Shown: piece by piece, positions 1 through 64,000 of the stretch
Numbering within the stretch: the first letter of the stretch is position 1
How the letters are laid out: each line of letters opens with the position of its first letter
Source: Candidatus Nezhaarchaeales archaeon
GTDB taxonomy: Archaea; Thermoproteota; Methanomethylicia; Nezhaarchaeales; WYZ-LMO8
Length of the DNA stretch: 64,000 bases
Assembly (NCBI GenBank): GCA_038887515.1
Contig: JAWAKK010000002.1
Span: 256,001 to 320,000, forward strand
Direction: 5' to 3'
Translations under genes and position numbers: made by a program
Notes under the pieces: model-generated
Database searches by the model: none
Seen by the model: the letters and a program-made list of their open reading frames with translations, nothing else
What the model was told of the DNA's origin: nothing

Positions 1-1
1 G

Positions 2-454
2 AGGAGTAGGGCAATTTCAACAATCATAGCGACATTAATTCTTATTGGAGTCACAGCGGCTATGGGCTCTTTCATTTACTGGTATGCTGTAACCTACGCC
101 AAATCAACTTCGAGGATATCGGCGATAGCGATAACGGAGGCAAAAATGAGTAAGACCTCGACGGGGGTTACGAGCGTCCTGGTATCTCTAAGAAACCAGG
201 GTACTACGGTAATTGAGCTTACTAGCGTTATCGTATACGACGACTATAATAATCCAGTCGACCTGTTAAGTAAAAACGAGACCTTAATATCGCCTAAACC
301 GGTACAAGAAAAGATATCGTTAAATCCCGGGGACTCCGTGACCGTAGTCTACGTCGGTAAGTTGTCGGTTAGCGTTGGCAAGACCTATACAATAGTCGCG
401 ATTACGAGTCAAGGAGCGCAACAAGTTACTGCCGAGTGTACCTTTGGTTATTGA
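2..454 (+). CDS. Archaeal type IV pilin (5' end outside the window)
   Basis: The frame is open from base 2: RSRA|ISTIIATLILIGVTAAM, a class III (prepilin) signal peptide. The ORF-track start at 62 is internal. Confidence 0.8.
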   Translation, partial: RSRAISTIIATLILIGVTAAMGSFIYWYAVTYAKSTSRISAIAITEAKMSKTSTGVTSVLVSLRNQGTTVIELTSVIVYDDYNNPVDLLSKNETLISPKPVQEKISLNPGDSVTVVYVGKLSVSVGKTYTIVAITSQGAQQVTAECTFGY

Positions 455-471
455 GGGGGCTACTCTAGCTT

Positions 472-909
472 ATGAGCTTCAAGGGTCTCCTTCTTTCTTT
501 ATTCGATAAGCATAGAGGGGCTTCAGAGATAGTAGCTGCGGTAATAGTCTTTGCCGTGACATTAACCGTGTCCAGCGCATCCATAACTTTCTTATCGCAG
601 AGAGCTGGCTTGGCGTCAAGTATAATGCTTCAAGAGTCCAAGAGGGCAATGATAGAGCACTTGGCCTCCGTGAGAGTAGTAGACGTGCTAGAAACTGAAG
701 ATAATAAAGCAGTCATAGTTCTGTACAATCCGACCGACATGGTTATTCGCATAGTTGCGGTAATAGCGGGCGATAGCCTTCAACGAGTAAACATGTCTCT
801 AGAACCTGCGGACATAGTCGATCTCTGCGTAGACTCCTCTTGCGATATCGTCTCTAACCATATCTATCTTCTAACTGTGGAGGGTGCTTTAATTGAGGTT
901 AGACCGTAA
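472..909 (+). CDS. Archaeal type IV pilin-like protein
   Basis: KHRG|ASEIVAAVIVFAVTL class III signal peptide; lies in the pilus operon. Confidence 0.75.
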   Translation: MSFKGLLLSLFDKHRGASEIVAAVIVFAVTLTVSSASITFLSQRAGLASSIMLQESKRAMIEHLASVRVVDVLETEDNKAVIVLYNPTDMVIRIVAVIAGDSLQRVNMSLEPADIVDLCVDSSCDIVSNHIYLLTVEGALIEVRP

Positions 910-2560
910 GGCTTTGAGCTCCTTAATTAGCATAATCATAATGGCCGTACTACTCTCGCTTTCACTAGGTCTGTTTGCTTCACTCCTATCATCCTTCGCT
1001 AATTACGCGAGCACTCTACGTAGGGAGCTCGATTTGGCCAGCGAAGTCGTAGCCGAGGAGAGAATGCTCGTAGATGCTTCTTCGAATGGTACCCACGTAC
1101 TGTTGTCTCTGGCCAATAAGGCTTCGAAAGAAGTGGCTTTGCCCTATCTTGTCTTCAAACATGGAGGGAAGCTGTATGTAGATAGGATCGACTTAAGGGT
1201 TCCACCCCTATCGACCATTCGATTCGCAGTTGCTATACCTAAAGGCTTTTCAAATCCATCGCTTGAAGCAGTCCTAGTAGCTAGGAGAGGTTCTACGTAT
1301 AAAATCGCCCTTCCCTCGAAATCAAGTAATAACACGAACTCCATTGAACCGTACCTGAAGGTGCCGTACGACGACATTTGCCTAATAAATGATGTAGACG
1401 CGGTGGACCGCTTAAAAAGTATTGTAGTTACTTCATACGAGAACGGTGGGATATTGATGATCGACGTTAGGCAACGCTCGCTACTATGGTCGAAAGAGTT
1501 TCTTGGATCAAGAACCGAAAATGTTGCATTCAATGAAGCCTTCAATGCCACCGTGGCATCTATTTCGACTATTAGAGAAGGAGACAGTAAGATACTTAGT
1601 ATAATAACTCTCAGGGATGGGAAGCTTCTTTCTCTCCATAACTTTTACGACTATGTGTACCGTTCTTCATCAGTTAGAGAGTACTTGCATCAGCCCGTTT
1701 TAACTGGAAGAGTTCAAGACTTCATGATCATACCCAAAAGCTATTTTTCGGGCAATTATAGTTCAAATAACTACTGGCTTTTTGAAGTTAGGGCTTACTT
1801 ACATATCATTAAACCATCATCACCATCGGTGGGGGAAGTTCTTCTCCAAAGGGTCTTAATTTTAGATACGAACACAAGGATAACACCAAGCTATTATCAG
1901 TCAAACCCAGACGTCTTCCCAAAGTTCAAAGTTGTAGGCTACGTCCCTGTAAACAAGAGCTTTAGCATTCTACTAGTTGGTGGAGCGGTTTATCGAGATG
2001 TTGACATCGTTTACGCGAAGTACCGTTGTGACACAGTAAAATCTGGAAGCGACATCCTCGTGCCGCCAACACTCCACGCGCTCAGCAATGGCTCTCCTTC
2101 TTGGTACTTATCCCTAAATTCCTGTGATACATCATTTCCTAATTTCCTGTAACGCATTAACGATGTGATAGCAGTAGCGTCAGGGCCTTATCTCTATTTT
2201 GTTAACAGCAGTAGTCAGGTATTGAAGAGGATCGACTATAGTCCTGAGAAGATAGTGTTCTTAAAGTTCGATGAAAACTACAACAAACTGATAGTTAGTC
2301 TTACCAACGGTGACGTACGAATATTCGATAACAACCTTAAAGAAGAGAGGCGCTTCTCGCGAATAACAACATCACGGATAGTGGACGTAGTCTTGGTGAA
2401 TAGCTCAAAGGTTATAATTTTTAATGAAACTCACGCGTTTAATCCTGAAGATCCTTCCTACATCGTCGCGCTCCCGTCAAAGCCTTGCAAGGCCATTTTG
2501 CTAGACGCATGGGGAGTACTAGTAGCTTCGCGTTCAGGGCTCCTCTACATAAAAACTTGA
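893..2560 (+). pseudogene. Large minor pilin/adhesin with beta-rich C-terminal region, split by one in-frame TAA (2150-2152)
   Basis: RKA|LSSLISIIIMAVLL signal peptide. ORFs 893-2152 and 2165-2560 share a frame and are separated only by TAA + R-I-N-D. The two-gene reading cannot be excluded. Confidence 0.55.
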
Positions 2561-2561
2561 G

Positions 2562-4116
2562 GTGAAAAATTTTGGTAGCGCAATTATTGCCTTCAAAAAA
2601 GTAGATGCGAAGGAGGGGGATCCATATCATGAATTCGAAGGCGTTAAGTTGGACAATAACTTCCAGCAACTCGATAAGTACTACGTCTCAGATGGTATTG
2701 TTGAGATAATAATAGGTGAATGCCAAGGCCTAGGCTACTACATAGTTAAGGAGCCTGAGCTAACTCCAGATGAACTTAGGCTATACCGAGCCCTCATAGA
2801 CGAATTGAGGTATAAATCGAAGCCAGATATACAACTCCTTCTAAATCCTCTAGGATACCTTGAAAGGGCATTAAGGGAGGCTATGAGCGATTTAGAGGTA
2901 GCAAGCAAAGTTTACTCTTCTAAGCGCAAGCTCTTTTATTACCTTAAGCGAGAAGTCTTGGGTTTTGGTCAGCTTGAACCGCTAATAGATGATCCAGACA
3001 TAGAAGACATGTCAATCGAAGGTGTAGGCAGGCCAGCTAGAGTTTTTCATAGGCGCTTTAGTTTTTACGACTGGCTCCATACAAATATAGTTTTTGAGAA
3101 CGAAGAAGAACTAAATAATTATGTTATAAGGCTTGCCCACATGGGCGGAAAGCACATCAACATAGCCAATCCAATAGCCGACGTAATGTTGCCTGGCAAG
3201 CATAGGGCAACTTTGACGTTTTCCAGGGAAGTAACCCCTCAGGGACCCTCATTGACTATAAGGAAGTTTAAAGAAAAGCCACTAACTATATGCCACTTAG
3301 TTAAGAGCGGCACGGTCTCCTCGCTTATGGCAGCTTATTGGTGGATTTTGCTCGAAAACAAAGCCTTCCTTATGATAATAGGCCCAATGGCTAGCGGAAA
3401 GACAACTTTACTCAATAGCCTAGCCATGCTTTTGAAGCCGAACTGGAAGGTGGTGAGCATAGAGGACGTTGCTGAGCTTAACCTAGCGCACCCCGGCTGG
3501 AAGCCCTTAGTATCACGCCATACATGTCCTCCAGGTGAAAATTTGACTGAAGTCAGTCTATTCGACTTAGTCAAGCTATCTTTCAGGGAGAGGGCCGACT
3601 TCATCATTGTTGGCGAGATTAGGGGTGAAGAGGCCTATGCTCTATTTCAAGCAGCAGCGAGCGGTCACGGTTGCGCTTGCACTTTCCACAGCTCAAATTT
3701 CGAGTCAATGGTCAGCAGGCTTACGTCGCCTCCACTCAATGTAGGTCCAAGCTACATAGAGCTAATATCAAACGTGGTCGTGGTAAAGAGGATAGCCAAG
3801 TCGGTAAGACAGGCGGTTAGAAGGGTGACCGAAGTGGACGAGGTAGTAAACTGTCGAGACTACGTAAAGGTCTTCACATGGAACCCGACCCAAGATTTCT
3901 TTGAACCCGATGATCCTTACGAACTCGTCGAGAAGAGTTTTCAGCTAAAACGAATTGCCGAGGCAAATGGGCTAAGCGAAGAAGATGTTTTGGACGAACT
4001 TTTTGAAAAGGAAGAGGTTCATTGAAAGTCTTGTCGAGAACGGTATCCTAGACTTTGAGGAAGTGTTACGTCACTTGAGGGGCCTTCAATATAGGAGGCA
4101 TTTAGATATTGAATAG
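2562..4116 (+). CDS. Type II/IV secretion (pilus assembly) ATPase, FlaI/TadA/GspE family; +1 frameshift near 4006-4009
   Basis: Walker A GPMASGKT, SIEDVAE, IIVGEIRGEE, TFHS. The frame stops at 4025, but the +1 frame supplies the family-like tail RKRFIESLVENGILDFEEV to TAG 4114-4116. Confidence 0.9.
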
Positions 4117-5908
4117 AAAGCTTAAACTCTTAATCGTTTTTTCATTAGCCAGCATACCTTTGGTCGTACTTTCTCTCTCAATAACTCTCGTTGTATTTAC
4201 ATTACCTCTTCTTGGGATGTTAATCTATCTATACTTTAGAGGTAGAGGTCCTAAGAATATAGGTCGAACGAAATCAGGGCAAATAAGCGTGGTGCTAGTG
4301 CTTCCAAGGTCTCCCAAGAACCTTAAAGGACTTTTAAAGTTCAAACTACGTAGAGGGTTTGGATTTAAAAGTAAACCCTGCCCTCTCTCCTTGAAGAATA
4401 CTAAGCTGTATACAGCCCTTTTTCTTTGTCTAGCCATAACGACTACATCATTCTTAGTCAACAATTTCATTCCTCTCGCGTTTCTACTTTTATCGATTGC
4501 TATCCCTTTAGTTTCAACTTTACGCGATAAGGTTGCCGAATCTATTAGAAAACACAATGTAGAAAACGAATTACCATTCTTCAGTCTACTTGCCTCGACC
4601 CTATCTCATGCAGGTCAAACACTTGTGAAGGCATTTAATATCGTAGCCGAAGCTAAAGTGTTTCCAGCATTTAGCTTAGAAGCACTATACTTAAAGAAGG
4701 AGTCTCTGTTTATGGGCGGAGATACGATAGCTGCTATGAGCAACTACGCTCAAAGACATCCATCAAGGCTCCTTTCGTCTTTAATTCTAGGCTACGTGGG
4801 TATAGTTAGAAGCGGTGGAGACGTTACGAAGTACTTAGAGGAAAAGACTAGAGAACTTTTTTCAATGCTTAAGGAAAGGTGGAACAATTTCGTCAACAAT
4901 GTTAGCACGGTAGGCGAAGCGATGTTAGCTCTCTTCCTCATAATGCCTTTAATGCTATCCATGACTACCTTGGTTTTTGCAAGCGAAGTGGAGGAGGCTA
5001 TTTACGAGCTTATGATACTAGGTTTGGTGCCATTGCTATCTTTAATGACTGTCTTCTTATTGCACGTGACACGCCCTCAAGATAGCTTTGAATACATGCC
5101 AAGCGGGAAGATCATTTCGTCCTCTACTATTTCGATCATAACGTCTACCCTTATTTTAGGGATCCTATTTAACAAGACAATACTTGACTTAATAGCCTTT
5201 GGCACTATAGCTGCAATACTTCCTTTAACCATACATTATGAAAAGGAGAAGGCGAAGGTTCTCGAAATTGAAAAAGAAATACCGCGCTTCCTAAGATACT
5301 TAGGAGAACATAAAAAGTTGGGCTTCTCTCTCTTAACTGTATTGGAGAAGTCTTCCCGCGAACCCTATAACAAAGCCTTCTCTCTTATAATCAAGGAAGC
5401 TATAGGTAAAATGAAGCTTGGGTTATCGCTTTATCAATCGATTGTCGCACTTAAAGTGCGCTCTAAGTTATGTAAAATCGTCTTATTTATCTTAGACAGC
5501 TTAGTTGAAAGCGGAGGAGGGTCCCCAGCAACATTTGAGATCCTAGCATCGTACGTAGATGAATACAACAAGCAGAGGTCTAAGGTTAAGAGGTCTCTCC
5601 ATCTCTACTCTCTCTTAGGCTATGCGAGCCCAATGATACTAGCTATATGCTTATCTCTTACAACCACCTTCATTGTTGGCATGAATGAACAACCTACCTT
5701 GAATGTAACAGAAGGTGTTTCAAACATGATACAACCCCCTCAGGAAGAGGTGCACGAAGTGTTGTTCTACAGCAAGCTTATGATGCTCGTCTCCTCAATA
5801 TCCATGGGTCTAATACTTGGTAAGGCAATAGAAGGCTCAATGCTTTGCACTAAGCATACCTTGATATGTATTTTAGTTGCCTTAATATCTCTAAACTCAC
5901 TCCTATAA
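4109..5908 (+). CDS. Type II secretion system F family (TadC/FlaJ-like) pilus platform membrane protein
   Basis: Multiple TM segments, two T2SSF-like repeats (ENELPFF...RSGGD; EKEIPRFL...ESGG); follows the ATPase. Confidence 0.85.
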   Translation: MNRKLKLLIVFSLASIPLVVLSLSITLVVFTLPLLGMLIYLYFRGRGPKNIGRTKSGQISVVLVLPRSPKNLKGLLKFKLRRGFGFKSKPCPLSLKNTKLYTALFLCLAITTTSFLVNNFIPLAFLLLSIAIPLVSTLRDKVAESIRKHNVENELPFFSLLASTLSHAGQTLVKAFNIVAEAKVFPAFSLEALYLKKESLFMGGDTIAAMSNYAQRHPSRLLSSLILGYVGIVRSGGDVTKYLEEKTRELFSMLKERWNNFVNNVSTVGEAMLALFLIMPLMLSMTTLVFASEVEEAIYELMILGLVPLLSLMTVFLLHVTRPQDSFEYMPSGKIISSSTISIITSTLILGILFNKTILDLIAFGTIAAILPLTIHYEKEKAKVLEIEKEIPRFLRYLGEHKKLGFSLLTVLEKSSREPYNKAFSLIIKEAIGKMKLGLSLYQSIVALKVRSKLCKIVLFILDSLVESGGGSPATFEILASYVDEYNKQRSKVKRSLHLYSLLGYASPMILAICLSLTTTFIVGMNEQPTLNVTEGVSNMIQPPQEEVHEVLFYSKLMMLVSSISMGLILGKAIEGSMLCTKHTLICILVALISLNSLL

Positions 5909-5929
5909 TAATGTAGGCGCTGAGGGTTT

Positions 5930-7717
5930 ATGGAGTACTCACTGTTGGTGAGCTTTTATGAGAAGATAGAGTTGACGACGAAGAGGCTTGAGATGACAGA
6001 CCTTTTAGTTTCCCTATTCAAGAAGAGTCCTCCAAATATCATAGACAAGGTCGTTTACTTAACTCAAGGTAGGCTCTACCCAGAATACGTCGGGATAGAA
6101 TTAGGCGTGGCAGAAAAACTTGCATTAAAGGCTCTCTCTTTAGCTACTGGTTTATCCGTCGAAGAATTAGAGGTCGAATTAAAGAGAACTGGAGATATAG
6201 GTACAGTAGCTGAAAGGTGTCTTTCGAAAAAGAAACTTAAGAGCATATTGGACTTCATGGGGCCTGTGCAAGGGAGTGCGAAAAAGTTAACGGTCGATGA
6301 AGTATACAATACGCTTGATAAGGTCGCTAGAGCCGTAGGTGAGGGTTCTCAAGATACGAAAATTTCTTTAATAGCAAGCCTATTGAGGGATGCGTCGCCA
6401 AAGGAGGCAAAGTATCTACTAAGGACTATAACGGGGAAATTGAGGCTTGGTATAGCTGATATGACTATACTTGACGCCCTCGCAATAGCTTTCTGCGGCG
6501 GAAAGGATGCTCGCCCCCTCGTCGAGAGGGCTTACAACCTCTCAAGCGACTTAGGTCATGTAGCAAAGGTTGTAGCTGAAAGTGGCATCGATGGATTAAA
6601 GTACTTCAAAATTACTGTTGGAAGGCCCATAAGACCCATGCTAGCTGAACGGCTAGCAACGGCAGAAGAGGTTCTCGAAAAGCTCGGTGGCAAGTGCGTA
6701 GCGGAGTATAAGTACGATGGTGAGAGGATACAAGCCCATAAATCCGGCTCGGACGTAATACTGTTCTCTCGTAGACTTGAAAACATAACTCACCACTATC
6801 CGGACGCTTGCGATATAATTAAGGAGCGCATAAAAGTGAATGAGGCAATAGTGGAAGCAGAATGCGTAGCTATAGATCCCGATACCGGGGAAATGAGACC
6901 TTTCCAAGAGTTAATGCATAGAAGGAGGAAGTATGGTATAGAAGAAGCTATGAAGGAGTACCCTGTCTCGCTCTTCTTTTTTGACTGTCTATATGTTAAT
7001 GGCCAAGACCTAACGAATCAACCGTACCTAAAGAGGAGGGAGGAGCTTATGAAAATCTTAGAGCCAAGCGAAAGAGCTATGCTAGCATCTTATAGGATCG
7101 TCGATAACGTTGAAGAACTGGAACGCTTCTTTGAGGAAGCTATAAGCGAGGGATGCGAAGGGCTCGTATGTAAATCTTTAGCACCCGACTCCATATACCA
7201 AGCAGGCGCTAGAGGCTGGCTGTGGATAAAGCTCAAGAGGTCATATCAGTCAAAGCTTGTAGAACCGATAGATGTAACCGTCGTTGGCGCCTTCTGGGGT
7301 AAGGGTAAGCGAGCTGGCAAATATGGCGCCTTACTCTGCGCAGTTTACGATCCCGAAGCGGATGTATTCAGAACTGTATGTAAAGTTGGAAGTGGCTTTA
7401 CAGATGAAGACCTAGAGAAGATGCCTGGAATGTTGCAGCCCTACGCTATCGAACATAAGCATCCACGAGTAGATTCTAGATTAAAGGCGGATGTATGGTT
7501 TGTACCTAGTATCGTCATAGAAATCATAGGTGACGAGATAACACTAAGCCCTCTTCACACAGCTGGGCTAGGAGTTCTAAAGCCAGACGCTGGCTTAGCT
7601 ATAAGGTTTCCACGCTTTACGGGGCGTTGGAGGTTCGACAAGAACCCTGAAGATAGCACAACGGTGAAGGAACTCATTGAAATGTACAAAATGCAGTTGA
7701 AGAAAATCGAGACTTAA
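5930..7717 (+). CDS. lig: ATP-dependent DNA ligase
   Basis: EYKYDGERIQ adenylation motif, EGLVCK, WIKLK, IRFPRF; PIP-like KSILDF in the N-terminal domain. Confidence 0.98.
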   Translation: MEYSLLVSFYEKIELTTKRLEMTDLLVSLFKKSPPNIIDKVVYLTQGRLYPEYVGIELGVAEKLALKALSLATGLSVEELEVELKRTGDIGTVAERCLSKKKLKSILDFMGPVQGSAKKLTVDEVYNTLDKVARAVGEGSQDTKISLIASLLRDASPKEAKYLLRTITGKLRLGIADMTILDALAIAFCGGKDARPLVERAYNLSSDLGHVAKVVAESGIDGLKYFKITVGRPIRPMLAERLATAEEVLEKLGGKCVAEYKYDGERIQAHKSGSDVILFSRRLENITHHYPDACDIIKERIKVNEAIVEAECVAIDPDTGEMRPFQELMHRRRKYGIEEAMKEYPVSLFFFDCLYVNGQDLTNQPYLKRREELMKILEPSERAMLASYRIVDNVEELERFFEEAISEGCEGLVCKSLAPDSIYQAGARGWLWIKLKRSYQSKLVEPIDVTVVGAFWGKGKRAGKYGALLCAVYDPEADVFRTVCKVGSGFTDEDLEKMPGMLQPYAIEHKHPRVDSRLKADVWFVPSIVIEIIGDEITLSPLHTAGLGVLKPDAGLAIRFPRFTGRWRFDKNPEDSTTVKELIEMYKMQLKKIET

Positions 7718-8289
7718 GAACTCCGCTGAGAAATCTTTTCTAGCATTCTCTCAAAAGTCCAACGAACAGCATTCTTTAGCTCTCTCATTCTTCTCTCGTC
7801 AACAACGTTCTTTAAAAATATTTCAGTTAAGATATCTCCTTTAGTCTTTATCTCGTAATCCATGGCTTCACCCTCCTTCATCTCTCCCCGCTCAACAGCT
7901 TCACGATCTTTCCTCCTCATCTCTTCGAGGACCTTTTCTATTAAGAATTGCCTGAAGGGTGGAATGTTTATGTTAAGCTCTAGGTCTTGGGCAGGGACTA
8001 TCCTCAAGTATCCCTCGCCCATGTACATCTTTCCGAGCAATCTGTTTCCCATTCTAGACGAAGCCATAATTAATGTCTCGGTCTCAAGCCCCTTCGGCTG
8101 AGCCGAGGGGGGTTGAACGACCTCTTTTGTGACCTCTAGAGCGGAGGCTGGCTTGAACGATACTCTTGCTAGGGCTTCGTCGACCAACTTTATTAGTACC
8201 TTAAGGTGTTCAACTTCAATGGTTAAAGTAGAGAGCTTCTCCTCAAGGTACCTCTTTAAGTCCGCTAAACTTTTGGCTATGTCTTCCAC
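7714..8289 (-). CDS. Hypothetical protein with N-terminal coiled coil
   Basis: 191-aa ORF with a 4-nt convergent overlap with lig; no recognisable catalytic motif. Confidence 0.75.
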   Translation of the reverse strand: MEDIAKSLADLKRYLEEKLSTLTIEVEHLKVLIKLVDEALARVSFKPASALEVTKEVVQPPSAQPKGLETETLIMASSRMGNRLLGKMYMGEGYLRIVPAQDLELNINIPPFRQFLIEKVLEEMRRKDREAVERGEMKEGEAMDYEIKTKGDILTEIFLKNVVDERRMRELKNAVRWTFERMLEKISQRSS

Positions 8290-8361
8290 TATACTTCACT
8301 TCTCCATACTTCAAAGCTCTACTTGCTTTCACTAGGTAAAATTTTCTACCGTTATTTATCT

Positions 8362-8901
8362 CTATATACTCCAAGGCCTGCCGAAAGCGTTGTGATGAAC
8401 TACTTCTCTCAGGCTCCTCCTTGACGGAGGTGATGGGACTTCTCCTGCTTGGCCTACAGTTATTAGGGCTAATGGCCTAACATTAGTCGGCAACTTCAAG
8501 AGTCTCCTAACTTCTTCTTCATAGAAAGCCCCAATCCAACAAGTACCCATACCGAGTGAATATGATGCTAGTAAAATGTTTTGGGCCGCTGCAGCGCAGT
8601 CTTGGATAGCATAAAGTCTCCTGCCTCGTTCACCATAAATAGCACCAGTTCTATCTACATTGGCACAAACCGCGATGATTGCTGATGCCTCGGCCATCCA
8701 CATTTGGCTTAGGGAAGCCCTAGCTAACTGCTTCATGACGCCTTTATCGTCGACCACAACAAACTCCCAAGGTTGGAGGTTTCCAGCGGACGGAGCCCAT
8801 ATGGCGGCCTCCAGTATCGTCCTTAACGTTTCCGGTCCTACTTCTGAAGGAATATAAGACCTTATAGACCTCCTCCCCTTTATAGCTTCGAGGACCTCCA
8901 A
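8362..8901 (-). CDS. Nitroreductase family protein
   Basis: RRSIR, WAPSAGNLQPWEF, GMGTCWIG motifs. Confidence 0.95.
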   Translation of the reverse strand: MEVLEAIKGRRSIRSYIPSEVGPETLRTILEAAIWAPSAGNLQPWEFVVVDDKGVMKQLARASLSQMWMAEASAIIAVCANVDRTGAIYGERGRRLYAIQDCAAAAQNILLASYSLGMGTCWIGAFYEEEVRRLLKLPTNVRPLALITVGQAGEVPSPPSRRSLREVVHHNAFGRPWSI

Positions 8902-8965
8902 ATTTAAGCACCTACACTGTCCTCTACGATTACTATGCTTATTAAAGCTTAGCCTATAGAATCGA

Positions 8966-10390
8966 GTGGCAATGATAAGAAGCTTCCAACTTATTAGCTC
9001 TATAGTAAACTACCTAGACCCTTATTTCGTGATCTTCTCTATTTCCCTCCTTCTAGCACTCATATTGTACGCAAAGTTTCAATCCAAAGGAAAAATCCTG
9101 TTAGGAAGGATCTTCCTTTTAATGCCTTTTTACCTCGACCTCAGAGAAGCTAAGCATGTAGTAATATTTGGGATGACTGGATCGGGGAAGACAAATACAT
9201 CAAAATTGATAGTTAACTCGTTTAAGGGCTCCAAATTAATAATAGATTGGAATGGAGAGTACTTAATTGGGAGAGTTGCGAGACCCTCGCATCTATCAAT
9301 AAGCTATCTATCGATGCTAGACTTCTGCGAGGCCCTAGCTTCATCTCTTCAATTGACGGTGCCTCAATACGCAATGTTACTTGAAGTGGCTAGGGACTCA
9401 AGTAACTTAAGCGAGATAATAGAGAAATTGCGGAGGTATCCGACGGAAAGCGATACTAGGAGGGAGATAAAGAACGCTTTATTAAGAAGACTTGAACCTC
9501 TCTCTTACGCCAACCTCTTTTCAGGCTCTCTTACCATAGACGATGTCGATACCATAGACCTTTCAGGTTTAACGTTTGATGCTAAAAGGTTGGTAGCCAA
9601 CGTCGTCTTGAGGCTTCTCTATACTAACCCTATAAAGCAGTTGTTAGTTCTCGAAGAAGCTCAGAACTTGCTAATACCGCGCCACCCAAATCAGCCTCCA
9701 ACAAGTTGCGAGCTAATCCTCGACGAAATCAGGAAGCATGGCGTAAGGGTCCTCGCCGTAGCTCAAATACCTTCACTTGTCTCGACGACCTATCGAAATG
9801 CTGAATACATAATTCTTCATAGGTTAAGCTTGACAACAGAAGAAGCAAAGGACATTGGTTTAACGGAAAGGGAAAGGTGCAGAATAGCTAAGCTACCTAA
9901 CGGAAAGTGTCTCATCATAAATAAGGGAAAGAAGTTCACGGTCACCGTATTTAAGGCAAGACTTCTAAGCCAAGCAAGAGAAGAGAGGGAGAATGAAGTT
10001 TCAACGAAAGGAAGAGAGACGAGCTATCGAGGCGAACCTAAAAACGATGGAGATGTTTTATCATATCTTATCGAAGACCTTAGGGAAATTAATGAGTGGC
10101 GCAGGGGGATAACCAGCAATGTGGACGTATTGATTAAGGACGTTGACGAGCTCAAGCAACTGACGAAGAACCTTATTGACAAGTTTTCGGCCTTAAGCAT
10201 TCGGGAAGCCATAAATCCTAACTTAATCGATAACTTAAAGGTCGAAGTAGATAAAATGAAAGCTTATTTCAGTAAGAGAATGGAAGACCTTGAATGTTCA
10301 CTAAGTTATGTAAAAGATAGACTGTTGGACCTCGAAGAAAAGATGCACGAAGACTTGAACTTAAAGGGTCGTAGCCGAAATGCTCGATGA
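8966..10390 (+). CDS. Membrane-anchored HerA/VirB4-like (DUF87) ATPase with C-terminal coiled coil
   Basis: N-terminal TM helix, HVVIFGMTGSGKT, IIDWNGEY, Walker B LLVLEEAQ, EIRKHG arginine-finger region. Confidence 0.85.
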   Translation: MAMIRSFQLISSIVNYLDPYFVIFSISLLLALILYAKFQSKGKILLGRIFLLMPFYLDLREAKHVVIFGMTGSGKTNTSKLIVNSFKGSKLIIDWNGEYLIGRVARPSHLSISYLSMLDFCEALASSLQLTVPQYAMLLEVARDSSNLSEIIEKLRRYPTESDTRREIKNALLRRLEPLSYANLFSGSLTIDDVDTIDLSGLTFDAKRLVANVVLRLLYTNPIKQLLVLEEAQNLLIPRHPNQPPTSCELILDEIRKHGVRVLAVAQIPSLVSTTYRNAEYIILHRLSLTTEEAKDIGLTERERCRIAKLPNGKCLIINKGKKFTVTVFKARLLSQAREERENEVSTKGRETSYRGEPKNDGDVLSYLIEDLREINEWRRGITSNVDVLIKDVDELKQLTKNLIDKFSALSIREAINPNLIDNLKVEVDKMKAYFSKRMEDLECSLSYVKDRLLDLEEKMHEDLNLKGRSRNAR

Positions 10391-12284
10391 CGAGCTTCTT
10401 TCACTGACGCCATATCCATCATTAAGGCCAGGGCAACTAAGGATAGCGAGGACCGTTTACCTATCGATAGCTAAGGGTCTTTACACAGTGCTTGAAGCGC
10501 CATGTGGGCTGGGGAAGACAGTATCTTCCCTCATGGGTGTCACACCATCTCTCCAAAGAAACCTAGCGAGGAGAGTTCTGTGGTTTACGAGAACAAATGA
10601 TGAAAGCGATAAAGTCATTGAAGAAGCGAAGAGGGTTAAGGACGTCGAGGGGACCTTACGAGGTATCTCCATAAGAGGTAAATCATCTTCATGCCCGAGA
10701 CTTCGTGGAGATAACGAAGAACTAACTCACTTAGCTTGCCGCGCATTGAGGGATGAGCTTCTTTGCTCATATCTAGACCAAGAGAAAATAGACTTATGCG
10801 CCAACCGCTTAAGCAGTCAACATAACTTAGTGACTTCCATAGATATAATTCAAAACGCCGTCAGCGATAAGTGTTGTCCAGCAGCCGTAATGAAGCGAAT
10901 CATACGTAAAAGCAACATAATAGCTCTAACATATCCTTACGTCTTTAATGATAACGTATACAAGGTCTACTCTAAGTTGCTGTTTCTCGACCCCACGGTC
11001 GCAATAATGGATGAAGCGCACAACATAGCAGAGTTGATGGTTGAATATAGGTCGAAGGTTCTTCGGTTAACTACTTTACACAGGTCAATCGACGAACTAT
11101 CAACGGTAAAAGTAGAATTAGTAAAGCCCCTCGAAGACTTAACCTTACTTCTTAAAAACTCGACCAAGAAGGCCTCCCCGCAAGGTATCGAGGTATCTAA
11201 GGATCAAATACTAAGGATGATAGCGAAGTACTTTAAGGACCCCTCAGTCTACATAAGCAAGCTGAAAGAAGTAGCCCTAGACATAATTAAGCTAAGGGCA
11301 GTGAAGGGCCTTACGATAAGGTGTCCAACATATTCTACTTACTCCTTCTTACGAGAAGCATTAGGCTCAAGCATTGATCATTTAATATGGGCACATCTAG
11401 ACTTCGAGAACGAAGTGCAAGTAGAGTTGAAACCGTTAACGTGTAACTTCTCATGGATCGCTCGACGATTCCACAGCGTAATATTCATGTCAGGCACGCT
11501 ATCACCTTTAATTGGATTCATCAAATCCCTAAGCCTAGACCCCACAAACATCAAGGCCATAAAGTACGTCAAGCCCAAGTACGGTCGCGTCATATTTATT
11601 GTAGATGCATCTGTATCGACTATACATAAAAATAGGTCTGAACAACTTTACAAGATTTTAGTATACAAGTTAAAGACCATTAGAGACGTTGTGGAAACGG
11701 GGCTGGGTATTTTTGTTCCTTCCTACAACTTCCTACGGGATCTTAAGGTTGCTGGACTAAGAGAACTAATGCCTGGCTTAACGTTAATTGACGACGGTAA
11801 AGGCCTCTCTAGTCTAAGTGTCTTTAACCGTTTTAGAGACTACATCAAGATGGGCGTTGATGTAACGCTGGTTTCGGTAATTGGGGGGAGGCTAGCTGAA
11901 GGAGTAGACATTTCAAGCCGCTTAATGCCCGTAGCGGTGATAGTTGGATTACCCATGCCAGAACCCACTCCATACAATTTAAGGAAAGTCGAAAAACTTC
12001 GTTGTCTAGGCTTTAAGAGACCTTACGAAGCTGTTTTCGTGGAACCAGCTATGAGGAAAGTATCCCAAGCCGTAGGTAGACTGATACGTAGCCCCTCAGA
12101 TGAAGCAATAGTAATTCTAATGGATAAGAGGTTTACAAAAGGCTCCATAAAAAGGTACATACCTAGATGGTTAAATTACGAACTCTACGTATCTGGTAAT
12201 CCAATATGTCTCCTTCAAGATTACTTTTTTCGCCTTAAACTTAAAGTACGTAAGGAGAACAAGGACCAAGAAGATGCAAGCTAG
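10380..12284 (+). CDS. xpd: XPD/Rad3/DinG-family Fe-S DNA helicase
   Basis: RPGQ Q-motif, EAPCGLGKT, Cys-rich FeS domain, DEAH, SGT, EGVD, QAVGRLIR. Confidence 0.92.
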   Translation: MLDDELLSLTPYPSLRPGQLRIARTVYLSIAKGLYTVLEAPCGLGKTVSSLMGVTPSLQRNLARRVLWFTRTNDESDKVIEEAKRVKDVEGTLRGISIRGKSSSCPRLRGDNEELTHLACRALRDELLCSYLDQEKIDLCANRLSSQHNLVTSIDIIQNAVSDKCCPAAVMKRIIRKSNIIALTYPYVFNDNVYKVYSKLLFLDPTVAIMDEAHNIAELMVEYRSKVLRLTTLHRSIDELSTVKVELVKPLEDLTLLLKNSTKKASPQGIEVSKDQILRMIAKYFKDPSVYISKLKEVALDIIKLRAVKGLTIRCPTYSTYSFLREALGSSIDHLIWAHLDFENEVQVELKPLTCNFSWIARRFHSVIFMSGTLSPLIGFIKSLSLDPTNIKAIKYVKPKYGRVIFIVDASVSTIHKNRSEQLYKILVYKLKTIRDVVETGLGIFVPSYNFLRDLKVAGLRELMPGLTLIDDGKGLSSLSVFNRFRDYIKMGVDVTLVSVIGGRLAEGVDISSRLMPVAVIVGLPMPEPTPYNLRKVEKLRCLGFKRPYEAVFVEPAMRKVSQAVGRLIRSPSDEAIVILMDKRFTKGSIKRYIPRWLNYELYVSGNPICLLQDYFFRLKLKVRKENKDQEDAS

Positions 12285-13448
12285 GATTAATGGTATTTCG
12301 ATCGGTATTGAAACCCTACTTATGAGGGCTACTAGCTCCTCTGTACCAATGTACTTTATCCTTCCTTCTACCATAGCTTTTTCCCAACACCTAGCTTCGT
12401 CAACGTACTTTAGGGACGAGAAGTTTGCGTAAATTATAGGATTAGCTATGAAATAAGCCGAGAACCTTATTCTCGATATTAGACCCAGCGGGCTTTTTAT
12501 ATATCCGACCGTGCCGTTATAAGCTAATTCAAGTCTTGCACCACTGAAGTATGTGAGATCCACTGGTAGCCACCCGACTCCAGGAAAGAAAACCATGCTC
12601 CAAGCGTGCCATCCGATACCTTTAGACCTATGAATGTAGTTACCTTTGTACGCAGTAACCTCTTCCGATATACTTAATTGAGGTATTCCTCCAAGCTGGA
12701 GGAACGATGGTATTCCAACGGCTCTGCACATAGTTATAAAGAGAATACTACTATCGTCGCAATCGCCAACCCTCTTTTGGAAAGTCTCATTCGGATATTG
12801 TGGACCTATAACATCTCTTACTTCTCGACTTAATGGGTAAGCCACGTTATTCTCTATCCATGTAGCAAAGGCATTCAGAACGTCGAAGACCTTATCAAAG
12901 CTTCCAGCAAGCTCGCGTGAAAGGTCGTAAATTTCACCAGGTATTGGCCATTCATTATTGACGTAGAAGTTCGTAAGCCCTGAAGGTACTTCGTTTAATG
13001 AAGCGTTTCTTATGTTTCCTATTGGTGCCTCGAGACTTACAGTCCTTTGAATTATCGTGACTCTAAAGTATAGAGTTAAAATACTGCCGTTCTTTAGGTC
13101 ATTAGGTGTAAAGTCGAATGCCAGTACTGCATTACCATTCTCATCAGAAGTTAAGGATTTTCGAGCCACCTCTTTGCCGTCGATTAAACATAAGGCTTGT
13201 TCGAGTAATACCGTCTGTCTCGTAGTGTTTGGGAAGATGACGAGCTGGTTTATATCTTTGACGTCACTAACGTCCCCCTGAACTGTGAGTGTTATGTTGT
13301 ACCAGTACCTGTAGTAAGCGAGCACGCTTCTTTCACTTGATACAAGAACTCCTTGGTGAGCGGTGAAGAAGTGTGCTAGGAGGAACACAACGGCTGCAAG
13401 TAGTATGATGTGTTCAATCCTCGATCTCATCTCTTCTTCTTCTCTCAT
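12171..13448 (-). CDS. Cell-surface transglutaminase-like (papain-fold) protein
   Basis: N-terminal signal, GDCDD (Cys), HAW (His), PVDLT (Asp), C-terminal TM anchor. Confidence 0.88.
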   Translation of the reverse strand: MREEEEMRSRIEHIILLAAVVFLLAHFFTAHQGVLVSSERSVLAYYRYWYNITLTVQGDVSDVKDINQLVIFPNTTRQTVLLEQALCLIDGKEVARKSLTSDENGNAVLAFDFTPNDLKNGSILTLYFRVTIIQRTVSLEAPIGNIRNASLNEVPSGLTNFYVNNEWPIPGEIYDLSRELAGSFDKVFDVLNAFATWIENNVAYPLSREVRDVIGPQYPNETFQKRVGDCDDSSILFITMCRAVGIPSFLQLGGIPQLSISEEVTAYKGNYIHRSKGIGWHAWSMVFFPGVGWLPVDLTYFSGARLELAYNGTVGYIKSPLGLISRIRFSAYFIANPIIYANFSSLKYVDEARCWEKAMVEGRIKYIGTEELVALISRVSIPIEIPLILACIFLVLVLLTYFKFKAKKVILKETYWITRYVEFVI

Positions 13449-13512
13449 AGATATCCTTAAACCTTTTTCCTCTTCTTCTTTCTCCTAGAGAAGTCGGCTA
13501 CGGTGATAGGTA

Positions 13513-14262
13513 TTGACAGTCAGGGTAGGTTGCTGTGGTTGGGCAGTCAAGGGAGGTATGAGGAAGTATTTTGAAGTATTTGACCTCATAGAGCTACAGT
13601 CAACCTTCTATAAGTTGCCGTCAGCAGAAACCGCTAAGAGATGGCGTGAGGAAGCCCCTTCAAACTTCACTTACACCATGAAGGCGTGGCAGGCATTGAC
13701 TCACCCGCCATCGAGCCCAACATGGAAGAGAAGTGGTCTTAAAATATCGAATGCAGATTACGAAAAGTACGGTCTCCTAAAACCTACAAGTGAGAACTAT
13801 CAAGCTTGGGAAAGAACTATTGAGATAGCTAAAGTATTGAGATGTCAAGTATTAGTACTACAAATGCCTCCATCATTTATCAAGTCTAGCGAAAACGTAC
13901 ACAACATCAGTACTTTCATTAATAGCGTTGAAAGACCTCGAGGATTGGTGGTAGGAATCGAGTTTAGACATGAGAGCTGGGATCCAGATACCATAAAGAA
14001 GTTATGTGAAGAGCTAGATATCATTCATATAGTCGATCCGTTTAAGCAAGTTCTCGCATCAACCTCAAGCCAAGTTATATACTATAGACTTCATGGACTA
14101 GGTAAGAGGGCATACGTGTACGATTACAGTATAGAAGAACTAAAACAACTCTACGAGAAATGGGTCGAGCCCTATAAGGAAGATAAGACGGTCTACGTGC
14201 TATTTAATAACACTAACATGGCTAACGACGCTTTGGACTTCAGGAAGCTGGCGGCTATTTGA
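13513..14262 (+). CDS. DUF72 family TIM-barrel protein
   Basis: VGCCGW, ELQSTFY, QMPPSF, EFRHESW, YRLHG, VLFNN. Confidence 0.93.
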   Translation: MTVRVGCCGWAVKGGMRKYFEVFDLIELQSTFYKLPSAETAKRWREEAPSNFTYTMKAWQALTHPPSSPTWKRSGLKISNADYEKYGLLKPTSENYQAWERTIEIAKVLRCQVLVLQMPPSFIKSSENVHNISTFINSVERPRGLVVGIEFRHESWDPDTIKKLCEELDIIHIVDPFKQVLASTSSQVIYYRLHGLGKRAYVYDYSIEELKQLYEKWVEPYKEDKTVYVLFNNTNMANDALDFRKLAAI

Positions 14263-15622
14263 GGAACTTTTCTTCATAACTCTTTAAGTAGCTAACAGAC
14301 CTCTTAACATCAATGAACATCTCGTAAGCCTGTTTGACATCTTCGGCGGTAACGCTATCTCTCCCCCGGTATTTAGCTAATTCAAGTGATGGTGCGAGGA
14401 GCTGAACTGCATACCTTAAGGAGGTCTCAGCACCTATTCTCATCAATAGTTCCAAAGCATCGTCGCTAAGCTTCACGTTCTCTTCTTTAGCTCTAACCTT
14501 TATAATTTCTCTAACCTCATCTTCGGTATAGGGCTTCATCTTTATGATAAGCAATCTATCTAATATATCAAGAGGAATTCCGTGAGGTGCCTCTACGTCG
14601 GTACCTCTTATTCTAGCTATACCTCTGTTAGTTGCTAAGACTATTATTGGTGCTAGTTCGCTCTCCATAGCCCTGCCGAGGTAAGCAAAGGCTTCTAGGT
14701 CGAGCATGTGTACATCGTCAATAAATAAGACGCCTGGTATTATCTCTGCTCTCCCCTCGTCAACCCACTCCTTAACCATCCTATCGACTTTTTGTCTCTC
14801 TTCAGGCGGAATCTCTTTCTCTTCTCTTCCTCCAAATAAGAGGCTAAATATGCTCGAGCTAGTGCTTCTAGCATAAGCCACGTCGAGTTGATGTAAGGTA
14901 ACTGTGTGGACGAACTCTTTATCCTTAACTATGAGTCCGCTAGGTAGAGGAACTTTTTGTGAGACTTCGATGTCGTATTTAAACTCTGAAGGTGCTTCTT
15001 CGCACCTACCTAGTCTCGTAACGCGCCCGGTCTCTGCATCTATCCATATAACATCCCCAAGTTGTACTCCCTTTGAAACTAACTCTATTGCTACAGACTC
15101 GTCAACGTTGAACGTCCTTTCTTCGACCTTTGTCTTCAACTTAATTCTGGCACCTGTAGGAATCTGTTGATATGGGTTGTAGGGGTGCCTCCCTGTCTTT
15201 ATGTCTAGTTCAGTTACCATGCCTTCATAGACCTTTCTCACTTCTCTGATCCGAACGCCTATCGCCTTCCTAAGAGCTTGCATAATGAACTCGGATTTTT
15301 TTAACTCTGTGGAGTAAACTTCCGAGGCTGATATTGCTAAGAAGGGGACGTCCTCTCCCAACTCTTTAGCTATAGCTGAAGCAAGTGCAGTTTTTCCCGA
15401 GCCAGGAGGACCAACGAGCAGTATGCCTCGCCCAGCCATTTTCCCTCTTTTAACCATGTCCACGACTATAGCTGCAGCCTCTCTAGCCTCAATTTGTCCG
15501 ACCATGCCGTCAGCTACTGGGATAGCCTTACCGTTTCTAACTCCGAGACCTTTTATGTGGCTATGGGCACCTATTCTCTCAAATCCACCAACAGGTACAA
15601 CTCCAGAAGACATACGACTCAA
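14255..15622 (-). CDS. tip49: TIP49/RuvB-like AAA+ ATPase
   Basis: RIGAHSHIKGLG, GPPGSGKT, GVLFIDDVHMLD, ATNRG, TSLRYA. Confidence 0.97.
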   Translation of the reverse strand: MSRMSSGVVPVGGFERIGAHSHIKGLGVRNGKAIPVADGMVGQIEAREAAAIVVDMVKRGKMAGRGILLVGPPGSGKTALASAIAKELGEDVPFLAISASEVYSTELKKSEFIMQALRKAIGVRIREVRKVYEGMVTELDIKTGRHPYNPYQQIPTGARIKLKTKVEERTFNVDESVAIELVSKGVQLGDVIWIDAETGRVTRLGRCEEAPSEFKYDIEVSQKVPLPSGLIVKDKEFVHTVTLHQLDVAYARSTSSSIFSLLFGGREEKEIPPEERQKVDRMVKEWVDEGRAEIIPGVLFIDDVHMLDLEAFAYLGRAMESELAPIIVLATNRGIARIRGTDVEAPHGIPLDILDRLLIIKMKPYTEDEVREIIKVRAKEENVKLSDDALELLMRIGAETSLRYAVQLLAPSLELAKYRGRDSVTAEDVKQAYEMFIDVKRSVSYLKSYEEKFLK

Positions 15623-15653
15623 CCTTCAGGCACCTTTACTTCCTGAAAGTTAT

Positions 15654-16346
15654 TTAGGCGAACTCAGCTAAAATGATATCGAAAGCATCAAAAAGGTTGC
15701 TCACACTTCTCTTAAGCTTTACTCCATTCCTAGCTACATGTATTGCAGGGATACCGACGCTTAAAGGTCCTAAAACATCGGCTTCCACGTTGTCTCCAAT
15801 GAATAATGCTTTAGAAGCACGTGATAGTTTTAAAGCCATCAAATACACTAAAGGGTGAGGTTTGCGGACACCTATTTTAGCTGAGGTCAGTACATTGTCT
15901 ACATAGTTCAGAAGCCCTAGCTTTTCAAGGGAACCGAAAGCCATAGAATGATCAGGAGAATTAGACACCACTACAACGGTGAAACCTAACCCTTTTAGCT
16001 CCTTTAAGAAGGCGATGGCATCGTAATACGCCATTCGCGTTTCCACGTATTGCTTAACGAAGGTTTCCCTAAACTCTTCGAGAAGGCTTGCGTTCGACGT
16101 CAAGACTTTTTCTAGGACAATTTTTAACATAGTCTTTAAGCTAACCTCTATCATTAACTTTTTCTTGATGATCTTCATTCCGTCGTAAACCTTGTTAAAC
16201 TCGCTTTTAAGTTTCATAGCAAGATGATCGCCGAACTTTGACTTCAAGTTTTCACTTTTAAGCGTGTAATCGAAGACCTCCCTAATTCGCGGACCGTAAA
16301 TTAAGGTACCGCCCAAATCGACCAATATGCACGTGGACACAAACAT
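15654..16346 (-). CDS. HAD-superfamily hydrolase
   Basis: DLGGTL motif I, VSN, KPHP, IGDNVEADV. Confidence 0.9.
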   Translation of the reverse strand: MFVSTCILVDLGGTLIYGPRIREVFDYTLKSENLKSKFGDHLAMKLKSEFNKVYDGMKIIKKKLMIEVSLKTMLKIVLEKVLTSNASLLEEFRETFVKQYVETRMAYYDAIAFLKELKGLGFTVVVVSNSPDHSMAFGSLEKLGLLNYVDNVLTSAKIGVRKPHPLVYLMALKLSRASKALFIGDNVEADVLGPLSVGIPAIHVARNGVKLKRSVSNLFDAFDIILAEFA

Positions 16347-16358
16347 ATCCCTCGTCTT

Positions 16359-16419
16359 TGTCAGCCCTGCGTGGGCTCTTCATTCCATATAGGTCCGCCC
16401 TTTTGAACATCATCATTAA
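16359..16419 (-). ncRNA. Box C/D methylation-guide sRNA
   Basis: Minus strand: box C ATGATGA (16416-16410), 12-nt guide TGTTCAAAAGGG, D' CGGA, C' ATGAAGA (16383-16377), 12-nt guide GCCCACGCAGGG, box D CTGA (16364-16361). TATA-like TTTAAGTA lies upstream. Confidence 0.88.
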
Positions 16420-16431
16420 GTTCCTATCACG

Positions 16432-16443
16432 TTAAATACTTAA
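16432..16443. promoter_or_regulatory. Probable bidirectional TATA element (C/D sRNA-HAD versus thiDN)
   Basis: TTAAATACTTAA between divergent units; the same 12-mer occurs, reversed, at 38903-38914. Confidence 0.5.
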
Positions 16444-16482
16444 AGCCCATGCTTTAAAGTTTCACTGTAGGGTGTATAGTTC

Positions 16483-17883
16483 TTGCAATTTATTAGGTTT
16501 CTAGGTACTCTTGAGCCTAAATGCGTACTAACAGTAGGCGGTCTCGACCCTACTACATGTGCAGGTGTGTACTCCGACATAAAGACGCTGAGCGTATTGA
16601 AGGTCTTACCCCTAGCCTTAGCAACATGCTTGGTCGTCGAGAACTCTAATGGGGTCAAAGAGATAGTACCGTTACCTCAAGAAGCCATACGCCTTCAACT
16701 TGACGCAATACTTGAAGATTGCATACCTAATGTAGTTAAGATAAGCTTGGTCTATAGTGGTGATGCAGTAGAGGCTCTCCTAGAAAGGCTCCCTAAAGAA
16801 CTACCTATCGTCTTAGATCCGGTGTTAAAGAGTTGGGACGGACGTGACCTAATAACACCTGAAGGGCTTGAGACGCTGGTCAAACGCTTACTTCCAATAT
16901 CTACAGTCGTAACGCCTAACGTCTTGGAGGCAAGTTTATTAAGCAAAGTAGATGTGCGCGATCTAGATACAGCTAAGGAGGCTGCGAGGAAAATAGCTGA
17001 CTTAGGGGCTAAGTGCGTTGTTATTAAGGGTGGCCATTTCCCATCTAAAAAGGTTATTGATATCCTCTATTACCATGGAGAGTTCTTAATCGTAGAGAAG
17101 GAACGTCTCTTCGAAGGTCCATTCCACGGACTAGGTTGTACTTTCTCCGCGGCCCTTGCAGCCTTTCTAGCTCACGGGCTAGACATTACTGATGCGTTTA
17201 TGAAAGCATCGCACTTCACTACCTACGCTATAAGGGGTTACTATAGGCTAAAGGGTAGAGCAAGCTTAGCGAACCCGCTCGAACTATACTACAAGTCTTT
17301 AGATGCGATTAAAGTTGTTGAAGAAGTCTATAGAGCCTTAGAAGTTATAGAGTCAATTAAGGGTATGGACGTCTTGACTCCTGAAGTAGGCATGAATATT
17401 GCCGCATGTCTCCGAAACCCTACGTCGCTTGAAGATGTGTGTGGCGTGGAGGGTAGGTTAAGACCCGTGAGGGGCTTCCTAAGAGCTCATGGATCAATAA
17501 TGTTTGGAGCTTCGAAGCACTTAGGCAGTATGTTGATAGAGGTCAACAAAAAATGGCCAACCATCAAGGCCTGCATTAACATCAAGTACTCTGAGGATGT
17601 ACTTAGGGTTATTAAAGAGTTAGGCTTCAGGGTAGCTTCGTTTGACAGAAGTAAAGAGCCTCAGGAAGTAAAGTCGAGGGAAGGTCTAAGCATGAAGTGG
17701 GGAGCGCAGGAGGCCATAAGGGAGTCGTCCGAGGAACCCGACGTAATATATGACCTAGGCGACGTGGGAAAGGAGCCCATGATAAGGGTCTTCGGAAAAG
17801 ACCCCCTCGACGTTGTTAAGAAGATAGAGTTGATAATCTCTAAACTGGGAGGATCCACATTACAGAAAACCTCTATCAACTAA
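16483..17883 (+). CDS. thiDN: Bifunctional HMP/HMP-P kinase + ThiN thiamine-phosphate synthase
   Basis: GGLDP, VLDPV, TPNVLEA, IKGGH, HGLGCTFS; ThiN domain PEVGMNI, FGASKH, DLGDVGKEPM. Confidence 0.95.
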   Translation: MQFIRFLGTLEPKCVLTVGGLDPTTCAGVYSDIKTLSVLKVLPLALATCLVVENSNGVKEIVPLPQEAIRLQLDAILEDCIPNVVKISLVYSGDAVEALLERLPKELPIVLDPVLKSWDGRDLITPEGLETLVKRLLPISTVVTPNVLEASLLSKVDVRDLDTAKEAARKIADLGAKCVVIKGGHFPSKKVIDILYYHGEFLIVEKERLFEGPFHGLGCTFSAALAAFLAHGLDITDAFMKASHFTTYAIRGYYRLKGRASLANPLELYYKSLDAIKVVEEVYRALEVIESIKGMDVLTPEVGMNIAACLRNPTSLEDVCGVEGRLRPVRGFLRAHGSIMFGASKHLGSMLIEVNKKWPTIKACINIKYSEDVLRVIKELGFRVASFDRSKEPQEVKSREGLSMKWGAQEAIRESSEEPDVIYDLGDVGKEPMIRVFGKDPLDVVKKIELIISKLGGSTLQKTSIN

Positions 17884-18582
17884 TATCCTCCTTAGGGCTG
17901 GATCTTTGGATGCAAGCCTCATTAATGCCTCTTCAATGCTCTCGTCAGGTTTAACGTCGTACTTCAAGTACACGCCAGTTTTACCTACTTCGTCCCTACG
18001 AGTTAATACTTTAACTCTTTCTTGGACGACATCCAAGCTGACTCCTACTCTACTCGCGGCATAAGCTTCTTTACCTATTATTGGCTCTTCGTAATGTCCC
18101 CTCAACGTAGGCTCTATTAACTTAAGTCTCTTATCTACTCCACACACCCTCTTACCCTCTTTGAGCTCGGCAAGGGTTAATTCGCCTCCGAACTTATAGA
18201 ACTCTCTTTCATGTCGCGTTAGGCTTGTTAAAGGAAACGTTATTATCGTCGCTTCGTCGAGGTACACGTGGGCCTTTACCGCGTGGGCCGGTGTAGCTTG
18301 AGTTAATAGCCGCTTAAAGGGCTTTACTCCCAGCTCGTCTAGGATTATTTCAATGCGGTACGACGGCACCACGTAGGGTACCACGATGTCTATGTCGCTG
18401 GTAGGACTTACATCACCTCTAGCGATGCTGCCATGAACTATTGGACTGAGCCCCAAAGCTTCTACCATCTCCATTACCTTGATGGCCTTACATCTAAGCA
18501 TTGAAAGCAGTTTCCAGTGGTCCCCGCTATAGATTACCTCTATCCTATCTCCAACCCTTACCGGCTTCTTCCTCCTGCTCAC
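17860..18582 (-). CDS. Predicted Pol-beta-family nucleotidyltransferase (COG2413-like)
   Basis: HGSIARGD...SDIDI motif, EFYKFGG, GVDKRL. Likely start is GTG at 18582 rather than 18777. Confidence 0.85.
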   Translation of the reverse strand: MSRRKKPVRVGDRIEVIYSGDHWKLLSMLRCKAIKVMEMVEALGLSPIVHGSIARGDVSPTSDIDIVVPYVVPSYRIEIILDELGVKPFKRLLTQATPAHAVKAHVYLDEATIITFPLTSLTRHEREFYKFGGELTLAELKEGKRVCGVDKRLKLIEPTLRGHYEEPIIGKEAYAASRVGVSLDVVQERVKVLTRRDEVGKTGVYLKYDVKPDESIEEALMRLASKDPALRRILVDRGFL

Positions 18583-18634
18583 AATCTTCTCGTAGGTAAG
18601 CAAACTATAATAACGTAACCTCTCACTTCGATAG

Positions 18635-19657
18635 GTGAGTATGCCATTAGGCCAGAGAACGATCATAGAGGTTCCTACGGACTGGCCGCTTATTGGCTGC
18701 ATAGCCTTTGGCGTAATAGATCGAGGCACGAACCTGATACAGGTGAGACCTTCGACTTCCTGCCCTCTATCTTGCATATTTTGCTCTACAGATGCAGGCC
18801 ATCTCTCGAGAAATAGACAGGCCGAGTATGTCGTCGACGTAGATCACATAGTAGAGTGGTTCAAAATAGTGGCTAGGTTTAAAAAATCAAAATTCCTCGA
18901 AGCCCACATTGACACCGTTGGAGATCCATTAACGTACGCTAGGATAGTTGACTTAGTTCATAGGCTATCTGAGATCCCCAGAGTAAAGGTCATATCCCTC
19001 CAAACGCACGGTCTACTTCTATCTTACAAGTTAATAAGCGATTTAGAAGCGGCCGGTCTCTCAAGGATAAATCTGTCCATAGACTCTCTCGATCCACGAT
19101 TAGCAAAAACGTTAGCTGGCACCCAACAATACGACTTAGAACACGTATTAAAGATGGCCGAAATGATATCCGGTAGCAAAATTGACTTACTGATAGCGCC
19201 TGTCTGGATCCCAAACCTTAATGATGAAGAGATACCGAAAATAATAGAATATGCCCTAAAGATTAAGGCTGGCAAACGCTGGCCCCCTCTAGGTATACAG
19301 AAGTACGTAGCCCATAAGTTCGGGAGAAAGCCCAAGGGAGTTAAGCCGATGACTTGGTTCAAGTTTTACAGGGAACTACGTAAACTTGAAGAACGATTTA
19401 AGGTGAAGCTAGTGTTGAAACCAGAGGACTTTGGAATAATCAAAGACGTAAAAATGCCAACGATACTTATGAGAGGCGAAAAGGTGCGACTTCAAGTGGT
19501 AGGTCTTGGATGGCTTAAGGGCGAGAAGCTCGCTATAGAGCCTCGCCGAGAGCGCGTGGTAACTCTCGTAAATGCTTCTTACATTGAAGTAGGATCTAAG
19601 GTGCCTGCTAGGATATTAACTTGTAGAGACAACATTTACGTAGCTGAACCTCTATGA
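18635..19657 (+). CDS. Radical SAM protein with C-terminal TRAM-like domain (COG2100-like)
   Basis: FGVIDRGTN, CPLSCIFC CxxxCxxC motif. Confidence 0.9.
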   Translation: MSMPLGQRTIIEVPTDWPLIGCIAFGVIDRGTNLIQVRPSTSCPLSCIFCSTDAGHLSRNRQAEYVVDVDHIVEWFKIVARFKKSKFLEAHIDTVGDPLTYARIVDLVHRLSEIPRVKVISLQTHGLLLSYKLISDLEAAGLSRINLSIDSLDPRLAKTLAGTQQYDLEHVLKMAEMISGSKIDLLIAPVWIPNLNDEEIPKIIEYALKIKAGKRWPPLGIQKYVAHKFGRKPKGVKPMTWFKFYRELRKLEERFKVKLVLKPEDFGIIKDVKMPTILMRGEKVRLQVVGLGWLKGEKLAIEPRRERVVTLVNASYIEVGSKVPARILTCRDNIYVAEPL

Positions 19658-20109
19658 ACCCAGCTCAAGTAAACGTAACTATAAGGAAAGCCGTACCTGC
19701 CGACTTTGCTCAAATAGTTAGCGTAGAGATCTCAAGTTTTAAGAGACCTTACCCTCCAGAACTGATGTTTTCCTTCCTATGTTTACATAGCGATACGTTC
19801 TATGTTGCTTTAGTAGGCGAAGAAGTTGTGGGGTACGTTGTAGGTGCCGAAAGGAGAGACGGGTGCGGGCACGTGTTGTCAATAGCCGTAAAGCCCGCAT
19901 GGCGGAGAAGGGGTCTAGGCTCTAAGCTGATGGATTCCTTATTAATGGCCTTCAAGGAGAGGGGTCTAAAGAAGGCACTCCTCGAAGTCGCGGTTTCCAA
20001 TACGGAGGCTATAGCCTTCTACGAGCGCTTATGCTTCAAGAAGGTTGCCTTACTTAGAGGCTATTATCCTTGGGGTGAAGACGCCTACTTAATGTCTAAA
20101 GAACTCTGA
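19654..20109 (+). CDS. rimI: RimI/Ard1-like N-terminal acetyltransferase (GNAT)
   Basis: GHVLSIAV...RRRGLG, LEVAVSN, YYPWGEDAYLM. Confidence 0.9.
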   Translation: MNPAQVNVTIRKAVPADFAQIVSVEISSFKRPYPPELMFSFLCLHSDTFYVALVGEEVVGYVVGAERRDGCGHVLSIAVKPAWRRRGLGSKLMDSLLMAFKERGLKKALLEVAVSNTEAIAFYERLCFKKVALLRGYYPWGEDAYLMSKEL

Positions 20110-20169
20110 GGTGCGTTCGCACTAAGCTTATTCCTGTGCTAAACAATAGTCTAATGGGAGTACGCTCAA

Positions 20170-22551
20170 ATGGCCCAAAAGTTGTTGTTTTGGCTTTTGG
20201 ACATTAACTACGACATTGAAGGAAAAACCCCAGTCATCAAGATGTGGGGTATAACCGAGGAAAATAAGCGAGTATTAATAAAGGATTACGGATTTAGACC
20301 ATACTTCTACGTGATCCCGAGAGGCGGCATTGATGTATCGAGGGCAGTTAAAGACATCAAGCTCCTCGAAGATCTATCGGAGCCAATAATATCTATTGAA
20401 GAGGTTGAAAGAAAACGTTTTGGTAGGCAAGTTAAAGCGCTTAAGGTAACGTGTTTGCTACCTCAATCCATCCCTTTGTATAGGGAGAAGATAGCTAAAC
20501 TGGATTGGGTTGAAGAAGTCCTCGAAGCCGACATAAGGTTCTACATGAGGTACATGATAGACAATAGCGTAAACCCCTGCGACTGGCATGAAATCGAGGT
20601 CGAAGAAGAGAGTGGTAGTGCTGACTTTAAGGTCGACGCCGTTTACAAAGCGCTTACGAGACCTCGACCCTACCCAAAAGATGAAATACCAGACCTTAGA
20701 GTGCTGGCTTTTGATATAGAGTGTTACAATAAAGCGGGCTCTCCAGTTCCTCAACGAGATCCAATAATAATAATCTCTCTGAACACGGACGAAGGGACCA
20801 AGGTCTTAACGGCTGAAGGCTACGATGACTCAAAGATAATAAAGGAGTTTGCTGAATTTGTTCAGGCTTACGACCCCGACATAATAGTAGGCTACAACAC
20901 TAACCGCTTCGACTGGCCATATATACAGGCTAGAGCCAAATTACATGGAGTAAGAATTAAGATAGGTCGGAACTTCACCGAGCCACACCAAAGCGTGTAT
21001 GGACATATATCTGTAGCGGGAAGAGCAAACATAGATCTCTACGACTACGCTGAAGAGCTTACGGAAGTTAAGATTAAGACGCTAGAGAACGTGGCGGAGT
21101 ATTTAGGTGTCATGCCAAAAAATGAAAGAGTTCTGATAGACCACTTAGAGATAGCCCAATACTGGGATGATATTTCGAAGCGGAAAGTTCTTATAGAGTA
21201 CGCGGAAGACGATGTTTCATCGACTTACGGCATTGCCATGGAGGTCCTGCCATTCGCCATGCAACTTTCAAGGCTCACAGGTATACCTCTAGATCAAGTG
21301 CTAGCAACATCAGTTGGATTTAGAGTCGAATGGTACTTAATGAGGGTTGCATACAATGAAGGTGAACTCGTACCAAATAGAGTTGAGAGAAAGTACGAGC
21401 CTTATAGAGGAGGTCTAGTTCTAAAGCCTAAGGAAGGTCTTCACGAAAACATAGCTGTACTAGACTTTTCGGCTATGTATCCGCACTTAATGATAAAGTA
21501 CAACATAGGCTTCGACACGTACGTACCCCCTGAAGAGCCATGTGATCCCGATGAATGCTATGTGGCTCCAGAAGTTGGTCACAGGTTTAGGAAGAACCCT
21601 CCTAGTCTTTATAGGAAGGCTATAGAGAGACTACTTGAACTTAGGAGAAATATAAGGGAATGTATGAAAAAGCTCGATGCGAGAGACCCCTGCTACGCGA
21701 TACTCGACAATAGACAAAAGGCCGTTAAGACTATGACCAATGCTATGTACGGATACTTGGGTTGGACGGGAGCTAGATTCTACTTAAAGCCTTGTGCCGA
21801 AGCAACTGCGGCCTATGGTAGACAAACGATAATGAAGACAATAAAGATGGCAAGGGATACGGGTCTTCAAGTAATATACGGGGATACTGACAGCATATTC
21901 GTAAAGTACGAGGAAGATAAGATCAAGGCTTTCATAGAAAAGGTCGAGAAGGAGCTGGGCCTAGAGATAAAGTTAGAGAAAGTGTACAAGGTATGCTTCT
22001 TTACGGAGGCTGCTAAGAAGTACGCTGGCTTAACGATCGATGGCAGGGTAGATCTTGTAGGCTTTGAAGCCGTTAGGGGTGACTGGTGCGAGCTAGCACA
22101 AGAAGTTCAGTCTAAGGTTTTAGAGATAATACTTACTAAGAAGGATGTTCAAGCAGCGGTAAACTACATTAAAGACATTATAAACAAAGTTCGAGCTGGG
22201 AAGGTTGACATAAAGAGCCTAGTAATATGGAAGACACTATCGAAGTCAATGGACGAGTACGAGGTTGAAGCAGCCCACGTCCAAGCTGCTAAGCAACTGT
22301 TGGCTGCGGGCTTTAAGCTTGAAATAGGAGACAAGGTTGGGTTCGTAGTAGTTCAAGGTTCTTCCGAAAAGGTATCAGAGAGGGTCAAGCCCTACGTGTT
22401 CGCTACAATGGACGAGATAGATAAGGAGTACTACGTAAGGAAGCAGATATTGGCGCTCGCTATGAGGATACTAAAGTACTTTGGAGTAAGTGAAGAGCAG
22501 ATACTTTCAGGAAGTAAGCAAGCTTCACTATTCGACTTTCTTAGGAAATAG
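20170..22551 (+). CDS. polB3: Family B DNA polymerase (PolB3 type)
   Basis: Exo FDIE/YNTNRFD, DFSAMYP, KxxxNAMYG, YGDTDS, C-terminal PIP box QASLFDF; no intein. Confidence 0.96.
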   Translation: MAQKLLFWLLDINYDIEGKTPVIKMWGITEENKRVLIKDYGFRPYFYVIPRGGIDVSRAVKDIKLLEDLSEPIISIEEVERKRFGRQVKALKVTCLLPQSIPLYREKIAKLDWVEEVLEADIRFYMRYMIDNSVNPCDWHEIEVEEESGSADFKVDAVYKALTRPRPYPKDEIPDLRVLAFDIECYNKAGSPVPQRDPIIIISLNTDEGTKVLTAEGYDDSKIIKEFAEFVQAYDPDIIVGYNTNRFDWPYIQARAKLHGVRIKIGRNFTEPHQSVYGHISVAGRANIDLYDYAEELTEVKIKTLENVAEYLGVMPKNERVLIDHLEIAQYWDDISKRKVLIEYAEDDVSSTYGIAMEVLPFAMQLSRLTGIPLDQVLATSVGFRVEWYLMRVAYNEGELVPNRVERKYEPYRGGLVLKPKEGLHENIAVLDFSAMYPHLMIKYNIGFDTYVPPEEPCDPDECYVAPEVGHRFRKNPPSLYRKAIERLLELRRNIRECMKKLDARDPCYAILDNRQKAVKTMTNAMYGYLGWTGARFYLKPCAEATAAYGRQTIMKTIKMARDTGLQVIYGDTDSIFVKYEEDKIKAFIEKVEKELGLEIKLEKVYKVCFFTEAAKKYAGLTIDGRVDLVGFEAVRGDWCELAQEVQSKVLEIILTKKDVQAAVNYIKDIINKVRAGKVDIKSLVIWKTLSKSMDEYEVEAAHVQAAKQLLAAGFKLEIGDKVGFVVVQGSSEKVSERVKPYVFATMDEIDKEYYVRKQILALAMRILKYFGVSEEQILSGSKQASLFDFLRK

Positions 22552-23814
22552 AAACTTCTCGAGTGTTGTCTTTGCCTTATCCTTCTCTGAACCCTTAACA
22601 TCTTTCTCTAACAACTTATCCATTATTTCTACAAACTCTCTTTCCCTTCCTTTGGGTATTATGCCGCTCGCCGCGCCTAAATGGCCATCTCCAAAGCCAC
22701 CTACCTGCTTAGCAGCTTCAGCCAAAGCCTTTGATAGAGGCCGTAAGGAACCAGTCTCTATTAACGTTAAAATCTTCTTAGGCGCTCTAGCGGAGACCTT
22801 AACATAGTTTCCTTCTAAGTCTCCTAACTCCGGCACATAACTCTTCATATTCATAATACCTACCAGAACCTTGTTGTCGTCGACGATCCTCTGGTGCATT
22901 AAATAGCTGCAGAAGGTACCTATGACCTTGACGCCCATGTCGCGGAACTCATCTTCAACGTGGAACCACTGAGTCCACTTCAGTTTATTGAGGCCGACGT
23001 ATCGAAGCCTTGCCAATACATTTAAATAAGCTCTCTTCCTCCTCTCCTCGAGTTCGTCAAGTAAGTCTTCCAATCCACTCCATGAGCACTTGACGCAGGC
23101 ACTTAAAGCCTTTTGGGGGCCACCTTCATAGTAACCTACCGAGGCCATTATTGTAAGCTTAGTTGATAAAGTCTCAGGATTTGTGAACTTACCGTCCCAG
23201 AGCACCTTAGCCTTCTTATTCTTCTCATCATAGATAGCTACACCGGCTCTTACAGCATCGTTAAGAGCTAGGAGGTTAAACCCTCTAATTTCCCCCGGTA
23301 TCTCTACCGAACCTATTACAGCTAAGTTTGCGTGCTTTTCGACGTTCTCCTTTATGGAGCGGGTGAAGAAGTATGCGAGACTCGCGCCGCAAGCGTACGT
23401 TCCGCCATCTACTCCATGAACTTCAGGATTCAGGATCGTGACCTCTTCACTTACTTTACCCGTGAATTCAAGATCGTGGTGGTCTATAACTATTATTCTC
23501 CTCCTCTGAGGATTGAGCGAAGTTATCATGGAAACGTGGGGGCTTCCCAAATCAACGTAAATTATTGGCTCCTTGCCTTGTGCTTGTAACTTCTTTACTG
23601 CTTGCGGATATGTCTTTTCGAGACACACTGCTTGCACGGTAAACCTGTCTTCAAGTGCTACCTTCAGAAGGGCTGCCGCTGCTATTCCATCAGCGTCATC
23701 GTGGTGAACTATTAATATCTTTTTTGAACTTTCTTCAAGCAACCTCTTGGCGCTCTCATAGATCTCTCTAAGTACTTCGTCTAGTCCCCTCTTGATATCA
23801 TAACTCTCTCGCAT
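22528..23814 (-). CDS. DHH phosphoesterase, RecJ/Cdc45-like
   Basis: HHDDADG, VDLG, IDHH, DHHA1 KVSAR...GDGH; C-terminal PIP-like KTTLEKFL. Confidence 0.9.
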   Translation of the reverse strand: MRESYDIKRGLDEVLREIYESAKRLLEESSKKILIVHHDDADGIAAAALLKVALEDRFTVQAVCLEKTYPQAVKKLQAQGKEPIIYVDLGSPHVSMITSLNPQRRRIIVIDHHDLEFTGKVSEEVTILNPEVHGVDGGTYACGASLAYFFTRSIKENVEKHANLAVIGSVEIPGEIRGFNLLALNDAVRAGVAIYDEKNKKAKVLWDGKFTNPETLSTKLTIMASVGYYEGGPQKALSACVKCSWSGLEDLLDELEERRKRAYLNVLARLRYVGLNKLKWTQWFHVEDEFRDMGVKVIGTFCSYLMHQRIVDDNKVLVGIMNMKSYVPELGDLEGNYVKVSARAPKKILTLIETGSLRPLSKALAEAAKQVGGFGDGHLGAASGIIPKGREREFVEIMDKLLEKDVKGSEKDKAKTTLEKFLFPKKVE

Positions 23815-23815
23815 T

Positions 23816-25000
23816 TCAAAGACCCAAGTCGTTAAACGTAAGTATCTCTAACGAAGCCGGCTTCTGCGCGACGTTCCCTATCCTTCCGCCTATAAGGACT
23901 TTGACGCCTTTAGTTTCGGCTATCTCTACGAGTCTTTGCGTTACCACACCATCGAAAACTATGTAGCTCACTTTTTCTTGGGACGATTGCAAGTAGCTCG
24001 CCAAGTCCTTTACCGGTACCCTCGCTAGAAGCCTCCAATTCTCATCATAAACTAGGCTCTCTAGGCTGCCTATGAGGTCCTTTACTTCTTTTAATACTTC
24101 AGTAGGCACCTTCTCTCTGATACGCGCTTCTGTTTGAACGTAGGGGGGCGTATGTGCAGGTTGCGGTCCTTTCTCTAGTATAGCTAGATACTCGTTTAAG
24201 GGAATTTTGTCTCTCAAACATTTTGCAATCTCCTTTCCGGTCAATTCTTCAACTTCTTTTCCTGGTGGCGCTCTTGCCACGTAATCTATGTCGGCTACTT
24301 GAACTAGTTGCCTCAATACCAACTCTCCTCCTCTATCTCCGTCTACGAATGCTACCGCTGTTTTTTCTTTACATAGGTTAATTATGGTCTTTGGCACCGA
24401 TGCTCCTTCGATGGCAATTACGTTTCGATAGTCATGTCTTAATAAGTTAACTACGTCGGCTCTACCCTCAACTATTATTATTGTGTCGCTCTTGTCAACG
24501 TCGGGTCCTGCGGGTAACTTTTCAGGCCCATAAGCTATAAGCTGAGCTTCTCTGACAGCCTTTAGGATTTCTTCGGTTATTTCACGAGTATCCGGCATTG
24601 CTTCTCTCCACTTCATTAAAAGCTCTTTTGCCCTCTCAACAACCTTCTTGCGTTTCTCTTCTCTCACATCTTCTATCTTGGTTACAACTATCTTCGCATC
24701 GTAGGGTCCAACCTTGTCCACGGTTTCTATAGCTGCCGCTATTAGAGCGGTCTCTACTTTATCTAAATTCGATGGTATTTCTATGTGCCCTATGCACTTG
24801 TTGTTTTTTTCCTCGAGGATTACTTGGACCCTACCTATCCTACCGGCTTTTTGTAGCTCTCTTAGATCGAGCTTGTCGCCAAGCAAGCCCTCAGTCTGCC
24901 CAAATAGTGCCCCTATGACATCTGACTTATCTACTATACCGCCTATTTCTATCGTAGCGTAAATTATGTACTTAGCTGTGACGGCGACTCCTCCCATCAT
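23816..25000 (-). CDS. dnaG: Archaeal DnaG (TOPRIM; exosome-associated)
   Basis: DVIGALFGQTEGLLG, VEGRADV, DGDRGG, APPGKEVE. Confidence 0.97.
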   Translation of the reverse strand: MMGGVAVTAKYIIYATIEIGGIVDKSDVIGALFGQTEGLLGDKLDLRELQKAGRIGRVQVILEEKNNKCIGHIEIPSNLDKVETALIAAAIETVDKVGPYDAKIVVTKIEDVREEKRKKVVERAKELLMKWREAMPDTREITEEILKAVREAQLIAYGPEKLPAGPDVDKSDTIIIVEGRADVVNLLRHDYRNVIAIEGASVPKTIINLCKEKTAVAFVDGDRGGELVLRQLVQVADIDYVARAPPGKEVEELTGKEIAKCLRDKIPLNEYLAILEKGPQPAHTPPYVQTEARIREKVPTEVLKEVKDLIGSLESLVYDENWRLLARVPVKDLASYLQSSQEKVSYIVFDGVVTQRLVEIAETKGVKVLIGGRIGNVAQKPASLEILTFNDLGL

Positions 25001-25074
25001 TTATCACCATATAGTTAATTCATAGTGTAAGTTTGAATAAGCGTGTAAACATTCTTATCAAAGAAGAAGCTCCT

Positions 25075-26154
25075 TTATCTAGTTATCGTAGCTTTACTCA
25101 TGACTTCAAGTAATTCTTTGGCCTCTTTATTCGAAGAGAAGTACTTCCTAACAGGCTCAAGAACCTTCGACAACGCATCGGCTACCGCTCGTTTAAGATC
25201 CTTCGGATGTAACTCTCCTCTACTATACATTTGAAGTAGCTCACTAAAACTTTCGATCGTAACTTCTCCTCCATACTCTTTACCGCGTTCTACGTAAAGC
25301 TTGAAGCCTTGCTGAGCAAAAAGTATATGCTTGCATATCTCGATAATGGGGTTCATATTAACGATCTTCATGGGACAATAGGCATACTCTATCTTTCTCG
25401 CTATTTCTTCAGGGGGGTCGTGAACGAAGATGCAGCCTTCGGGCTTTGATTTACTCATCTTCAAATCTACTTCGTCGATTTGTTGAACGTCCATAGGCGG
25501 TCTCAAGCTTATTAGCAGAGGGGTATGTATGGCTACGGGCTTTTTTAAGTTCTTCTTTTCAGCGATCTCCCTCGCTAGCATGTGAGCTTTACGCTGATCG
25601 GTACCCCCTAAACACACGTCGAGGTCCATATAGAATATGTCCGCTATCTGCATACATGGATATATGAGCTTTGAAAAATCTAAGACACTCTCGCTCTCCT
25701 TTCTACCCATTATAGTTATGGCCCTCCGAACCCTTGCTAAAGACATACTCTTGGCTGCCGTGATGACTATTTTCCAATAATCAGGATCACTTACCAAATC
25801 CTCAGCCTTAACGTACTCCACATCGCCTTTATCAACCCCTAAAGCTTTCAATACGTGTTCAATGTAAAGGGCGCACTTATGTATAGTTTCTAGCTCACCA
25901 CCGAGCTTATCGTTAATCCAAGCATGCCACGTCGCTTCCAGTACCTTCATTTTAACTCCCACATCTAACAGGTCCCTAACTTTTCTAGCCCAAATTAGCC
26001 AACCTATGTGAAATAGGCCCGATGGTTCGACCCCTATGTAACCCTTTACGTCGCTACTCTTTAAGAGCTCGACCAGCTCAGAGAGCATTACGACCTCGGA
26101 GGTATTCCTAGTAGCCACCTTGACCTTCTCTTCAAGATCCATAGTCTCATCCAC
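25075..26154 (-). CDS. tyrS: Tyrosine-tRNA ligase
   Basis: YIGVEPSG..HIGW, IYPCMQIAD, GGTDQRK, KMSKS. Confidence 0.97.
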   Translation of the reverse strand: MDETMDLEEKVKVATRNTSEVVMLSELVELLKSSDVKGYIGVEPSGLFHIGWLIWARKVRDLLDVGVKMKVLEATWHAWINDKLGGELETIHKCALYIEHVLKALGVDKGDVEYVKAEDLVSDPDYWKIVITAAKSMSLARVRRAITIMGRKESESVLDFSKLIYPCMQIADIFYMDLDVCLGGTDQRKAHMLAREIAEKKNLKKPVAIHTPLLISLRPPMDVQQIDEVDLKMSKSKPEGCIFVHDPPEEIARKIEYAYCPMKIVNMNPIIEICKHILFAQQGFKLYVERGKEYGGEVTIESFSELLQMYSRGELHPKDLKRAVADALSKVLEPVRKYFSSNKEAKELLEVMSKATITR

Positions 26155-26157
26155 CCA

Positions 26158-26276
26158 ATTTCAGGCCGCGCCGGCTATTGCCGTGCATCGACCCACCCAG
26201 TATCATAGTATCGGGCCTGATGCCCCCTCCACGGGGACTCTCCATGCACGGCTTTTAGACCGGCGCGGCCTGAAAT
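26158..26276 (-). ncRNA. Structured K-loop RNA 1 (H/ACA-like hairpin within a 17-bp outer stem)
   Basis: Perfect 17-bp inverted repeat (26158-26174/26260-26276), 9-bp inner stem, apical CCGA-N4-ATGAT, ATA after the inner stem. G-U pairs work only on the minus strand; TATA at 26300-26294. Confidence 0.65.
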
Positions 26277-26310
26277 ATGATGTCGTCAATACCTATAAAA
26301 GTTAGTTTTA

Positions 26311-26420
26311 GAGCCGCTGGGTTTGTACCGCAGGTGGGTAAGGTGGGCGATCATTCATCGGGCCCCCCTCATTGTCTCTCCACCCCGTCGCTGCGGCTTG
26401 GGGTTTTAACCCAGCGGCTC
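26311..26420 (-). ncRNA. Structured K-loop RNA 2 (H/ACA-like hairpin within a 13-bp outer stem)
   Basis: Perfect 13-bp inverted repeat (26311-26323/26408-26420), 7-bp inner stem followed directly by ACA, apical CCGA-N3-ATGAT; TATA-like TATTAATA at 26452-26445. Confidence 0.65.
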
Positions 26421-26436
26421 GTTTTCTTACTGTTCT

Positions 26437-28122
26437 TTAAGAGATATTAATACTTGTACTCCATGCCCTATGTACTTTTGAAAGGCTTATCTCGAACGCA
26501 GCTGCGGGGGCCTGTAATCCAAACTTTAAGAGCACATCTGGCTTTATTTCGCCGATGAATCCAACGACTTCACCGTTCACGATTATCGAGCCACAACGTC
26601 CTTCTATCATTTGCTCTCTTCTATCGCTCTTAACCTCAAATTCCAAATTTAGTATCCTTAGCAGCGAATAAAGTACTGCCTGAACATCCTCATATCCAAC
26701 CTTATAATTTATGTGTACTGCAGCTAACCTTCTGTCGTAAAAGCATTTTACGTCGAAGCTTTCGTCTATTAATACTACGTCTCCAACTTCAAATATCTTT
26801 TGAGGATACTCTATGTGGGTATTCTCGGATAGGAAGTCGAGAAGAGATGGTATGAGGCTTGTTCTCAAAGAGGTGTAATCAGAAGATACTGGTTTGACTA
26901 CCCGAACCCTCTTATCGTATGAGCATGAATCGTCGAGTTTTCTATCACTTATGAACATGTAGGTCATCACTTCTTGGAATCCATAACCTATCATCAACTC
27001 ACGACAGAGTCTAGCGAAGGTTACAAGCTCCAGCTCACAGCCTTTCGTGGTTACTGGAGGTACTTCCGGGATTATCCTATTGTATCCGTAACCTATAGCA
27101 AAGTCTTCGGCCACGTCTACGTCTCCCATTACGTCAATCCTGTAGAATGGTATTAAGACGTCTAATACGCTTCCTTTTACGACCGCGTCCATTCGAGCGC
27201 GCCTTAGGCATCTAACAACTTCGTCGATCGGTTCATTAATCCCAGTTATTTCAACAATCCTGCTATAATTCACGGTTACCATCTTACATTCAGTCACAGG
27301 CTCTACCCTCTTGACAGAGGGCCCCTCTTGTATTACGAACTTGAATATTTTCCCCCCTCTTTCAGCTAAGTTAGCGGTTAAAATGGCTAGAGCGCTTCTT
27401 ACAGCCCTTAGATCTGTCCCGGTAACGTCTATAAGCAAGTTCCTGGTACTCGACGTCACCTTTGTCAAGTCCGAATTTATTATTGGAGGCATGGAAAGCA
27501 CGTTGCCGTTAGAATCTATGAGTAGCGGTGCTAACCCCCGATCTTTAATTAACCGTCCATACTCAATCCCCTTTGGATGTATTTCGATGATCTCTCTTCC
27601 ATTCATCTCTTTGTCTCCTTCCAGTGGAACGAATGAAAAGGAATCGAAGGGCTTCGCTGTATACACTATCGGAGTCCTCACTACGTCGAGGTTATGCAAA
27701 CCTATGGCGAACTTCCTACGGTTTCTGCCATGAGTTTTATGCAGCGTCTCCTGTAACTGTATCAGTTGTCTTAAACCTTCTTCTCCAAGGCTGCAATCTA
27801 CAACGGCTGCGCAAGCGACAAACGGCCTAACCTTTTCAACGATGCCATCAACTTCAACGACAAAACCGTCAGTGAGCTCCGTTATAGGGTATTTGGGGAT
27901 TCCCAGCTCTACTTCAAAGAGCCCTTTTAAGCATCTCGCAATACCCTCTGAAGAGAACATGTCTGGCCTATCGCTCGTGACTTCAAGCACCACATCGTCT
28001 GAACCGACAGCTTTAACCTCAACTTTTGTTGCCTCTAAAGCCTCTACCAGCTCGTCATCGCTTATTTCGTGTATGCCAACGAGCTTGAGAAGATCTCTCT
28101 TGCTGATGATTATAGTAGGCAA
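26437..28122 (-). CDS. pheT: Phenylalanine-tRNA ligase beta subunit
   Basis: DRPDMFSSEGIAR, LSMPPIINS, RIDV...DVAED. Confidence 0.97.
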   Translation of the reverse strand: MPTIIISKRDLLKLVGIHEISDDELVEALEATKVEVKAVGSDDVVLEVTSDRPDMFSSEGIARCLKGLFEVELGIPKYPITELTDGFVVEVDGIVEKVRPFVACAAVVDCSLGEEGLRQLIQLQETLHKTHGRNRRKFAIGLHNLDVVRTPIVYTAKPFDSFSFVPLEGDKEMNGREIIEIHPKGIEYGRLIKDRGLAPLLIDSNGNVLSMPPIINSDLTKVTSSTRNLLIDVTGTDLRAVRSALAILTANLAERGGKIFKFVIQEGPSVKRVEPVTECKMVTVNYSRIVEITGINEPIDEVVRCLRRARMDAVVKGSVLDVLIPFYRIDVMGDVDVAEDFAIGYGYNRIIPEVPPVTTKGCELELVTFARLCRELMIGYGFQEVMTYMFISDRKLDDSCSYDKRVRVVKPVSSDYTSLRTSLIPSLLDFLSENTHIEYPQKIFEVGDVVLIDESFDVKCFYDRRLAAVHINYKVGYEDVQAVLYSLLRILNLEFEVKSDRREQMIEGRCGSIIVNGEVVGFIGEIKPDVLLKFGLQAPAAAFEISLSKVHRAWSTSINIS

Positions 28123-29621
28123 TGCGGCACCACCGCCTTAGCCCTTATAAAGTTAAGATTACGAGAACACAGCTCTCGTATATCTGATATATGGAGTAGA
28201 GCCATTGCAAGCCTATCTATGCCTATGCCCCAAGCGGCAACCGGATAATCTATTCCTAAGGCTTCTAGGACCTCTGGTCTAAACATGCCGGCGCCGAGAC
28301 ACTCAATCCAGCCGAGTTGTGGATGATAAACTGAGCCCTCGACACTAGGCTCTGTGAACGGAAAGTAGCTTGGCCTAAACCTAACTTCTTTAAACCCAAG
28401 TCTTTTAGCAAAGTCCTGTAACACTCCTAGGAGCACTTTTAGGTTCACCCCTTTATCGCCGTAAATTCCATCCACTTGAGTAAACTCAATAAAGTGTGTG
28501 GCGTCAATTACGTCGGGCCTGAAGACCTTTGATATAGAGAACATCTTCACTGGAGGTCTCGGCCTTTCGGCTAAGAACCTAGCTGAAACTGCGGTTGTAT
28601 GGCTTCTAAGTACGAGTCTTGATGCTTGCTCTTCGCTCCAAGGGTACTCCCACTTTTCTTCGTGGACTTTCTTAACCTTTTCAACCAGCTCCCTGTCAGG
28701 AAGACGACCCTTTGAAGGTTCAAGAAGCACGAAACAGTCGTGTATTTCTCTAGCAGGGTGATCTTGAGCCTGGAAGAGCACGTCGAAGTTCCAAAATTCC
28801 AATTCAACATATGGGCCCTCAGCCTCTACAAAACCCATCTCTACCAGTATCCTTCGAACTTTGTCTAGGAATTCGGCGTAGAAGTGTTTTCGAGCGGGAT
28901 AAACCTTGGGGGGTTCGGCTGAGACGTCGTAAGGCTTAAGATAGACTTCCTTCCACTCTCCGCTTTTTATCATATCTGCTGTCAGCGCACCTACAACCTT
29001 TACGCTTAAAGCTCTCTTTAAAGCCTCTAAACCTCTACTGGTTAGTAGAACCATTCTCCTCTTACTGGGAACTACTACGACAAGCTTACGAACCTTCAAT
29101 TCTGATAGAACTTCTTCAGGCAATTCCCTTATCTTAACTTCTTCCCCGCTTGCTAATCTCTTTAGAACATCCTCTACAGGATCTTTTTCGATCGATCGAT
29201 TGAATTTTACAAATTTCTTTCCCTCAACAACAATTATTTCTCCAAGGCCCTTCCTACGCACCCAGCCTAACGCTATCTTCATCTCTTCATCTTTCATACC
29301 GACTTCTTTCTTTAACGCCTGAAGCTCAACTTGACCTCCGGCCTTTTCGACTACCTCTATAATTCTCCTTTCAGGGAGACCTTTCCTAGCGTACTCTCTT
29401 CCTTCATCCGTAAGAACTAAGTGGTCGCCTTCTTCAGACACAACGCTTACAAACCCCTTCTCACTTAACGCTTCTAGATACGACATTACTGAGCTCAGGG
29501 TTGTTCCAGCCTTTTCGACAAGCTCGCTTACCTCTAGAGCTCTCTGAGCTTCGCTTAAGCACCTCAAGATCCTAGTCTCGCCCTCTGATAGTTCTAGTCG
29601 ACTCATTTTGTTCAGCACCAC
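28110..29621 (-). CDS. pheS: Phenylalanine-tRNA ligase alpha subunit
   Basis: FWNFDVLFQAQDHPARE, LRSHTT, YFPFTEPS, AWGIGIDR. Confidence 0.97.
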   Translation of the reverse strand: MVLNKMSRLELSEGETRILRCLSEAQRALEVSELVEKAGTTLSSVMSYLEALSEKGFVSVVSEEGDHLVLTDEGREYARKGLPERRIIEVVEKAGGQVELQALKKEVGMKDEEMKIALGWVRRKGLGEIIVVEGKKFVKFNRSIEKDPVEDVLKRLASGEEVKIRELPEEVLSELKVRKLVVVVPSKRRMVLLTSRGLEALKRALSVKVVGALTADMIKSGEWKEVYLKPYDVSAEPPKVYPARKHFYAEFLDKVRRILVEMGFVEAEGPYVELEFWNFDVLFQAQDHPAREIHDCFVLLEPSKGRLPDRELVEKVKKVHEEKWEYPWSEEQASRLVLRSHTTAVSARFLAERPRPPVKMFSISKVFRPDVIDATHFIEFTQVDGIYGDKGVNLKVLLGVLQDFAKRLGFKEVRFRPSYFPFTEPSVEGSVYHPQLGWIECLGAGMFRPEVLEALGIDYPVAAWGIGIDRLAMALLHISDIRELCSRNLNFIRAKAVVPHCLL

Positions 29622-29719
29622 TTAGTTTTTGGAAGACACTTCTATAAGGAAGCTTTTAATTTTCACTTTAGAAGTTAATGACTACGACGTATGGGCGATA
29701 AGCTTGGGGGTGTATCTAT

Positions 29720-30811
29720 ACGAGCGTCATTGATCCGTGGGGACTAACTGCAATAGAAAGCTATGAGAAGTTGCTAGAAGAGTTCGGCATACAGAGAATG
29801 AGCGAGATTATTGACAAATTGCCTTGTAAACCTTCATTCATTCGTAGGGGTATAGTCTTCGGTCATAGAGACTTCGAGCGGATAGTAGAAGCAATAAATA
29901 AGCAACAACCGTTCGCGGTTATGAGCGGCATAAAACCTACGGGACCTCTACACATGGGCACTATTTTAACGCTTAGAGAAATGGTTTTCTTCCAAAAAAT
30001 GGGGGGTACTGTTTTCTACTGCATCGCTGACATAGAGGCATACGAAGATAATGGAATACCGTTTGAAGAAAGCGAAAAGATAGCTATAGACAACCTTGCG
30101 GACGCCTTAGCTTTAGGGCTAGATCCCTCGCGGGCATACATATATAGACAGTCGAGGGAAGAGGATGTTAAGCACCTGGCATTCATATTTGCTAGGGCAG
30201 TTACACTTTCAACCATAGAGGCTATATACGGAGTACGGCACATGGGCCTATACATGTCAGCTCTAGTTCAAGCAGGCGACATACTGCTTCCACAGCTAAA
30301 GCGTTTCGGGGGACCTAAGCCGACAGTTGTTCCCGTAGGAATAGATCAGGACCCGCACATTAGGTTATGTAGAGACCTCGCTCATAAATTTAGAGAAAAA
30401 TTTGGCTTTATACTACCGTCCGCCACGTACCACATGATAATAAGGGGGCTAGACGGTAGCTCCAAGATGAGTAAGAGAAATCCAATGAGCTACTTCACGT
30501 TAACAGAAGACTTAGAAAGCATAGCCTTCAAGTTGAGGAATGCCTATACTGGCGGAAGACCTACAGCGAAAGAACAGAAGATGCTGGGAGGAGAACCTGA
30601 GAAGTGTCCTATATTCGATCTCTACAAGTTCTTCTTCTTAGAAGAAGATGAGAAGCTCTTGGACATATATTCAAAATGTAAGAACGGCGAAATACTTTGC
30701 GGAGAGGATAAAGCAATAGCTATAGAGATAGTAACTTCTTTCATTAAAGAACATCAGCGGAAGAGGCGGACTTTTATTGATAAGTCAAGGGAGATTCTAG
30801 GCGTAAACTAA
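29720..30811 (+). CDS. trpS: Tryptophan-tRNA ligase (probable ACG start at 29720)
   Basis: SGIKPTG..HMG, VPVGIDQDPH, KMSKR. The conserved IDPWG...YEKL N-terminus lies upstream of the ORF-track start at 29771. Confidence 0.95.
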   Translation, partial: TSVIDPWGLTAIESYEKLLEEFGIQRMSEIIDKLPCKPSFIRRGIVFGHRDFERIVEAINKQQPFAVMSGIKPTGPLHMGTILTLREMVFFQKMGGTVFYCIADIEAYEDNGIPFEESEKIAIDNLADALALGLDPSRAYIYRQSREEDVKHLAFIFARAVTLSTIEAIYGVRHMGLYMSALVQAGDILLPQLKRFGGPKPTVVPVGIDQDPHIRLCRDLAHKFREKFGFILPSATYHMIIRGLDGSSKMSKRNPMSYFTLTEDLESIAFKLRNAYTGGRPTAKEQKMLGGEPEKCPIFDLYKFFFLEEDEKLLDIYSKCKNGEILCGEDKAIAIEIVTSFIKEHQRKRRTFIDKSREILGVN

Positions 30812-30815
30812 TATC

Positions 30816-31298
30816 TCATACGTAAGGTCTACCCTCCTCGTCAATTTCTCCTCTCCTTATTCTCGTAGACGAAATAGGCTTACCGTCGTAGGCCAATATC
30901 ATGGGCACAACTATGACCGTGAGGGGTTTAAGACCTCTACTAACCCTAATTCTGTTTATTGTAAAGGCTCTCTGGACTGTCTCTTCGCTGACCACTAACG
31001 CCTCTAGGTTTTCATCGTAAATTGCCGTGCCATAGACGTCGCTTATCATGATTATATCAAAGTCAGCAAGTTTATGCAAACCTTCCTCCTTAATCCAATC
31101 TTCGAGCTTCCTCCTCCTGTCAATATAATTACTGATAGTAGCATCGTGCTTGCTCTTGGCAACCATTTCATCGCTCGTAATGCCTATAACAACTCGTCGG
31201 CCAACTTTAAACGCTGTCTTCAGTAGCTCCTTATGTCCTCTATGTAGCCTATCGAACGTCCCGGCTACAGCCACCAAATTAAAGGGCTTGTGTGTCAT
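30816..31298 (-). CDS. coaD: Phosphopantetheine adenylyltransferase (archaeal type)
   Basis: GTFDRLHRGH, LVVSEET, ISSTRIR. Confidence 0.92.
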   Translation of the reverse strand: MTHKPFNLVAVAGTFDRLHRGHKELLKTAFKVGRRVVIGITSDEMVAKSKHDATISNYIDRRRKLEDWIKEEGLHKLADFDIIMISDVYGTAIYDENLEALVVSEETVQRAFTINRIRVSRGLKPLTVIVVPMILAYDGKPISSTRIRRGEIDEEGRPYV

Positions 31299-31376
31299 GT
31301 ATTTAAAGCACCCTTTGCTCCACTTTAAAAGAAATATAATCTCACCAGCCCAAAATGTTGTCGTGGGGTCTTTACG

Positions 31377-32270
31377 TTGATTAGCGAAGAAGAACTAAAC
31401 TGCTTGAGGAAAGCTGGTAGAGCTGCTTCTCAAGCATTAAGGAACGCCATTTATAAAATTCACGAGGGTATGCCATTAATTGAGATTTGTGAGTATGTAG
31501 AAAATTACATAAGGTCCATGGACTGTGAACCCGCGTTTCCCTGCAATATATCGATCAACAGCGTCGCAGCACACTATACATCGCACATAGAGGATACGTC
31601 AGTAATACCTCCCAAGAGCTTAGTGAAAATCGACGTTGGTGCCCATGTAAGCGGCTTTATAGCCGATGTTGCCGCAACGATAGCCTTGTCCGATGAGTAT
31701 GAGCCTCTTGTTCGCGCAGCTGAAAAGGCTCTTCAGATAGCAATAGATAATATAAGACCTGGAGTTAAGGTATCAATTCTGGGCTCTCTAATAGAATCTA
31801 CGATTAAAAGTTTTGGGTTTAAACCCATCAGAAACCTGTCGGGTCACATGCTTAAGCGATATATGTTGCATGGAGAGAAGACCATACCAAACGTACCTAT
31901 AGAAAGCAGAATTTCAATAGAAGCCAACGAAGTTTACGCAGTGGAACCCTTCGCAACAAATGGTATTGGCTTAGTAATGGATTCACCTGATATGTATATA
32001 TTTAGGTACGTATCTCCAAGGAAGGCTAAAAAGCCCGACAGGGACATCCTCTTAACCCTATGGAATCGGTTTAAGAGCTTGCCGTTCTGCGATAGGTGGG
32101 TTTACGACGTAATACCTCATAAAACACGCTCAAAGCTTTTTGAGCTAACAACCATGGGTTACCTCTACGGATACCACGTATTAATAGAGAGAAGTAAGGG
32201 GCTTGTAGCTCAAGCTGAACACACGATTATAGTACACGATGATGGCGTTGAAGTAACTACAAGCTTTTAG
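31377..32270 (+). CDS. map: Methionine aminopeptidase type II
   Basis: AFPCNIS, AAHY, KIDVGAH, NLSGH, AVEPFAT, AQAEHT. Confidence 0.97.
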   Translation: MISEEELNCLRKAGRAASQALRNAIYKIHEGMPLIEICEYVENYIRSMDCEPAFPCNISINSVAAHYTSHIEDTSVIPPKSLVKIDVGAHVSGFIADVAATIALSDEYEPLVRAAEKALQIAIDNIRPGVKVSILGSLIESTIKSFGFKPIRNLSGHMLKRYMLHGEKTIPNVPIESRISIEANEVYAVEPFATNGIGLVMDSPDMYIFRYVSPRKAKKPDRDILLTLWNRFKSLPFCDRWVYDVIPHKTRSKLFELTTMGYLYGYHVLIERSKGLVAQAEHTIIVHDDGVEVTTSF

Positions 32271-32276
32271 GACCTA

Positions 32277-32612
32277 TTACGGAGATGGCTTTTCTGGGAG
32301 CCCGTATATCATGGATATGTAAAGGGGGGCTCTACATTTTGAGCATTCGCCTACTTTTTTGAAAACGTAATCACCGACCTGGAACTCTCTTTCTTCCTTA
32401 TAGTCGCACTTCTCGCATTGTAGTACAGTCACTGTCCTCATACTCTTTGGTGCTATGAAGGTCCTCCTCTTTGTTGCCGAGAAGAACATGCTAATTATAA
32501 AGAGCATTATCACTAAGAGAAAGAGATAGTAAATTAAAACCTCATACAAACCCTCTTGTTGCATGAAAGGTATCAAGTTATTTACTATGTTCAATACCAT
32601 GTCGTTAACCAT
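32277..32612 (-). CDS. Small membrane protein with C-terminal Zn ribbon
   Basis: One TM helix, CEKC...FQVGDYV...CSKC; overlaps the upstream DUF1512 gene. Confidence 0.8.
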   Translation of the reverse strand: MVNDMVLNIVNNLIPFMQQEGLYEVLIYYLFLLVIMLFIISMFFSATKRRTFIAPKSMRTVTVLQCEKCDYKEEREFQVGDYVFKKVGECSKCRAPLYISMIYGLPEKPSP

Positions 32613-33768
32613 TTCCTACACCTATAGTGTTACCTATACCAGCTATTATAGCAACTCCTCCTTCTGCTACTTTCTCTCTAACGATCCGCTTAACGGCTTC
32701 AATTGCTTTGTCGACAGCTTCGGCTACCTCCTTCCTCATAGTAGACAAAGCCTCTTCGTAACTCTGTTTAATGATTATAGCGTCTAAGCCGACGCCGAGC
32801 TCGAGAGCCACCTGCTCTATCTTGTACTTCTCAGGGCCGGGATCTCCTATAGCTGCTCCAACTCCCTCAGCCACTTGACCTGTATTTTCTCCCTCCATCT
32901 TAACTGCAGCGTCAATGGTTATTATTCTCCTAAGCTTATCCCTGTACTGTTGAGCGAGCTTGGCTACTGCCTCACCCGGTTTTCCTACCCTTCCTCCGGG
33001 TCCCTCTGCCTTTACGACTACAAGGAGCCTACCTTCAAAGGGCACTTCGGCAACTACCATCTCATCTCCAATACTTTTGGAGGGATATCCCCTCATCAGT
33101 TTAGCGGCAACCATGGGGCCTATGCCGTCGCCTATTGGCTTGCCCTTCGTAAACGAGTCTAGCGAGTTGAAGTATGCCTCCGCCAGCCTTATTATCATAG
33201 GTAAATTGTAGACTATCTGCATTATCACTAACATGCTCTTAGTTTTCTTGCCAAGTAGCGTGTAGTGCCTAACGACCTTGTATATATAGTTCACGGCCAT
33301 GGTTGCCGCAAAGGAAGCTTCCAAATTAGCCTTTTCATCGTTGCCAGCGTTAGGCGCTACTTTCGCCACTACATCCTTGAACTTTTCCCTTTCTACGTCA
33401 AGTAGATGTTCAAGTCTCTTTAAAACGCCGAAGGGATCTCTATCTACTGGTTCTATCACGAAAAAGTCCATGAACTTGTCGACTTCTTCAGAAGGATCCT
33501 TAGCTGGTTTGCCAACATCTTTTATAACATTTATGAGTATTTCTCTACTTTTCTTGGCCATAGCTTCAAGTTTATACGTGGCTTTCTCGGCTTCACGAAG
33601 CCATAAGTAAAGTTGGTATCTTTGTCCTAGGAAAAGCCATACTATGACGAAGAAGGCTAAAGATATTATATATGCAACTAGGTAGGTGTAATCTCCTCCC
33701 GTTGGCAACAATTGACGTATTTCGTTGAATGTGGCCACGACTCCACACACTTCCTCAGCAAACTTCAA
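32605..33768 (-). CDS. DUF1512 family membrane protein
   Basis: N-terminal TM, PVDRDPFG, PIGDGIGP, KAEGPGG.VG.PG, TIDAAVKMEGE, GIGNTIGV. Confidence 0.85.
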   Translation of the reverse strand: MKFAEEVCGVVATFNEIRQLLPTGGDYTYLVAYIISLAFFVIVWLFLGQRYQLYLWLREAEKATYKLEAMAKKSREILINVIKDVGKPAKDPSEEVDKFMDFFVIEPVDRDPFGVLKRLEHLLDVEREKFKDVVAKVAPNAGNDEKANLEASFAATMAVNYIYKVVRHYTLLGKKTKSMLVIMQIVYNLPMIIRLAEAYFNSLDSFTKGKPIGDGIGPMVAAKLMRGYPSKSIGDEMVVAEVPFEGRLLVVVKAEGPGGRVGKPGEAVAKLAQQYRDKLRRIITIDAAVKMEGENTGQVAEGVGAAIGDPGPEKYKIEQVALELGVGLDAIIIKQSYEEALSTMRKEVAEAVDKAIEAVKRIVREKVAEGGVAIIAGIGNTIGVGNG

Positions 33769-33811
33769 AGTGATAAAAAAAGTTTTTCGAGAAATAAAAA
33801 CTGTTTTGTTC

Positions 33812-33829
33812 GAAAAAAGCCTTTATACC
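33812..33829 (+). promoter_or_regulatory. BRE-TATA promoter of 5S rRNA
   Basis: GAAAAAAGCC-TTTATACC about 25 nt upstream of the 5S stem. Confidence 0.7.
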
Positions 33830-33849
33830 AGTTCTTAGAGAAAAGCTGT

Positions 33850-33981
33850 GGGGTTGTCGCCGGCCATAGTGAGCGGGACCCACCCGGTCTCGTCAGAACC
33901 CGGAAGTTAAACCGCTCAACGCGTACCCGAGTACTGGGTTCCGCGAGGGCCCCGGGAAAGGGGCGTGCTGGCGGCAACCCC
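33850..33981 (+). rRNA. rrf: 5S rRNA (including extended terminal stem)
   Basis: GGCCATAG...CACCCGGTCTCGTCAGAACCCGGAAGTTAA, AGTACTG...GCGA...GGGAA; terminal helix GGGGTTGTCGCC/GGCGGCAACCCC. Not linked to 16S/23S here. Confidence 0.96.
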
Positions 33982-34031
33982 ATTTTCAATAAAGTTTTTA
34001 AGATTCACATAGCATTTTTCTTCTTTCGTAG

Positions 34032-34191
34032 GGGGCCGTGGTCTAGCAAGGTAGGACGACATCGGGTTATCGGCCCGGCGTTAAGGGCTCCAGAAGTCAT
34101 AGAGCTACGGGTCTGCAGACCAAGAAGGGATGATGATCTTCTGGAGCGAGAGACCCGTTGGTCGGGGGTTCAAGTCCCCCCGGCCCCACCA
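34032..34191 (+). tRNA. tRNA-Trp(CCA) with two introns (28/29: 34061-34084; about 37/38: 34094-34152); CCA encoded
   Basis: Acceptor GGGGCCG/CGGCCCC-ACCA. Removing both introns gives the anticodon arm ACGGG-CTCCAGA-CCCGT. Intron 1 forms a bulge-helix-bulge (GACG/CGTT). Confidence 0.9.
34094..34152 (+). ncRNA. Intron-encoded box C/D guide RNA (tRNA-Trp intron)
   Basis: Guide ACGGGTCTG + D' CAGA (N+5 = C39), C' ATGATGA, second guide CTTCTGGAGC complementary to the anticodon region. Terminal C and D boxes are degenerate. Confidence 0.7.
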
Positions 34192-34561
34192 AATGCCCTT
34201 GAGTAGCGTTTTCTTCTCCACGCGTAGAGATGTTGAGAAGCTTATGAAAGCAAGAGATCCAACGTTAAGGATGTAGTGCCGTAGGTTTAGAGCAATACTC
34301 ATATCCTTTCAGGTAATACCGAAATGCTTTACTAAAAGGTTATGTAGTGTTTTGCTACTTAATGCTTTTTCGAGTGCGCTTAAATGACGCACTTACTCTT
34401 GCATCGCATTTTAGAATAATGGCCTTAGATGGATCAGAGCTTTCTAGGTTGTTTAAAAAGATAATAGAGGCATTAACTATGAGGTAGCTCGCCCAACATT
34501 GACACAAACAACTTAAAGTCTTAATAGAAGCTGCGAGAGGGGCTAAAAGCTAATGTATTGA

Positions 34562-34633
34562 AGCCGGGGAGGGGATTTGAACCCCTGTAAAGCGGGTCTG
34601 CAGCCCGCCGCCTAACCGCTCGGCTACCCCGGC
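34562..34633 (-). tRNA. tRNA-Cys(GCA)
   Basis: GCCGGGG...GCGGG-CTGCAGA-CCCGC...GGTTCAAATCC...CCCCGGC-T; no intron, no encoded CCA. Confidence 0.96.
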
Positions 34634-34742
34634 CTACAAAACACAAACCTAATATCTCTCTTATAGCTTTCGAAACTTGATCTTCCATTTGTAATGGAAG
34701 AGAATATTTTAGATTGCTTATGCAATTTGTTACTCTACTCGA

Positions 34743-34815
34743 GGGGCCGTAGGCTAGCCTGGTAGACTGCGAGGCTCGGGCCCTCGTGACCCAGGTTCAA
34801 ATCCTGGCGGCCCCA
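34743..34815 (+). tRNA. tRNA-Pro(CGG)
   Basis: GGGGCCG...CGAGG-CTCGGGC-CCTCG...GGTTCAAATCC...CGGCCCC-A. Confidence 0.95.
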
Positions 34816-35044
34816 CTAGCTCTCTGCCCCCTTCATAGGGGTCTTTTGGCCTTTCTTGTCGAACCCGTTGTAGGCAATGAACTCTCTCAACTTTATGGAG
34901 GTTATGGTTTAGCTAAGTACTTTAAGATTTCACCAATTTTTGGCAGTTATCATGTTTTGTTGGTACCTATAAGTCCGTTGATAAGAACATCCTATAAGCT
35001 AAGTTCAGCGCAACTTTCTTAACTCTTTTGGTAAAAGTCTACTC

Positions 35045-35275
35045 GTGGTCGAGGCTTTCATACACATCAGGGTTGAGCCGGGCAAAGTGCCTGAGGTAGT
35101 AAGACAACTGAAGTCCCTACCAGAAATAAGGGAAGTCCACCCAGTTACGGGACCATATGATGTAATAGCCAAAATAGAAGTCGTAAATACAAAGGCCCTC
35201 ACCGACTTCCTCATAACTAAAATACATAAAATAGATGGAGTGAGAGACACCATGACTTCAATAGTCCTTGATTAA
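35045..35275 (+). CDS. Stand-alone Lrp/AsnC ligand-binding (RAM) domain protein
   Basis: VTGPYDVIAK, IDGVRDTMTSIV; no HTH. Confidence 0.9.
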   Translation: MVEAFIHIRVEPGKVPEVVRQLKSLPEIREVHPVTGPYDVIAKIEVVNTKALTDFLITKIHKIDGVRDTMTSIVLD

Positions 35276-35338
35276 TTCTTCATTTTTTATTTGCAGAGCT
35301 GAGTTAGGGATAAATTGGGCTGGCGCCCACTATAGGGC

Positions 35339-36790
35339 TTGGCGAAGAAGATGAGTAACGTTGATGCTGACGTGGTCATAGTTGGCTGTGGGCCTGCTGG
35401 GATATTTACGGCCCTAGAATTAATTCAGAGGAGCAACTTAAGGGTAGTAATGGTTGATAGAGGCCCTGACATAGAGGAGCGAAGGTGCTTTACACGGATG
35501 GGTCGTGAATGCGCTAATTGTAGTCCTTGTACAATGCTGTGTGGGTGGGGTGGAGCAGGAGCCTTTAGTGATGGCAAATTAACTTTATCTGTCGATGTAG
35601 GTGGGTGGCTCGAAAACTACGTAGGAAGAGATGAACTTACAAGACTGATAGATTACGTAGATAAAGTATACCTAGCATTTGGCGCGCCGGATGTAATATT
35701 TGGAACTGACGTCGACGCTATAGAGGAATTGCAAAGGCGTGCACAGCTAGCAGGCTTAAAGCTCGTACCCGTAAAGATTAGGCATTTAGGTACTGAGAAG
35801 TGCGTTGAAGTAATTAAGGCCATGAGGGACTACCTATCCCAACGAGTTAAGATCCTAATGGGGAGGACGGCTACTCAAGTTCTTGTCGATGGTTCATCAG
35901 CTATGGGGATAGAATTAGCTGACGGGACTAAGATTCGAGCTAAGTACGTCGTATTAGCTCCCGGAAGGGGTGGTGCCGAGTGGCTAAAAAGAATAACGAA
36001 AGAGCTGAATTTCAAGACTTATAACAATCCAGTTGATATAGGTGTTAGAGTCGAGGTTCCGGCACCAGTTACAGAGCCACTGACGAAGTACCTCTATGAA
36101 CCAAAACTTATATACTATTCAAAGTACTTCGATGACCAGGTTAGGACTTTTTGCTTCAATCCCTACGGCGAGGTAATAACAGAGTCTTACGAAGGTGTCC
36201 TAACAGTTAATGGGCATAGTTTTCTCAATAAGAAGACCAACAACACGAATTTCGCGATCCTAGTAAGCACGTCTTTTACAGAACCCTTTAAAGAACCTAT
36301 AGCTTATGGGAAGTACATAGCACGTTTAGCGAACCTGCTTAGCGGAGGTATAATTGTCCAGAGGCTTGGAGATCTTGAGGAGGGTAGGAGGTCGACTCCT
36401 GAAAGAATTAGGAGGAACATCGTTGAGCCAACATTAAAATCAGCTACGCCAGGAGACCTAAGCTTCGTCCTTCCTTACAGGTACTTGGCCAATATATTGG
36501 AAATGCTTCAAGCAATGGATAAATTAACCCCAGGAGTATACTCGAGGTACACATTGCTTTATGGCGTTGAAGTTAAGTTCTACTCGTCGAGACTTGAGCT
36601 GACGAGGGAGCTAGAGACTAAAGTAGAGAACCTCTACGCTATCGGTGATGGCGCCGGAATAACAAGGGGTCTAGTTCAAGCTTCTGCGTCCGGTATCATA
36701 GTGGCAAGGAGTATACTTAGGAAGGAGGGTTACTTAATTCCGGAAGTTACCGAAGAAACTCTACCAATAAAAGTACCATCCAAACCATAA
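35339..36790 (+). CDS. FAD-dependent oxidoreductase (COG2509-like)
   Basis: VGCGPAG, CxxCxxC then GWGGAGAFSDGKL, IGVRVE, IGDGAGITRG. Confidence 0.9.
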   Translation: MAKKMSNVDADVVIVGCGPAGIFTALELIQRSNLRVVMVDRGPDIEERRCFTRMGRECANCSPCTMLCGWGGAGAFSDGKLTLSVDVGGWLENYVGRDELTRLIDYVDKVYLAFGAPDVIFGTDVDAIEELQRRAQLAGLKLVPVKIRHLGTEKCVEVIKAMRDYLSQRVKILMGRTATQVLVDGSSAMGIELADGTKIRAKYVVLAPGRGGAEWLKRITKELNFKTYNNPVDIGVRVEVPAPVTEPLTKYLYEPKLIYYSKYFDDQVRTFCFNPYGEVITESYEGVLTVNGHSFLNKKTNNTNFAILVSTSFTEPFKEPIAYGKYIARLANLLSGGIIVQRLGDLEEGRRSTPERIRRNIVEPTLKSATPGDLSFVLPYRYLANILEMLQAMDKLTPGVYSRYTLLYGVEVKFYSSRLELTRELETKVENLYAIGDGAGITRGLVQASASGIIVARSILRKEGYLIPEVTEETLPIKVPSKP

Positions 36791-37497
36791 ACGTAGCCTC
36801 GAAGCGGGTTAATAAGCCCCCTAAATATGGGGCTTAACTTTTGGAAAGACTTTACACTTAATGGACTATGCCCTAGGTAGTCATTGTAGGCTGGGTGAAC
36901 TATCAGCTTCTTGATATTAACGTCAATCTTCAAGCTTCTCCTAATTTCCTCCCTAACCTTCTTGCTTATATGGTATACGACCCAAACCCTACATTCCTCA
37001 TTGTGCCTTAATATGGAAGGATGTAGATGCCCCATTACGAGCACGTTGCCCTTTAATAATTCTAGCTTCGGCCACGCGTTTCCGTGCACAAATGAGACGT
37101 CGCCTATCGAGATACCCGATGCTTCGTAGACTTCGATGCCATCAATTTTCAAGCGTTTCAACGAACCATCATGATTACCCATGACGATAACAACTCTACC
37201 TATGGTATCTAATAATTTTCTGAGGAAGCCTTCCACCTCTATCTTAACCTTCTTTCTAAGTCCTCTAATTTCATGCTTTACGTCGCCAAGTATAACTAGT
37301 ACATCAGGCTTAATTAGCGCTAGCAAGTTACATAAACCCTTTACGATTTTGCTAGTCTGCGATGGCACTCTGAAGCCAAGTCTCTGAAGCTCGTATTCTA
37401 AACCTATGTGAAGATCGGATATAGTCAGTATCCTCTCCTTATCTTTATTAGTTATTAGTGACGCTGGGGAGCCGAGTACGAATTTGACGTTGACCAT
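36730..37497 (-). CDS. Calcineurin-like metallophosphoesterase
   Basis: SDLHIG, LGDVKH, GNHD, HG, GHLHP. Confidence 0.92.
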   Translation of the reverse strand: MVNVKFVLGSPASLITNKDKERILTISDLHIGLEYELQRLGFRVPSQTSKIVKGLCNLLALIKPDVLVILGDVKHEIRGLRKKVKIEVEGFLRKLLDTIGRVVIVMGNHDGSLKRLKIDGIEVYEASGISIGDVSFVHGNAWPKLELLKGNVLVMGHLHPSILRHNEECRVWVVYHISKKVREEIRRSLKIDVNIKKLIVHPAYNDYLGHSPLSVKSFQKLSPIFRGLINPLRGYVYGLDGTFIGRVSSVTSGIK

Positions 37498-37565
37498 AAA
37501 ATCGCTCTACCCTACTGTTATGATAGCCAACATTTATTTAATAGCTTAAATCCTCAACAACTTGA

Positions 37566-37928
37566 ATGGCACAGCACGTAATACAAGTATTGCAAGAACT
37601 CGGGGTAACGGTTGAAGAAGTAACGTTAAAAAGGCTAAAGAAGGCGGTTGAAGTAGTGAATAAAGGGAGGGTTAAAAAGTACATCTTTAGACCAAGTGGG
37701 CGCGTAGTGTGGATAGTTGTCGGCAAGAAAAGGGACTATTGGATTATACCGAAGCTGTACTGCTCATGCGATGACTTCTACATAAATGTGATTTCGAGGA
37801 GGAAGAGCTCCATATGCTACCACTTACTAGCCCAAGCTTTGGCAGAGAAGATTGGCAATTATGAAGTGTTCAACGTTACGGACGAAGAAGGGGAAAGATT
37901 GGAGGAAGAATGGCGTAGGATTCAGTAA
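37566..37928 (+). CDS. SWIM zinc-finger protein
   Basis: CSCDDF...CYHLLA. Confidence 0.88.
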   Translation: MAQHVIQVLQELGVTVEEVTLKRLKKAVEVVNKGRVKKYIFRPSGRVVWIVVGKKRDYWIIPKLYCSCDDFYINVISRRKSSICYHLLAQALAEKIGNYEVFNVTDEEGERLEEEWRRIQ

Positions 37929-37942
37929 TTCAACTTTTAGCT

Positions 37943-38866
37943 TTAAGTCAGTATCATCTTCAACAGCGCCATTCTTACAAGCAAACCATAGAAAACTTGC
38001 TTAAAGTACTTTGCATGGGGAGTCCTGTCGATCTCTCTATCTAGTTCATCGACTCTCGGTAGTGGGTGTAAAATTATTAAATCGTCCTTTACGTGTTGGA
38101 GATGTTCCATAGTTAACTTGTAGGAGCCCTTGACCCTTTCATACTCCACAGGATCTGCAAACCTTTCTCGCTGTATTCTAGTTACATATATCACGTCTGC
38201 TTCTCTCAGTAGGCTTCGTGTTAATGAGCTTGTCTCTACGAAAGAAGCATTTAATGACTTAAGCTCTTCTCTAACTTCATCCCTCAACTTTAAGGGTTCT
38301 GGAGATACGAATATGAAGCTTACCTTAAAGTTTAGTAAACCATGAATTAGAGACCTCGCAGCTCGGCTATACTTTAAGTCTCCTAGAAGGAGCATTGTTA
38401 AACCATCTATGTTGCCTCTCTCCCTCCATATAGTGTATAGGTCCACGAGCGCTTGAGTCGGATGGGATAGAGCTCCTGAACCAGCGTTTATAACGGGTAC
38501 TTGGACTACATCAGCTATAGCCTTGGCAGCCCCTTCGTATGGGTGCCTTACGACCATTATATCCGCATAATTTTCGACGACTTTGACCGTATCTAGTAAG
38601 CTCTCTCCTTTAGCCATGGAAGTAAGGGAGGGCTCTTCAAAACCTATAACATCGCCACCTAACCTCTTCATAGCGGTTTCGAAGCTCATTTTAGTCCTAG
38701 TGCTAGGCTCAAAGAAAAGCAATGCCATAATTTTCCCCGCCAAGATGTTGCTCTTCGATTTAGCGTAGGGTTCAAGGGATGTTGCCTCCCTAAATATCGC
38801 TATTATCTCCTCCCTCGTAAAGTCCTTAATTGATATTACGTCTCGTCCATGTAGGGATATCGACAA
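37943..38866 (-). CDS. pyrB: Aspartate carbamoyltransferase catalytic subunit
   Basis: FFEPSTRT, HPTQAL, TRIQRER, HPLPR. Confidence 0.98.
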   Translation of the reverse strand: MSISLHGRDVISIKDFTREEIIAIFREATSLEPYAKSKSNILAGKIMALLFFEPSTRTKMSFETAMKRLGGDVIGFEEPSLTSMAKGESLLDTVKVVENYADIMVVRHPYEGAAKAIADVVQVPVINAGSGALSHPTQALVDLYTIWRERGNIDGLTMLLLGDLKYSRAARSLIHGLLNFKVSFIFVSPEPLKLRDEVREELKSLNASFVETSSLTRSLLREADVIYVTRIQRERFADPVEYERVKGSYKLTMEHLQHVKDDLIILHPLPRVDELDREIDRTPHAKYFKQVFYGLLVRMALLKMILT

Positions 38867-38928
38867 ATAAGACCCCTCGGAAATTATTTAGAGACTGTAA
38901 GCTTAAGTATTTAAGGTGCGAACCCAAG

Positions 38929-39399
38929 ATGATGGCCGACAGAGAGCTACGCGTTCAAAAGATAAAGGAAGGCGTCGTCATAGACCATTTAAGGGCTGGA
39001 ACTGCCCTTAAAATTCTTGAGTTATTGGGGATAACCGGGAAAGAAGGCTATATAATAACAGTCGCTATGAACGTACCGAGCCAGAAGCTAGGAGTTAAGG
39101 ATATAATAAAAATAGAAGGTAGACATTTGAGTCCAGCAGAAGTTAGCAAAATAGCGCTTCTGGCTCCAAAGGCCACTCTGAACATAATAAAGGACTATCG
39201 AGTAGAAAAGAAGGAGAGGCTTAAGCCCCCCGATAAAATTGTAGGAATATTAAAGTGCAGCAACCCTACGTGCATTACAAACCACGAACCGCAAGTCCAA
39301 AGCAGGTTCCTTGTTATAAGTCGTGAACCCTTAAAAATTAAGTGCGAGTATTGTGAAACTTTAATGGATCAAACAGAAATAACTAAAAAGTTAAGCTAG
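38929..39399 (+). CDS. pyrI: Aspartate carbamoyltransferase regulatory subunit
   Basis: GVVIDH, KDIIKIE, CSNPTCIT, CEYC. Start is ATG 38929 or 38932, not 38830. Confidence 0.96.
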   Translation: MMADRELRVQKIKEGVVIDHLRAGTALKILELLGITGKEGYIITVAMNVPSQKLGVKDIIKIEGRHLSPAEVSKIALLAPKATLNIIKDYRVEKKERLKPPDKIVGILKCSNPTCITNHEPQVQSRFLVISREPLKIKCEYCETLMDQTEITKKLS

Positions 39400-39412
39400 A
39401 AAGTAGTCTTGG

Positions 39413-39736
39413 GTGAATTTAATGAAGATTGTGGCCGTCGGTAGCCAAGACTTCGTTGCAGGCTTAAGGTTAGCTGGGGTCGATGAGGGGTATGCTATCC
39501 AAGACTATTCGGAGGCCGACGTAAAGCTGTCGGCAATAACTAAAAGGAGCGATATCGCACTAGTACTGCTTGAGGAACGTTACGCCCTCGAAATACCAAA
39601 CTTCTACGATAAATACTTAAAACTAAAGCAACCTGTTATAACAATTATACCTACCGGCAAGGTAAGAGAGGGTGTACGCGATTACATGAGTGAGCTTATA
39701 AGGAGGACCATAGGGGTTGAGGTCGTCATAAAATAG
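39413..39736 (+). CDS. atpF: A/V-type ATP synthase subunit F
   Basis: GLRLAGV, IRRTIGV; precedes subunits A and B. Confidence 0.9.
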
Positions 39737-39749
39737 TTGTGGTGAAATC

Positions 39750-41537
39750 ATGCCCTGTATTGGAAAATTGATTAGGATAGCCGGTCCAGTAGTCGTTGCT
39801 AAGGGGATGAAAGGAAGCCAAATGTTCGAGTTAGTTAGAGTTGGAGAGCTAAACCTGATAGGCGAGATAATAAAGCTTCAAGAAGATCTGGCAACTATAC
39901 AGGTGTACGAAGAGACAAGCGGCTTAAGGCCGGGAGAAAAGGTTGTAGGCACAGGACAATTACTTTCCGTTGAACTCGGCCCCGGGATATTGACGCAAAT
40001 CTACGACGGTATCCAGAGGCCCCTCGAAGTGATAAAACACAGTTCAGGGGCTTTCATAGCTAGGGGGCTAACAGCTCCAGCTCTTCCAAGAGATAGGAAA
40101 TGGCACTTTACACCAAAGATAAATGCTGACAGTAAGGTTACAGGAGGAGACGTACTTGGAGAGGTTCAGGAAACCCCTCTAGTAACTCATAGAGTGATGG
40201 TCCCGCCGGGTATCGAAGGTATCTTAGAAGAAATAGTCCCTGAAGGAGACTATACTGTCGACGAGGTCATAGCGAAGGTTAGGGCCCCCAATGGTACCAT
40301 ACACGAATTAACAATGATGCAGAGGTGGCCAGTCCGTAAACCAAGGCCCTATAAGACGAAACTCGACCCGGTAAATCCATTGCTGACCGGTCAAAGGATC
40401 ATTGATGCTCTATTCCCCATAGCTAAGGGAGGAACCGCAGCTATACCCGGTGGATTTGGAACTGGAAAGACCGTGACGCAACATCAGTTAGCTCAGTGGG
40501 CTGATGCCAAGGTTATAGTATACATAGGTTGTGGCGAGCGAGGTAATGAGATGACAGAAATGCTGGAACGCTTCCCAGAACTCAAGGACCCGAGGACCGG
40601 TAGACCACTTATGGAGAGGACTGTAATGATAGCTAACACAAGTAACATGCCAGTAGCGGCGAGAGAAGCCAGCATCTATACTGGAGTAACTATAGCAGAG
40701 TACTTCAGGGACATGGGTTATGACGTAGCTTTAATGGCCGACTCGACATCGAGGTGGGCTGAAGCCCTTAGAGAAATCTCAGGGAGGTTAGAAGAGATGC
40801 CGGGAGAAGAGGGCTATCCTCCATATCTAGGAGCTAGGCTAGCTGAATTCTACGAGCGGGCTGGAAGAGTTGTCACGCTAGGCTCAGAAGATAGGATAGG
40901 TTCGGTCTCGATAATAGGTGCGGTCTCTCCTCCAGGGGGCGACTTTTCGGAACCGGTCGTACAAGCAACTCTAAGAATAGTAAAGGTCTTCTGGGCTCTA
41001 GATACGGCTCTTGCTTATAGGAGACATTTCCCAGCCATAAATTGGCTAACGAGCTATTCGCTCTACTTGGAGAGCTTAGAGGAATGGTTTAAAGAGAACG
41101 TGGCCCCCGACTGGCCTGAACTACGCAGAGAAGCCATGGCTATTCTACAGAGGGAGGCGGAGCTATTAGAGATAGTAAGGCTAGTCGGTCCCGACGCATT
41201 GCCCGAAGTTGATAAAGCGGTCCTTGAAGTTGCAAGAACTATAAGGGAAGACTTCCTGATGCAGCACGCCTATCACCCCGTAGATACTTACTGCCCGATG
41301 GACAAGACCTACCTGATGTTAAAGGTAATACTCTATTTCGATAGGAAAGTGAAAGAAGCTATATCAAATAAGGTTCCGTTGACCGAGATCCTAAAGCTAC
41401 CAATCAGGGAGGACCTAGCGAGGATGAAGTTGGTATCCTATGACAGGATAAGGGAAGTAGTGGAAAACATAATTAAGAAGATCGACGAGCAAATTGATTT
41501 ATTGATAAGAAGTCGGAAGGCTGTAGCGTCAGTTTAG
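39750..41537 (+). CDS. atpA: A/V-type ATP synthase subunit A
   Basis: [30 protein letters not shown]; no intein. Confidence 0.98.
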
Positions 41538-41549
41538 GGAGGTTTTAAT

Positions 41550-42962
41550 ATGGCATCTATTACCACTTCCGCGCTTAAAGCAAGGAAGTATAGGACTATA
41601 AGTGAAATCGCGGGTCCACTCTTAATAGTCAAGAGTGTAAACGATGTAGCGTACAACGAGCTCGTTAAAATCGAGACAGGGACTGGAGAGATAAGGACAG
41701 GGGTAGTTTTGGAAAGCGCGGATGGTTACGCGGTCGTCCAGGTGTTCGAAGGAACAAGCGGTCTCGACGTTGAAAAGACGGGGGTAACTTTTCTAGGCGA
41801 GACATTGAAAGTTCCAGTCTCTATTGAAATGCTTGGAAGAATATTTGATGGTAAGGGGCAGCCAATAGACGGTGGACCTCAAATAATACCTGAAGAAGAG
41901 CTGGACGTATACGGCTCGCCAATAAACCCCTCAGCTCGTGAGTACCCTAAAGAGTTTATTCAAACTGGAATTAGCGTCATAGATGGCATGAATACCTTAA
42001 GCCGAGGCCAAAAGCTTCCCATGTTTACCGAGGCAGGTATGCCTCACAACACGTTAGCAGCACAAATAGCCCGTCAGGCTACAATCCCCGGTAAAGAAGA
42101 AGAATTCGCTATAGTCTTTGCAGCTATAGGAATCACCGCTGAGGAGGCCATGTTCTTTAGGAACGAGTTCATAAGGACGGGAGCAATAGAGAGACTAGTA
42201 ACTTTCTTAAACTTAGCTGAGAACCCGGCAATAGAACGAGTTGTAACTCCACATATGGCTCTAACGGTAGCTGAGTACCTCGCCTTTAAACACGATATGC
42301 ACGTGCTAGTCATAATGACTGACATGCTAAACTACGGTGAAGCTCTCCGAGAGATAAGTGCCGCGAGAGCTGAAGTTCCGGGCAGGAGAGGTTATCCCGG
42401 TTACCTCTATACGTCCTTAGCTCAAATATACGAGAGGTGCGGAAGAATTCATGGAAAGAAAGGCTCTATAACACTTATACCAGTAGTTACAATGCCCGGA
42501 GGCGATATTACACACCCGGTCGTTGACTTAACGGGCTACATCACTGAAGGTCAGCTAATAATGAGTAAAGAGTTGCACCGTAAAGGTATATACCCCCCGA
42601 TAAATCCTCTTCCATCACTTAGTAGACTAATGAAGGAGGCAACTAGATACACTAGGAAGGATCACATGCAGTTAAGCGACATGTTATACTATTGCTACAG
42701 TGAGGCTCAAGATTTAAGGAGCCTTGTAGCAGTTATCGGAGAAGAGGCGTTAACGGAACGTGACCGAGCCTACCTGGCTTTTGGAGAAGCGTTTGAGAGG
42801 CGCTTTATAAATCAAGGCGTGTACGAGAACAGAGATCTCGACAAAACGCTTGAAATAGCGTGGAACCTATTAATCGAATACATACCAGAGCCCGAGTGGA
42901 AGCGTCTCGATCCCGAGGTAATAAAGACTTACTGTCCAAAGTATCGGGGAAAGAAGGTTTAG
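41550..42962 (+). CDS. atpB: A/V-type ATP synthase subunit B
   Basis: [38 protein letters not shown]. Confidence 0.98.
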
Positions 42963-42970
42963 GTAAAGGT

Positions 42971-43750
42971 TCAGGTACAGGTCTTCGCCTTTTTCCTTCC
43001 GCCTACATGAACCCCTTCAACTATTTCCTTAAGCTTACTTTCCATATTCACTTTATCCTCGAGGACTGTTCCGGTAACGATTATATCAGCTCCAGCTTCA
43101 GCTAACGCCTGAGCTTGATCCTTCCTTCTTATCCCTCCGCCAACGATGAGCTTTATAGCTATTTGTCCCCTTACGAAGTTTACGGTATCTGGTGGCACAG
43201 GTTCCGGGGCGCCTGACCCCCCCTCTATGTAAAAGTACCTCATGCCTAGATACTGTGCAGCTAAAGCGTATAGGGCTATTACGTCAGCTTTATGGGGCGG
43301 TATGCTTCTCGCCTGGCCTACTATCCCTACAGTTCCACCATCACCCACTATTACATAGCCCATGGGCAAAGCTTCAAGCCCATACTTCTTGACTATAGCG
43401 GCGCCTTGTACTTGAGCGCCTATTATAAAGTAGGGGTTCATAGAATTTAAGAGCGACATGAACCATATGGCATCGGCATATCGGCTTATAGTGTTGACAT
43501 TGCTCGGAAATACTATTACTGGAAGGTTGCAGTTTTCCTTGATAGCTTTTATTACTTCATCCATCGTATGTTCATTGATGTTTAGACTTCCACCGACCAT
43601 TATGGCCGAGCTTCCTGCATCAACTACTACTCTGGCGACTTTAGCTGCCTCCATGGGGTTCAGCTTTTCAGGATCGAGTAGCGACACATGTATTGACCCT
43701 TTTTCTTCTATTTCATCATTGAGGTACTTTTCAACCCTCAATAGTTTCAC
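42971..43750 (-). CDS. Geranylgeranylglyceryl phosphate synthase (group II)
   Basis: LLDPEK, MVGGS, MSLLNS, YIEGGSGA, VGGGIR, IVTGT. Confidence 0.95.
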   Translation of the reverse strand: MKLLRVEKYLNDEIEEKGSIHVSLLDPEKLNPMEAAKVARVVVDAGSSAIMVGGSLNINEHTMDEVIKAIKENCNLPVIVFPSNVNTISRYADAIWFMSLLNSMNPYFIIGAQVQGAAIVKKYGLEALPMGYVIVGDGGTVGIVGQARSIPPHKADVIALYALAAQYLGMRYFYIEGGSGAPEPVPPDTVNFVRGQIAIKLIVGGGIRRKDQAQALAEAGADIIVTGTVLEDKVNMESKLKEIVEGVHVGGRKKAKTCT

Positions 43751-43991
43751 CTCTGCTACTTAGTTCACCTGAATAATACTTGTCCACAAACGTGTTGTAA
43801 TAATGAACCGGTTCATAATTCTTTACTCTCTCCATTTTTAAGATTAAACCACAGTTAGAACATGAAATTACGACTTCTTCATTCTCACTTACTGTTACAC
43901 TGACTACATCGCAACTGGGACACCTAAATACCTTAGGAGGTTTACGCACTACCTTCTTAACTACCTTCCTTCTTTTCCTTCGACCACCCAT
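43731..43991 (-). CDS. elf1: Transcription elongation factor Elf1
   Basis: MGGRRKRRK basic N-terminus, FRCPSC...CSNCG, EPVHYY..FVD. Confidence 0.9.
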   Translation of the reverse strand: MGGRRKRRKVVKKVVRKPPKVFRCPSCDVVSVTVSENEEVVISCSNCGLILKMERVKNYEPVHYYNTFVDKYYSGELSSRGETIEG

Positions 43992-44032
43992 TAAACTACA
44001 CCCTTATCCGAACGTTATTTCATAGAGAAAGA

Positions 44033-45166
44033 TTATCGTTTTAATCTTTCGTAGGCTATAAAGAAGGCTGTAATTGCTACTGTAATAGTTACAGCAATCG
44101 CTATCCACGTAGCAAAGATTACGGGAGACCTCGTGGGATCTAGTAGGAGTAGGGCCATTTCCACGAGCGGTTGCCTTAGTAAGATGCAGAATACCGCCGA
44201 TACAGCTTCATGCCATACCTTCTGCTTACTATTACTAGATAAGTGCTTGTGAAGTCCTTTTGCCGCCAATAGAATTACCGATGCTACTATTATGAGATCC
44301 AAGGGCGTAACGTCGAAAACTATAGAGCCTGCATTATAATTCTTCGGGTTTATGAGGAATATTCCTATGAGCGCTCCAAGGTTCATAAACTCGGTTAACG
44401 ACGCGTTCTTGCTTATGGCTGAAACTATTGCTGAGCCTCCCAAGTAAAGGGCTACTATGAATATTATCAGCGACACGAAGGAGCCGAAGAAGAGGACTGG
44501 GGCTGTAGACCAGCTATGAGATAAGCGTCTATCTATACTAAAGCCCTTAACTAACAATGTGAGCCCTATAATCAATAGTAAGGCTATTCCACCATAATGC
44601 GCGTAACCCACGCTGATAAGTATCGCTAAGGCCACTAGAAAGATTCCAGGTAAGCCTAAGAGGTACAGGGAATACCGTGGATTCTCAGCTATGCCCTTCA
44701 AATATCTTATAAATAGAGAGTAAGCGTCCTCTATTTCTCGTACTTGCTTAACTAGTACCCTATTTATGGAGACTATTGGAACCCTGGCCTGCAATATTGG
44801 TATAACTCGTTCATCCGATGCGCCATCACTAACGAATATTATCCCGTCGACACTGTACCTCTCAAGTATTTTATCAACTTCACTTGCAATTTTCATATCA
44901 GCTTTGACGCCGCCCTCTCTAACACCAGCAACGGTTGCTACTTCGCATTCAAACCCTTCCTTTACTAATTCATCGTAAAGCTTTATTGCTGCGAAGAGAG
45001 CATTAGCATCAGATTCGTCGGGCATTTTAAGTATAAATTCTGTAGCTACCTTAAGGTTCTCCTCTCTACCTATTATTGGCGTCTCGACCCCAGTAATGTT
45101 GCTTACATCTCCATCTCTATCGACGTATAGTACTAATAGCTTCTTTCCAAATGGAGAAGCCCTCAT
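44033..45166 (-). CDS. DUF373 family membrane protein
   Basis: VDRDGD, PDESDAN, SDGASDE, then several TM helices. Confidence 0.9.
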   Translation of the reverse strand: MRASPFGKKLLVLYVDRDGDVSNITGVETPIIGREENLKVATEFILKMPDESDANALFAAIKLYDELVKEGFECEVATVAGVREGGVKADMKIASEVDKILERYSVDGIIFVSDGASDERVIPILQARVPIVSINRVLVKQVREIEDAYSLFIRYLKGIAENPRYSLYLLGLPGIFLVALAILISVGYAHYGGIALLLIIGLTLLVKGFSIDRRLSHSWSTAPVLFFGSFVSLIIFIVALYLGGSAIVSAISKNASLTEFMNLGALIGIFLINPKNYNAGSIVFDVTPLDLIIVASVILLAAKGLHKHLSSNSKQKVWHEAVSAVFCILLRQPLVEMALLLLDPTRSPVIFATWIAIAVTITVAITAFFIAYERLKR

Positions 45167-45177
45167 GGTTGAACACT

Positions 45178-46017
45178 TTAGAGTCTTACCCTCTTCCCCT
45201 TTTTAAGATCCTCAAGGACTTTTTCATAAATTTTTTCGAGTTCTTCTTCCTTTGCCTTAAACTTTGCAGCCTCTTCTTCCAACTTCTTCATTAATACTTC
45301 ATCTTTAACCTTCCTCTTTTTGCTAATGAGGCTCTTTAATTCTTCTCTCAATTCTTCTCTCTTCTTTTTGAAGATAACTATTTTCTCCTTAATAGTTTCA
45401 ATGCTCTTCTTGACTTCTTCTCTTCGCTGTATTAGAACCTTAAGTCTCTCTTGGAGACTTGAGATCTTTGATCTAAGTTTTTCAATCTCGTCTTTAAGCT
45501 CTTTCAACCCTACAGTTATTTGGTTGTAGATCTCCTCTCTTCTTTGTATCTCTTTCTCTTTCTCTATTAGCTTATCGGCTATGACCACCAGAAGCCTTAT
45601 ATCTTCAATGAATTTCACCATCTTCTTCTCTTCTTCAGGGCTCAGCGAAGATGTTTGATATTTCCACTCTAAGTCGTCCAGCGTTTTTCTTAACTCATTG
45701 GGATCTCTGCGTCCAAGCTTTGGTCGCAGATTCCTAGTTTCATCCCTCAACTTTCTTAGTTCACTTACTAGTTTCTTTAACTCTTCTTTTCTACTTTGTA
45801 GCTCTTTCTTCTTTATTAGGAGTTCATCCTTTGTACTTTTGATTTCTTGTATTACTTGTGCTATCTCGCTTCTAACCTCATTCCTTTCTTTCTTTTTCTC
45901 TTCAAGGTCTCTGTACAAGCAATTAAGCTCTTCCCTAATTTTATTTAGTTCGCCTCTTAACTTCGCCTCCTTCTTTGCTCCTTCATCACTACCTGGGTTG
46001 GCGTTCAAGGCCGACAC
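45178..46017 (-). CDS. Archaeal coiled-coil protein (COG1340-like)
   Basis: K/E-rich heptads with LEWKYQTSSLSPEEEK motif. Confidence 0.82.
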   Translation of the reverse strand: MSALNANPGSDEGAKKEAKLRGELNKIREELNCLYRDLEEKKKERNEVRSEIAQVIQEIKSTKDELLIKKKELQSRKEELKKLVSELRKLRDETRNLRPKLGRRDPNELRKTLDDLEWKYQTSSLSPEEEKKMVKFIEDIRLLVVIADKLIEKEKEIQRREEIYNQITVGLKELKDEIEKLRSKISSLQERLKVLIQRREEVKKSIETIKEKIVIFKKKREELREELKSLISKKRKVKDEVLMKKLEEEAAKFKAKEEELEKIYEKVLEDLKKGKRVRL

Positions 46018-46032
46018 CTAACAACTTTATTA

Positions 46033-46824
46033 TCACTCGCTGTCAACTCTAAATGGACCCACGTCAACAAATTCCTCTTCACCACCAGCAAAAATTCTTT
46101 GAAGTTGGGCAAACAATTCATCTAAACCTTCACCTGTTACTGAAGATACCGGAACGATATTCGTCAAGCTCTCAAGCTCCATTAATACATACATGAGGTT
46201 CCGACTGAAATCGCCCAGCAAAGCGTTTTCCTCCTTCCTCATAATGCTACATATATAATCTACATGCTCAAACCATTTTGTAGCTACTTCGCGATCCTTT
46301 CTAGTTAATAAATCTGACTTAGACAGTACACATATTTGAGGTTTAAGTAGGCTAAATTGAACGGATGCTGATAGAAGTAACGAAGCAGCGAGACCGCTAG
46401 GCCTCCTCATAAGGCTTGCATCAACAAGGTATGCAACTGCAGTCCTATCAGAACATAGTGTTGATATTATAGCTCTTCCAGCATCCCTAAAAGCAAATAA
46501 CTCCATTTGGCCGGGGGTATCTACTAATATGTAGAGGGGGTTATCCTTTTCAGCTTCTTCTTTTAACTTTTCGGCAAAACTAGCTATCATGTCTGCACAG
46601 GCTATGAACGCTCCATTGGGTCCCAAAGTAAGCTCGATCATGACCTTCTCGAAATCTATGTAATCTCTAACATCGATGTCGGGTCCGTAAGGTAACCATT
46701 TAGCTCCCGGATCTAGGTTTACAGTTACAACGTCTTGATCCCTCTCTCGGAGCCATCTAGAGAACGAGTCAACTAGTGTAGATTTTCCTGAGCCGGCCGT
46801 ACCTACAAAGTACACATAAAACAT
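46033..46824 (-). CDS. GPN-loop GTPase
   Basis: GTAGSGKS, NLDPG, LGPNG, DTPGQMELF, SKSD; ATG at 46824 follows a GGAGG SD. Confidence 0.95.
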   Translation of the reverse strand: MFYVYFVGTAGSGKSTLVDSFSRWLRERDQDVVTVNLDPGAKWLPYGPDIDVRDYIDFEKVMIELTLGPNGAFIACADMIASFAEKLKEEAEKDNPLYILVDTPGQMELFAFRDAGRAIISTLCSDRTAVAYLVDASLMRRPSGLAASLLLSASVQFSLLKPQICVLSKSDLLTRKDREVATKWFEHVDYICSIMRKEENALLGDFSRNLMYVLMELESLTNIVPVSSVTGEGLDELFAQLQRIFAGGEEEFVDVGPFRVDSE

Positions 46825-46849
46825 AGATCGACCAGTTCCTCCATGCACT

Positions 46850-47048
46850 TTAATCCTTTTTGCTTAGCCACCATTTAAGATACTCCTTCTTCGAATAGTT
46901 TTCACCATTTTTCGGCCTTCTTCCTCCGAGAGCTACTATAAATATTATATTCCTCTAGGGTCATAGTCAATCCGCAACCCTTACATATGTATCGTTGCGC
47001 TAACCTATCATAACTAAAATCTCCACAACACTCAGGGCACTTAACCAA
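46850..47048 (-). pseudogene. Small Zn-ribbon protein with a +1 frameshift in an A5 run (not in the ORF track)
   Basis: SD GGTGG + TTG; MVKCPECCGDFSYD...YICKGCGL stops at 46902. The shifted frame continues ...KEYLKWWLSKKD* to 46850. Confidence 0.7.
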
Positions 47049-47148
47049 GATAACCACCTTCAAATTCAAGGAGATCTTTGAACAGCAATTTAAATGTGTT
47101 CTTAAACGGAGACATAAGCTTATTAGCTTTCTAAGTCGTCAATCTAAC

Positions 47149-48177
47149 GTGTACAGTCTCCTTCTAATTCTTTCTGGAGAACATCAAACTCTACCAGTAG
47201 CCGAAGTCAAGGCCACCTTAGAGGCTGAGAGTTTTAATTTTAGACTACGTGAATTCGAGCAACCAATACTGATAATAGAAGTAGATAACCAAGAAGTACA
47301 CAAGATCTTAGAGAAGAGGCTCGCCATGACTTTAGAGGGAATAGCTCTTCTGTTTAAATGTGAAGCTGATATTAAAGGGGTCGAGAACTCTTTAAAGGAT
47401 ATAGACCTTAGTTTTCTTGAAGGTAAGACTATTGCTGTGAGAGTGACCAAGAAGATTCGACGTGATGACATTAAGTCGATAGATCTTGAGAGAAAAATTG
47501 GAGCAATGATCCTAAACAAGACCAAGAACGTGAAGGTCAACTTGAGGAGCCCAGATATAGTACTTAGAGGTGTGCTGACTTCTTCGTTTTACTTTGGTGT
47601 TAGAAAGTTCCAAGTTGATCGGGGGACTTACGACCTTCGAAGACCACGATATCGACCTTTCTTTCATCCAGGAAGCCTTGAACCGAGAGTTTGTAGAGTT
47701 TTCGTCAACTTGGCTAGGACAAAGAAAGGCTCGACATTCTTAGATCCATTTAATGGTACTGGAGGCTTTTCCATAGAGGCTAGCATGATAGGGTGCCAGG
47801 TTATAGGTCTCGACCTAGACGATGATATGTGTCACGGAGCGCTGAGGAACATGAAAGCCCTCAAGTGCGAGTATGTAGGTATGGTAAGAGGCGACGCGCG
47901 TAAATTGCCTATGATGAGGGAATCTATAGATAGTATTGCAACAGACCCCCCTTATGGAAGGGCTACGTCACTAAAGAAAATATTGCTTAAGGAGTTGTTG
48001 CAAGATTTTTTAAATCAAGCCGAAGAAATTCTTAAGAAAGGGGGATATCTCTGTTTTGCGCATCCGTCCTGGCTTACAGACTTTAGCATTCCGAGCCGTA
48101 TGATAATCGTAGAGCAGCACGCTATGAAGGTCCATAGATCTCTGACAAGAAAAATCACAGTTTTAAGGAGGTTGTAA
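47149..48177 (+). CDS. trm11: tRNA (guanine10-N2)-methyltransferase with THUMP domain
   Basis: THUMP (VNLRSPD), RPFFHPG, DPFNGTGG, ATDPPYGR. Confidence 0.9.
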   Translation: MYSLLLILSGEHQTLPVAEVKATLEAESFNFRLREFEQPILIIEVDNQEVHKILEKRLAMTLEGIALLFKCEADIKGVENSLKDIDLSFLEGKTIAVRVTKKIRRDDIKSIDLERKIGAMILNKTKNVKVNLRSPDIVLRGVLTSSFYFGVRKFQVDRGTYDLRRPRYRPFFHPGSLEPRVCRVFVNLARTKKGSTFLDPFNGTGGFSIEASMIGCQVIGLDLDDDMCHGALRNMKALKCEYVGMVRGDARKLPMMRESIDSIATDPPYGRATSLKKILLKELLQDFLNQAEEILKKGGYLCFAHPSWLTDFSIPSRMIIVEQHAMKVHRSLTRKITVLRRL

Positions 48178-48179
48178 CC

Positions 48180-49091
48180 TTGATTCGAATAGTTTTCTTG
48201 GGCACTTCGGCCAGTGTACCCACAAAAAGTAGGGCCTTACCTTCAATCATGGTCATTAGGGATGGGGAGCAAATACTTTTTGATTGCGGCGAAGGGACTC
48301 AACAACAGATGATAAAAGCTGGGATAGGCATGAGGAAGAAGCTAAGGATCTTCATAACGCACATGCATGCAGACCACGTATTAGGCTTGGCAGGAATTCT
48401 AATGTCGTTATCGTTGACGGGTAGGCGAGATCCCCTTGAGATCTATGGTCCACCTAAAATATCCTCGTTTCTCGAATCCATGAAATGTCTCTTTAATTTC
48501 AATCCAACGTTCGACATAATAGTTCGTAAGGTTTCTAGCGGCGTAGTTTACCAAGGAAAGGGTTTTAAGATAATAGCTTTCAATGTGAAACACATAGAAG
48601 AATCCTATGGATACGCCTTAGTAGAGGACCCAAGGCCAGGAAGGTTTAATCCAAAGAGAGCTGAGGAGCTTGGTGTTCCAAAGGGTCCCTTGTGGAAGGC
48701 TCTTCAAGATGGTAAGTCTATTAGAATTGGTGAACGTGAAGTAAAACCCGAAGACGTTATGGGTCCCCTTCGTAAGGGCCTCAAAGTGGTATATAGTGGA
48801 GATACGGCCCCTACGCATGAAGTTGTTGAAGTCTCTAAGAATGCTGACTTGCTAATCCATGAAGCTACGTTCGACGACTCTTTGAAAGACATAGCAGCTA
48901 ACGAACTTCACAGCACGGCTAGTCAAGCTGCTAGCATAGCATTAGAAGCTAACGTAAAAATGTTGGCATTAACACATATAAGCCCTAGATATGAGGATCC
49001 GAGCATACTCTTGAGTCAAGCAAAAAAGATATTTGATAATACATTGATTGCGGAAGATCTTATGAGCATAGATTTGGCTTGGTCAAACTAG
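48180..49091 (+). CDS. rnz: Ribonuclease Z
   Basis: FLGT, DCGEGTQ, THMHADH, GP exosite, SGDT, HEAT, THISPRY. Confidence 0.97.
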   Translation: MIRIVFLGTSASVPTKSRALPSIMVIRDGEQILFDCGEGTQQQMIKAGIGMRKKLRIFITHMHADHVLGLAGILMSLSLTGRRDPLEIYGPPKISSFLESMKCLFNFNPTFDIIVRKVSSGVVYQGKGFKIIAFNVKHIEESYGYALVEDPRPGRFNPKRAEELGVPKGPLWKALQDGKSIRIGEREVKPEDVMGPLRKGLKVVYSGDTAPTHEVVEVSKNADLLIHEATFDDSLKDIAANELHSTASQAASIALEANVKMLALTHISPRYEDPSILLSQAKKIFDNTLIAEDLMSIDLAWSN

Positions 49092-49891
49092 CGCAACATC
49101 TTATCGATAACACTAAAGCTTTTCTGAACATCCTTAAAGTTCATAACCTCTATAGTCAACCCACCAACGAGCTTCAACCCCTTCACTAAAGGTAATATTA
49201 AGGCCCAATTTACCGTCCCCGAGCCTACAGCTAAGTGACCATCACTCTTGCCATCGTTGTCGTGCAAGTGTAAGTGCAGTATACGGTCTCCAACTCTTAA
49301 GAGGTAATCTCGCGCCTCGTAGGTATTAATGGTGTTGGTGTGGCCTATATCTAGGGTAAGTCCCAACATCTCCAACGCGTGTATTTCCTCCATAAACCGG
49401 ATGGCATCCTTGTATGAACGAATTGCAGCGGAGACATCAGAGGGCATATTTTCGACCCCTACGTAAATGTCCAGGTCGTTTGCAAGTTTGTTTAAGCGCT
49501 TAAGCGAGTCCAAGAACAAGTTCCATGAAACTTTGGGCTTAAGAAAATCAAGTGGGGATATAAAGCCAGAGTGTATGACAACAAGTTTCGCATCGATTTC
49601 GTAAGCATGCCTAATTGAGTCCTCGATAAGCTTTAGAGCCACGGCCCTTAAAGCATTTTGTGGCGTCGATATATTTATGCCATCGAATGGTGCATGAACC
49701 ACGTAGTTTAAAGAATATGTTTTCTTTAGCTCATTGAGCTCTCGAACCTTTTTACTGTCTAATCTATGGTTCCACTCGTCGACTATCTCTATATTGTTGA
49801 AGCCTAAGTCCACAGCCTTCATCATGAACCTTTTCAATGGCTTAAGTGCGCCTGCCAAGGACGACAGAAAAACTTTCATACAACCTCTCAC
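49088..49891 (-). CDS. Xylose isomerase-like/AP endonuclease 2 TIM-barrel protein
   Basis: HAPF, VENM, LDIGH, HLHDNDG..DGHL..G.G, TIEV. Confidence 0.88.
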   Translation of the reverse strand: MRGCMKVFLSSLAGALKPLKRFMMKAVDLGFNNIEIVDEWNHRLDSKKVRELNELKKTYSLNYVVHAPFDGINISTPQNALRAVALKLIEDSIRHAYEIDAKLVVIHSGFISPLDFLKPKVSWNLFLDSLKRLNKLANDLDIYVGVENMPSDVSAAIRSYKDAIRFMEEIHALEMLGLTLDIGHTNTINTYEARDYLLRVGDRILHLHLHDNDGKSDGHLAVGSGTVNWALILPLVKGLKLVGGLTIEVMNFKDVQKSFSVIDKMLR

Positions 49892-50316
49892 CTAGGCGTC
49901 TCCCTTTCAAAAAGGGGTTTACCTTTCGAGGTAGGCGGCGCTAACCAATCTATTACAGCTCTCGAATCAACTTCGGATATCTCCACCTTGACTGGTCCTA
50001 GGGGCGATTCACCTTCAGGTAGGCAGAACGTGATGTAATCCATGAAGGCGGCTTGCTTATGTAGATAAAAGGTAACTTTATGGCCATTCGACAATCTAAT
50101 CATAGTAGATCTCGCAGCATCCAAGATTCTTTGTTCTCTCAACTTTGAATGCAATTTTTTAAGGGCATCAGCCTTATCGGCCTCCGCTATTAGAATCTTC
50201 TGATTTCCTCTTTCTTCTACTCTCATCGTGGAAGGTGTGAAAAAGTTTAAAACCGCCCTTTTTACCTTCTCCTCATCTTCTGTTGGTCTTATCTCTACCT
50301 CAACTCTTATCTTCAC
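49888..50316 (-). CDS. UPF0201/DUF54 RNA-binding protein
   Basis: PTEDEEKV, QRILDAAR, HKQAA, ESPLGP. Confidence 0.9.
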   Translation of the reverse strand: MKIRVEVEIRPTEDEEKVKRAVLNFFTPSTMRVEERGNQKILIAEADKADALKKLHSKLREQRILDAARSTMIRLSNGHKVTFYLHKQAAFMDYITFCLPEGESPLGPVKVEISEVDSRAVIDWLAPPTSKGKPLFERETPR

Positions 50317-50318
50317 AC

Positions 50319-50867
50319 TTACCCCTCTTTAATTAAATGAGCTAACATCTTTTTGGCTTCCTCCTTAAACTCCTCCAAAGTGCCGTTATTTACTATCATG
50401 TAATCCGCTAATGCTATCACGTTCCCCAGTCCTAGTGAAAGTTCTTTAAAATCTCGTTCTCGCATTTCTTCAAAGCTTTGAGGATCACCCTCTCTAGCTC
50501 TTCTCTTTAACCGAATGTATCTATCAACTGGGGAGCTATGAATAGCTAGGATTACCACTTCTCCTATGGACTTGAACTCCTCTACTTCGTCGAGACTCCT
50601 TACACCTTCAACGACTGCAATACTCCAATTTTCGTGTAACATAACTTTTAAGACTCTTCTAGCTATAACCCTCGGTCCCTCTTTCTCCCTTAACTCGAAC
50701 ATAGCTTTCTTCACGTCTTCCCACGAAAGCCTTTCTCTCTCTCTTAAAACTTCTTCACGTATTATATCGCCCATAGAATAAACCTTTAAGCCCATGTTTC
50801 GGGCTACATCCGCGACTACTGTTTTCCCAGCTCCAGGCATACCAGTTAAACATATCAGCTTCTTCAA
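50319..50867 (-). CDS. UPF0200/dephospho-CoA kinase-like P-loop protein
   Basis: GMPGAGKT, SMGD, EGVRS..E, ADYMIVN; TTG start at 50867 after GGTGA. Confidence 0.88.
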   Translation of the reverse strand: MKKLICLTGMPGAGKTVVADVARNMGLKVYSMGDIIREEVLRERERLSWEDVKKAMFELREKEGPRVIARRVLKVMLHENWSIAVVEGVRSLDEVEEFKSIGEVVILAIHSSPVDRYIRLKRRAREGDPQSFEEMRERDFKELSLGLGNVIALADYMIVNNGTLEEFKEEAKKMLAHLIKEG

Positions 50868-50874
50868 TGAAAGT

Positions 50875-51708
50875 TCACCTCTTAACTTTCTCAAAACCAT
50901 GTTCCCTAGTCCTTATGTACACATTCGATAAGCCCTCGCCTATAGCTGCATTAGCCATCGTAATTAGCTCTTGTCTAGTAGGAGACTTCAAGCTCTTAAG
51001 GGAAGGGTCAAGGAGTTCAGCTTCAGGTCTAAATTGCTGAATTACAAGCCTAGTAACTCCGCGAACCCTCCTAGCAACTTCTCTAACGTAATCTACATTG
51101 CAAGTTAACCCTGGAACTGCGAGGAATCTTGCTTCAACCTCGATGTTAGACCTTAAAAGCAAATCGAGGGACTTCCCAATATTACTTACTATGGCCTCTC
51201 CCTGCCCCATTAACCCTATTACTCTCTCGTAAATCTTTGGATCTAATGGAGCTTTTATATCGATCGCTACTCTATCAACGAGTTGCTCTTTAAGTAATTC
51301 TTCTATCACGTTAGGAATTGAACCGTTGGTGTCAATTCCTACGCTAAGACTCTTCCTTTTTAACTCTCTACATAAGTCGATTAACCCTTCAGCTTGTAAG
51401 GTACATTCCCCGCCAGATATCACAACTCCATCGATTAGCGGCTTACTTCTCAAGACCAACTTAATGACTTCGTCGACCTCTAAAACCTTACCATAACTTG
51501 GATCCACGAGTCTTCCATTTTGACAGAAAGGACATCTAAAATTACATCCCGAGAAGAAAACCACATTACAAATTTTCAATGGCCAGTCGACCGTTGATAC
51601 GTCGACGATTCCGCCTATCTTGACTTTCGAGCTTCCTGCCTCTTTCAACAGAAACACCACCAGCCTTTTAAAGTTCTGGAGGAAAAACAATTTTTCTTCT
51701 TTGCGCAA
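50875..51708 (-). CDS. nrdG: Anaerobic ribonucleotide reductase-activating radical SAM protein (start probably ~20 codons downstream)
   Basis: STVDWP, GCNFRCPFCQN, SGGE, DTNG, DIKAP, QQFRP. Confidence 0.85.
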   Translation of the reverse strand: MRKEEKLFFLQNFKRLVVFLLKEAGSSKVKIGGIVDVSTVDWPLKICNVVFFSGCNFRCPFCQNGRLVDPSYGKVLEVDEVIKLVLRSKPLIDGVVISGGECTLQAEGLIDLCRELKRKSLSVGIDTNGSIPNVIEELLKEQLVDRVAIDIKAPLDPKIYERVIGLMGQGEAIVSNIGKSLDLLLRSNIEVEARFLAVPGLTCNVDYVREVARRVRGVTRLVIQQFRPEAELLDPSLKSLKSPTRQELITMANAAIGEGLSNVYIRTREHGFEKVKR

Positions 51709-51731
51709 AATAGGTTTGGAGGGTTATTTAA

Positions 51732-52622
51732 ATGCCAGTGGTAGTGCCAGGTCCAGCTTCTCCGCAGCTTGCACAACGCTTAGCTAGAGCCTGTGGCTTT
51801 ACATGTACAAAAGTAGACTACAGAATCTTTCCGGATGGAGAGTCGTATGTTAGAATAGTAGAAGATCTTAAAGGAGAGGTTGCTATAGTAGTCCAGTCTT
51901 GTCCTCCTCCGCAAGATAAGAGGATAATAGAACTGCTCCAACTAATTGATGCGTCTTTAAGGGCCGGAGCTTCAAGGATTATAGCTGTTGTACCGTACCT
52001 TGCCTACTCAAGGCAGGATAAAGTTTTTCTAGCCTATGAGGCTTTAAGCTCTAAGATAATTGCAAGGACCATAGAGACTGTAGGTGCAAGCTCGCTTATT
52101 ACGGTCAACGTCCATAGTGAGCATGTTTTAAATTACTTCGACAGCATGAAGGTTTTTAACGTTGATGCCTTCCCAGAAATAGCCTCTCATTTAGAGTCGC
52201 TCGATCTAAAGAATCCTTTAGTGCTATCACCAGATAAGAAACGGTATCTGGATGCCCAACGTGTAGCTAAGTTGATTAATGGAGAAGCCGCTTTTCTCGA
52301 AAAGAAGAGGGACCTGAAGACTGGCGAGATAGTAACCGAGGAAAAGGTGCTAGAAGTCGAAAATAGGGACGTGGTAATTCTCGACGACATTATAAGTACT
52401 GGAGGTACTGTAGCCAATGCAGCGAAGATAATTTCTAAAGGAAATCCTAGGAAAGTCATAGCGGCTTGCGTTCACGGCCTTTATGTAGCTAACGCCCTCG
52501 AAAAGCTTGTGGTTGCTGGCGTTCAAGATATGGTGAGTACTGATACAATAGAAAACCAAACTTCAAAGGTAACTGTCGCGAAACCAATAGGAGAAGCCGT
52601 AAAACAACTCGTGGAGGGTTGA
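51732..52622 (+). CDS. prs: Ribose-phosphate pyrophosphokinase
   Basis: FPDGE, PYLAYSRQD, DDIISTGGT. Confidence 0.97.
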   Translation: MPVVVPGPASPQLAQRLARACGFTCTKVDYRIFPDGESYVRIVEDLKGEVAIVVQSCPPPQDKRIIELLQLIDASLRAGASRIIAVVPYLAYSRQDKVFLAYEALSSKIIARTIETVGASSLITVNVHSEHVLNYFDSMKVFNVDAFPEIASHLESLDLKNPLVLSPDKKRYLDAQRVAKLINGEAAFLEKKRDLKTGEIVTEEKVLEVENRDVVILDDIISTGGTVANAAKIISKGNPRKVIAACVHGLYVANALEKLVVAGVQDMVSTDTIENQTSKVTVAKPIGEAVKQLVEG

Positions 52623-53188
52623 AATTGTCCTCGAACTTAATTCGATGCTTCGTCGCGATAGACATAGACAATCCGGGCATCATAAGTAAGATAGTCGACA
52701 TCCAAGAGAGGCTTCAAGTCGGAGGCTCAAAAATAAAGCCAGTAGAGCCCGAAAACCTTCACTTAACACTATTCTTTTTGGGGGAACTACCGCTTAAGGT
52801 TATTGAAAAGGTACGGGAAGTCATGTCTACGATATCGTTCAATTCTTTCACCTTAAAGCTTCAGGGGTTGGGTGCGTTCCCTACCCAAGATAGGCCGCGA
52901 GTTATATGGATTGGAGTAACGGAGGGATTCAATGATGTTGAAAGTATATACAAGAGCTTAAGGCCAAAGCTTCAAGCCATACCCTTAAGGCTTGAGTCTG
53001 AGGAGTCCTTCGTGCCGCACATAACTATAGCTAGGGTAAAGTTTTCAGGTTATGGATTGAAAAACGTAATCGCAAGCTTGAAGGATATAGAGATTGGGGT
53101 TCAAGAGGTCAAGGCTGTAAGGCTTAAGAAAAGCACTCTGACTCCACGAGGCCCAATATACGAAACGCTATATGAAGTTAAAGGGTGA
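52619..53188 (+). CDS. thpR: RNA 2',3'-cyclic phosphodiesterase (2H family)
   Basis: HLTL and HITI 2H motifs. Confidence 0.95.
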   Translation: MKLSSNLIRCFVAIDIDNPGIISKIVDIQERLQVGGSKIKPVEPENLHLTLFFLGELPLKVIEKVREVMSTISFNSFTLKLQGLGAFPTQDRPRVIWIGVTEGFNDVESIYKSLRPKLQAIPLRLESEESFVPHITIARVKFSGYGLKNVIASLKDIEIGVQEVKAVRLKKSTLTPRGPIYETLYEVKG

Positions 53189-53199
53189 CGTAAAAAATC

Positions 53200-54636
53200 A
53201 TGTTAGACGATGAAGTTGAAAAGCTACTTCTTGACGCTCTTAAAGAACTCTTACCCAAAGAAGATGAGCGTGAAAAAGTTGGGAGAATAGTCCGCTATTT
53301 TAAATCTAGGATAGACGAAGTTTGCAGTGAGCTAAACGTAAATGTTAGAGCTGAACTTCAAGGCTCCATAGCTAAGGACACGTGGATCAGTGGGGACAGA
53401 GATATAGACATTTTCATAGTATTTCCGCGGGGAACGCCGGCAGCTGCGGTAAGGACTTTGGGTCTTGAAATAGCAAGGAGAGCGGCCAAAGATAACTACA
53501 TCGAATGCTACGCTGAACATCCATACGTTAGAGCCTTCGTAGAGGGCTACGCTGTCGATATAGTTCCATGTAGTGAATACGACCCTAAAGATGGCAAACC
53601 GCTTACAGCTGTCGATAGAACTCCTCTGCATACACGATTTGTAAACGATAGACTTAATGAAGATCTAAGAAATGAAATTCGTCTACTAAAGGGTTTTATG
53701 AAGGGGGTAGGCGTTTACGGTGCTGAGATAAAAGTGTCAGGCTTCTCTGGTTACCTATGCGAACTTTTAGTGTTGTATTACAAATCGTTTTTAGAAGTTG
53801 TTAGAAATGCGAGGTACTGGAAGCCTTTCTCGACAGTGATTGACTTAGCAAAACATTACGAGGATTCTAGAGAAGCATTAAAGATATTTAAAAGTCCGCT
53901 CGTAGTTATTGACCCAATAGATAAAGATAGAAATGTTGCCGCGGCCCTTTCACTCGATAAGCTTTCCCTCTTCACACTTGCTTGTCAAATATTTACATTG
54001 AAGCCAAGCAAGTTATTCTTTAAAAATGAAAAATCTCTCCCATTGGAAGAAGCTACCGAAAAGGATGTAAGGAACTATGTAGAGAAAAGTAAGACGACAC
54101 TCCTCGCAATAGCTACTACCATGAAGCCTTTGCCGCCCGACGTATTGTGGGGACAAATAAAGCGATCGTGTAGTGGCTTGTCAAGGTTATTAGAAAAAGA
54201 GGGCTTCAAGGTTTTAAGGTGGTCCGCCTGGTCTGACGACGAGAGAGAAGTCGTTCTCTTATTTGAACTTGAAAGTGATAAGATAACGCCAACAGTAAAG
54301 CACGTAGGTCCTCCTATATCGTCAATCAATGATGTTATAAGGTTCCTAAGGAAACACGTATCGTCCACTAAAACCGTTGCCGGGCCTTACGTTGAAAGTG
54401 ATAGACTAGTGGTACTGACGGTTAGGAGAACAGGTGAAGTTATCTCCTTTCTTAGGAACAATATCCAGAGGGCTGAATTGAGCAAGGATTTTGCTAAGGC
54501 ATTAGAAGAGCGACTTGATATAGCGGTAAATGAGGAGATAGTGGGAGTCTGTCAAGGGAAGAGTAGCGACTATAAGCTTTTCTTAAGGTCTTTCTTGAGG
54601 GGTTCACCGCATTGGCTTCAAGGCCTATACGTTTAG
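53200..54636 (+). CDS. cca: CCA-adding enzyme (class I)
   Basis: GSIAKDTW...DIDIF, YAEHPY, AVDRTPLH, GFSGYLCELL. Confidence 0.97.
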   Translation: MLDDEVEKLLLDALKELLPKEDEREKVGRIVRYFKSRIDEVCSELNVNVRAELQGSIAKDTWISGDRDIDIFIVFPRGTPAAAVRTLGLEIARRAAKDNYIECYAEHPYVRAFVEGYAVDIVPCSEYDPKDGKPLTAVDRTPLHTRFVNDRLNEDLRNEIRLLKGFMKGVGVYGAEIKVSGFSGYLCELLVLYYKSFLEVVRNARYWKPFSTVIDLAKHYEDSREALKIFKSPLVVIDPIDKDRNVAAALSLDKLSLFTLACQIFTLKPSKLFFKNEKSLPLEEATEKDVRNYVEKSKTTLLAIATTMKPLPPDVLWGQIKRSCSGLSRLLEKEGFKVLRWSAWSDDEREVVLLFELESDKITPTVKHVGPPISSINDVIRFLRKHVSSTKTVAGPYVESDRLVVLTVRRTGEVISFLRNNIQRAELSKDFAKALEERLDIAVNEEIVGVCQGKSSDYKLFLRSFLRGSPHWLQGLYV

Positions 54637-55388
54637 CTTTAGAGGATGGAAGCGAGGTTCCTTGGCTCACCTTCATTGTTTGCTTTCCAAAACCCAGTGG
54701 AAGAGAGCTTCAGAGAAGACTTCAACAACTCCTAGAACTTGGAGTAACGGAATTGATACTTGATGGTCCTCAGAACATAGACCATTTTAAAGTTTTGGGT
54801 AAAGGTTGTGACAGCATTATAGTAAAAGCTTTAGCGAAAAACATTGTTGTAGCATTAAAGATCAGGAGAACTGATTCTCACGTTAGGACGCTAGCTATTG
54901 AGGGCGAGAACCAGAAACTAGCAAATAGCGTTGGTGTTGGAGCTAAGGTTTATGGTTTTAGCGACGACTTCATAGTTATGGATATAGTAAATGGATTACA
55001 TATAGACTCGTTCGTAGAAAAAGCTAGTAATTATGATGCCAAGAGGGTAGTAATTGACTTGTTAAAACAATGTAGGAGACTAGACCTATTACACTTAGAC
55101 CACGGTGAGCTTTCGAGGGCACACAGGCATGTAATGGTTACTCCGGATCTTAAACCCGTGATAATAGACTTTGGAAGTTCAAGCAGGGTCAGGAAGCCAT
55201 CAAACGTGTCGTCAATATTTAACTTCTTATTCCTGTCTAAAAGAAAGTTGTCGGCATTATTGTTAGAGAAGTTAGGGGTCTCGTTGATTGAGGATGAAGC
55301 CATTAAGATGCTTCGAGAATATAAGAGAGGATTGTCGGAGGAACTCTTCACGAAATTATTGAGCATGGTCTCTCTAGGCGAAACATAG
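54612..55388 (+). CDS. RIO-like Ser/Thr protein kinase (COG2112-like)
   Basis: LGKG, ALKIRR, DHGELS, IIDFGS. Confidence 0.88.
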   Translation: MASRPIRLALEDGSEVPWLTFIVCFPKPSGRELQRRLQQLLELGVTELILDGPQNIDHFKVLGKGCDSIIVKALAKNIVVALKIRRTDSHVRTLAIEGENQKLANSVGVGAKVYGFSDDFIVMDIVNGLHIDSFVEKASNYDAKRVVIDLLKQCRRLDLLHLDHGELSRAHRHVMVTPDLKPVIIDFGSSSRVRKPSNVSSIFNFLFLSKRKLSALLLEKLGVSLIEDEAIKMLREYKRGLSEELFTKLLSMVSLGET

Positions 55389-55424
55389 ATAAATAGCCTC
55401 ATCTAAACCTCTCAACGCTAAAGA

Positions 55425-55524
55425 GGGGCCGTAGTCTAGCCTGGACTAGGATGCCAGCCTGGGGAGAAGTCCCCACAACTTCACGGATCGCTGGTGATCG
55501 GGGGTTCAAATCCCCCCGGCCCCA
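55425..55524 (+). tRNA. tRNA-Pro(GGG) with a 24-nt canonical 37/38 intron (55465-55488)
   Basis: CCAGC-CTGGGG|intron|C-GCTGG; intron stem GAAGT/ACTTC; acceptor GGGGCCG/CGGCCCC-A. Confidence 0.93.
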
Positions 55525-57647
55525 TTAACCTTATATCCTAGCATCCTTTGTGCTTGTTCCACAATTTTTTGAGCTACTTTCGGCCCTATCTTTGGTATCT
55601 GAGCTAACTCAGTGTGCTTAGCCTTCGCGATGTCCATTATGCTTCTTAACCCATGTTTATAAAGCATCCTAGCTCTAACCCTTCCTATACCTTCAAGCCT
55701 TAAAAGTTCCAGCAACTCTTCTTTTACGCCCCACCTTATTCTCGGAACTAATCTACTAAGGTTCTTCGCATGTGTCACAAAGTTCATGACTTTGGCTATC
55801 TCACTAGTAGCGTAACAAATCCACTCCGCTACCTGCGTAATCGCATATATGTCCCCTGGACCTACGTCATACTTAAGCAATAAGTCGTTCTCGGGGACTT
55901 CGTTTATCCAATCATGTATTAGGAGAGCCGTCTTCACCTCGGACAATGTTGCAGCAAAGTTTTCCTCGTCTAGCAAAACTTCGTTGCTATCTAAGATGAA
56001 AGATCCCAACTCCTCCATTTCCTTCTTTTTAACATGGAGTTTAGGTACCTCAGGTACTTTACTTATTAAATGTAAATACTTCAGCGTCGAGGCCTCTCCT
56101 AACCCCTTTAGGTATTTCAACAACACCATTGCTGATAGTGGATCTATGTATAGCTCTGAAATTCTACGGCCAAGCTTCGTAGCTCTTATAACGCCTCCAC
56201 GAATTGTTACGAATCCTTCTCTTTCTAGAAACCTTAAAATTCCTTTTATGCTCAACATGGCTCCAATGCCGGTAAATTGATGCGCATAAAACGTCTTGGA
56301 AATAAAAGCTTGAACATCGCCAAGAGTAGCTTCATCCAAAGACGCGATGGTCGCTAGGACCTGCTTTCTCAGCGATGCTTCATTTGCCAATTGCGAAGTT
56401 ATATTTTCTGGCTTGGACTTTACATAGTGTGTGAATACATCTAAAGCTTCTACTTCGGTCTTTGCTATCGCTATAGCCTCTCCATGCTCATCGTACTGCG
56501 GCCTTCCAGCCCTACCAGCCATCTGGTGGAACTCAAGTATTGGAATCTTGTACATTCCACGATCAACTTCATACCTCTTGTAGTCTTGTATTATAACCCT
56601 TCGAGCTGGCAAATTGACACCAGCAGCTAGCGTCGGCGTTGAACATACAACCTTTATCTTAAACCTCCTAAACCCTTCTTCTATTATCCTCCTCTGCCTG
56701 GCCGAAAGGCCCGCGTGATGGAACGCTACCCCCCTCCTTATTAACGCTACAAGTTCTTCATTTACAATGGAGGCCTCTTCACCTTCTTCAATTTCGTCGC
56801 AAACGTCCCTGACATCTTTTGGATCTATGAACCCCTCTAAGTGTCTAGAAATTTTGCCAGCATACTTCACAGCATTTTGACGCGTGTTAGCAAATACAAG
56901 GCATTGTCCTCCTTCTCTAACTACCTCTAAGGTCATATCTATTATCGGGTCGCCTGTTATCCTCTCAAAAACGTGCTCCTTACCATCGTCAAAGAGTACT
57001 CTGCTACCTAAACAAACGCCGACTTTCAATGGTACAGGCCGCCAATTACTTTCAACTAATTCTGCTTCAAGCCAATCGGCTATCTCCTTTGCGTTGCTTA
57101 TCGTGGCGCTAAGTGCTACGATCTGCAACTTGCTATTAGAAGCCTTCAACCTTGCCAACACAGCTTCTAAGGTTGGTCCCCTATCTGGGTCATTTATCAA
57201 GTGTATTTCATCTGATACTACTACACCGACTTCATTAAGCCAAGGAGCCTTATGTCTTATTAGGCTATCGAGCTTCTCGTTTGTACAAATTATAACATCG
57301 TAGTTGATTAACCACCTATCATCGCTATCGTAATCGCCTGTGGTAACCGCCGCTTTCAAGAGCCCTTTCTCTTCGTACTTTTTAAATTCAAGCCACTTTT
57401 CATAGGCCAACGCCCTAAGAGGCGTCAGATAAAGAGCTTTTACTCTTCGTTCTATAACACCTTTCGTTATTGCAAGTTCGGCGATAAGGGTCTTTCCCGA
57501 AGCTGTGGGAGCGGAAACAACGAGGTTTTTACCTTTCAATAGCCCAGCTTCTACAGCTTTCTCTTGGGGCGGATAGAGCTTCCTAAACCCCCTTTCGATA
57601 AGCACGTGCTTGACTTCATCAGGAACTTCTAAGGATTCTACATCGAT
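55506..57647 (-). CDS. hel308: Hel308/Hjm Ski2-like DNA helicase (probable ATC start at 57647)
   Basis: LYPPQ, APTASGKT, DEIH, SAT, FHHAGL, QMAGRAGR, C-terminal HhH. Confidence 0.96.
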   Translation of the reverse strand: MDVESLEVPDEVKHVLIERGFRKLYPPQEKAVEAGLLKGKNLVVSAPTASGKTLIAELAITKGVIERRVKALYLTPLRALAYEKWLEFKKYEEKGLLKAAVTTGDYDSDDRWLINYDVIICTNEKLDSLIRHKAPWLNEVGVVVSDEIHLINDPDRGPTLEAVLARLKASNSKLQIVALSATISNAKEIADWLEAELVESNWRPVPLKVGVCLGSRVLFDDGKEHVFERITGDPIIDMTLEVVREGGQCLVFANTRQNAVKYAGKISRHLEGFIDPKDVRDVCDEIEEGEEASIVNEELVALIRRGVAFHHAGLSARQRRIIEEGFRRFKIKVVCSTPTLAAGVNLPARRVIIQDYKRYEVDRGMYKIPILEFHQMAGRAGRPQYDEHGEAIAIAKTEVEALDVFTHYVKSKPENITSQLANEASLRKQVLATIASLDEATLGDVQAFISKTFYAHQFTGIGAMLSIKGILRFLEREGFVTIRGGVIRATKLGRRISELYIDPLSAMVLLKYLKGLGEASTLKYLHLISKVPEVPKLHVKKKEMEELGSFILDSNEVLLDEENFAATLSEVKTALLIHDWINEVPENDLLLKYDVGPGDIYAITQVAEWICYATSEIAKVMNFVTHAKNLSRLVPRIRWGVKEELLELLRLEGIGRVRARMLYKHGLRSIMDIAKAKHTELAQIPKIGPKVAQKIVEQAQRMLGYKVNGAGGI

Positions 57648-57672
57648 CGCCTCTCACCTTAACCTTTGGGTA

Positions 57673-59736
57673 CTAAACCTTCTTATAGTAACCATCACGA
57701 GGTTGGAACAGCACGCCGTCGTTGACAAGTTGTTTCAATGCTTTTTCGACGAAAGCCTTATCCATACCCTCTTGCTGAGCTTTCTCAAATATCAGTTCCT
57801 TGCTAACAGGTCCTCCTTGAAGCTCCTTTTGAAGCTCTTCCACTATCTCTACCAACTTAACCATTTTCTGCTGGACCGTTCTAGGCTTGCCTATCATTAT
57901 TATATCTATATCAGGTCGACCTGCCGCGTCGCTCCCTACAGTCCTCAAATAGTAGTCCATAAGCTTAATGGCTGCCTCAGCATCTTCTGCTCTCACTTCG
58001 CTTCTAAGTGCCATACGTGCCCTCGCTTCTGAGGCTCTTACAAGCGTTTCTAACTGCCTAACAGTGATAGGTACGGGGCTATCTTCCGAGGCCTTTTCCC
58101 TTAAGCTAAGGAAGTAGCTCTTTATTTTCTCGAGAGCCTCATCAGTTAACCTTGGTTTCACGTTTCTTCTAGCATACGATATGTATTTTCTAAGAAATTC
58201 GGGATTGAATGGTGCTATGGGCTCGCTCTTCATAGATCTTAAGCTTAAGACGTGGTCTGCTAATGCAGAGTCTCTAATTTTATTTGGCTTGTCGAGCGTT
58301 ACGAATATGAAGTCGAAACGAGACAATATCGTTACCGGCAGATTTATGTTCTCTGATACAGGCCTATTGGACATATATCTGCCGAATCTGGGGTTCGCAG
58401 CAGCTAGGACTGACGTTCTCGCGTTGAGCATGGCCACTATTCCTGCTTTGGCTATACTAATGGTCTGTTGTTCCATTGTCTCATGCATTGCAACTCTATC
58501 TTCATCCCTCATCTTGTCTATTTCGTCTATAGCGGCAACTCCGTTATCGGCGAGCACTAGGGCACCGGCTTCAAGGAAAAAGTCTCCTGTATTCTTGTCT
58601 CTAACAACTGTTGCCGTCAGACCGGCTGCCGTTGAGCCCTTACCGGAAGTATAGATTCCTCGCGGAGCGAGCTTAGCAACGTATTGAAGTAGTTGGCTCT
58701 TGGCCGTCCCAGGATCTCCAACAATGAGTACATGCAGGTCCCCCCGTATCTTTACCCCATCAGGCATGACCTTTGGGACTCCGCCGAAAAGCATGTAAGC
58801 TATGGCCTCCTTCACTTCCTCCATTCCGTAAATCGAAGGAGCTATTGACCTTATTATCTTGTCAACAATTGCTGGGTCGCGGGCTGCCTCCCTTATCTTC
58901 TCTTCGTCTTCAGGAGTTATTTCAACGTCTTCTATTCCTTTAATTGGGACTTCGAGGTAATTGGCTTCTAAGTATGTTGTAAATGTGGTTAACCTACCTA
59001 ACTTTGGTGAATGGTCTTGCCTAACGGATAAAATACCACTTACCAAAACTCTATCGCCAGGCCTAGCCTTATCGACTAGGTCGTCGGTTACGAAAACCTC
59101 TACGGAACGTGGTAATTGACCGGAGGGCACGTCTTCAGGCTTTTCTTGAATTACAAGCGTCTGGACATCCATGTATGTGGAGTTTTCTGGACTGAACTCC
59201 AAGGTTCCTCTTTTCCCACATTTAGGACAAGTATTCGGATAATTGAAGGTTCTAGAATTTTGTGGTACTTTAATTATTTCTTGACAGTTATCGTTCCTAC
59301 ATATGAATGCACCCTCTACGATTCTTTGCTTTATGCTACTAGCTCTAACAACGACGCCGTCAACAGTTATGATCTTATTAATATGCTCGGCTCTAATCTT
59401 CCTAATAGGGACGGTGTCGCCAGCTTTTCTGAACCTGGCATAAAACTTTCCAATTTTCTCAGCGTAAACTCTATTTTCGTTCTTTACAACGTCATAAAGA
59501 GCCATTGACGCGTAATCGAGATACTCCCTTGGTTTATCGACGACTCCTCTAGCCAGGTTCTCGTTGAATAATAATAAATCCTCAAAGTCTATTACAAGGG
59601 ACTTAGAACCTGATACTATCATATGACGTATCCTTTCTCTATACTTTAAAGCCCCCTTATCATCGATGAAAGACTTCAAGAACTCCGAGAAATGCCCTGT
59701 CGGATCTTCATGTCTTACTTCAACCATTGTCTTCAC
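57673..59736 (-). CDS. mcm: MCM replicative helicase
   Basis: Zn finger, GDPGTAKSQ, IDEIDKM, LSRFD; no intein. Confidence 0.98.
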   Translation of the reverse strand: MKTMVEVRHEDPTGHFSEFLKSFIDDKGALKYRERIRHMIVSGSKSLVIDFEDLLLFNENLARGVVDKPREYLDYASMALYDVVKNENRVYAEKIGKFYARFRKAGDTVPIRKIRAEHINKIITVDGVVVRASSIKQRIVEGAFICRNDNCQEIIKVPQNSRTFNYPNTCPKCGKRGTLEFSPENSTYMDVQTLVIQEKPEDVPSGQLPRSVEVFVTDDLVDKARPGDRVLVSGILSVRQDHSPKLGRLTTFTTYLEANYLEVPIKGIEDVEITPEDEEKIREAARDPAIVDKIIRSIAPSIYGMEEVKEAIAYMLFGGVPKVMPDGVKIRGDLHVLIVGDPGTAKSQLLQYVAKLAPRGIYTSGKGSTAAGLTATVVRDKNTGDFFLEAGALVLADNGVAAIDEIDKMRDEDRVAMHETMEQQTISIAKAGIVAMLNARTSVLAAANPRFGRYMSNRPVSENINLPVTILSRFDFIFVTLDKPNKIRDSALADHVLSLRSMKSEPIAPFNPEFLRKYISYARRNVKPRLTDEALEKIKSYFLSLREKASEDSPVPITVRQLETLVRASEARARMALRSEVRAEDAEAAIKLMDYYLRTVGSDAAGRPDIDIIMIGKPRTVQQKMVKLVEIVEELQKELQGGPVSKELIFEKAQQEGMDKAFVEKALKQLVNDGVLFQPRDGYYKKV

Positions 59737-60265
59737 CTCTAATGCTTCGACGCCACCTTAAGATGAGATTGACCAATTCATTAAAAAATATCTTCTCTTC
59801 GGGTGCGAGTCTCTCAAAGACCTCCTTTGGAGGCTGAGTACCCATCAAAGCCATGTTTACGATCTTCTGAATTCTACAATTAATTATGTCAGTTAACTTT
59901 ACTTCGGCTATTCTCTTTTCGTTTAAAACTTCAGGGTTATTTTTTGCTCTCTCATTTAGAAGTTTGAGGTAACTTTTCGCTTTAACATAAAATGTAGGTT
60001 CGAGCTGAAGGAGTTGAGAAGTTCTATTCTCTCCCCAAGCAACCTTCGAGATAACTTTTAAATCTATACTCTTATCGTCGACTATCTCGACGTATCCTCC
60101 ATCCTTTAAGATATTAGCTATCCAACGCTCTACCTCTAACTCTTGGTCTTGTGCTAAGGGACCTAAAACTTCGTTTCCTACTTTTATCTCGGGGATCCTT
60201 TTAAGGACTTTAATCTTTACTTTTTCCATTTCGTATAAGGGCTTTCCGCAAAAAAACGTGGACAT
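59720..60265 (-). CDS. gins23: GINS subunit (Gins23, B-then-A domain order)
   Basis: Directly upstream of mcm; EVERWIA beta domain then helical domain with RIQKI and LAPEE. Confidence 0.82.
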   Translation of the reverse strand: MSTFFCGKPLYEMEKVKIKVLKRIPEIKVGNEVLGPLAQDQELEVERWIANILKDGGYVEIVDDKSIDLKVISKVAWGENRTSQLLQLEPTFYVKAKSYLKLLNERAKNNPEVLNEKRIAEVKLTDIINCRIQKIVNMALMGTQPPKEVFERLAPEEKIFFNELVNLILRWRRSIRGEDNG

Positions 60266-60389
60266 TAGTCTCTTCTCTATTTATTATTCTCCCCCCTACT
60301 AAAGGCTAACTTTAAATGCGCGGCATCGATCTACTTCACATTGGCTAAACCCTATAAGAGTGTAGTGCAATAGATAATCTGAGGGTTAT

Positions 60390-61370
60390 ATGGCCTTCAA
60401 GGAAGAAATACCAGCTCTCTGGGTTGAAAAATATAGACCCAAGAAGCTCGATGATATCGTGAACCAGAAAGAAGTTGTTGAGAGGCTGAAGAAATTCGTC
60501 GAAGAAAAGAACATTCCTCACATGCTCTTTGTCGGCCCACCGGGAACTGGTAAGACGACGGCTGCACTTTGTTTAGTATATGAACTTTACGGTGAGAATT
60601 GGAGGCAGAACGTCCTCGAGCTCAATGCATCTGACGAAAGAGGTATTCAAACGATAAGAGAAAGAGTAAAGGATTATGCTAGAACCGTTGCTTTAGGCGA
60701 CGTACCTTTTAAAGTTATCATATTAGACGAATGCGATGCTATGACTTCAGAAGCTCAATGGAGCTTGAGACGAATAATGGAGATGTTCTGGAGGACTACA
60801 AGGTTCATATTGATAGCGAACTACGGTTCAAAAATCATAGAGCCTATACAATCTCGTTGTGCAATATTTAGATTCTCAATGTTGTCGAAAGAGGACATAG
60901 CAGAGAGACTTAAGTTCATAGCAGGTCAGGAAGGCGTTAACTTAACTCAAGAAGGGGTAGAAGCCATATGGTACGTTGCCGGAGGGGACATGAGGAGGGC
61001 TATAAATCTTCTTCAGGCGGCGGCAGCTTATGGAGGACCAGTCGATGACATTACTGTATACAAGGTGGCTGGCAAGGCGAGACCAACCGAGGTTCATGAA
61101 ATGCTTAAACTTGCCCTTAAAGGTGATATCATAGCCGCAAGGCAAAAAGTTTACGATTTGATGATAAACTATGGCTTAACTGGTTCGGACATAATAAGGC
61201 AAGTGCATACGGAAATATTTCGCCTAGACATATCTGAACCAACTAAGATGGAGATAGAAGACCTCGTTGCCGAGACGGATTATAGACTTATCGAAGGGGC
61301 CAATGAAGATATACAAATTACCGCCTTCTTGGCACAGTTAGCCAAGCTGGGTAAGAAAATGGCTGATTAA
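60390..61370 (+). CDS. rfcS: Replication factor C small subunit
   Basis: WVEKYRP, GPPGTGKT, ELNASDERG, IQSRC. Confidence 0.98.
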   Translation: MAFKEEIPALWVEKYRPKKLDDIVNQKEVVERLKKFVEEKNIPHMLFVGPPGTGKTTAALCLVYELYGENWRQNVLELNASDERGIQTIRERVKDYARTVALGDVPFKVIILDECDAMTSEAQWSLRRIMEMFWRTTRFILIANYGSKIIEPIQSRCAIFRFSMLSKEDIAERLKFIAGQEGVNLTQEGVEAIWYVAGGDMRRAINLLQAAAAYGGPVDDITVYKVAGKARPTEVHEMLKLALKGDIIAARQKVYDLMINYGLTGSDIIRQVHTEIFRLDISEPTKMEIEDLVAETDYRLIEGANEDIQITAFLAQLAKLGKKMAD

Positions 61371-61371
61371 A

Positions 61372-62604
61372 ATGTCGTCGCGCTTAGTCCCGTGGACTGA
61401 AAAGCATAAGCCCCGCTCTATAGCTGAGATAAAGGAGATAGTAGGTGAAGCCGAGTATATAGATAATTTCGTCTCTTGGTTAAAGAATTGGAAGCCAGGG
61501 GAGAAGGCTGCATTACTTTATGGTCCTCCAGGCGTCGGTAAGACTCTTATAGTAGAAGTAGTAGCTAAAGAACTTGGTTATGAACTTTTTGAACTTAATG
61601 CAAGTGATGCTCGAACCGAAAGTGCATTAAGAAGACTTGTAGGTCAGTCATCTAAGACTATAAGCTTTTATAGTTCTAAGGGCAAAATAATATTCCTCGA
61701 TGAAGTTGACGGCTTGTTTGGAACCGAAGAGGCCGGAGGAGTTAAGGCGATCGTGGAGCTAATTAAGGAGTCGAGGGTCCCTATAGTCATGGCTGCTAAC
61801 GATCCTTGGGATCCTAGGCTAAGACCTCTTAGAGATGTCTCAATCATGATAGAGTTTAAGCGTCTGAAATCGTACTCCATAATAAAGCATCTGAAAAAGA
61901 TTTGTCTAAGAGAGGGTATAACTGCTGACGAGAAAGCGCTGAAGATAATTGCTGAGCTATCAGAAGGCGATATGAGAGCCGCTGTCAACGACTTACAAGC
62001 CGTTTCTCAAGGTAAAAAGAGGCTTTCGGTAAGTGATGTTTCATGGCTTAGAGCAAGAAATAGACAATACCAAGCTTTTGACGTTCTTAGGATGATGTTT
62101 TCGGCTAAGCGATGCGATGACGCTAGGAGTGTAGTGAATTCATCAATTCTGGATTACGAGACCCTTATGTTGTGGATAGATGAGAACTTGCCAAGACAAT
62201 ATACTGATCCAGAAGAACTCGCTAAGGCATATTACTACTTGGCGAGAGCTGACATATTTTTAGGCAGAATGAAGAGAGGACAGAAGTGGGAGCTGTTAAA
62301 GTACGTTATAGACTTTATGACAGCTGGTGTGGCAATGTCTAAGATACACCCATACAAGTTCGCTAAGTATAGTTTTCCTCAAAAGTTGCTTTTGTTAGCT
62401 AAAGCTAAAAACGTAAGAACTATGAGAGAAGCCTTATGTGAGAAGATAGCTTCCAAATGCCATCTGTCAAAGAGAAAGGCAAGTACTGAAATCATACCTT
62501 TCCTACACGTTATTTATGAGTCTCCGGGCCTAGCTAAACGCGACATAAGCCGATGGCTTGACATCGACGAATCTATGGAGGCCCTCTTAAAAAAGCAGAG
62601 TTAG
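61372..62604 (+). CDS. rfcL: Replication factor C large subunit
   Basis: PWTEKHKP, GPPGVGKT, ELNASD, DEVDG, WIDEN. Confidence 0.95.
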   Translation: MSSRLVPWTEKHKPRSIAEIKEIVGEAEYIDNFVSWLKNWKPGEKAALLYGPPGVGKTLIVEVVAKELGYELFELNASDARTESALRRLVGQSSKTISFYSSKGKIIFLDEVDGLFGTEEAGGVKAIVELIKESRVPIVMAANDPWDPRLRPLRDVSIMIEFKRLKSYSIIKHLKKICLREGITADEKALKIIAELSEGDMRAAVNDLQAVSQGKKRLSVSDVSWLRARNRQYQAFDVLRMMFSAKRCDDARSVVNSSILDYETLMLWIDENLPRQYTDPEELAKAYYYLARADIFLGRMKRGQKWELLKYVIDFMTAGVAMSKIHPYKFAKYSFPQKLLLLAKAKNVRTMREALCEKIASKCHLSKRKASTEIIPFLHVIYESPGLAKRDISRWLDIDESMEALLKKQS

Positions 62605-63326
62605 TCTAAACTTACTTCAAGATGTATCTTTCTTAAGTTTCTTGGAACCCCCTTCAGTATAGATACGAGTCCCTGTAGCATCTGAACTAATACCTTTGAA
62701 GTAAATTGGTTTAGTTGAACGTTCTCTCCGTTAACAATTAACTTTACGTTCTCTTTCCTCTTGGCGCACTTAAGTAGTGTCCCTTCACCCTTTGCTATGG
62801 CTTCAGCCAGCTCTCTACAATTGCTAAACCCGCACTGACCACAGTTATCCTGCGCAAGAGAGTTTAGGATATCTTTTATTAATCTTTCACGAACGATACC
62901 AATGAGATCGTCAGTCCTCATAACCTTATATTTCCAAGGGCCTTCAATTTCTTTTTCTATTTTTTCGGTCATAGGCACTATTGCCATGCTTTTAAGACCA
63001 AACTTTTTAACATCAGACATCGAGACCGCTGCCACAATGTAAGGGTCTTCTTCAAACCCATCGATTAGTGCTAAGCACCACCTCCCCGGAATAAGGCTCT
63101 TTACATCGTCTAGGCTGACTCTGAAGTTTGCTCTTATAAAAATTGAAGAGCCTATGGTACTCATGACCAATGTTATTTTGGGGCTATTGTAATCGTAATT
63201 GTAATCGTAGTCCCTAAATACCAATAGTACGCTGTAACCTTCTTTTCCTAGTTTATCGCCTAACTCGCTCATTAATCTCAATCTTGCCTCTCTTGTAGAG
63301 CCTACTATGCCAATTGCCGTCTTCAT
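62601..63326 (-). CDS. MobB-like protein with Fe-S domain (degenerate P-loop)
   Basis: NCGQCGFSNC...C Fe-S motif and MobB-type C-terminus (VNG...LNQF); located in the Moco cluster. Confidence 0.7.
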   Translation of the reverse strand: MKTAIGIVGSTREARLRLMSELGDKLGKEGYSVLLVFRDYDYNYDYNSPKITLVMSTIGSSIFIRANFRVSLDDVKSLIPGRWCLALIDGFEEDPYIVAAVSMSDVKKFGLKSMAIVPMTEKIEKEIEGPWKYKVMRTDDLIGIVRERLIKDILNSLAQDNCGQCGFSNCRELAEAIAKGEGTLLKCAKRKENVKLIVNGENVQLNQFTSKVLVQMLQGLVSILKGVPRNLRKIHLEVSLD

Positions 63327-63329
63327 GAT

Positions 63330-63860
63330 TTAGCTCCTTACATGAGCTATTATGTGACTTGCCTCGGGCAGTATTAACTTCTTAAGAGCTAACTCGACGG
63401 CGTGAGGTGAACCGGGTATTGAGAATATGACTGTTTCTCCGTATATACCAGCCGTTGCTCTTGTTAGCATAGCTGCGCTGCCTATCTCGTTATAGCTTAT
63501 GAACCTGAGGAGTTCTCCAAAGCCTGGAATCTTCTTCCTTAGCAGCTCTTCAACAGCTTCAATTGTTACATCCCTATTGCTCAAGCCTGTACCGCCAGTT
63601 GTTATTATAACATCAGGCTTTAAAGTCTCCGCAATTCTCTCTATCTCCTGCTTTATTATAGATGGATCGTTGGGAACTATAGATCTACCTTTAAATATAT
63701 GTCCGTGCTCTTCAACTATCTTCATGATCCTCATGCCATTTTCATCGTCTACTGCCTCTCCCTTCTTAAACTGATTATAGAACGTATCACTTGTCACTAT
63801 CACGTAGAAAGACACTTTTTGAGGTGCTTTCTTCTTGTGCTCGTCAGCTACTTTACTCAT
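63330..63860 (-). CDS. moaB: Molybdopterin adenylyltransferase MoaB/MogA
   Basis: TSD, TTGGTG...DVT.EA, PGFGE, TRA.AG, PGSP. Confidence 0.95.
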
Positions 63861-64000
63861 TTCAAGCCCTCCTTAACCTTGCTAATAACTCTTATAGTTG
63901 TTATCTCCGTGTAAGGGTACTGCCCTTTCTCGTCCTTCTCATACTTCTTAACCATATCCCACACGTTAAGTAAAGCTATGGCGGTAGCTACCAATGCCTC
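63857..64000 (-). CDS. moaC: Cyclic pyranopterin monophosphate synthase MoaC, C-terminal part (truncated by window edge)
   Basis: EAL...[21 protein letters not shown]...K.K; ATGA overlap with moaB. Confidence 0.9.

Follow-up and report, generated by a model that had tools for sequence, protein, structure and literature searches.

Which kind of RNA is encoded by the two GC-rich units that lie between pheT and tyrS in an uncultured hot-spring archaeon of the Nezhaarchaeales, and what becomes of the long helix that closes each of them? The Nezhaarchaeota are, to our knowledge, an uncultured group known only from metagenomes. The units, termed U1 and U2, are two predicted small RNA genes on the minus strand. 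All coordinates given here refer to the window, i.e. the whole 64-kb stretch of DNA that was analysed. Domain matches on both sides identified the flanking genes as PheRS beta (pheT, 26437-28122, minus strand, stop codon 26437-26439) and a tRNA-synt_1b protein of the Tyr/Trp class on the tyrS side (25075-26154, minus strand), as had been stated in a preliminary description of the locus.

The complete window was subjected to an inverted-repeat search (seed 11, length at least 12, distance at most 130). There were four repeats, two of which are the U1 and U2 units and two of which are short palindromes. U1 (26158-26276, minus strand) was delimited by its inverted repeats, folding and conservation; it is 119 nt long as an inverted repeat and about 109 nt long if transcription starts at the conserved part of the outer helix, which we call the clamp. 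U2 (26311-26420, minus strand, 110 nt) was delimited by inverted repeats, folding and covariation. Both appear to be complete, clamped units of the H/ACA type. Their GC content is 61-64%, compared with 44.6% for the genome, and among the 219 raw matches of a genome-wide descriptor scan only U1, U2 and one tRNA exceeded 60% GC. A listing of GC islands across the genome was too unspecific to be of use. Folding of the minus strand gave -74.5 kcal/mol for U1 (z -8.97) and -52.2 kcal/mol for U2 (z -4.33), values that were equalled by none of 200 shuffles in either case. Repeat search, folding and composition together bear out the earlier claim of two GC-rich units closed by perfect 17-bp and 13-bp inverted repeats. 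The minus-strand polarity claimed with it also held: U1 models scored 123.8-130.7 bits on the minus strand versus 38.7-41.1 bits on the plus strand, and in the clamp alignments G-U pairs form on the minus strand only. Of about 12.9 million records read from each of two metatranscriptome runs of the same study, none matched a 1.1-kb stretch that takes in the flanking genes as well, and the organism itself is thus not shown in them.

The order was sampled by record titles (Candidatus Nezhaarchaeota or Nezhaarchaeales) and comprises three families: f1, with nine genomes in addition to the own genome, f3 with four and f2 with one. A DNA search found matches in all nine other genomes of f1. With the U1 model, 15 of the 62 genomes of the class were positive. 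They are exactly the members of the order (in f1 the own genome and 9/9 others, in f3 4/4, in f2 1/1); the model had no match in the 47 other genomes of the class. U2 was detected in 12 of the 62 genomes with strict filters, and the remaining three f3 genomes were positive beside U1 with the filters off. When a pattern of the U1 guide sequences was searched across the phylum, 37 of 401 genomes had a match; those beyond the order look chance-like, with a reversed-pattern control matching at a similar rate. The U2 model picks up U1, with scores of 20-25 bits, in 5 of 15 loci, in agreement with the earlier view that the two units are related.

Covariation, which the preliminary description had suggested checking in relatives, turned out to be heavy in every helix, including the clamp, which has an entirely different sequence in two other families. 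In the U1 alignment 95.7% of cells were paired and 23 of 32 pairs had changed on both sides, a number reached by none of 500 shuffles; slid controls gave 4-6 pairs. For U2, the count rose from 10 of 32 pairs in nine sequences to 24 of 32 in 15 sequences.

Hairpin anatomy and class assignment

Read along the minus strand, U1 begins with the 5' arm of the clamp (26260-26276, conserved core 26260-26271), which is 100% complementary to the 3' arm over 17 bp (26158-26174). A linker follows (26253-26259) that varies among the aligned relatives in sequence and in length (5-12 nt). The basal stem P1 consists of 9 bp (26244-26252 with 26180-26188), six of which covary; its 3' strand is supported by inverted repeat and covariation, and the arms of the inner inverted repeat in the search were 26180-26191/26241-26252. 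The 5' pocket strand GGAGAGU (26237-26243) reads RGRGAGU or CGAGAGU in relatives, and the 3' pocket strand UGGGUCG (26189-26195) reads UG[G/A]GUCA. Between them lie the 5' strand of the upper stem, the K-turn and an apical C-stem hairpin (26203-26236), followed by the 3' strand of the upper stem P2 (26196-26202; 3 of 6 pairs covary). The ANA box (26176-26178), with one spacer base on either side, is AUA here and ACA in the other 13 of the 14 U1 sequences. The clamp's 3' arm then ends 15 nt ahead of the conserved tyrS ATG (26142-26140).

This anatomy is that of the revised fold, R3. RNAalifold had produced a fold with two inner hairpins (R2), which was dropped in favour of the classic hairpin once distant homologs were seen; R3 scored better in 5 of 5 held-out homologs, by a margin of 10 to 19 bits. 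It yields a 9-bp basal stem, a pocket of 7 + 7 nt and an upper stem of seven layers with one mismatch, and it places the ANA box 17 nt from the pocket top, or 16 nt in the target pairing proposed below. The K-turn has tandem G.A/A.G pairs (26229-26228 with 26204-26203) and a 3-nt bulge (26207-26205), and all 14 of the 14 U1 sequences share its motif 'GA-G ... C-NNN-GA'.

U2 is built in the same order on the minus strand. Its inverted repeat spans 22 nt at 82% complementarity (26311-26332/26399-26420), the outer 13 bp being perfect by reading. The clamp pairs 26408-26420 (5' arm) with 26311-26323 (3' arm, supported by inverted repeat and covariation). The 5' linker (26398-26407) is not conserved and measures 0-10 nt in relatives. 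A covarying basal stem P1 of 7 bp (26391-26397 with 26327-26333) is followed by the 5' pocket strand CGACGG (26385-26390), whose core GAC(A)GG is kept order-wide, as is CC[U/C]UACCC in the 3' pocket strand UUACCCAC (26334-26341). The alignments place upper stem, K-turn and apical stem at 26342-26384. The pocket has 4-6 + 6-8 nt with two G.U pairs at its top, and the upper stem, interrupted by a 1x2 internal loop, comprises 5 + 2 bp, or 9 if G.U pairs are counted. In the K-turn, whose pattern is readable in the U2 alignments, the tandem G.A/A.G pairs (26376-26375 with 26352-26351) adjoin a 3-nt bulge (26355-26353) and a closing C-G pair (26374/26356). The ACA box (26324-26326), with the clamp's 3' arm directly after it, was invariant in the first nine sequences aligned and is readable as ACA in all 15; it lies 13-15 nt from the pocket top, depending on whether the two G.U pairs open. 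Both units therefore have an apical K-turn with an apical stem of its own, and not the K-loop that had been read from the sequence initially.

Published descriptors of archaeal box H/ACA sRNAs call for a basal stem of at least 7 bp, an apical stem of at least 5 bp, pocket strands of 5-11 nt, a K-turn and an ANA motif (PMC3849170). U1 and U2 both have this succession of helix, internal loop and helix, and the helices covary. The tandem G.A/A.G pairs, the 3-nt bulge in the 3' strand and the G-C or C-G pair closing the apical side make up a candidate L7Ae site. The ANA box follows the basal stem immediately in U2 and after one spacer base in U1. The genome carries the genes of the partner proteins Cbf5 (TruB_N), Nop10 and Gar1. 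Two features depart from the class. The ANA box is not at a single-stranded 3' end, the clamp's 3' arm following after 0-1 nt, and the distance between pocket and K-turn is about seven layers in both units, compared with 5-6 bp for helix H2 in known RNAs (PMC2377435, PMC2651775); under the Pyrococcus rules given in PMC2377435, H2 is mostly 6 bp and 7 bp is non-functional. The spacing from ANA to pocket top or target uridine is given as 14-16 nt (PMC7991803) or 14-15 nt (PMC2377435).

Rfam, which the preliminary description had proposed to consult, has no described family that matches: there was no hit in the region at gathering thresholds, and at E<=10 no H/ACA family (e.g. RF00058, RF00060, RF00064 and RF00065) appeared, the Pyrococcus H/ACA entries named in PMC3849170 included. 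The sole match at E<=10, a flavivirus xrRNA, is spurious (17.6 bits versus a threshold of 50). With the hairpin anatomy, the ANA box and the conservation all in support of the H/ACA-type assignment made earlier, we regard U1 and U2 with good confidence as Cbf5/L7Ae RNAs of this type, judged by their sequences.

Transcript start and fate of the clamp

Each unit has a TATA box of its own, as claimed before, at 26294-26299 for U1 (TTTATA) and at 26445-26450 for U2 (TTAATA, within the last pheT codons), both on the minus strand. The first precedes the conserved clamp start by 22 nt and is kept in 9 of 9 family sequences, with similar boxes in G010 and G014; the second precedes the clamp by 24 nt. 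This spacing of 22-24 nt, which is fixed in relatives, puts the predicted start of the primary transcript at the clamp. The 17-bp outer stem of U1 is real as a repeat, but given the usual archaeal distance from TATA box to start, and relatives with a 12-bp clamp, its outermost 5 bp are probably upstream of the transcription start and outside the RNA.

Taken as a whole, the locus is probably best explained by two separately transcribed H/ACA guide genes that carry a clamp. Each RNA would be a classic single-hairpin guide embedded in an extra terminal helix, in which the first nucleotides of the primary transcript pair with the nucleotides that follow the ANA box. L7Ae would bind the K-turn, and the PUA domain of Cbf5, with Nop10 and Gar1, would sit on the basal stem and the ANA box. 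The latter would be presented in an asymmetric internal loop, opposite a flexible strand of 5-12 nt (the junction loop of the clamp has 5-12 nt on one side versus 4-5 nt on the other), and the pocket would pair with rRNA on either side of a target uridine. The earlier proposal that the outer helix places the ACA in an internal loop is correct, and the arrangement is conserved and covarying.

Does the clamp persist in the active RNP? We give this somewhat less than an even chance, yet regard retention in the mature RNA as the likeliest fate of the clamp. If retained, it would protect the two ends from exonucleases and, in an organism from hot springs, keep heat from fraying the short basal stem; the GC-rich helix followed by U-rich sequence may in addition aid termination. 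We tentatively propose that Nezhaarchaeales use a 'closed-end' form of H/ACA guide, whose mature RNP would have a helix between 5' and 3' ends, an internal looped-out ACA and a shifted ruler (K-turn at seven layers, ACA at 16 nt). With neither end free, such a guide would be stabilised at high temperature by its structure, where other RNAs are circularised, and Cbf5 would need a PUA domain that tolerates an ACA inside an internal loop.

The same guides could instead carry the clamp only as a precursor helix for folding, termination or processing, which is trimmed away, e.g. by a double-strand-specific or 3' trimming nuclease, so that the mature hairpin ends shortly after the ACA. Classic H/ACA RNAs do have their ANA at the 3' end of the hairpin (PMC2377435, PMC7991803). 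Further, the U2 clamp, 13 bp here, is shorter in three genomes of the order (8 bp, 5 bp and no more than 4 bp), as expected of a dispensable element; it is therefore not an obligatory recognition element. Both in the family and in G010, about 15-30 nt separate U1 from the tyrS ATG, with no TATA box between, so that U1 and tyrS may share a transcript that needs to be cut. However, the TATA spacing sets the start at the first bases of the clamp, and the 5' arm is thus no leftover of a longer precursor. The U1 clamp, moreover, is 11-17 bp long in 14 of 14 genomes and shows changes on both sides in 12 of 12 pairs, which argues for strong selection for the helix; in G014 and G010 the clamp sequence is wholly replaced with pairing retained. 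The clamps are perfect, uninterrupted helices in which no bulge-helix-bulge (two 3-nt bulges with a 4-bp helix between) was found, and a bulge-helix-bulge substrate of the splicing endonuclease, of the kind that a circular RNA precursor would offer, was rejected on that ground. An internal ANA followed by a helix is also tolerated in multi-hairpin archaeal H/ACA RNAs (PMC2377435). We consider trimming rather unlikely; should it occur, what is left is two ordinary new H/ACA genes.

Candidate targets and remaining explanations

For the clamped guides, we searched the rRNAs for sites that fit the pockets. The top register-constrained match of U1 is in 23S helix 69, where its pocket strands are complementary to sequence adjoining two uridines that are pseudouridylated in Sulfolobus. 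The 5' pocket strand forms 7 bp with LSU 2128-2134 and would fit the sequence 3' of U2126; in the 3' pocket strand, GGGUCA pairs with LSU 2126-2131 over 6 bp (by reading) and would fit the sequence 5' of U2132. U2126 would thus be held by 7 + 4 bp, the 3' guide contributing only 4 bp, and U2132 by 6 bp of the 3' guide. All order-wide variation in the U1 guide strands keeps the pairing, and the rRNA is identical in the genomes checked. In S. islandicus, two 23S sites 6 nt apart (U2060 and U2066) are assigned to one H/ACA RNA (PMC11077068).

In the scan of whole rRNAs, the best score was equalled by shuffled guides in 74 of 300 cases for U1 and in 28 of 300 for U2; with relaxed gaps this happened in 108 of 200. 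Since shuffled guides reach this score so often, complementarity alone singles out no target. When the search was restricted to the four uridines of helix 69, a region chosen after the match had been seen, 228 of 20000 shuffled U1 guides and 15 of 20000 random guides did as well. Helix 69 is most likely the site that U1 would serve, on suggestive and post hoc grounds, and U1 gives a testable prediction, namely the helix-69 pseudouridines. The 23S target proposed at first, through GUCGA, is not supported: this sequence is found in the own genome only (GUCAA or GUCAG in 8 of 9 aligned family sequences), it reaches into the basal stem by one base, the first, and the top matches of the scan contain no site of this kind. 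Pseudouridine 35 of tRNA-Tyr, considered on account of the tyrS neighbour (PMC2651775), was rejected too, as neither pocket matches pre-tRNA-Tyr (contig 3, 55-nt intron).

For U2, the rRNA scans gave no target that could be statistically distinguished from those of shuffled guides. Three sites were tried and rejected. At LSU U2164 the 3' guide forms 7 bp, but the 5' guide fails in G014 and G010, where the rRNA is the same or compensates nothing, and one 3'-guide pair is lost in G011 and G012. The other two were LSU U400 and a split match near the peptidyl-transferase region; none of the three did better than shuffled guides.

The result for U2 leaves room for K-turn RNAs of H/ACA shape that do not guide pseudouridylation, i.e. 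orphan Cbf5/L7Ae RNAs acting as chaperones of rRNA folding or as scaffolds. Their geometry is off the Pyrococcus optimum (seven layers; 16-17 nt), and the pocket strands, almost invariant across the order in both units, could be explained by any sequence-specific role. Against this, all defining parts of a guide are present, and both U1 pocket strands match a helix-69 stretch that is pseudouridylated in other archaea (PMC11077068). Guides of S. islandicus work with 6-11 bp, often mismatched (PMC11077068), and a failed target prediction is for that reason weak evidence. We therefore regard a non-guide role as improbable. As guides, U1 and U2 would be the first candidate modification guides for the Nezhaarchaeota.

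It is less probable still that the units are cis-regulatory leaders or attenuators of the aminoacyl-tRNA synthetase genes, for example an L7Ae-responsive or tRNA-sensing tyrS 5' UTR. Regulation by L7Ae through K-turns of 5' leaders has been described (PMC6298567), and in the genome analysed here the 15 nt between the end of U1 and the tyrS ATG show no promoter of their own. In G014, however, U1 lies downstream of the tyrS stop and converges on U2, so it is not a fixed tyrS leader. G011 and G012 have the order U1 then U2, the neighbouring ORFs of G011 and G013 are of other sizes, U2 is downstream of pheT and upstream of no gene, and pre-tRNA-Tyr is matched by neither pocket. A mobile or repetitive palindromic element (MITE/REP) would have long perfect terminal inverted repeats too, but it can practically be dismissed, with each unit a single copy at a single locus of the 1.29-Mb genome (dispersed copies had been named as the sign to look for), no other GC-rich copy in the descriptor scan, and syntenic, vertical conservation with compensatory substitutions across the order.

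Comparison with known guide RNAs

In the literature searched, we found no description of an extra terminal helix on an H/ACA RNA. Classic single-hairpin archaeal H/ACA sRNAs are represented by sR115 and sR435 of S. islandicus and by Pab21 and Pab91 of P. abyssi. Compared with these, U1 and U2 add a helix between 5' and 3' ends, which measures 11-17 bp in U1 and about 4-13 bp in U2, their ANA box is in an internal loop and not at a free 3' end, and they have about seven layers between pocket and K-turn where the classic RNAs have 5-6 bp. They have no similarity to the Rfam H/ACA families in sequence or covariance model. The Crenarchaeota studied so far carry two classic H/ACA RNAs per genome according to PMC11077068, and by the descriptor scan the genome analysed here likewise has exactly two units of the classic type.

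With regard to the predicted target, the nearest parallel is the atypical sR148 of S. islandicus (23S U2060 and U2066), whose two sites (PMC11077068), like the uridines that the U1 pocket strands would fit, lie 6 nt apart in the region of helix 69, the equivalence of the sites being judged by reading of the rRNA. As described there, sR148 is without a basal stem and ACA and has a single 3' guide, whereas U1 has both guides, a 9-bp basal stem, an ANA box and the clamp. The P. furiosus proteins are reported to accept atypical guides (PMC11077068). Stem-loop 2 of sR-h45 from H. volcanii (23S psi1940 and psi1942) is an H/ACA hairpin for helix 69 (PMC7075261), as is predicted for U1. It requires an unpaired UVUN (PMC7075261), and the complementarity of U1 is against that mode, with no 3'-guide pairing 5' of the first U. 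The study also reports activity when target and ACA are as much as 17 nt apart (PMC7075261), a range into which the 16-17 nt to the ANA box in U1 falls.

The ANA box of multi-hairpin archaeal H/ACA sRNAs is directly followed by another helix, as in U1 and U2 (PMC2377435). In those RNAs the next helix is a second guide hairpin, whereas in U1 and U2 the 3' arm is paired with the RNA's own 5' end. Archaeal C/D box sRNAs also have terminal stems that protect their ends. Archaeal RNAs that are circular are cited in PMC3849170. Both C/D box stems and circular sRNAs may have a role in common with the clamp, the shielding of termini in thermophiles, although U1 and U2, unlike those RNAs, have neither C/D boxes in a terminal arrangement nor a bulge-helix-bulge. 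If the clamped form is the active one, thermophilic archaea would have, in addition to terminal stems and circularisation, a third means of protecting a guide RNA.

Two GC-rich units between pheT and tyrS

The units U1 and U2 are two related predicted H/ACA-type guide RNA genes. They lie on the minus strand, as do the flanking genes, which encode PheRS-beta (26437-28122) and a Tyr/Trp-type synthetase of class I (25075-26154), with U2 running from 26420 to 26311 and U1 from 26276 to 26158, in DNA from a hot-springs metagenome. Both are GC-rich (61-64%, vs 44.6% genome-wide). An inverted-repeat search returned a perfect 17-bp repeat for U1, with a further inner repeat of 12 nt, and for U2 a repeat with a 22-nt arm at 82% complementarity whose outer 13 bp are perfect, which bears out the perfect 17-bp and 13-bp repeats of the preliminary description. 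Across all 64 kb of the window, similar thresholds give only four inverted repeats, namely those of U1 and U2 and two short palindromes. The minus-strand folds of U1 (z -8.97) and U2 (z -4.33) were not equalled or bettered by any of 200 shuffles in either case. The U1 model scored 123.8-130.7 bits on the minus strand vs 38.7-41.1 bits on the plus strand, in agreement with the polarity first proposed. As each unit is present in a single copy in its own genome (1.29 Mb, 9 contigs), we dropped the reading that U1 and U2 are repeats or MITEs. Elsewhere in the bin, contigs C5-C9 (6.6-12 kb each) lie almost wholly above 63% GC in 60-nt windows, against the same genome-wide value, and carry no tRNAs; they could have entered the bin as contamination or foreign DNA.

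As had been noted from the sequence, each unit has its own TATA-like box about 25 nt upstream. On the minus strand, TTTATA (26299-26294) precedes the conserved clamp start of U1 by 22 nt, the clamp being the terminal helix that joins the two ends of each unit, and TTAATA (26450-26445), within the last pheT codons, precedes that of U2 by 24 nt. Both boxes are conserved in the family, and A/T-rich boxes with similar spacing are found in three more distant relatives (G010, G013 and G014). The usual archaeal spacing would place the transcription start at the clamp, so that the primary transcript is predicted to begin with the 5' clamp arm; in the 17-bp repeat of the source-genome U1, the outermost 5 bp may lie upstream of this start.

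By conservation over nine genomes, tyrS starts at an ATG (26142-26140) that follows a purine-rich stretch, GGUGG/AGGU, and not at the GTG at 26154 of the listed mechanical ORF. This ATG is only 15 nt from U1, and these 15 nt contain no TATA. With the genes placed as in the source genome, transcription from the U1 promoter may continue into tyrS, and processing or a shared transcript would then be needed. U1 as a general 5' leader of tyrS is ruled out by G014, in which the pair also lies between tyrS and pheT; there tyrS is inverted and U1 thus follows the tyrS stop codon.

Hairpin, K-turn and clamp

The initial RNAalifold fold of U1 contained two small inner hairpins, one of which is broken by the distant homologs in G010-G014. 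These homologs back a classic single hairpin with a 9-bp basal stem, 7-nt pocket strands, an upper stem of seven layers with one mismatch, a K-turn and an apical stem. We built models of both folds from the same nine sequences and scored the five held-out homologs. The classic fold, which has fewer pairs, won in all five: 63.7 vs 53.7 bits (G014), 58.9 vs 49.1 (G013), 56.8 vs 42.0 (G011), 49.9 vs 31.0 (G010) and 47.6 vs 35.1 (G012). Under this fold, 95.7% of the alignment cells are paired and 23 of the 32 pairs show changes on both sides, a count reached by none of 500 shuffles, with slid controls yielding only 4-6 such pairs; the alignment contains one opposite-strand row, and a manual count on the 14 forward rows concurs. 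The apical stem, for instance, occurs as GGGC/GCCC, GGGCC/GGCCU and GGUCU/AGACC. For U2, RNAalifold with nine family sequences gave a clamp of 12-13 bp as the outermost element; within it come a 5' linker that is not conserved, a basal stem of 7 bp, the pocket, an upper stem and, innermost, an apical stem. Compensatory changes occur at 10/32 pairs in these nine sequences and at 24/32 in 15 sequences, in an alignment that was fitted to the model and thus favours the structure. The check for covariation in relatives, named beforehand, was therefore positive for both units.

Like archaeal H/ACA RNAs, both hairpins carry the standard K-turn pattern with its non-canonical stem on the pocket side. 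Its 5' strand reads N-GA, followed by the first base of the apical stem; its 3' strand consists of the last apical-stem base, three bulged nucleotides, GA and the upper stem. The bulge is UAU, UGU, AGU, GAG or AAG in U1; conservation in U2 covers the C-G closing pair, the N-R-U bulge and the two GA dinucleotides. Of the K-loop first proposed, the L7Ae-type motif stood, with the pattern present in 14/14 U1 sequences and readable in U2; since an apical stem follows, it is a K-turn and not a K-loop. In the apical part of family U2 (26356-26374), a second tandem G.A/A.G with a 2-nt bulge lies two base pairs above the K-turn, and may represent another register of the K-turn or an additional L7Ae site; it is absent from G014, G011 and G013.

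The ANA box lies 0-1 nt past the basal stem and is ACA in 13/14 U1 sequences (AUA in the source genome) and in 15/15 U2 sequences. The 3' arm of the clamp begins 0-1 nt after it, and the facing 5' strand is an unconserved stretch of 5-12 nt, except in the U2 of G011, where the 5' linker is missing and the ACA occupies a 5-nt bulge flanked by stacked helices. In U1, the clamp measures 11-17 bp in 14/14 genomes and covaries at 12/12 pairs; the clamp sequences of G014 and G010 are wholly unlike those of the family and still pair. In U2, family clamps measure 12-13 bp; elsewhere they come to 8+4 bp (G014), 6+5 bp (G010), 8 bp (G011), 5 bp (G013) and no more than 4 bp (G012). An outer clamp that places the ACA in an internal loop, as initially described, is thus upheld.

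Distribution, linkage and guide RNA inventory

DNA searches found U1 and U2 adjacent in all nine other family genomes (74-86% identity) and only short chance-level matches beyond the family. An exact-pattern scan with the conserved U1 core hit seven DNA stretches, all from metagenome-assembled genomes. The U1 covariance model detected 15 of the 62 genomes of the class, which make up the whole order (the source genome and 9/9 others of its family, and 4/4 and 1/1 of the two other families), and none of the 47 genomes in the other six families. The U2 model detected 12/62 under strict filters and, with filters off, U2 beside U1 in the remaining three genomes of the four-genome family (E 1.5e-4 to 7.4e-3). 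It also cross-matches U1 at 5/15 loci (20-25 bits), in support of the claimed relatedness of the units. U2 precedes U1 in the family and G010, and follows it in G011 and G012; the two are convergent in G014 and about 480 nt apart in G013. The linkage thus persists across the order despite changed order and orientation, and the position between pheT and tyrS is kept in only some genomes.

Genes for Cbf5 (TruB_N), Nop10 and Gar1 are present in the genome. We scanned it for an ANA beside a stem of 7 bp or more, flanked by a clamp of 9 bp or more. Among 219 raw matches, only U1, U2 and one tRNA exceeded 60% GC; the genome therefore holds two classic-type H/ACA candidates, the scan covering the classic type with a clamp. 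The Cbf5 match consists of two separate parts (contig 2: 333869-334231, beyond the window), and an in-frame TAA falls in the first of them, inside a 345-aa frame. This could reflect an mRNA intron as in S. islandicus, whose cbf5 is split by an intron and whose protein is described as 'two exon-encoded fragments' (PMC11077068), or a frameshift.

Candidate targets and comparison with known H/ACA RNAs

As targets, we located the genome's own 16S, 23S and 5S rRNAs and 46 tRNAs, 20 of which are listed with an intron. Several tRNA introns are long (window 34032-34188 and 55425-55524; contig 3: 60050-60179); according to ARAGORN, a 157-nt tRNA of the window has an insert of 80 nt and tRNA-Tyr(GUA) an intron of 55 nt. 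The 23S gene (contig 2: 229902-233046) has 3145 nt vs a 2987-position model, and its peptidyl-transferase-centre region departs from usually near-universal motifs, e.g. at LSU 2653-2720 and 2780-2810, several conserved-motif regexes for this region finding no match. The unusual sequence recurs in G008, G009, G010 and G014 and is thus characteristic of the lineage rather than an error of assembly.

When the pocket register was held constant (0-2 nt slack), the top rRNA sites were LSU U2126 for U1 (3' guide 4 bp, 5' guide 7 bp) and LSU U2164 for U2 (7 bp and 5/6 bp). Shuffled guides matched the best score somewhere in the rRNAs in 74/300 (U1) and 28/300 (U2) cases, so neither site is better than what shuffled guides often reach. 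At U2164 the 3' guide of U2 is good, the 5' guide misfits in G014 and G010, and one pair is lost to C92 in G011 and G012. For U2, whose conserved pocket cores are GAC(A)GG (5' strand) and CC[U/C]UACCC (3' strand), further candidates at LSU U400, in the A-loop region and close to the peptidyl-transferase centre (a split match) did not rise above chance. Neither pocket fits pre-tRNA-Tyr.

The case for U1 gains from context. We take U2126 to be E. coli 1917, in helix 69. The 3' guide GGGUCA is a perfect 6-bp complement of the six bases that immediately precede U2132, which lies six nucleotides downstream of U2126. All U1 guide variants in the order (A, G or C at the first 5'-guide base, A-to-G within it, G-to-A in the 3' guide) still pair with the rRNA stretch, which is identical in five genomes checked. 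In a test on the four uridines of helix 69, picked after the match had been seen, the observed score was reached by 228/20000 shuffled U1 guides and 15/20000 random ones. The pocket search proposed in the preliminary description yielded a candidate site for U1, favoured by a post hoc test, and, for U2, a best site within the shuffle range. In S. islandicus, a single H/ACA RNA makes two 23S pseudouridines with the same 6-nt spacing as the predicted U1 sites, U2066 and U2060, the latter equated with E. coli 1917 (PMC11077068). The study also gives two classic H/ACA RNAs each for S. islandicus and Pyrobaculum, the number of candidates found here, plus several atypical ones.

The search of Rfam, likewise named beforehand, matched no described family to U1 or U2. 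In the text of the literature searched, we found no terminal clamp described for any H/ACA RNA and nothing relevant on sRNAs of Nezhaarchaeota. U1 and U2 show the stems, pocket, K-turn and ANA of the published descriptors (PMC3849170). The pocket-to-K-turn helix is mostly 6 bp in Pyrococcus, where 7 bp is non-functional (PMC2377435), vs about seven layers in U1 and U2. The ANA distance of U1 is 16-17 nt. Reported values are 14-15 nt for Pyrococcus and, across archaea, 14-16 nt (PMC7991803); a Haloferax-guide study found distances of up to 17 nt to be tolerated in vitro (PMC7075261). The archaeal rules place the ANA at a free 3' end, whereas in the predicted RNAs U1 and U2 a conserved, covarying end-clamp follows it, which makes them a new structural variant of H/ACA RNA from an unstudied lineage.
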